Shown here: positions 1 to 18,416 of the stretch, piece after piece
How positions within the stretch are numbered: the stretch's first letter is position 1
Layout of the letters: each line of letters opens with the position of its first letter
Source: Wallemia ichthyophaga EXF-994
Taxonomy: Eukaryota > Fungi > Basidiomycota
Assembly (NCBI RefSeq): GCF_000400465.1
Contig: NW_008806307.1
Span: 1 to 18,416 of the forward strand
Reading direction: 5' to 3'
Length of the DNA stretch: 18,416 bases
Notes under the pieces: model-generated
Told to the model about the DNA's origin: nothing
The model's input: the letters and a program-made list of their open reading frames with translations, nothing else
Databases searched by the model: none
Made by a program: the position numbers and the translations under genes

Positions 1-1018
1 CTTCGGCAATTATACATATTTTTTTACTCCATTGGATGTCTAACAGTTTTTAATTGTCATGAGTGAATCATTCAATCTCCGGGTGGTATTTTGATCTTGT
101 TAATGTGCCAAGTGTCCTGTATGAAGCAAATATCTGACAAATAATCATTCCATGGTGACAGTGTATTCTGAGAGTAAATGCGTGTGCTATAATGGTAGAA
201 ATCGACGTGTAGAGTGCTGGTATGGGGTGCTACATGGAATGGCGCGTGTGTCTCGAAGATTGTCAATCAGCTGGATACATCAATTAAAAGACGTAAAGGA
301 CCATGAGCCTCGAAATGTTTAAGATCAGCTCAATTATTACGGTGCACTCAAATGTCCGTTGACGTCAGATGGTTTTAGGTTAGACTCGAAAGCTCAAACT
401 CCATGAATATTTTTAATATTTTACTCATGCTGACGTAAGAATATTAAAACATGGCTGACTAGCAAGGTATAGCGACATATGAGATGAGGATCAGTGTGAA
501 ATGTCAACTGCTGTATTTGGGATTAGAGATTTAGTACGAGGTGGCATACGAATAATTGCTGTATCAGTGGAAATCACGAGCAAAAATCTTGATTTTTATC
601 GCGATCTCCGAAGATAATAAGATTTTATATCCGGTTTATCAAACATGTGCGTCCTGCATAAACAATAATTTGTAACAAATCTAGTAGATACCCATACATA
701 TGATACTAGTAGAGTCTAAAACAGAGATCGAAAGAAGAGAAAAAGTTTATTTCCCATAGTAAATCTTTAACTACAAACTCGACGGATGCTATGTAACTGA
801 GGTACTTAAAAGTTGTGCCACTATCATTTATAAAACCTTGGAATCGTTTTTTATATATATTCTAATATCTTTAATTTGACGTAGCGCGACTAAATTCTAC
901 AGCTATTCGGAGTGATATTCTGTGCTGAATGAGATAATCGGGACTTTTTGATTATCTGCCGTCTGTCAAAACTTTCAATAATCCCGAGGACACATCCTGA
1001 ACTTTCATCGCCTCTAAT

Positions 1019-2414
1019 ATGAGTCAAGTATGTGAAAGTAAGAATTGGCTAAAGCAAGTCATTCTGACACTTCAGCGCACAGGAAAAGCTGCATATCAAC
1101 ACAGTCGTTGTCGGACACGTAGATTCCGGAAAGTCGACCCCCACTGGTCACTTGATCTACAAATGAGGTGGTATCGACAAAGGTGAAAATGACAAGTTCG
1201 AAACCGAAGCAGGTAAAGTCGATAAGAGTTCTTTCAAGTACGCTTGGGTTCTCGAAAAGCTGAAGGCTGAGCGTGAGCGCGGTATTACCATTGATTTCGC
1301 CCTCTCGAAATTCGAGACACCCAAGTACAACGTCACTGTCACCGATGTCCCAGGTCACAGAAATTACGTCAAGAACATGATTACTGTTACTTCTCAAGGT
1401 TTTTCGCCAAGAATTAAGGAAGCACAACAAGCTGAAAAACTACTTCAGCTGACTGTGGTCTCCTTGTCATTGGCGCTAGTCCTGGTGAATTTGAGGCTGG
1501 CGTTTCGTAAGACGGTCAAACACTTGAGCACGCTTTCATTTGCTACAGTCTCGGTGTCAAGCAACTCGTTGTTGCCGTTGACAAGATGGACACCTGTAAT
1601 TATTCACAGGCACGTTATTCTGAAATTGTCGGTGCCACCTCCAACATCATGAAGAAGATCGGTTACAACCTTTCTATTGTTCCACTTTTTCCAATTTGAG
1701 GATGTTGCGGTGAGAACTTGCTTGAGCAATCCAACAACTTGCCATGGTACAGGGTTAAACGCTTATTGAGGCTATTGACTCTATCAGGCCACCAAGACGT
1801 ATAAATGACTAGCCACTCTGTATTCCTTTGCAAAATGTATAAAAGATTGGTGATGCAGGTACTGTTCCAGTTGGTCGTGTTGAGACTGGTCGAATTGAGC
1901 CAGGCATGGCTGTCACTTTTGCACCATCAGCTATCACCAGTGACATTAAGTCCGTTGAATTGCATCGCAATTCATAGGCGGTTTGTCAAACAGGTGACGT
2001 CGTTGGTTTCAACGTCGAAAATGTAAACATTAATGATATCCGTCCCGTCGATGTTGTTTCTGAGTCAAGGAATGAAACAGCCAAAGAGGTAATTTTATTT
2101 TACGCACAAGTCATTGCCTCGACGTCTCATTTCAAATTAGTGCTGGTTACACTCCAATTCTCGACTTTCACACCTCCAAAATTGCCTGTAAATTCGATGA
2201 AATCCTCGAGACGGTCGAGAGACGTGACTGAAGGACTGTTGAAACATCACCTGAGTTCGTCAGGCGTGGTGATGCAACCATCATCAAAATAACACCAACC
2301 AGTCCAATTTGTGTTGAGCCTTACACAGAGAACCCATCGCTTGGTCGGTTTGTTGTCCGTTGTAATCGTCAAACTATTGCTTCTGGTCTAATCAAATCAG
2401 TTTAGAAGACGTAA
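1019..2414 (+). pseudogene. TEF1: Translation elongation factor 1-alpha pseudogene (unprocessed, divergent paralog)
   Basis: Manual translation: ATG 1019 MSQ | intron 1028-1082 (GTATGT..CTGAC..CAG) | [57 protein letters not shown] | intron 1399-1448 | [43 protein letters not shown]. In-frame stops at 1164, 1508, 1697, 1810, 1840, 1975, 2229 and 2403; frameshifts near 1755 (followed by TAA 1756) and near 2115-2132. Confidence 0.95.
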
Positions 2415-2686
2415 TTAGATTTATATCACCCAGGTAGACAAGAAAGAAAATTCTTCTTTCTGAGGCATTTACAGCACTTTGAATTATGTCTCTCCTGTAC
2501 CTTATATGCTTATATAATTCTTTTCTAGATCTTACAGTGTTACATTTTTTTCTGTCTTACTGTGTCTTGCATGTCCCAATCTGTGCTTAAGATAACAAAT
2601 GCATTTGTATTGATGGCTAAATTGACAACAGAAACGCAGGAAAAGATATAAATAAAATCAACTATCAATCCACCGATCCAAGTACC

Positions 2687-5600
2687 TCAATCAATCTGCA
2701 TAGCTTCAGAGGAATTATTAGTAGTACTCAAATTTAATTGCGATGAAGCCAAGAAAACGGTCTTAAAAGTAGGGTTTGGCTCGATAACGGTCTTAATAAG
2801 GTTTATGAGCAAGCCATGCTGATTGGTTAGGCTGCTACCATTCAGCGTAGCCATTGTGCGACAAACACTAGATTGCAACTCTGTATTACGCTCATGCTCC
2901 ATCTTGGTAGCGTTATCTTTAGGTTTGTGCTGTAGTGTCTTTTGGAGACATGGGAGGATGTCGTTGAGTGCTGTTGTGTGTCAGAGTTGTCACTTTTACT
3001 CATACTCATATTCATACTCACACTCAGAAACCAAATCTCCACACACGCTAACTAACCTATTCAAAATAAGGTAGCTCAGTATCTTGATCTCATCCACATC
3101 GCCAAGCCCCTTTTTGACCTGCTCTATCAGATCACGAGCGCTCACTAATTCAGAGTGGTTCGACATAGTATAAAGACACTCAAATGCCGTCTTGCGGATT
3201 GGCAGGCCGTCATCAATCGTTTCTTTGAAAGGTCCGAGGGTGATTTGGCGCACGAGTTGAGTGTTTACTGTTGTCTGCGTGAGAAGGTTGTTGATGACAC
3301 CTTCGGAGATGAGCTGTGGCTTGTGTCTCGCAGCTGAGTTGATAGTAGAAAGTGTGATTCTTATTACTTCCAAATTTTGCTGTGCGAGAAGAGCGGTGAA
3401 GGTACTGAAGAGATCGTCGAGCTGTAAACTATTCTCGTGTGGGGCTTCACTAATAGCGTATCTAATAGCAATAACGATAACCAGTTTTTTGTTCTCCTCC
3501 TCACCTTGCAGAACCTGTTTTAAGTGTGGCACGTACGTCTCACTCTTGTAGAGCAACTTAGCAAGACATTCAGCGGCGATGTTGCGCACGTTCTCGTCAT
3601 TAGTACCACACAGAAGTGTATCGAACACAGTGTCCGCATCGTTACTCGATAGCTCCGCACCACTGATAACTTCCTTCAGTGATAGGAGGATGAGGTAGTC
3701 AGGCGCACGGAGTTGATCGAGAAGCTGCGGCAGAAATGTTGAGCTACCGACGCAAATACTTCCGAGCGAACAAGACGATGATCTGCGTACCTTGTCCTCA
3801 CTGTGAGTGAAATACGTCTGGATATCTTTGAACAGATGAGGGTAATTCTGGGACAAGTCGAAGTGTTTGCCAACGTGGCCTACTACTAGAAGAGACAAAT
3901 ATACGTCAGAAATTTGCTGGTTTGGAGATTTTACCAAATTGACAAACTGCTCAACACCACTACCACTACCATTACCACTTTCAACAATTACACCGCCTAT
4001 CAATCTACTGACATTGTCGAGTATATGCTCTCCCTCACCGCCAACATCTTTAAGCTCTTTGTCATCCAATTTCCCGATTTCGTTAAGCAGTCTGGAGATT
4101 ATCTCAGCACTGAGTCCACCATCTCTCGAGGCAACTTGGTAAAATGACTCAAGAGGTTCTATTATAAGCACCGGCGATTTGATAAGTGAGTAGGAACGAT
4201 TGAGTATTTTTAGCACCATTGAACGTATCTCAAGATCATTGCTGCTAAACAACTTGGTAGCCATGTTGAGAGTGTGCGAAAGAGTGTTGATGTCGTTGAT
4301 ATTTACGAGCGGGAGGATGCTATCAACCAATTCAGCTACGACATCTTTACTAATTCTGTCTGCCACTCTCTCGAGGAGTACTTCGAGACATTCAAACGCA
4401 GCCATCTTGATCACTCTGTCGTTTTGTTTGATGAGAGGTGTGATGAGTTTGACGCAGTCTGTGAGCCATTGTGTAAAAATCTCGTTGGTGCATGTGTACC
4501 TGGACGCTGCGACGGACTGTATTGCTTTGATACCGCTGAATCTGTTAAGATTGTTGTACGTTCTATCTTTCAACAAATGCAAGACGTTGGTGTCATTGTC
4601 GGACTGTACCAAAATATTCCCACCATGCGAGAGGAGTACTGAGACCAAGTCTATAGCATCATCCTTGACATTATTCGACAAGTCACTATCTTGAATACGT
4701 TCTGTTGTAGACAAAGCTATCAATTTAATTAGGTCGTTGATCTCAGTCTGCTTGATGGGTGAAGGTGAGCAAAGGCCATCTTCCTTGTTGGGACGGAGGA
4801 GGATGACGAGATTGGAGAGTGACTTGAATGCTAAGGACGACAGCTTGTGGTATTTCGTTAGCTTCGTTGTGTTGATCAATGTGTGTGTGAATGCTGGTAT
4901 GGAGTGTTGAATGGAACGGTATGTATGGGTCTCGAAGAGAGTGTTGAGCAGAGTGAGCACCTCAATTGGGAGACCTGCAATCAGTAAAATGTGAGAATAG
5001 CAATTCAGCGAACGTCATTCACTCACCTGATGAGATTGTAGACTCGACATTGTTTAGACCCTGTTGAATAAGCGGAGCGATTTCATCAATGTATGGGGCT
5101 TGCAAGATGTCAGGCATCGACTGAATGAGCGTGGTGAGTAACTTGTATGAATTCAAGCGAATAATAAGAGATTTGTCGCTCAGGTGCTTAGTGAGGGAGT
5201 TGATGAGTGGAGATTTATAAGTGTTAGACTGTAAATCACACTGAGCTGTGATATCAACATCCATTTCATTGTGTTTGCGTTTGAGAGAAGATTTTTGAGC
5301 AACAGCAGCACTAACGACGAAGAAGGCATTGATGGCGTTGAATAGCTCCAATTTTACACTCTCCTCACGCTCCTTTGAGGTGACGGTGAGGAGATGGATA
5401 AAGAGGGTGGAGTAGAGATGAGAAAGGAGTAATGAATTGCTTGCGATGATGGTGGTGAGGAGTTTGGCAGCAGATTTTCTAACCTTCCAGCTGAGGTCGT
5501 CATTGTCGGAGAGAGGTTCATCCTCCTCGTCCTCGTCATCTTGATCGTCATCTTCATCATCTTCGTCTAAATCAAAGTAGTTTGGATTGTAATTGATGAG

Positions 5601-6437
5601 AGATTGAGAGATTGAGATGAGTTGAGTGATGTGAGATTGAGGGTTGAGGTGGGACACATAGCAGTCTAAAGTTGACAGGGCAGCGTCTTTAATGTCATCA
5701 TCTTGATTGTTCAATTGGTTGATGAGTTGATCAATATGTGTTGGGGTGTTTATGAGATGTAGAGTGTTTTGAATTAGGAGGGTAGTGATGATAAAGTTCG
5801 ATGAGAGATTCTTGTCGATAAAGGTGTTGAGAGTGTCCAAGTGGTTGCTGTTGAGGAGTGTAGTGAGTAAAGAGATGGACTTCTTCTTCATTGAATGTCT
5901 TGAGTTTGATGAAGTGATAAAATTGAATTGGGTTTTGATGAGAATTGAACGTTGATTGTCGTTGATGGGTGTTTTGTTAATGTAAATATGCAAGACATCT
6001 AACAAATCAATTGAAGTTTGTATATCGAGAATGCTTATGATATTGTTAATGAACCAATCGCTATCTAACAAAGCTAGCCGATTAGAATGCTTAATGACAC
6101 CCTTCAAACAAATCAAGTGAATGTCTTTAAGCTCTTGAGTGTTTGAAGCTTTAAGAGTGTCTAACAAGTTTAAGATGAGATGATTCAAACTAACGAATCT
6201 AACTTTATTGACCAATTCAACCAAGACTTTCAAATTGAATTCCTTTATTTCGATATTGTTATCTTCCAATTTATAGATCAACTTATCAACCAATTTGATT
6301 TCCATTTCCTCGCTTAGATTTAAAGTGGGTGATGAAACTAACAAATATAAATCATTTAGCCCCATAAATCTGTGATCTGTATCATTATCTGATAATTTAC
6401 TGAGTAATTGAGTTATTTTGCTGTCGCTGTTATTCAT
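2687..6437 (-). CDS. CAND1: Cullin-associated NEDD8-dissociated protein 1 (TIP120 HEAT-repeat protein), about 1215 aa
   Basis: Exons 6437-5027, 4974-3022, 2970-2687 joined by GT-AG introns of 52 and 51 nt give 3648 nt in frame. Motifs: N-terminal DTDHRFMGLNDL, acidic loop then DDLSWKVRKSAAK, ENVRNIAAECL, C-terminal GPFKETIDDGLPIRKTAFECLY and KMEHERNTEL. Confidence 0.93.
2998..3027. repeat. Five imperfect ACTCAT hexamers across the CAND1 exon 2/intron 2 junction
   Basis: Plus strand ACTCAT ACTCAT ATTCAT ACTCAC ACTCAG; on the coding strand these read as NTGAGT-like units, one of which is the GTGAGT donor at 3021. Confidence 0.7.
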
Positions 6438-6572
6438 CTGTGTGGTGGACTTGGTGGTTTCGATTAGAGAGGGAAGGTGGAATCAGATAGAGATAGTTTT
6501 GATGATAATACAGCTATTGCAGGTCCATTACGAACCCTAAAATCTCTCTATACTTAACTATCATCCCCATAA
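6438..6572. promoter_or_regulatory. Putative bidirectional promoter CAND1/NAS2 (135 bp)
   Basis: Divergent ATGs at 6437 (-) and 6573 (+); function inferred from geometry only. Confidence 0.6.
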
Positions 6573-7167
6573 ATGGAAGATCTCATCAAACACAGAGAGG
6601 CAATCCAATCAAGGCTTAACGAAATATTCGACTACTTTTATGAGAATAAAATTACGAAATCGACAAATCTAGTTGATAACCACGGCTATCCAAGGTCAGA
6701 TTTGGATTTGTATACAATTTCTAATTACAGGAATGAGTTAAGTAGATTGGAGAATGATATGAAAACTGTTAATGAGAAGCTATCAAATCATTTATTACAT
6801 CATCACTCTAAGTACTCGACCCCGTCTCAACCCACAGCGAATCCACCCTCTCATCTGCAACCGTGGTCTGTGATTGATAACATATTAACGGGCAGCTCTT
6901 CTTTTTCTGCTGGATTACATACGAACGATAAAATAATCTCATTTGGTCCTTTCACGCACGTCACCCAAGACAACTTCAATCAGCTGCCACAGTTTATTAA
7001 GAGCAATGGCAATTCTCCTATTGAGGTGTTAATACTTCGAAATGATAACACTCATCTACGTTTCACCATCCATCCGAACGGCAGCTCTCTCGGGTAAGTT
7101 CGGAGCTAATTGTCTCACATTGCTTAATCTCACTCCATTTGTTAGCATGCACATACAGCCACTATAA
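6573..7167 (+). CDS. NAS2: 26S proteasome regulatory-particle assembly chaperone Nas2/PSMD9 (p27), about 180 aa
   Basis: LVDNHGYPRSDLDLY N-terminal motif; PDZ-like AGLHTNDKIISFG. Exon 6573-7093, intron 7094-7145 (GTAAGT..TAG), exon 7146-7167 gives the C-terminus SLGMHIQPL*, matching the family LGCHIxPL-type end. Confidence 0.88.
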
Positions 7168-7292
7168 CTGCGCTATTGTTACACATGTCATCTCATAAAT
7201 TATGTATTTTATCATTTTATCACGCAATCATACAATCATAACATCATCACAATATCACCTTCTCCTATTTGGTTGAATCCCTTTTTACTACC

Positions 7293-7703
7293 ATGATGAC
7301 AGATCTCATTAAGCAGCTACCAACCCACGACGGCACTGGCACTTTCTCCAACGGCGACGACCTCGACCTGTGCAGTTTCACACCCACCTCATTTGATTCA
7401 TCCCTCCCTTCCAATTTGTCCGGCGATTTGTTTGATTTCTTTACAGACGACAGTGATAAGTCACCTCAGTCTAAGCTTGTCAGTGACGTTGTAAGCAGAC
7501 GTAGAAAATCTTCAGCTGCGTCGTTGTGCTCTAGTTGCCAGCAGCATCAATCTCAACTCAGCTCCTCGATATTCGCTCAGAGTGCAGGTTTATACAAGAA
7601 AACAAGTGTTGACTGCACTCACATCGAACCACCCCAGTCGAGCATCGTATCTTATCTCGCATCTTACCTAGTTCTCACTCTTAAATCACTACACCTGATA
7701 TAG
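7293..7703 (+). CDS. Hypothetical Ser/Asp-rich protein, about 136 aa, with hydrophobic C-terminus
   Basis: ORF from ATG 7293 fills the otherwise unexplained 650-bp gap between the NAS2 and Aurora stops; no family recognised. Confidence 0.5.
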   Translation: MMTDLIKQLPTHDGTGTFSNGDDLDLCSFTPTSFDSSLPSNLSGDLFDFFTDDSDKSPQSKLVSDVVSRRRKSSAASLCSSCQQHQSQLSSSIFAQSAGLYKKTSVDCTHIEPPQSSIVSYLASYLVLTLKSLHLI

Positions 7704-7816
7704 CTACATTTTACTAGAGCAAACACTTCAACATGCAATGTTCGCAAAGCAGCCAGCGCAAACCATATAGCACATCACGATAAACGTAACACAATCAATG
7801 TACTACATACACTAAA

Positions 7817-8969
7817 CTATCCAACGACCCCTGTCGATCTCGAAGACTTCTTGTACTTCAATATCCATGGATGCATTTGTACCTTTTCCAACGCCAATCT
7901 TTGGTGGGGCTCATGAACCAGCAACTTGCTGATTAAGTCTGCCGCTTCTGGGGATACGTGTGGTGGTATACTGTAGTCAACCCTACTGATTCGTCTATAT
8001 GTCGCGCTATGTCCTGATTCTTCAAACGGAGGTCCTCCAACGAGGAACTCATACGCCAATACGCCCAGACTCCACAGATCAACTGCCGCCGTGTGTTCCC
8101 TGCCTTCAATCATTTCCGGTGGAAGGTAATCGAGTGTCCCGCACAAAGTCGTCCTTCTATTTCCCGGTGCATGCACCGACCATCCGAAATCACCTATCTT
8201 GAGCTCGCCATTGATCCCCAAGAGCAGATTCTCAGGCTTTATATCTCTGTGTATAACATGCTTGCTGTGTAAATAAAGCAGTGCATCTGCCATTTGCGCT
8301 ATATACCGCGATGACCTCTTATCGCTGAATCTGCCCAGCTTGTTCAGCTGCTTGTAAAGCTCTCCCTTCCCTGCAAACTCTATCATCAGGTATATCCGTT
8401 TTCCGTCATAAAAAAATCCGTATAAACGGAGGATATTAGGATGTCTGGGGTGTGTTAGTTGGCCATCTTTTCAAAACACTCCTTTCCCACCTCATATTAG
8501 CCTGTATTTCGATCTCTCTGCGCAACTGCTTCTCAACGCGCGCCTCTACCAGCTCAGTCTTGTACAGACACTTCAAAGCTACGACGAATGGCGGCTGCGT
8601 GCGCGTACGTGCCATGTACACCCTACCGAATTTACCCTTTCCTAGCGGTCTACCAACGTCGAACATGTTGAGATTCCACGCTTGTCCTCGCAACTGCAAG
8701 TCGAGAATCCTCCCTTTATCTCCACCAGCGCTATCTCCCTTCCTGTCCTCCTCGTCGCGCTCTAAACCACCGTCATACGTACCAATCAAGCTGTCATTGT
8801 TCGCTTTGTGAGTGGTGGTTTGTGTGTTGAGTGTGTTAGCCATCTTTATCAAATTTGGCATGCGATTCACGTCGTTTGGTTTGTATTTCGATGGAAGCTT
8901 TTGAATCTGCTTCGGCTTGTTGTTGTCGCCGAGGCTCAAGCCTTGCATCTGCGAGTGTAGATTGGACAT
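7817..8969 (-). CDS. IPL1: Aurora kinase (Ipl1/Ark1), about 368 aa
   Basis: Exons 8969-8491 and 8444-7817 (46-nt intron). Motifs: [68 protein letters not shown]. Start chosen at [13 protein letters not shown]; an in-frame ATG at 9017 is possible but lies about 10 nt from a TATA-like tract. Confidence 0.95.
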
Positions 8970-9035
8970 CCTTACACTCTCGTGATCGTCGTCGCCTCTA
9001 CAAAGAGAAAGATTCATATCCGGTGATTTATAAAT

Positions 9036-9125
9036 ACGCGACACGAAAAATAAAAATATACATTATATTAATCAGTATGTCAAAAGAAGTACTTTTACGC
9101 GTAACTTTGGCTTTATTCTACGCGT
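9036..9125. promoter_or_regulatory. Cluster of MCB/SCB-like cell-cycle boxes upstream of Aurora kinase
   Basis: ACGCGA 9036-9041, CACGAAA 9042-9048, ACGCGT 9097-9102 and ACGCGT 9120-9125 within an AT-rich 162-bp intergenic gap. Confidence 0.55.
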
Positions 9126-9131
9126 TTTTTT

Positions 9132-11462
9132 CTAATATGCGTCCTATAAGCGCATTGGTTAGTATCTTAATCATCTCTCAGACACCAAACTCACATCGTC
9201 GATATCAGCCTTAGTGGCTTTTTGCTGTGCCGACGCTTGATTTCTATACATATCAGCAACCTGATCTGATGTCGTCGCATCCTCCGCTCCCTTATCGTCT
9301 CTGACTCTGATAAAGCGCGGGAATCTCAAACTGATACCTCTTTCAGAAATCTCACCTGACGCTGCGGTATAAACAGGAGATAGAGATAGATCAGCAGTCA
9401 AAACCTCCCATACAGCCTGGGGCTCAAAGAAAACATCAGGTTTCGCAGTGCCCAATTTATAGTATGATTTAGGCACTGTAATTTCGAGCGGATTGAGGAG
9501 CTTGTAGTGTTGCTCTAGCATCTCTTCACTGAACCCAGTACCGATTTTACATATACTCTGATATGATTCGCTGTCCTCATCGTAGCAAGCGAGGAGATAA
9601 GCACCATAAACATTCGTACGTTTGCCTTTTCCGTGGTAACCACCAATGACGACTAAATCAAGCGAGTCTCCAGCACCTGCTAGATAGTCCTTCTTCAATT
9701 TCAGCCAATTCATCGAACGTTTCGAAGGGGTGTACCAAGCACTTTCACCAAGGTTCAGCTTCACCATCAGTCCCTCGCAGCTGTCTCGCACACTCTCTTC
9801 CAGAAACACACCAATCTCTTCTGTCGACTGCGCTTCCATTGACTTGGCCATAGCGAACTCATCCTCGACCTGGACAAAGTTTTCACTCAAAAGTTTGCGT
9901 CTGTATGTGAGATCTTCATGCAGCAGCGGCTTGTCGTTGAAATAGAGCAGATCGAAAGCAAAGATATGCACCTTGACTGTAATGTCTTCCACCTTTACAT
10001 CTTTGCGCTTACGACGCGTCAGTTCTTGGAAAGGTAATATATTCTTTGTCTGTTTGTCGAAAGCGACAGCCTCACTGTCGATGACAAAATTCTTGACACC
10101 GGGCTTAATAGCGCGTGGAAGTTGCTCGACGAGGTCTGGGTATTTGTTTGACATATCTTCGGAATTACGAGAGAACACCTTCACCTTTCCGTCGTGGTAG
10201 TGTATCTGGGCACGCTCACCATCGTATTTGTATTCGCATGTGAAACTCTTCCCTTCGAATCTATCAAGCACTTCTGAAACTGCTTTAGTAGGCTTGGCCA
10301 GCATAGGTTTGAGTGGTATACCTGGATTGCTTTGTTAGCAGGAGTGATTGATAGCTACCCGTGCTCCCTCACCTGGTGTAAGATGACATCTTTCTTGTAG
10401 ATCATTGATACCGCCATCTAGCAAAGCAGGTACTATCATATCATATGAAGGGAGCTCCGAGTACACCTGCTTCACCACCTCTACACCCTTCTCTAAGTCC
10501 TCCTTCGTAGCTTTCTCATCGCGCGATAACACAATCGCATGAGCCAAACTAACCACCACAGTTCTCTCAGCCAACCCGATACGCAGTTTACCTTCTAGCA
10601 GTCTAATTAGAAACTTTGCTTCGTTCGTGCTGGAGTCACAATTCGTAAGCATTTTCATTATGATACCTATCTTCTTAGTTTGCGATTGATTTCCAGAAGC
10701 CGTTGCAATCTCTTTGAGATTCTTGAACACACTTGGTACATTCAAACCCTTAGCTTTGAACATTGTTGGTTGGTTTTTTCTGGCCAGTTGCGCAACTGTG
10801 CCGAGATCACCAGCCTTCTTGAAGTCCTCTTTGACCTTGGCGGTGGTGCGTCCCGTTGATTCAACTATGGCCTTGATAAGCAAACCCTCCCCAATACCCA
10901 ACTCCAACCCCTCGTAATCTGGACAAAGGCGGTTGAGCGAGAGGTATACCGTCATCAGCAGCTCTGCTGGCTTAGTTAAAATGACGTGTTTGTAGAATTG
11001 CGTCAAGTGGTCCGCAATCTCTAAGCGTTTCGATGTCGATTCGATGTTTGTGAATGTGTCTGCTAGCTGAGCAAATGTGATGGTGTCGTTGAAATTGTTC
11101 GTCTTGGAAGACGCGTTTGATTTGCTACTTGCGGTCGCTGCCACTTCCTCCCTCACTAACCTCTTATCTTCCTTATCCTGCGAAATCTGCTGCTTGGGGA
11201 GGAACATTGGGTGGATTTTCTTCTCCTTCACCTTTTCATCCTTCTCAGCCTTCACAGGAGAGTTCTTCTTGACGCGCTTTACTGTGTTTTCCTTCGCCGA
11301 GCTCTGCTCAGCCTCTGAGGAGGAAGGTGATTCGATTACGCGTTTGTTGCTGAGCATAGTTGTACTGCTATGCTAAAAGTACGTTAGAAAGTCCAATAGA
11401 ATAAACGCCACCCCCACAAATTTAGATATAAGATTTGGCAGTCTCAGTCTCCTCACTATCAT
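9132..11462 (-). CDS. CDC9: ATP-dependent DNA ligase I; about 707 aa from ATG 11357, about 727 aa with predicted upstream presequence exon
   Basis: Active-site EYKYDGER, EGLMVK, WLKLKKDY, LRFPRF. Exons 11462-11418 (predicted), 11372-10373, 10321-9195 and 9143-9132 (DAY*); introns of 45, 51 and 51 nt, each with a CTAAC branch site. Confidence 0.95.
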
Positions 11463-11583
11463 GCACAAAGGTGTTATCTAACATAACTTATAATTAAAAA
11501 TTATATCCAAATAAAGAGAAGCATATCATTTTATTGCGATTGATTAGAGTGGTGATGTTTTTATACTGGAAGTGCTAATGTCC

Positions 11584-13506
11584 TTAGAAGCCCATTCCTG
11601 TTTTAATTGTTAGCAAACAAGACAGCTAATTGAAGCACTCAGTACTCACCTCCCATTCCACCGCCCATGCCGCCCATGCCTGGCATAGGTGGTGCACCAG
11701 CCTTTTCTTCTGGTGCGTCGACGACGGCAGTCTCAGAAGTGAAGAGGAGAGATGCGACACCTGAAGCGTCGATCAATGCCTGCTTAGTAACCTTGACCGG
11801 ATCAAGGATACCCTTTTCGAACATGTTGCAGAATTCATCCTTGCTGGCGTCATAACCCATGTTGAAGTCGTGTGGGTGCTTCTCGAGGACTTGTCCAACA
11901 ATCAATGCACCCTCACCACCGGCGTTTTCGACGATAGTGCGCATTGGACGAGTGAGTGCGTTCTTGACCATCGAAATACCCAATCCTTGGTCGAAGTTGG
12001 CGGCATCTGAGCCCAGCGCGTCACTAGCTCTAAGCAAACCGATACCTCCACCTGGGATGACACCTTCAGCAACAGCAGCGCGAGTTGCGTTGAGTGCATC
12101 GTCGTATCTGTCCTTCTTTTCGCTGACTTCGACTTCTGAAGCGCCACCGACACGGATGACAGCGACACCACCGCTCAACTTGGCAAGACGCTCTTGTAAC
12201 TTGGATCTGTCGTAGTCAGAGGTGCTTGCATCGTTGATGAGAGCTCTAATTTGCTCGCAGCGGTTGGCGACGATTTCACCTTGACCGTCACCGTTGAGGA
12301 CAAGGGTGTCTTCCTTAGTGATGGAGGTGCTACCACATGAACCGAGCATGTCTACGGTGGCCTTCTCGAGCTTGACGTCAAGTTCTTCGGTGAACACGGT
12401 ACCGCCGGTGAGAATGGCAAGATCTCCGAGGATGCTCTTTCTGTTGTCACCGAAACCTGGGGCCTTGATTGCGCAAACTTGAAGCTGACCACGGAGCTTG
12501 TTGAGAATACAAGCAGCAAGAGCTTCACCGTCAATGTCCTCAGCGATGATGATGAGTGGGCGACGAGCAGTGGCAGAAATCTCAAGAGCTGGCATAATGT
12601 CTGGGAGAGCAGAAATCTTCTTTTCGGAAAGAAGGAACAAAGGCTTTTCGAATTCAGCCTTCTGAGACTTAACGTCGGTGATGAAATATGGGGAGATGAA
12701 ACCGCGGTCGAACCTCATGCCTGTGTGGGTTATGTTAGTGAAAGAAGTGTTATAAACAGCTCAAGTCCCACCCTCAGTAATCTCAACTTCATCGTCGATG
12801 GTCTTTCCTTCCTTGACGGTGATGACACCCTCTTTGCCGACCTTTGCCATTGCGTTTGCAATGAGCTGACCAACGTGAACATCACCGTTAGCAGATATAG
12901 TTGCAACTTGAGCAATTTCCTCTGAAGTGGTTACGACTTTCTTGTTAGCCTCGAGAACTTTGATGACTTCTTCAACGGCTTTTTGTACACCACGACGGAG
13001 ATCCATTGGGTTACAGCCAGCAGCGACATTCTTGACACCCTCAGCGTAAATGGCCTTTGCGAGCACAGTGGCGGTGGTTGTACCATCACCTGCAATTTCG
13101 TTTGTCTTGGAAGCAACGTCCTGGACAAGACGAGCACCGAGATTTTCAAACTTGTCTTGGAGGGTGATAGACTTGGCAACGGTGACACCATCTTTTGTAA
13201 TCTTTGGGCCACCAAAGGCTTGTTCGATGATTACGTTGCGTCCTTTTAATTTTATTAGCCAATTTCAGCGAGAACGGCGAATTCAACAGACCCTTTGGAC
13301 CGAGAGTAGATGATACAGCCTTTGTAAGCAAATCAATACCACTGAGCATAGATGCACGTGCATCAACGCCGAATTTGATGTCCTGGTGGCTACGTGAGAG
13401 ATGAGTGAAGATGGCGACGGAGACGCACCTTGTGAGCGCCTCTGGCTAAGACAGAGGGAACTCTTTGGATATTCTTGTGAGCTGCGCGTACTGTTCTTGG
13501 GAGCAT
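11584..13506 (-). CDS. HSP60: Mitochondrial chaperonin Hsp60, about 574 aa
   Basis: Exons 13506-13429, 13382-13292, 13242-12772, 12720-11650 and 11597-11584 give 1725 nt in frame. Arg-rich presequence [11 protein letters not shown]..; [32 protein letters not shown]-repeat tail ending GMGF*. Confidence 0.97.
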
Positions 13507-13568
13507 GATGATGATGGTAGTGGAAAGAGATGGGATTACCCTCTTGAATACACACAACCTTCTAGAAA
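13507..13568. promoter_or_regulatory. 62-bp divergent interval HSP60/ATG3 with heat-shock-element-like site
   Basis: CAAccTTCtaGAA at 13555-13567 is one mismatch from the GAAnnTTCnnGAA HSF consensus. Confidence 0.55.
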
Positions 13569-14820
13569 ATGACGGGAATACAAGGCACGATTCAAGTGAG
13601 TTTGGTGGCTGGGTTGTGGCTTTGCTGACACATAAAGACTCAATTTTGGGCTGTTAGAGATTACCTCGCTCCGGTTAGTATATCGCCTAGCGCTCCTCAG
13701 CCGCTGACTCGAGCAGGTGCTTAGGGAATCAAAATTCAAAGAGCACGGCAGAATTACTCCAGGTGCGTCTCTGCCAGCTGAGCTACTTCCCACTCACACT
13801 CACACCAGATGAATTCGTTGCCGCTGGCGAGTTTCTAACATACAAATTTCCGACGTGGACGTGGTGCAGTGGTGATGAATCGAAGCACAGAGACTATCTG
13901 CCTGCCGATAAGCAATATCTCATCACCAGAAATGTCCCTTCACTTCGCAGAGCCAGGGATATGGCCTTCACAGACAGTCTAGGCGACCCTGATAATGAAG
14001 CTTTCCTGAAATTCGTAAATGATGAGCTTACAGTTGGTGGTGAAGAAGGTGAGGATGACTGGGTTCAGACTCACGCTGGAAACCAATCAAAGGGCGATGT
14101 TCCAGATATCATGCCATCCATTTCGCCCACAAACTCACCCACTATACAACCCTCATCTCCTCAAAAATCTAAAGACAGCCAAGACATTGAGAATATTCAA
14201 GATATCCCTGATATGGAAGACGACGACGATTTTGGTGTGATTGATGAGCCAGATGATCCTGCAGTGGTTGATACGGGCAGCAGTGGCGTGCTCAAGGTGC
14301 GAACGTACGATTGTATTATTACATACGATAAGTACTACCAGACACCGCGTTTGTGGTTACAAGGCTACGATGAGGTGGGTGGTGCTTTTTCATCCAAGAC
14401 AAGGCTAAAACAGAGTAGCACCAAAAGCCTCTCTCATACAACCAAATACTCGAAGACGTTCCATCTGACCACGCCAACAAAACAGTCACCTCAGAACCAT
14501 TCCCCCACTCAGCATCAAACACACCAATGCTTTCTGTTCACCCATGCAAGCACGCGTCAGTGATGAAGAAAATGATAGAAAGGCTGGATACAAAGGCTAA
14601 AGCGGATTCACCGAATACGTCAACTGCCACATCCAAGAAGAAGGGTTGGCTGAGTAGTGTTGTCGGTGGATCGAAAAAGCAACCACAGTCGCAGCAGCTG
14701 CAACAACAGCCCGAGACGGATAGTGAAGATGGATTGCGCGTTGATCAGTATCTCGTAATGTTTTTAAAGTTTATGGCGGGGATACTAACAGTGGAGATAG
14801 ACGCGACGACGTCTTTCTAG
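13569..14820 (+). CDS. ATG3: Autophagy E2-like enzyme Atg3, about 358 aa
   Basis: Exons 13569-13595, 13638-13673, 13717-13762, 13809-14374 and 14419-14820 (introns of 42, 43, 46 and 44 nt) give 1077 nt. Motifs: [44 protein letters not shown], catalytic SVHPCKHA, RVDQYL..FLKF. Confidence 0.95.
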
Positions 14821-14941
14821 GTGAGTAGATTTATCAGTAAATCACAGCTGTTAAATTTAAAATATACCCAACGAGATTTGTATTTTGAATACTTAATTGA
14901 ATTTAACGAATAAACCTTTTTACTTCAAAACGTCATCAGCA

Positions 14942-16291
14942 ATGGACCCATCGATGCCAATTATTGTGCGTTGAACGTGATGGAAATTCCCCACTCATAG
15001 CCATCCTCAGATCGACAACGGTACCGGTTTCGTAAAGACTGGTTACGCAGGCTCTAATTTCCCGGAGCACGTATTCCCCTCAATCATCGGTAGACCAATC
15101 CTCAGAGCAGAGGAGAGAGTCGGCAGCGCTGAGATAAAGGATCTCATGATTGGCGATGAGGCCGAGAAGTACAGAACTTTCCTGCAGGTCACTTCACCTC
15201 TTGAACACGGTGTCATCAAGAACTGGCCTGATATGAAGAATCTCTGGGATTATACCATTTTCGATAAGATGCGTATCGATCCTAGCGGTAGAAAGGTTCT
15301 CCTCACTGAACCTCCAATGAATCCACTCGCCAATAGAGAGAAGATGTGCGAGGTCATGTTTGAAGAATACGGCTTCGATTATGTCTACATTGCTATCCAG
15401 GCTGTTCTCACTCTCTATGCGCAAGGTTTGTTGCTATCTTCAATACAACCATGTCATCTCACCCCGCTCAGGTCTTCAAACTGGCGTCGTCGTCGACTCC
15501 GGTGACGGTGTTACCCACGTTGTCCCCGTCTACGAAGGTTTTGCTCTCCCTCATCTCACTAAGCGTCTCGATGTCGCTGGTCGCGATGTCACCAGATACC
15601 TCATCAAGCTTCTTCTCATGCGTGGATACGCCTTCAACAGAACTGCTGACTTTGAGACAGTTAGAGAGATCAAGGAGAAGCTTTGCTTTACTAGGTGAGC
15701 TATTGGCTCGTTAAGCACCCCAATTAACATGGTATAGTTATGATCTTGAGTCAGACAAGAAGCTCGCCGAGGATACAACCACCCTCGTCGAATCTTACAC
15801 TCTCCCAGATGGCCGTGTTATTAAGGTAGCCAGTGAGCGTTTTGAGGCTCCAGAGTGCATGTTCCAACCGCACCTCGTCGATGTCGAGCAGCCTGGTATC
15901 GCTGAATTACTCTTTAACACCATCCAATCCGCTGCAGTTGACACGAGATCTGAACTCTACAAGCACATTGTTCTTTCCGGTGGTAGCAGTATGTATCCAG
16001 GTCTTCCGTCACGTCTCGAGAAGGAAGTCAAGCAGCTTTACCTCCAAAACGTCGCTGGTGGTAACCCGGATCGCTTAGGCGTAAGTTACTCTCTTCCAGC
16101 TTATAACCCTGCTTACCACTCCCCAACAGAACCTCAAAATTCGTATCGAAGATCCACCACGGAGAAAGCACATGGTTTTCGTTGGTGCTGCTGTTCTTGG
16201 TCAGATCATGGCTCAGCGCACAAACGATTTCTGGGTCTCCAGACAAGAGTGGATGGAAGAGGGTCCTAGAGCGTTGCAAAAGCTTCATTAA
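14942..16291 (+). CDS. ARP2: Actin-related protein 2 (Arp2/3 complex), about 388 aa
   Basis: Exons 14942-14965, 15011-15425, 15472-15694, 15738-16080 and 16130-16291 give 1167 nt. Motifs: [71 protein letters not shown]. Confidence 0.97.
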
Positions 16292-16482
16292 TGCTTCAAA
16301 TATACAATACATGATTCAAACAAGCCGACGCAATGACAATGGATTGTAAAGTTAAAATCTTATACCAATTTTAAGTTCTGTATTGACCTTGCAGGCAGTA
16401 TTAGCCATTCTCAGATGAAAAAATTGAGTTCATAAATCACATTGCTTTTGGCTTCTTTGGGTTTATTGATATGATTGTTCTA

Positions 16483-16511
16483 CATAGGTTAGTTTGCATA
16501 GGTTAGGTTAG
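16483..16511 (+). repeat. Degenerate telomere-like TTAGG units
   Basis: CATAGGTTAG TTTG CATAGGTTAG GTTAG. Confidence 0.7.
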
Positions 16512-16873
16512 CAAGCATTTAATTATTGTCGATACAATTTGTCTTATTTCTAAAATACTTTTTAAAAAAAAAAAGATGAAAAATTTGTGGTAATCCAAAT
16601 GATCGCTTAGAACTCAAAATACGCTGTCCTTGCGCGTATAAGGCCCAATGATAACAGTCTTGTAAGCATTTCATAATGCGGCGTTATCTTTCGCCATTTC
16701 TGAAACACTTCATTCGAAGAATCCGTTACGAAACCCCCCGCAGTGAGAAGAAGCGGAACAAAGGAAGTATCAGTGAGGTCCCCGTACTTGTTGACCTTTT
16801 CACGCTCATAAAACGACAGCTCCATCTTGTACCGACCCAATGGGCCAAGATTCTTGAGGTGGGTCGCTGCCTC
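16512..16873 (-). mobile_element. 5'-truncated RLE-type (CRE-like) non-LTR retrotransposon fragment, family B
   Basis: Frame open from 16873 to TAA 16607: EAATHLKNLGPLGRYKMELSFYEREKVNKYGDLTDTSFVPLLLTAGG..; aligns by eye to the C-terminus of the larger element (KVDKY..FVPLVFSAGG..FKAWR). Flanked by AGGTTAGGTTAG on both sides. Confidence 0.85.
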
Positions 16874-16886
16874 AGGTTAGGTTAGG
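16874..16886 (+). repeat. Short perfect TTAGG tract between the two retroelements
   Basis: AGGTTAGGTTAGG; the first 12 nt are identical to 16500-16511. Confidence 0.8.
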
Positions 16887-18416
16887 TGATAAATGAGATC
16901 TATATGTAAATGACAAAGAAAAACGAAATGTCTGAGAAATTTTCACCGCGTACGCTATCGGACCAAGACATGACCAACGCACTCCACCAGGATAAACACC
17001 ATTGTTAAACCATTAAGAGAACCCTCAATTGACCAGGCGGAAGTTCGTAACCCGTTTTCGAACTAAGGCAAAGGCGATGAGACGTTGAAGGTGATCCCAA
17101 CTTGGGACGATACTCCGCCAAGCCTTGAAGAGGTCCATAGTATGCGCACTCAAGGCACCGCCAGCACTGAAGACAAGTGGCACGAAGTCTAAAGAGACAA
17201 CGTGCCGATACTTGTCCACCTTCTTTGCAGCTTGGTGGCTCAAACCGGCCCGTAACAGCTGCATCCCATCTTTCTGTTGCCAATCCTTAGTAATTGAAGC
17301 GATATAAGGGGCTAAGGCGGAAGCAGAATGGATAGTGATGTCATGCATGGCGTACGCGCCAGCACCGTTAGCGTGGCTGAGGACCAAGTCCATCCTCATC
17401 AAGTTGTGAGGATCCTCTGGAGCTAACTTCTTCTCCGTCGATACAGATACACCTGCCGCCTTGAGATAACTAGCAAGGTGGTCCCGCACCTTATCGTGTC
17501 GCCACGTCTTGATTTGAACTCGGTCACGACAAATGTCATCATGGCCAGGCGTGTTGTGCTGACCACAATGGCAAATGTGTGCCTCGCCAGGACACAGCGT
17601 CCGCAGGTGGAGAAGAGCCTTGAACTCAGAGTTAGTAAAGCGCAGGCCAGGCTCAAATGGTAGAGACGTAAGAGGCTTTCGCCCCAATTTCGTACCATTC
17701 TCCGCCAACTGTAACTTGCCATAAAGGTCAAGCCCATCACTCAGCTCCTTATACCTCACAGCATTCGCCACATCAGTGTACGTTCGCTGCTGGGTGATTG
17801 GGGGCTGATTCAGGTCAGAAGACGGGTGAAGAATGAGCTGTAGCTGCCGTCCAGCTTGCTCAGCCATGGCTTTACGCGCGAAGGGTGCTACACGTGCGTG
17901 CGATACTATACCTAGGCCGCCTTGATATGACGGAAGATGAAAAAGATCTTCGTCCGTGGGTAAGACTCTAGGAGAGCCGCGCAACTCACGAATAGCAGAA
18001 CGGAAGACATCGTCTACCCGGTGCCATTCATCCCCAGCGTCACTGAGGTCCAACGAGCGCTGGAGGTGTCGAAGCGATGCTTGAAATGACTTTGATAACA
18101 GAAGCCACGCATACTGAGTCCGCACAAGTCGTAAACGACTGAGCTTACGCTTGACTACCTCCAATTGTCTACGAAGGAACCCCACACGCACGTGCCTAGG
18201 ACCCACCACTGTACCTAGCAACTCCATCCCCTCAGTGCGTATATCATCCACCGATTTCGATAAACATTTATCTTTATTCAACTTGATCGAAAGGTTCAAC
18301 GAATCAAGAGAAGAAAAGACGTCCTGTTGAATATCGGTATTGGATAAGACATACACATCATCCAAATAGGAAAGCACTAAACCTTTATCACCTATTGTTA
18401 AGGTTTGGGTTTGTCT
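16887..18416 (-). mobile_element. RLE-type (CRE-like) non-LTR retrotransposon, family A, 5' part beyond the window
   Basis: Uninterrupted RT/Zn-knuckle/RLE ORF, then a 138-nt 3' UTR ending directly at CCTAACCTAACCT with no poly(A). Confidence 0.9.
17025..18416 (-). CDS. Reverse transcriptase + CCHC zinc knuckle + restriction-like endonuclease (partial, 463 codons in window)
   Basis: Frame stays open to the window edge (RQTQTLTIGDKGLVLSYLDDVYVL). Motifs: YLDD catalytic motif, LFHLPSYQGGLGI, CHCGQHNTPGHDDIC, RHDKV, RMDLV, HDITI, KKVDKY, FVPLVFSAGG. Confidence 0.93.
   Translation of the reverse strand, partial: RQTQTLTIGDKGLVLSYLDDVYVLSNTDIQQDVFSSLDSLNLSIKLNKDKCLSKSVDDIRTEGMELLGTVVGPRHVRVGFLRRQLEVVKRKLSRLRLVRTQYAWLLLSKSFQASLRHLQRSLDLSDAGDEWHRVDDVFRSAIRELRGSPRVLPTDEDLFHLPSYQGGLGIVSHARVAPFARKAMAEQAGRQLQLILHPSSDLNQPPITQQRTYTDVANAVRYKELSDGLDLYGKLQLAENGTKLGRKPLTSLPFEPGLRFTNSEFKALLHLRTLCPGEAHICHCGQHNTPGHDDICRDRVQIKTWRHDKVRDHLASYLKAAGVSVSTEKKLAPEDPHNLMRMDLVLSHANGAGAYAMHDITIHSASALAPYIASITKDWQQKDGMQLLRAGLSHQAAKKVDKYRHVVSLDFVPLVFSAGGALSAHTMDLFKAWRSIVPSWDHLQRLIAFALVRKRVTNFRLVN

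Follow-up and report, generated by a model that had tools for sequence, protein, structure and literature searches.

The right end of the window, that is, of the whole 18,416-nt stretch of Wallemia ichthyophaga EXF-994 DNA analysed here (contig NW_008806307.1), is with a probability of roughly 80% a subtelomere of this fungus, built of head-to-tail, 5′-truncated copies from two lineages of a telomere-repeat-specific retrotransposon of the R2/CRE type. The element type is one in which a single open reading frame (ORF) encodes an N-terminal zinc finger, a reverse transcriptase (RT), a CCHC knuckle and a C-terminal restriction-like endonuclease (RLE), the architecture of R2 and CRE. W. ichthyophaga is a halophilic (salt-loving) fungus with a very small and repeat-poor genome, and the assignment of the window to this host agrees with the 99% identity between the element protein encoded in it and W. 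ichthyophaga proteins. This is the first description of telomere-specific retrotransposons in Wallemia, with a pentameric target and several coexisting lineages, and its novelty is modest. An earlier note on this DNA had considered two RLE families sharing a TTAGG target to be an undescribed combination, whereas these elements are of the known Cnl1/MoTeR/FoTeR kind, found in a host whose telomere unit is five bases long. The array extends that element type to a third basidiomycete subphylum, the Wallemiomycotina, and to a pentameric TTAGG telomere; it does not overturn current understanding.

Layout of the array

The inner edge of the subtelomere is marked by the last host gene before the array, an actin-family (Arp-like) gene on the + strand (14900..16292), delimited by its listed exon ORFs and by a stop codon read in the sequence at 16290-16292; PF00022 (Actin) is recorded on its orthologues in L005, a second W. 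ichthyophaga sample, and in L006. Between this stop codon and the first telomere unit of the array lie 193 nt of unique DNA. An isolated, degenerate unit, AGGTTAG (16486..16492, + strand), can be read directly and is followed by TTTGCAT, these letters being unchanged in L005. From the gene and the unique DNA outwards, the + strand then presents the G-strand telomere units TAGGTTAGGTTAG (16499..16511), which adjoin the 3′ end of element B and are oriented as the terminal (TTAGG)n tracts of L006 and L008, followed by element B in antisense, the G-strand units AGGTTAGGTTAGG (16874..16886), which connect the 5′ end of B to the 3′ end of element A, element A in antisense and a telomere-like variant tract of 21 nt, TGTTAAGGTTTGGGTTTGTCT (18396..18416, + strand), which lies at the truncated 5′ end of A and reaches the end of the window. 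Both sets of units were identified by reading the sequence and by a 12-mer count.

On the minus strand, the order given in the earlier note (element A, 3′ UTR, repeat, fragment of element B, 3′ UTR, repeat) is seen in the sequence itself, and CCTAACCTAACC terminates both remnants, A and B, with one and the same orientation. The window contains exactly two copies of the 12-mer AGGTTAGGTTAG, each on the + strand and at an element 3′ boundary, and no match to it appeared in any of 200 shuffles of the window (0/200), which bears out that the two 3′ ends abut the same pentamer in the same orientation. Reading the ends of A and B likewise confirmed that neither carries a poly(A) tail. Scans of the window for tRNA genes and Rfam families gave no matches, and a lone 10-mer match to TTAGGTTAGA at positions 375-384, with one mismatch, was taken as chance.

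Two truncated elements of different lineages

The remnant of element A (16887-18395, minus strand) is about 1.5 kb long and comprises a 3′ UTR of 138 nt (16887..17024), delimited by comparison with another copy, L001, and ending in ...CATTTATCA followed by CCTAA units, a stop codon at 17025-17027 and 455 open codons. The ORF remnant with its stop (17025..18395) covers RT motif C, thumb, linker, CCHC knuckle and RLE and is 99% identical at the protein level to W. ichthyophaga P0001. Element A had been described as an intact RT-RLE ORF; its reading frame is indeed unbroken, but the copy is 5′-truncated at about 18395 and keeps only the part from RT motif C onward, since the similarity to the L001 copy (99.5% nucleotide identity over 1516 nt) begins at 18395 while that copy runs further upstream into the RT. 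The only RT active-site motif left in A, as judged from its translation, is the YLDD of catalytic motif C (18357..18368, minus strand), a column that is almost invariant in a 70-sequence alignment. Because the RT is almost wholly absent from them, a Pfam search of the A and B pieces of the window returned no match. Three copies of A with different flanks are at least 99.4% identical in nucleotide sequence to one another and, as far as sequence comparison can tell, such near-identity between differently flanked copies suggests recent activity.

The remnant of element B (16512-16873, minus strand) is limited to 362 nt, consisting of a 95-nt 3′ UTR without poly(A) (16512..16606, read in the sequence) and of the stop codon and last 87 codons of a 5′-truncated coding region (16607..16873) that was recognised by its homology to the C-terminus of A. 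Across their last 70 residues, A and B share 36% identity (E = 8e-16) and are homologous yet different. B is 51% identical to P0003 and 36-45% identical to other members of the second Wallemia lineage; no full-length B was found among the protein clusters compared, none of which matches the remnant above 51%, the partial W. ichthyophaga proteins P0127, P0159 and P0160 being devoid of their C-termini. In L002, a truncated A copy is preceded by a 3′ UTR that shares 88% identity with that of B over 84 nt. At the 3′ boundary of B, the window reads ...GCTTG followed by CTAACC and two other B copies read ...GCTTGTTCA followed by CCTAA, so that the register of the 3′ junction is not strictly constant. 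The B junction of the window recurs in the second W. ichthyophaga sample, L005.

A C-terminal endonuclease of the R2 type

The CCHC knuckle and RLE motif, located by a regular-expression match, occupies residues 274-351 of the A remnant (17340..17573, minus strand) and has the form C-x-C-x7-H-x3-C-x9-RHD-x19-E-x12-RMD-x15-D. Five of its residues (C274, C288, H299, E320 and D335) are invariant in the alignment of 70 relatives, and five others (C276, H284, R298, R333 and D351) almost so. The pattern CCHC...RHD...E...RxD...D has been published for MoTeR, FoTeR, CRE and SLACS (PMC12857005). When the AlphaFold2 model of the A remnant (pLDDT 92.7) was compared with the PDB by Foldseek, the top seven matches were all R2 proteins, with 8gh6 as the best (E = 1.1e-9, TMq 0.60); the matches to R2 cryo-EM structures range from E = 1e-9 to 4e-7, with TMq values of 0.52-0.60 and sequence identities of 13-16%, and R2 proteins account for all significant fold matches of the model. 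In a sequence search of the PDB, R2 again came out best, with LINE-1 ORF2p next. The endonuclease is R2-like by its motif and by its modelled fold, and is predicted to be active as a nuclease.

Full-length relatives have one ORF of about 900-1000 aa within a unit of about 3.2 kb, free of AP endonuclease and of LTRs, and combine a non-LTR RT with a C-terminal CCHC knuckle and a predicted PD-(D/E)XK endonuclease, as RLE-bearing elements of the R2/CRE type do. Pfam recognises in them RVT_1 and nothing else, and this family (PF00078) is present in P0001 (A family, 99% identical) and in P0125, P0127, P0160 and P0134, relatives fuller than the window copy. Membership in two other groups was considered and rejected: TRAS/SART, because the endonuclease is C-terminal and RLE-type, the full-length relatives have no match to any AP-endonuclease family and poly(A) is absent; and the endonuclease-deficient Penelope-like elements (Athena/Coprina), because the Wallemia elements possess a conserved RLE and have significant fold matches to R2 proteins alone.

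TTAGG as the host telomere repeat

At the syntenic Atg3-Arp locus, scaffolds or contigs of two W. mellicola-type assemblies end in at least 12 perfect TTAGG units, the G strand of which runs outward, and the distance from the Arp gene to the terminal (TTAGG)n tract is 0.9 kb in L008 and 5.6 kb in L006. This makes TTAGG the telomere repeat of the host, and the right end of the window, to which the 5′ ends of A and B point, is very probably a chromosome end, a position that rests on synteny with W. mellicola because the window stops inside the array; W. ichthyophaga itself yielded no terminal (TTAGG)n tract. A literature search for Wallemia together with TTAGG, telomere or retrotransposon found nothing relevant, and the terminal tracts constitute direct sequence evidence for (TTAGG)n telomeres in Wallemia, which no paper that we found states.

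Junctions of other Wallemia copies

Elsewhere in Wallemia, a copy's 3′ end is followed by 6-19 nt of telomere units and then by the next copy with a different truncation, in head-to-tail order. In L001, the 3′ end of an element X is followed by CCTAAC, a truncated A, CCTAACC and a B-like copy truncated differently; in L002, a B 3′ UTR is separated by CCTAAG from an A copy with a third truncation position; and in L004, CTAACCTAACCCCTAACCT lies between a 3′ UTR and a truncated copy of the same element. The sequence CTAACCTAACC stands immediately upstream of a full-length 5′ end in L012, L013 has a tandem unit of about 3.23 kb, and L006 contains a relic with telomere-like units at both sides. Altogether, the 3′ end is joined in a fixed orientation to the C-strand host repeat in A and B of the window and in L001, L002, L004, L005 and L006, while head-to-tail arrays with short interstitial telomere tracts are present in the window, L001, L002, L004 and L013. 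In the W. mellicola lineage, a degenerate telomere-like tract is conserved along with the element, and some of the ‘telomere’ sequence at junctions can thus be element-borne.

The earlier note would have been contradicted by random 3′ flanks or by copies scattered through chromosome interiors; neither was encountered in any retrieved copy, and a unique, non-telomeric 3′ flank appears solely at the inner edge of an array, in a sample in which all Wallemia copies beyond the window come from short, repeat-only contigs, so that the view is biased by short-read assembly and interior insertions could go unseen.

Relatives at chromosome ends of other fungi

At one chromosome end of Cryptococcus neoformans (L014), an array of like anatomy comes after a terminal (CCCCCTAA)n tract. 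A relative in Oculimacula adjoins a CCCTAA repeat, CCCTAACCCT, on a 2.9-Mb contig, about 1 kb short of its end, a copy in Rhynchosporium lies 620 bp from a chromosome end with its 5′ end outward, and a metagenome relative has the 3′ junction CCCCCTAACCCCCTA. In Oculimacula, Cryptococcus and Rhynchosporium, the relatives occupy contig or chromosome ends. The profile of the Wallemia family matches the Cryptococcus chromosome-end proteins with E-values of about 1e-190 to 1e-198; a scan of JGI metagenome contigs with the family profile gave 58 pattern matches, 0 of which were confirmed.

In a tree of database relatives named by organism, the clade of Wallemia copies (SH-aLRT 99) has as its sister a Cryptococcus/Naganishia clade that includes the C. 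neoformans chromosome-end proteins (SH-aLRT 95-100), while copies from ascomycetes are placed apart from both. Wallemia itself harbors at least two deep lineages and four or more protein clusters. Judged by sequence, the Wallemia elements belong to the same fungal clade as Cnl1, the Cryptococcus proteins, which bear the database name ‘hypothetical protein’, being assigned to Cnl1 from their chromosomal position and the literature. Kinship of the Wallemia elements to MoTeR1, FoTeR, CRE and SLACS was judged by published motif and literature. The central proposal of the earlier note, that two RLE-type lineages are docked on TTAGG, holds on the terminal TTAGG tracts, the independent junctions, the relatives on the repeats of their own hosts and the R2-like endonuclease.

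Proposed mechanism and alternatives

In the mechanism that we favor, target-primed reverse transcription, the element protein would bind its own RNA, the RLE would presumably nick the G strand, and the 3′-OH on the G-rich (TTAGG)n strand would prime reverse transcription from the 3′ end of the RNA. Because priming would start there, the 3′ end of the element would be joined to the centromere-side CCTAA units and its 5′ end would face the chromosome tip. Incomplete reverse transcription or later terminal erosion would leave 5′-truncated copies; the end would be re-capped by telomerase and the next insertion would take place distally, so that mixed arrays with very short telomere tracts between copies would accumulate. 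We infer that the copies came by retrotransposition, not by recombination, and that the element families are still active.

Orientation and junctions are equally well fitted by an endonuclease-independent addition of the element to a single-stranded G-rich 3′ overhang or to an eroded, uncapped end, with a CCUAA-like RNA 3′ end pairing with the overhang and the RLE dispensable for targeting, because the G strand is the primer in both readings. Endonuclease-deficient Penelope-like elements and Drosophila HeT-A/TART have been suggested to attach in this way. In several elements, a terminal ...TCA leads directly into CCTAA units, and one lineage carries a telomere-like tract, which makes pairing between RNA and overhang plausible, and terminal erosion would also yield 5′-truncated proximal copies. 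However, the CCHC and RLE residues show little or no variation across 70 relatives drawn from the two phyla, and the ORF remnant has stayed open. Both observations point to selection on the nuclease, and we regard addition to an overhang as unlikely. Interstitial tracts of 6-19 nt also speak against it, as addition at the tip should trap a full-length tract unless this was later lost, but the argument is weak since MoTeR interstitial tracts of more than 3 repeats are reported to break (10.1101/845669).

Recombination between chromosome ends, in the form of break-induced replication, unequal exchange or gene conversion, could also account for most of the array; it would copy old junctions and carry the telomere units along as relics. 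MoTeR and Cnl1 arrays are documented to grow, shrink and move between ends in this manner (10.1101/845669; 10.1101/2021.08.11.455996), W. mellicola has one and the same degenerate tract in two different settings, and the B junction is common to two W. ichthyophaga samples. Yet every retrieved junction differs in truncation point and partner (A after B, B after A, X before A), so that independent events are the simpler explanation, and recombination merely redistributes copies and leaves unexplained why each lineage ends on the repeat of its own host; we give this origin a low probability. That the CCTAA units are an element-encoded tail at unrelated insertion sites, with the chromosome-end position a coincidence, is highly improbable, for although a telomere-like tract is conserved with the A-like lineage of W. 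mellicola, CCTAA units also precede full-length 5′ ends (L012), a true terminal TTAGG tract lies at the syntenic locus, the relatives bear their own host's repeat and occupy chromosome ends, and the retrieved copies lack unique 3′ flanks except at the inner edge of an array.

Within one RLE element family, copies are found on TTAGG, TTAGGG or TTAGGGGG depending on the host, and R2-like retargeting can thus be compared across hosts. It is a speculative and rather doubtful idea that the target is chosen throughout the clade mainly by base-pairing between the RNA 3′ end and the G strand, and not by protein recognition, the elements following changes in the host unit; the telomere-complementary RNA end could be borne by the element or stem from read-through into the flanking tract. 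If true, units of 5, 6 or 8 nt would have been tracked automatically over more than 400 million years of fungal evolution. The coexisting lineages in Wallemia may have become a regular component of chromosome-end structure, or even serve as a reserve for telomerase, and the very small genome of W. ichthyophaga, together with the simplicity of the array, could make it a handy system for the study of telomere-transposon dynamics.

Comparison with known systems

MoTeR1, FoTeR, Cnl1, SLACS, CRE and CZAR have been grouped in a single clade, whose members are site-specific or telomeric and have asymmetric telomere junctions (PMC12857005). The closest parallel is Cnl1 of Cryptococcus neoformans/deneoformans, known from subtelomeric arrays (10.1101/2021.08.11.455996) in a host that is also a basidiomycete; like the Wallemia elements, it encodes an RT and a C-terminal CCHC/RLE region in one ORF and, at the Cryptococcus end L014, is arranged head to tail with 5′ ends outward, 3′ ends on the C-strand repeat of the host and 5′-truncated downstream copies. 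It differs in its target unit, TTAGGGGG in Cryptococcus versus TTAGG in Wallemia, and the proteins of the two genera are about 29-36% identical.

MoTeR1/MoTeR2 of Magnaporthe/Pyricularia oryzae and the FoTeRs of Fusarium oxysporum are telomere-embedded as well, with asymmetric junctions, host repeats at the 3′ end, truncated copies and short interstitial tracts, which in MoTeR arrays amount to at most 3 repeats (10.1101/845669). Their REL-ENDO motif, C-x2-C-x6-H-x3-C-x9-RHD...E...RAD...E (PMC12857005), is similar to that of Wallemia. For MoTeR1, new copies with truncations of their own have been shown to arise at telomeres that were plain before. A possible further likeness is the telomere-like variant tract at the 5′ side (18396-18416 of the window, and L013), which may be compared with the TTCGGG(TTTGGG)n leader of MoTeR1 (10.1101/845669). 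In contrast to Wallemia, the hosts are ascomycetes with a TTAGGG repeat, and MoTeR1 measures 5 kb as compared with about 3.2 kb for the Wallemia tandem unit. Upstream VNTRs, present in the ascomycete relatives L003 and L015, were not seen in the Wallemia copies.

R2 (Bombyx mori, zebra finch, turtle) resembles the Wallemia elements in the fold of the palm end, thumb, linker, zinc knuckle and RLE, and both R2 and CRE/SLACS/CZAR share with them the logic of target-primed reverse transcription, to which CRE/SLACS add the motif pattern. However, these elements target 28S rDNA or spliced-leader genes instead of a telomere repeat. TRAS1 and SART1 of Bombyx mori are, by comparison, telomere-repeat-specific non-LTR elements with the same pentameric target, (TTAGG)n. 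TRAS and SART possess an N-terminal AP-type endonuclease, two ORFs and a poly(A) end. The Wallemia elements differ in all three respects, their endonuclease being a C-terminal RLE, their ORF single and their 3′ end free of poly(A); the TTAGG target common to both is convergent.

Organization of the Array at the Right End of the Window

The Wallemia elements whose remnants close the window are retrotransposons of the Cnl1/MoTeR/FoTeR kind, with putative nuclease activity and mobility. The gene content of the window is compact and fungal (CAND1/TIP120, Nas2-like, a kinase, DNA ligase I, Cpn60, Atg3 and an actin-family gene) and, in the sequence as read from 15800 through 18416, the stop codon of the actin-family gene lies at 16290-16292 on the + strand. 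There follow 193 nt of unique DNA, with which unique DNA ends at this locus in W. ichthyophaga, then AGGTTAG (16486-16492, + strand), TTTGCAT and TAGGTTAGGTTAG (16499-16511, + strand), which adjoins the 3′ end of block B. Block B (16512-16873, − strand; 362 nt) holds the last 87 residues of a protein with their stop codon, then a 95-nt 3′ UTR; AGGTTAGGTTAGG (16874-16886, + strand) separates it from block A (16887-18395, − strand; 1509 nt), made of a 138-nt 3′ UTR, a stop codon at 17025-17027 and 455 open codons, and the 21 nt of telomere-like TGTTAAGGTTTGGGTTTGTCT (18396-18416, + strand) reach the window end. The window has two exact copies of the 12-mer AGGTTAGGTTAG, each on the + strand and at a block's 3′ boundary, and this 12-mer was matched in 0 of 200 shuffles; a telomere 10-mer with one mismatch allowed has five window matches against 0.74 expected. 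Far from the array, TTAGGTTAGA (375-384) matches two telomere units with one mismatch; it stands alone and is most likely due to chance.

A and B are homologous yet distinct (36% identity over 70 residues, E = 8e-16), and the window sequence has no poly(A) tail at either 3′ end. The earlier note's account of the blocks, the repeat junctions and the missing poly(A) was accurate, as borne out by the reading of the sequence, the 12-mer and the A/B homology; its description of A as intact does not hold. The A remnant protein is 99% identical to W. ichthyophaga "hypothetical proteins", and A aligns at 99.5% identity over 1516 nt, only from 18395 downstream, with a copy at another W. ichthyophaga locus (L001) that extends upstream of this limit into the reverse transcriptase (RT). 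A is thus 5′-truncated at about 18395 and has lost most of the RT, retaining motif C (YLDD, 18357-18368) and everything after; because only this part remains, a Pfam search of A found no domain. Three A copies with different flanks are at least 99.4% identical. A variant string, TGTTAAGGTTTGGG(T/C)TTGTCT, is present both at A's truncated 5′ end (18396-18416) and in L001 (187-210), where its orientation relative to the array is opposite, a hint that a segment is inverted or that another repeat family is present.

TTAGG as the Telomere Repeat of Wallemia

The syntenic locus was retrieved via the Atg3 protein. In W. mellicola CBS 633.66 (scaffold JH668248.1), the gene order of the window continues to the scaffold end, which consists of at least 12 perfect TTAGG units (L006 18277-18339); another assembly of mellicola type (SPRH01000100.1) has 12 perfect units at its contig end (L008 13618-13677), only ~0.9 kb past the actin-family gene. 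At both ends the 5′-to-3′ direction of the G strand points outward, matching the orientation of the window units; TTAGG is therefore the Wallemia telomere repeat. Judging from these assemblies, a chromosome ends at the window locus in the genus Wallemia, terminal tracts being seen in the W. mellicola-type assemblies and in none of W. ichthyophaga. TTAGG telomeres are unusual in Basidiomycota, yet reported from Postia and Heterobasidion (PMC7857110), and a literature search found no paper giving TTAGG for Wallemia. On this one arm, the tract begins ~5.6 kb beyond the actin-family gene in L006 against ~0.9 kb in L008, the longer arm carrying three extra genes, an NmrA-like one among them; this difference is a polymorphism of terminal truncation or healing. 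The W. ichthyophaga arm is the shortest, with 193 nt past that gene (window ~16290 onward).

Junctions of Other Wallemia Copies

Further Wallemia copies were retrieved, and every one has the anatomy seen in the window, on short-read contigs where interior insertions cannot show. Read in element sense, L001 has an unknown element's 3′ end (...CGTCA), CCTAAC and then A cut at another truncation point, followed at a second junction by an A end (...TATCA CCTAACC) and a B-like copy with yet another truncation point; at L002, a B-type 3′ UTR (...GCTTGTTCA) is followed by CCTAAG and A truncated at a third point. L004, an 85% relative of W. ichthyophaga P0127, has its 3′ UTR, CTAACCTAACCCCTAACCT and then a truncated copy of itself, while at L012 CTAACCTAACC stands immediately ahead of a full-length 5′ end, a leader common to L011 of a different lineage. 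At the window locus of a second W. ichthyophaga sample (L005), the B junction reads ...GCTTGTTCA CCTAACCT, against ...GCTTG CTAACCTAACCT in the window; the L005 end agrees with the B 3′ end at L002, so the window end has been altered toward a perfect telomere unit. The two orthologous junctions are two substitutions apart (GGTTAGCAAGC, window 16499-16516; GGTGAACAAGC, L005 12538-12555).

L013 (W. mellicola-type, 64% to A) is a self-closing tandem unit of ~3.23 kb whose ORF ATG directly follows the inter-copy tract, and L006 holds, a few kb inward of the true telomere, a 5′-truncated relic of this lineage with telomere-like units at either end. A degenerate tract, TAACCTAAAACCTAACCAACCAATCC(A/G)TAACC(A/G)TAACC, follows this A-like lineage in two unrelated contexts (L013 1-63 and 3224-3286; L006 15809-15855); it could be an element-borne telomere-like tail, the next copy's 5′ leader as in MoTeR1, or a recombination-copied junction. 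At L013 424-520 (metagenome scaffold), the called ORF starts with a palindrome whose stems are 24 bp long and which may be an assembly artefact. The same extra bases between telomere units and truncated copy occur at two 5′ junctions only, CCTAACCT-GAG-GCAGCG (window 16871-16873) and CCTAACCT-GAGG-CGCTCACC (L004 ~2391-2394); they may have been added without a template or belong to a variant unit, TCAGG.

The Encoded Protein and Its Relatives

RVT_1 is present in the fuller copies (Pfam), and the nearest solved structures by sequence are R2 proteins, then LINE-1 ORF2p. Residues 274-351 of A (17340-17573) contain the motif C-x-C-x7-H-x3-C-x9-RHD-x19-E-x12-RMD-x15-D, which fits the published pattern of CRE/SLACS and MoTeR/FoTeR endonucleases (PMC12857005) and whose Cys/His and acidic positions vary little or not at all among 70 relatives. 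A confident AlphaFold2 model of the A remnant on the 70-relative alignment (pLDDT 92.7, pTM 0.88) reaches significance in the PDB only against seven R2 retrotransposon structures (E = 1e-9 to 4e-7, TMq 0.52-0.60). An N-terminal C2H2-like finger, CPxCxxxYxxxLDHxRKxH, is conserved in full-length copies (L011 50-130; L012 72-120; L015 ~621-700), being common to Wallemia (L011) and Rhynchosporium (L015); Pfam does not detect it.

A profile built from four members collected 940 proteins at E ≤ 1e-5, and in relatives with readable DNA the 3′ end adjoins the telomere repeat of their own host. The Oculimacula yallundae element ends ...CAAA CCCTAACCCT and sits on a 2.9-Mb contig, ~1 kb from its end, with the 5′ end outward; the 3′ junction repeat of a metagenome relative is CCCCCTAACCCCCTA; and a Rhynchosporium copy lies 620 bp from the chromosome end, 5′ end outward and with VNTRs upstream. 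Cryptococcus neoformans CP091248.1 starts with (CCCCCTAA)n; next come an element, 100 nt of tract and a series of fragments, each terminating in CCCCCTAACCCC(C)TAA with a 5′-truncated copy after it, in agreement with published Cnl1 arrays (10.1101/2021.08.11.455996). The tandem repeats upstream of the ORF in ascomycete relatives (units ~60-83 bp; L003, Oculimacula, 1-180; L015 100-600) resemble the VNTRs reported for FoTeRs, whereas Wallemia copies are without them.

In a quick maximum-likelihood tree made up only of database relatives named by organism, the Wallemia sequences form a single clade (SH-aLRT 99) of two deep lineages, that of A and that of P0127, P0160, P0159 and P0003, to which B is nearest (51% identity). 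Its sister group is a Cryptococcus/Naganishia clade, with the ascomycete copies apart from both; the tree therefore tracks host phylogeny. A 2025 paper has already grouped Cnl1, MoTeR, FoTeR, CRE, SLACS and CZAR as a single clade of retrotransposons that are site-specific or telomeric (PMC12857005). A literature search found no description of these retrotransposons in Wallemia; what is new is the host group, Wallemiomycotina, a five-base target for this element kind, the presence of several lineages side by side in a very small genome and direct evidence on the repeat unit of Wallemia telomeres. TRAS and SART of Bombyx, which are AP-endonuclease elements, share the five-base target by convergence only.

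Proposed Insertion at Telomere Repeats

On the + strand, (TTAGG)n runs straight into the antisense of each 3′ UTR; therefore, the G strand primed cDNA synthesis and the element 5′ end faces the chromosome tip. The junctions match the prediction of target-primed reverse transcription at telomere repeats, as proposed for MoTeR and FoTeR (PMC12857005; 10.1101/845669). The conservation of the restriction-like endonuclease suggests that the 3′-OH would be supplied by its nick in duplex telomere DNA; the main rival, priming from the natural telomere overhang, would leave an identical junction. Interstitial tracts of 6-19 nt and varied 5′ truncations follow the pattern of MoTeR arrays, for which breakage of tracts above three repeats and de novo truncated insertions are reported (10.1101/845669). 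Recombination between chromosome ends surely shuffles such arrays too (10.1101/2021.08.11.455996; 10.1101/845669), but does not account for a 3′ flank that, across all hosts examined, consists of the repeat of the host itself.

What the first reader, a model, noticed from the sequence alone, without database searches (positions are those of the whole stretch)
16500..16885. 362-bp truncated element bracketed by an exact 12-bp direct repeat, with the reading frame cut precisely at the repeat
Seen: AGGTTAGGTTAG at 16500-16511 and 16874-16885 brackets the fragment; the ORF frame is open right up to 16873 and has no internal stop. Inference: either a target-site duplication from an abortive, 5'-truncated target-primed reverse transcription event, or a truncated cDNA capped de novo by telomerase before element A was added. 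The clean frame suggests a recent event and an active full-length family B elsewhere.
Basis: partly seen in the sequence, partly recalled or inferred. Interest (0 to 1): 0.7.

Follow-up and report, generated by a model that had tools for sequence, protein, structure and literature searches.

The report
Truncated telomere retrotransposon copy in Wallemia
The 362-bp piece is the tail end of a jumping gene that targets chromosome tips in the salt-loving fungus Wallemia, and the 12-bp "direct repeat" around it is two short stretches of the fungus's own TTAGG telomere repeat, an ordinary arrangement for this kind of element.

Summary
AGGTTAGGTTAG occurs only at 16500-16511 and 16874-16885. Between the two copies, on the minus strand, lie the last 88 codons and a 95-nt 3' UTR of a retrotransposon ORF.

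The 12-mer is telomere repeat. Wallemia chromosomes end in (TTAGG)n. The window is a chromosome end of Wallemia ichthyophaga or a very close relative. Its order is: last host gene, short telomere tract, 5'-truncated element B, short telomere tract, element A, which runs to the window end.

A and B belong to a family with zinc fingers, a reverse transcriptase and a C-terminal R2-type restriction-like endonuclease. Other W. ichthyophaga contigs carry the same head-to-tail arrays of 5'-truncated copies. Their tracts are 6-14 nt, and every 3' junction sits in the same repeat phase.

Two short tracts in one phase share a 12-mer almost automatically, so the exact repeat says little. A related lineage reads AGGTTAGGTGAA at the left site.

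The data do not decide between a target-site duplication and telomerase capping followed by addition of A. No full-length B was found.

This is an undescribed Wallemia member of the MoTeR/FoTeR/Cnl1 kind. Interest is modest.

The parts
15146..16269 (+). Last host gene before the chromosome end. It is an actin-related protein with several exons.
   Evidence: Pfam Actin hits on two exon ORFs. The gene is syntenic with the Atg3-Actin gene pair in W. mellicola.
16484..16499 (+). Degenerate telomere-like seed (ATAGGTTAG TTTGCA T) at the boundary between unique DNA and the array.
   Evidence: Read directly. It is identical in L003 and L008. Detectable similarity to W. mellicola stops near 16371.
16500..16511 (+). 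Interstitial telomere tract T1, AGGTTAGGTTAG. Its 3'-OH end (...TTAG) is the inferred primer for the B cDNA.
   Evidence: The sister lineage has AGGTTAGGTGAA here.
16512..16606 (-). 3' UTR of element B. It ends ...AATTGTATCGACAATAATTAAATGCTTG. This copy lacks the canonical terminal TTCA.
   Evidence: The last ~28-47 nt are conserved in all B-type copies from other contigs (alignment A3).
16607..16873 (-). Coding remnant of element B: 88 codons plus the stop. It is the C-terminal tail of the endonuclease domain, downstream of the D/E motif, and includes the conserved K motif.
   Evidence: Translation. It is 36% identical to the C-terminus of A (E 8e-16) and 64% identical to W. ichthyophaga EXF-994 protein P0070. 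Alignment A2.
16874..16885 (+). Interstitial telomere tract T2, AGGTTAGGTTAG. The telomeric match extends to 16887. It joins the truncated 5' end of B to the 3' end of A.
   Evidence: The A 3' end ...CATTTATCAC followed by CTAACCT is confirmed in another strain (L011).
16886..17024 (-). 3' UTR of element A.
   Evidence: It is 99% identical to L001 and L011 from other W. ichthyophaga strains.
17025..18416 (-). ORF of element A, open to the window end (463 codons plus the stop). It contains the YLDD reverse-transcriptase motif, a thumb/linker region, a CCHC motif and a restriction-like endonuclease domain.
   Evidence: There are 547 relatives, and the full-length ones carry RVT_1. The family profile matches R2 proteins in both the RT and the endonuclease domain.

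Best explanation
The window is the end of a Wallemia chromosome, most likely W. ichthyophaga. The G-rich telomere strand, TTAGG, is the + strand and points right.

The 362-bp piece is the 3' end of a telomere-repeat-targeting non-LTR retrotransposon, family B. The copy was made by target-primed reverse transcription. A 3'-OH on the G-strand ending in ...TTAG primed cDNA synthesis on the 3' end of the element RNA. The copy now stops 362 nt in.

Distal to it is a second short TTAGG tract. That tract primed the next element, family A, in the same way.

The two 12-mers are therefore two short interstitial telomere tracts, AGG(TTAGG)TTAG. They are not a diagnostic target-site duplication.

Shown by the data: the identity of the repeat, the family, the orientation, the constant 3'-junction phase, and the recurrence of the same architecture at other chromosome ends.

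Inferred: the order of events. I slightly favour this sequence. B arrived first. Its truncated 5' end then acquired TTAGG repeats by telomerase, either after abortive reverse transcription at the end or after erosion of a longer copy. A was then primed from that new tract. Only short tracts survive because longer interstitial telomere tracts are fragile.

Insertion of B into a pre-existing 12-13 nt tract, with a 12-nt duplication, remains a serious alternative.
For: TTAGG is the genuine Wallemia telomere. (TTAGG)11-12 runs to the ends of W. mellicola scaffolds L004 and L006. In L006 the repeats heal a 4.6-kb terminal deletion directly.

Host identity. Atg3 is 76% identical to W. mellicola. Element A is 99% identical to proteins and contigs named W. 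ichthyophaga.

Family. The full-length relatives share N-terminal zinc fingers, RVT_1, and invariant C..C..H..C, RH, E, R.D, D and K columns. The best solved-structure matches are R2 proteins (E 8e-28). A separate match covers the R2 endonuclease domain (i-E 2.6e-4).

Architecture. L001, L002 (a scaffold end in EXF-994) and L007 (a contig end) carry head-to-tail 5'-truncated copies of three families. One copy is only 28-30 nt long. The copies are separated by 6-14 nt of telomere repeat.

Junction phase. All 11 3' junctions, 10 tabulated plus L011, have the G-strand ending ...TTAG before caagc or ...TTAGGT before ga. This shows phase-specific priming.

Literature for the analogous systems. In Magnaporthe, stable MoTeR junctions have at most 2 repeats, longer tracts break, and truncated MoTeRs are healed by de novo telomere addition (PMC7367193). 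For FoTeRs, flanking telomere repeats cannot be scored as target-site duplications (PMC12857005). Cnl1 forms subtelomeric arrays with many 5'-truncated copies (10.1101/2022.06.10.495668).
Against: The order of events is not shown. The 12/12 identity is what a target-site duplication predicts. Two other innermost fragments are flanked by 9-nt direct repeats that include 2-3 non-telomeric bases: TCAGGTTAG on both sides in L007, and TCTGGTTAG/TCAGGTTAG in L002.

No terminal (TTAGG)n array is seen distal to A, because the window ends inside A. The position at the very chromosome tip is therefore inferred from orientation and from the related loci.

In A, the glutamate of the endonuclease E-motif is displaced by two residues (LAPE versus LEP). 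The activity of this particular copy is uncertain.

Placement of the family within the CRE/MoTeR clade was not tested by phylogeny.
Confidence: 0.85

Rival explanations
1. True target-site duplication. A was already attached to unique DNA through one 12-13 nt tract. The element endonuclease nicked the G-strand at TTAG^G next to A. B was reverse-transcribed for only 362 nt. A second nick 12 nt proximal on the C-strand led to fill-in that duplicated AGGTTAGGTTAG. On this reading B is younger than A, and arrays grow from the inside.
For: The 12/12 repeat is exact. In L007 a 28-30 nt B-type fragment is flanked on both sides by TCAGGTTAG, where TC is not telomeric. L002 copy c4 is flanked by TCTGGTTAG and TCAGGTTAG. 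All three are innermost copies, with duplications of similar size (9-12 nt). The family carries a conserved endonuclease domain.
Against: Tracts have the form AGG(TTAGG)0-1TTAG in most junctions, so two flanking tracts are identical about half the time without any duplication. TC precedes the tract in 5 of 9 W. ichthyophaga junctions, including the window's T2. There the proximal flank is AT, so TC looks like a general feature of tract starts rather than copied target. The sister lineage has TGAA in place of the last TTAG of the left copy. A 13-nt target is short for an R2-type DNA-binding module (general knowledge, not tested).
Confidence: 0.3
2. The array is a product of recombination or template switching, not of two separate insertions here. 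One route is break-induced replication that copied a B-tract-A block from another chromosome end. Another is a single reverse-transcription run that jumped from a short B RNA to the telomere-tailed 3' end of an A RNA.
For: MoTeR arrays are extended and contracted by break-induced replication and D-loop copying, which gives identical interstitial tracts (PMC7367193). Tract lengths are quantised and recur between loci. The string GCTTGCTAACCTGA occurs in both L002 and L007. R2-type reverse transcriptases can jump between templates (general knowledge).
Against: No second copy of the B(362)-tract-A junction was found in any fetched contig. L001 joins a B-type 3' end to A at a different point. B of this subfamily was found nowhere else.
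Confidence: 0.12
3. Assembly artefact: the short telomere tracts caused unrelated repeat contigs to be joined wrongly to this unique region.
For: The elements are multi-copy. In short-read assemblies they break into 0.6-1.3 kb contigs. Three Logan contigs all stop 17 nt into B.
Against: The left junction is reproduced in two independent read sets (L003, L008). The tracts are only 12 nt, shorter than any assembly k-mer, so they cannot by themselves create a join. The same architecture is seen in several independent assemblies.
Confidence: 0.03

Closest known systems
MoTeR1/MoTeR2 of Magnaporthe (Pyricularia) oryzae and FoTeRs of Fusarium oxysporum: fungal telomere-targeted non-LTR retrotransposons with a restriction-like endonuclease.
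   Same: Single ORF with a reverse transcriptase and a C-terminal CCHC plus restriction-like endonuclease. A fits the published pattern C-X1-3-C-X7-8-H-X3-4-C-X9-10-RHD ... E ... R.D ... D/E, apart from a two-residue shift of the E-motif glutamate and a 15-residue (versus 12-14) spacer before the last acidic residue. Fixed orientation, with the 3' end toward the centromere and abutting telomere repeat. Head-to-tail arrays. 5'-truncated copies that keep telomere repeat at the 3' end. Short interstitial tracts (versus 56, 72).
   Different: The host is a basidiomycete (Wallemiomycetes) with a 5-nt TTAGG repeat, not TTAGGG. At least three diverged families (A, B-type, C) coexist in one array. The variant 5' repeats typical of full-length MoTeRs could not be checked, because no full-length copy is in hand. 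The R.D motif is RMD/RTD rather than RAD. Clade membership was not tested by phylogeny.
Cnl1 of Cryptococcus neoformans/deneoformans.
   Same: A basidiomycete non-LTR element confined to subtelomeres. It forms tandem or nested arrays with many 5'-truncated copies attributed to abortive target-primed reverse transcription. The FoTeR paper groups it with MoTeR and CRE/SLACS.
   Different: No Cnl1 sequence was available here for comparison. The Cryptococcus telomere repeat differs. Cnl1 is reported to insert into itself, whereas the Wallemia copies are separated by clean telomere tracts.
R2 elements (R2Bm, R2Tg and others; solved structures 9nl3, 9dou, 8gh6).
   Same: Best solved-structure matches to the family profile, in both the reverse transcriptase (E 8e-28) and the C-terminal CCHC/endonuclease domain. 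N-terminal zinc fingers. Site-specific target-primed reverse transcription.
   Different: R2 targets 28S rDNA, not telomeres. Identity is low and limited to domain cores.
TRAS1/SART1 of Bombyx mori.
   Same: Non-LTR retrotransposons specific for (TTAGG)n telomere repeats, inserted in a fixed orientation, with frequent 5' truncation (general knowledge, not tested here).
   Different: They use an N-terminal APE-type endonuclease and have poly(A) tails. They sit within long TTAGG arrays and belong to a different clade (R1). The Wallemia elements have a C-terminal restriction-like endonuclease and no poly(A).
Endonuclease-deficient Penelope-like elements (Athena, Coprina) at telomeres.
   Same: The 3' end faces the centromere. 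Short telomere repeats lie between stacked 5'-truncated copies. Priming from the G-strand end is proposed (general knowledge).
   Different: The reverse transcriptase type is different, and those elements have no endonuclease. The Wallemia family keeps a conserved endonuclease domain.

Membership tests
Non-LTR retrotransposons with a restriction-like endonuclease (R2/CRE/NeSL-type) | Reverse transcriptase domain with the Y/F-x-DD motif | tested here: met
   A reads LSYLDDVYVL at the window end. RVT_1 was found in 6 of 7 full-length relatives scanned. The family profile matches R2 and LINE-1 reverse transcriptases.
Non-LTR retrotransposons with a restriction-like endonuclease (R2/CRE/NeSL-type) | C-terminal CCHC motif followed by RH(D/N/E) ... 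E ... (R/K)xD ... D/E ... K endonuclease motifs | tested here: met
   Invariant C822, C825, H833, C837, H848, E870, D881 and D898 in 27 full-length relatives. A has C-H-C-X7-H-X3-C-X9-RHD ... RMD ... D ... K. The profile aligns to the R2 endonuclease domain with i-E 2.6e-4. In A itself the E-motif glutamate is shifted by two residues.
Non-LTR retrotransposons with a restriction-like endonuclease (R2/CRE/NeSL-type) | N-terminal zinc-finger DNA-binding region | tested here: met
   The relatives share the N-terminal consensus CPxC...HxRxxH and CxCG...H...C. This is not visible for A or B themselves, because both are cut.
Telomere-targeted elements (MoTeR/FoTeR/Cnl1 kind) | Location at chromosome ends, fixed orientation, telomere repeat at the 3' junction | tested here: met
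   The window, L002 (first 4.1 kb of a 337-kb scaffold) and L007 (end of a 74-kb contig) all show this. All 11 3' junctions abut TTAGG-phase repeat on the G-strand. No copies were found in the W. mellicola loci.
Telomere-targeted elements (MoTeR/FoTeR/Cnl1 kind) | Phylogenetic placement of the RT and endonuclease domains inside the CRE/SLACS/MoTeR/Cnl1 clade | not tested
   No reference sequences of MoTeR1, FoTeR, Cnl1, CRE or SLACS could be fetched with these tools. Only R2 was available, through the solved structures.
Telomere-targeted elements (MoTeR/FoTeR/Cnl1 kind) | Variant telomere-like repeats at the 5' end of full-length copies (a MoTeR feature) | not testable with these tools
   No full-length Wallemia copy was found in any fetched contig.
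Classical target-site duplication | Flanking direct repeat derived from one target copy, with an empty allele carrying a single copy | tested here: inconclusive
   The 12/12 repeat is present, but it is made of telomere units. No empty allele is accessible. The sister lineage differs at 2 of 12 positions on the left copy. Two other loci have 9-nt flanking repeats that include non-telomeric bases.

The most novel reading that the evidence does not exclude
These Wallemia elements can use a telomere tract as short as 12-13 nt, buried between unique DNA and an older element, as a complete target. The endonuclease nicks TTAG^G, and a second nick 9-12 nt proximal, sometimes in unique DNA, gives a real target-site duplication. 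Arrays then grow from the inside, with the youngest copy innermost. This would be one of the few cases where a duplication can be demonstrated for a telomere-specific retrotransposon, because the duplicated segment includes non-telomeric bases (TCAGGTTAG in L007).
Probability: 0.3. Interest if true: 0.55.

Novelty: new member of a known kind. Interest (0 to 1): 0.33.

Why it matters
The finding extends telomere-targeted, endonuclease-bearing non-LTR retrotransposons to an early-branching basidiomycete lineage, Wallemiomycetes. These elements were so far described in Magnaporthe, Fusarium and Cryptococcus.

Wallemia has a very compact genome and a 5-nt TTAGG telomere, and several diverged families share the same chromosome ends. 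The very short, phase-constant tracts and the micro-insertions of about 30 nt are convenient natural material. They bear on how such elements choose the nick site and how their 5' junctions are made.

The finding also matters for annotation. At least one W. ichthyophaga reference protein (EOR00096.1) is a gene model spliced across two truncated copies and a telomere tract.

The specific feature that was flagged, the exact 12-mer, is not remarkable in itself.

Tried and rejected
- Pfam and a single-sequence search of solved structures with A's 450-aa ORF and with B gave nothing. The domain assignment needed a profile of full-length relatives.
- Search for a full-length B. I used a padded query: 930 residues of relative P0002 followed by the 88 residues of B, scoring only the B part so that long proteins were eligible. 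It found nothing. The 88-aa piece alone also found nothing among proteins of 48-154 aa.
- Exact look-ups of window ORFs found nothing: CAND1 exon, B from its internal ATG, and A from MAEQ....
- An exact-pattern scan of metagenome contigs for the conserved B 3' end gave no hit.
- RNA folding of the 3' UTRs of A and of three B-type copies showed no structure more stable than shuffles, with z from -0.03 to +2.1. I make no claim of a 3' recognition hairpin.
- A 21-nt similarity between 16413-16433 and 16574-16594 is not in register with the junctions, and I treat it as chance.
- An 11-nt inverted match, TAGGTGATAAA at 16883-16893 (+) and 18384-18394 (-), is within chance expectation for this window. 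I did not use it.
- A prokaryotic or phage reading was rejected. The window holds spliced fungal housekeeping genes syntenic with W. mellicola.
- An arthropod origin, suggested by TTAGG, was rejected for the same reason.

Full report
**1. The observation**

AGGTTAGGTTAG occurs at 16500-16511 and 16874-16885 and nowhere else in the window. Two hundred shuffles gave none. The 362 bp between the copies, read on the minus strand, give 88 sense codons (16873 down to 16610), a stop at 16607-16609 and a 95-nt untranslated tail.

**2. The window**

Most of the window consists of ordinary spliced fungal genes: CAND1/TIP120, Nas2, an aurora-type kinase, DNA ligase I, mitochondrial HSP60, Atg3 and an actin-related protein. 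Atg3 is 76% identical to Wallemia mellicola CBS 633.66, and gene order is conserved with that species.

A Logan contig (L003) is 99.55% identical to window 3961-16528.

The retroelement ORF at the right end, element A, is 99% identical to proteins and contigs that NCBI names Wallemia ichthyophaga. The window is therefore from W. ichthyophaga or something very close to it.

**3. The 12-mer is telomere repeat**

Two W. mellicola records for the syntenic arm end in (TTAGG)11-12, running 5' to 3' toward the record end (L004 18281-18339, L006 13618-13677). In L006 the repeats sit directly on a breakpoint that is internal in L004. This is a 4.6-kb terminal deletion healed by telomere addition.

So TTAGG is the Wallemia telomere unit. 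The + strand of the window is the G-strand, and the chromosome end lies to the right.

Left of 16500 there is a degenerate seed, ATAGGTTAG TTTGCA T. It starts only about 215 bp after the stop of the last gene.

**4. The elements**

Element A (minus strand, 16886 to the window end) has an ORF open to position 18416. The ORF carries LSYLDD and then C-H-C-X7-H-X3-C-X9-RHD ... RMD ... D ... K.

A search of 1.8 billion representative proteins found 547 relatives. The full-length ones are 1000-1300 aa. Six of seven scanned carry RVT_1. An alignment of 27 full-length relatives shows N-terminal zinc-finger motifs and invariant CCHC, RH, E, R.D and D columns.

The profile's best solved-structure matches are R2 retrotransposon proteins (E 8e-28). 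A separate segment aligns the CCHC/endonuclease domain to that of R2 (i-E 2.6e-4). The motif spacing fits the pattern published for MoTeR, FoTeR, SLACS and CRE (PMC12857005). The exceptions in A are a 15-residue spacer before the last acidic residue (12-14 in the published pattern) and a displaced E-motif glutamate.

The 88 residues of B align to the extreme C-terminus of this family. They are 36% identical to A (E 8e-16) and 64% identical to W. ichthyophaga EXF-994 protein P0070. They start between the D/E motif and the K motif of the endonuclease.

Relatives read straight through the position where B is cut. The right 12-mer is therefore a junction and not part of the element.

**5. The same architecture elsewhere**

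L002 is the first 4.1 kb of a 337-kb EXF-994 scaffold. It holds four head-to-tail 5'-truncated copies. L007 is the end of a 74-kb contig of another strain. It holds a B-type 3' end, a 5'-truncated copy of a third family (C) and a 28-30 nt B-type 3' fragment, followed by unique DNA. L001 joins a B-type 3' end to a 5'-truncated A. L011 confirms the 3' end of A...CATTTATCAC followed by CTAACCT.

In G-strand orientation, the perfect telomeric stretches at the junctions are 6-14 nt. Every 3' junction has the repeat ending ...TTAG before caagc or ...TTAGGT before ga. Ten of these are tabulated, and L011 is the eleventh. Such a constant phase is expected if reverse transcription is primed from a defined nick or a base-paired G-strand end.

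B-type copies whose ORFs are only about 65-75% identical still share the last ~28 nt, AATTGTATCGACAATAATTAAATGCTTG. This is followed by TTCA in 6 of 9 copies or CTAA in 3 of 9. The window copy is of the CTAA form.

**6. What the exact 12-mer does and does not show**

Most tracts have the form AGG(TTAGG)0-1TTAG. Two tracts flanking one element are therefore identical about half the time with no duplication at all.

Two independent read sets from a lineage 0.4-0.45% diverged (L003, L008) show AGGTTAGGTGAA at the left site. There the last four bases are the antisense of the element's canonical TTCA end. The two alleles differ only in whether the unit next to GCTTG is TTCAC or CTAAC.

I cannot tell whether this reflects independent insertions one repeat unit apart or a templated change. 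Either way, the left 12-mer is not a fixed copy of a target.

**7. Target-site duplication or capping**

Three points favour a duplication:
- The window repeat is exact.
- In L007 the 28-30 nt fragment is flanked by TCAGGTTAG on both sides.
- In L002, copy c4 is flanked by TCTGGTTAG and TCAGGTTAG. Both of these repeats include non-telomeric bases.

Three points count against using that as proof:
- TC precedes the tract in 5 of 9 W. ichthyophaga junctions. That includes the window's right tract, whose left counterpart is preceded by AT. TC may therefore be a general feature of how tracts start.
- De novo telomere addition demonstrably occurs on this arm in Wallemia.
- In the best-studied analogue, MoTeR, 5'-truncated copies capped by telomere repeat arise by terminal truncation and healing, and only junctions with at most two repeats are stable (PMC7367193). 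The FoTeR authors explicitly decline to score flanking telomere repeats as duplications.

My weights for the order of events are: about 0.45 for B first, then telomere repeats on its 5' end, then A; about 0.3 for a true duplication; the remainder for recombination or template switching. The identity of the feature does not depend on this choice.

**8.

A clean 88-codon frame is weak evidence of youth. Roughly one substitution in twenty creates a stop, so about 8% neutral divergence would be needed before one is expected (my estimate). A B-type 3' end already occupies this site in the diverged lineage.

No full-length B, and no other copy of this B subfamily, was found. This negative result is weak, because telomeric repeats assemble poorly. 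Element A fragments in five strains sit on contigs of 0.66-1.3 kb.

**9. Novelty**

I found no paper in the searchable library that links Wallemia with telomeric retrotransposons or with TTAGG telomeres.

The kind of element is well known: MoTeR, FoTeR, Cnl1 and, more distantly, R2, CRE and SLACS. TRAS and SART are functional analogues on TTAGG repeats. This is a new member of a known kind, and the flagged 12-mer is an expected by-product of its architecture.

Noticed in passing
L004 18281-18339; L006 13618-13677: Wallemia telomeres are (TTAGG)n, the 5-nt unit usually associated with arthropods, not the TTAGGG typical of fungi. I found no paper in the library stating this for Wallemia.
   Followed up: partly
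L006 about 13617, versus L004 about 13750: One W. mellicola strain has lost about 4.6 kb of this chromosome arm, including three annotated genes, relative to CBS 633.66. The break is healed by TTAGG repeats added directly at ...CTTCTGGG(A).
   Followed up: yes
window 16509 and 16511: A two-base difference (TTAG versus TGAA) lies exactly at the B 3' junction, between the window and two Logan assemblies of a 0.4-0.45% diverged lineage. The two alleles are the two recurrent junction forms seen across all B-type copies.
   Followed up: partly
window 16872-16873; L002 3819-3820 and 4136-4138; L007 1504-1505 and 1540-1541: Five of nine interstitial tracts begin, on the G-strand, with TC before AGG or TGG. 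This is either duplicated target that includes non-telomeric bases or a variant first repeat, TCAGG. It remains unexplained.
   Followed up: partly
L007 1504-1533: A retrotransposon copy only 28-30 nt long, the extreme 3' end of a B-type element, sits between two telomere tracts. It shows how short abortive copies can be.
   Followed up: yes
window 18396-18416 (minus strand); L002 4301-4321: The last 21 nt of the window (AGACAAACCCAAACCTTAACA) match 20 of 21 bases of a site about 170 nt proximal of the array on another W. ichthyophaga scaffold. A strain E3P80 contig of element A starts at the window-equivalent position 18381. A may be 5'-truncated near 18381-18395 and joined to something else, although protein similarity to relatives seems to reach about 18395.
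   Followed up: partly
L002 161-1245: The annotated W. ichthyophaga EXF-994 protein J056_000982 (EOR00096.1, here P0070) is an artefactual gene model. Its 'intron' removes the 3' end of one truncated copy, the telomere tract and the start of the next copy.
   Followed up: yes
window about 17330-17350 (minus strand); A2 columns about 1140-1150: In element A the conserved glutamate of the endonuclease E-motif (LEP in relatives) is replaced by LAPE, which shifts the glutamate by two residues. This copy may or may not encode an active nuclease.
   Followed up: no
window 16270-16499: The last host gene stops only about 215 bp from the first telomere-like bases, so this chromosome end has almost no subtelomere. 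In W. mellicola CBS 633.66 the same arm continues for 5.6 kb and three more genes.
   Followed up: partly
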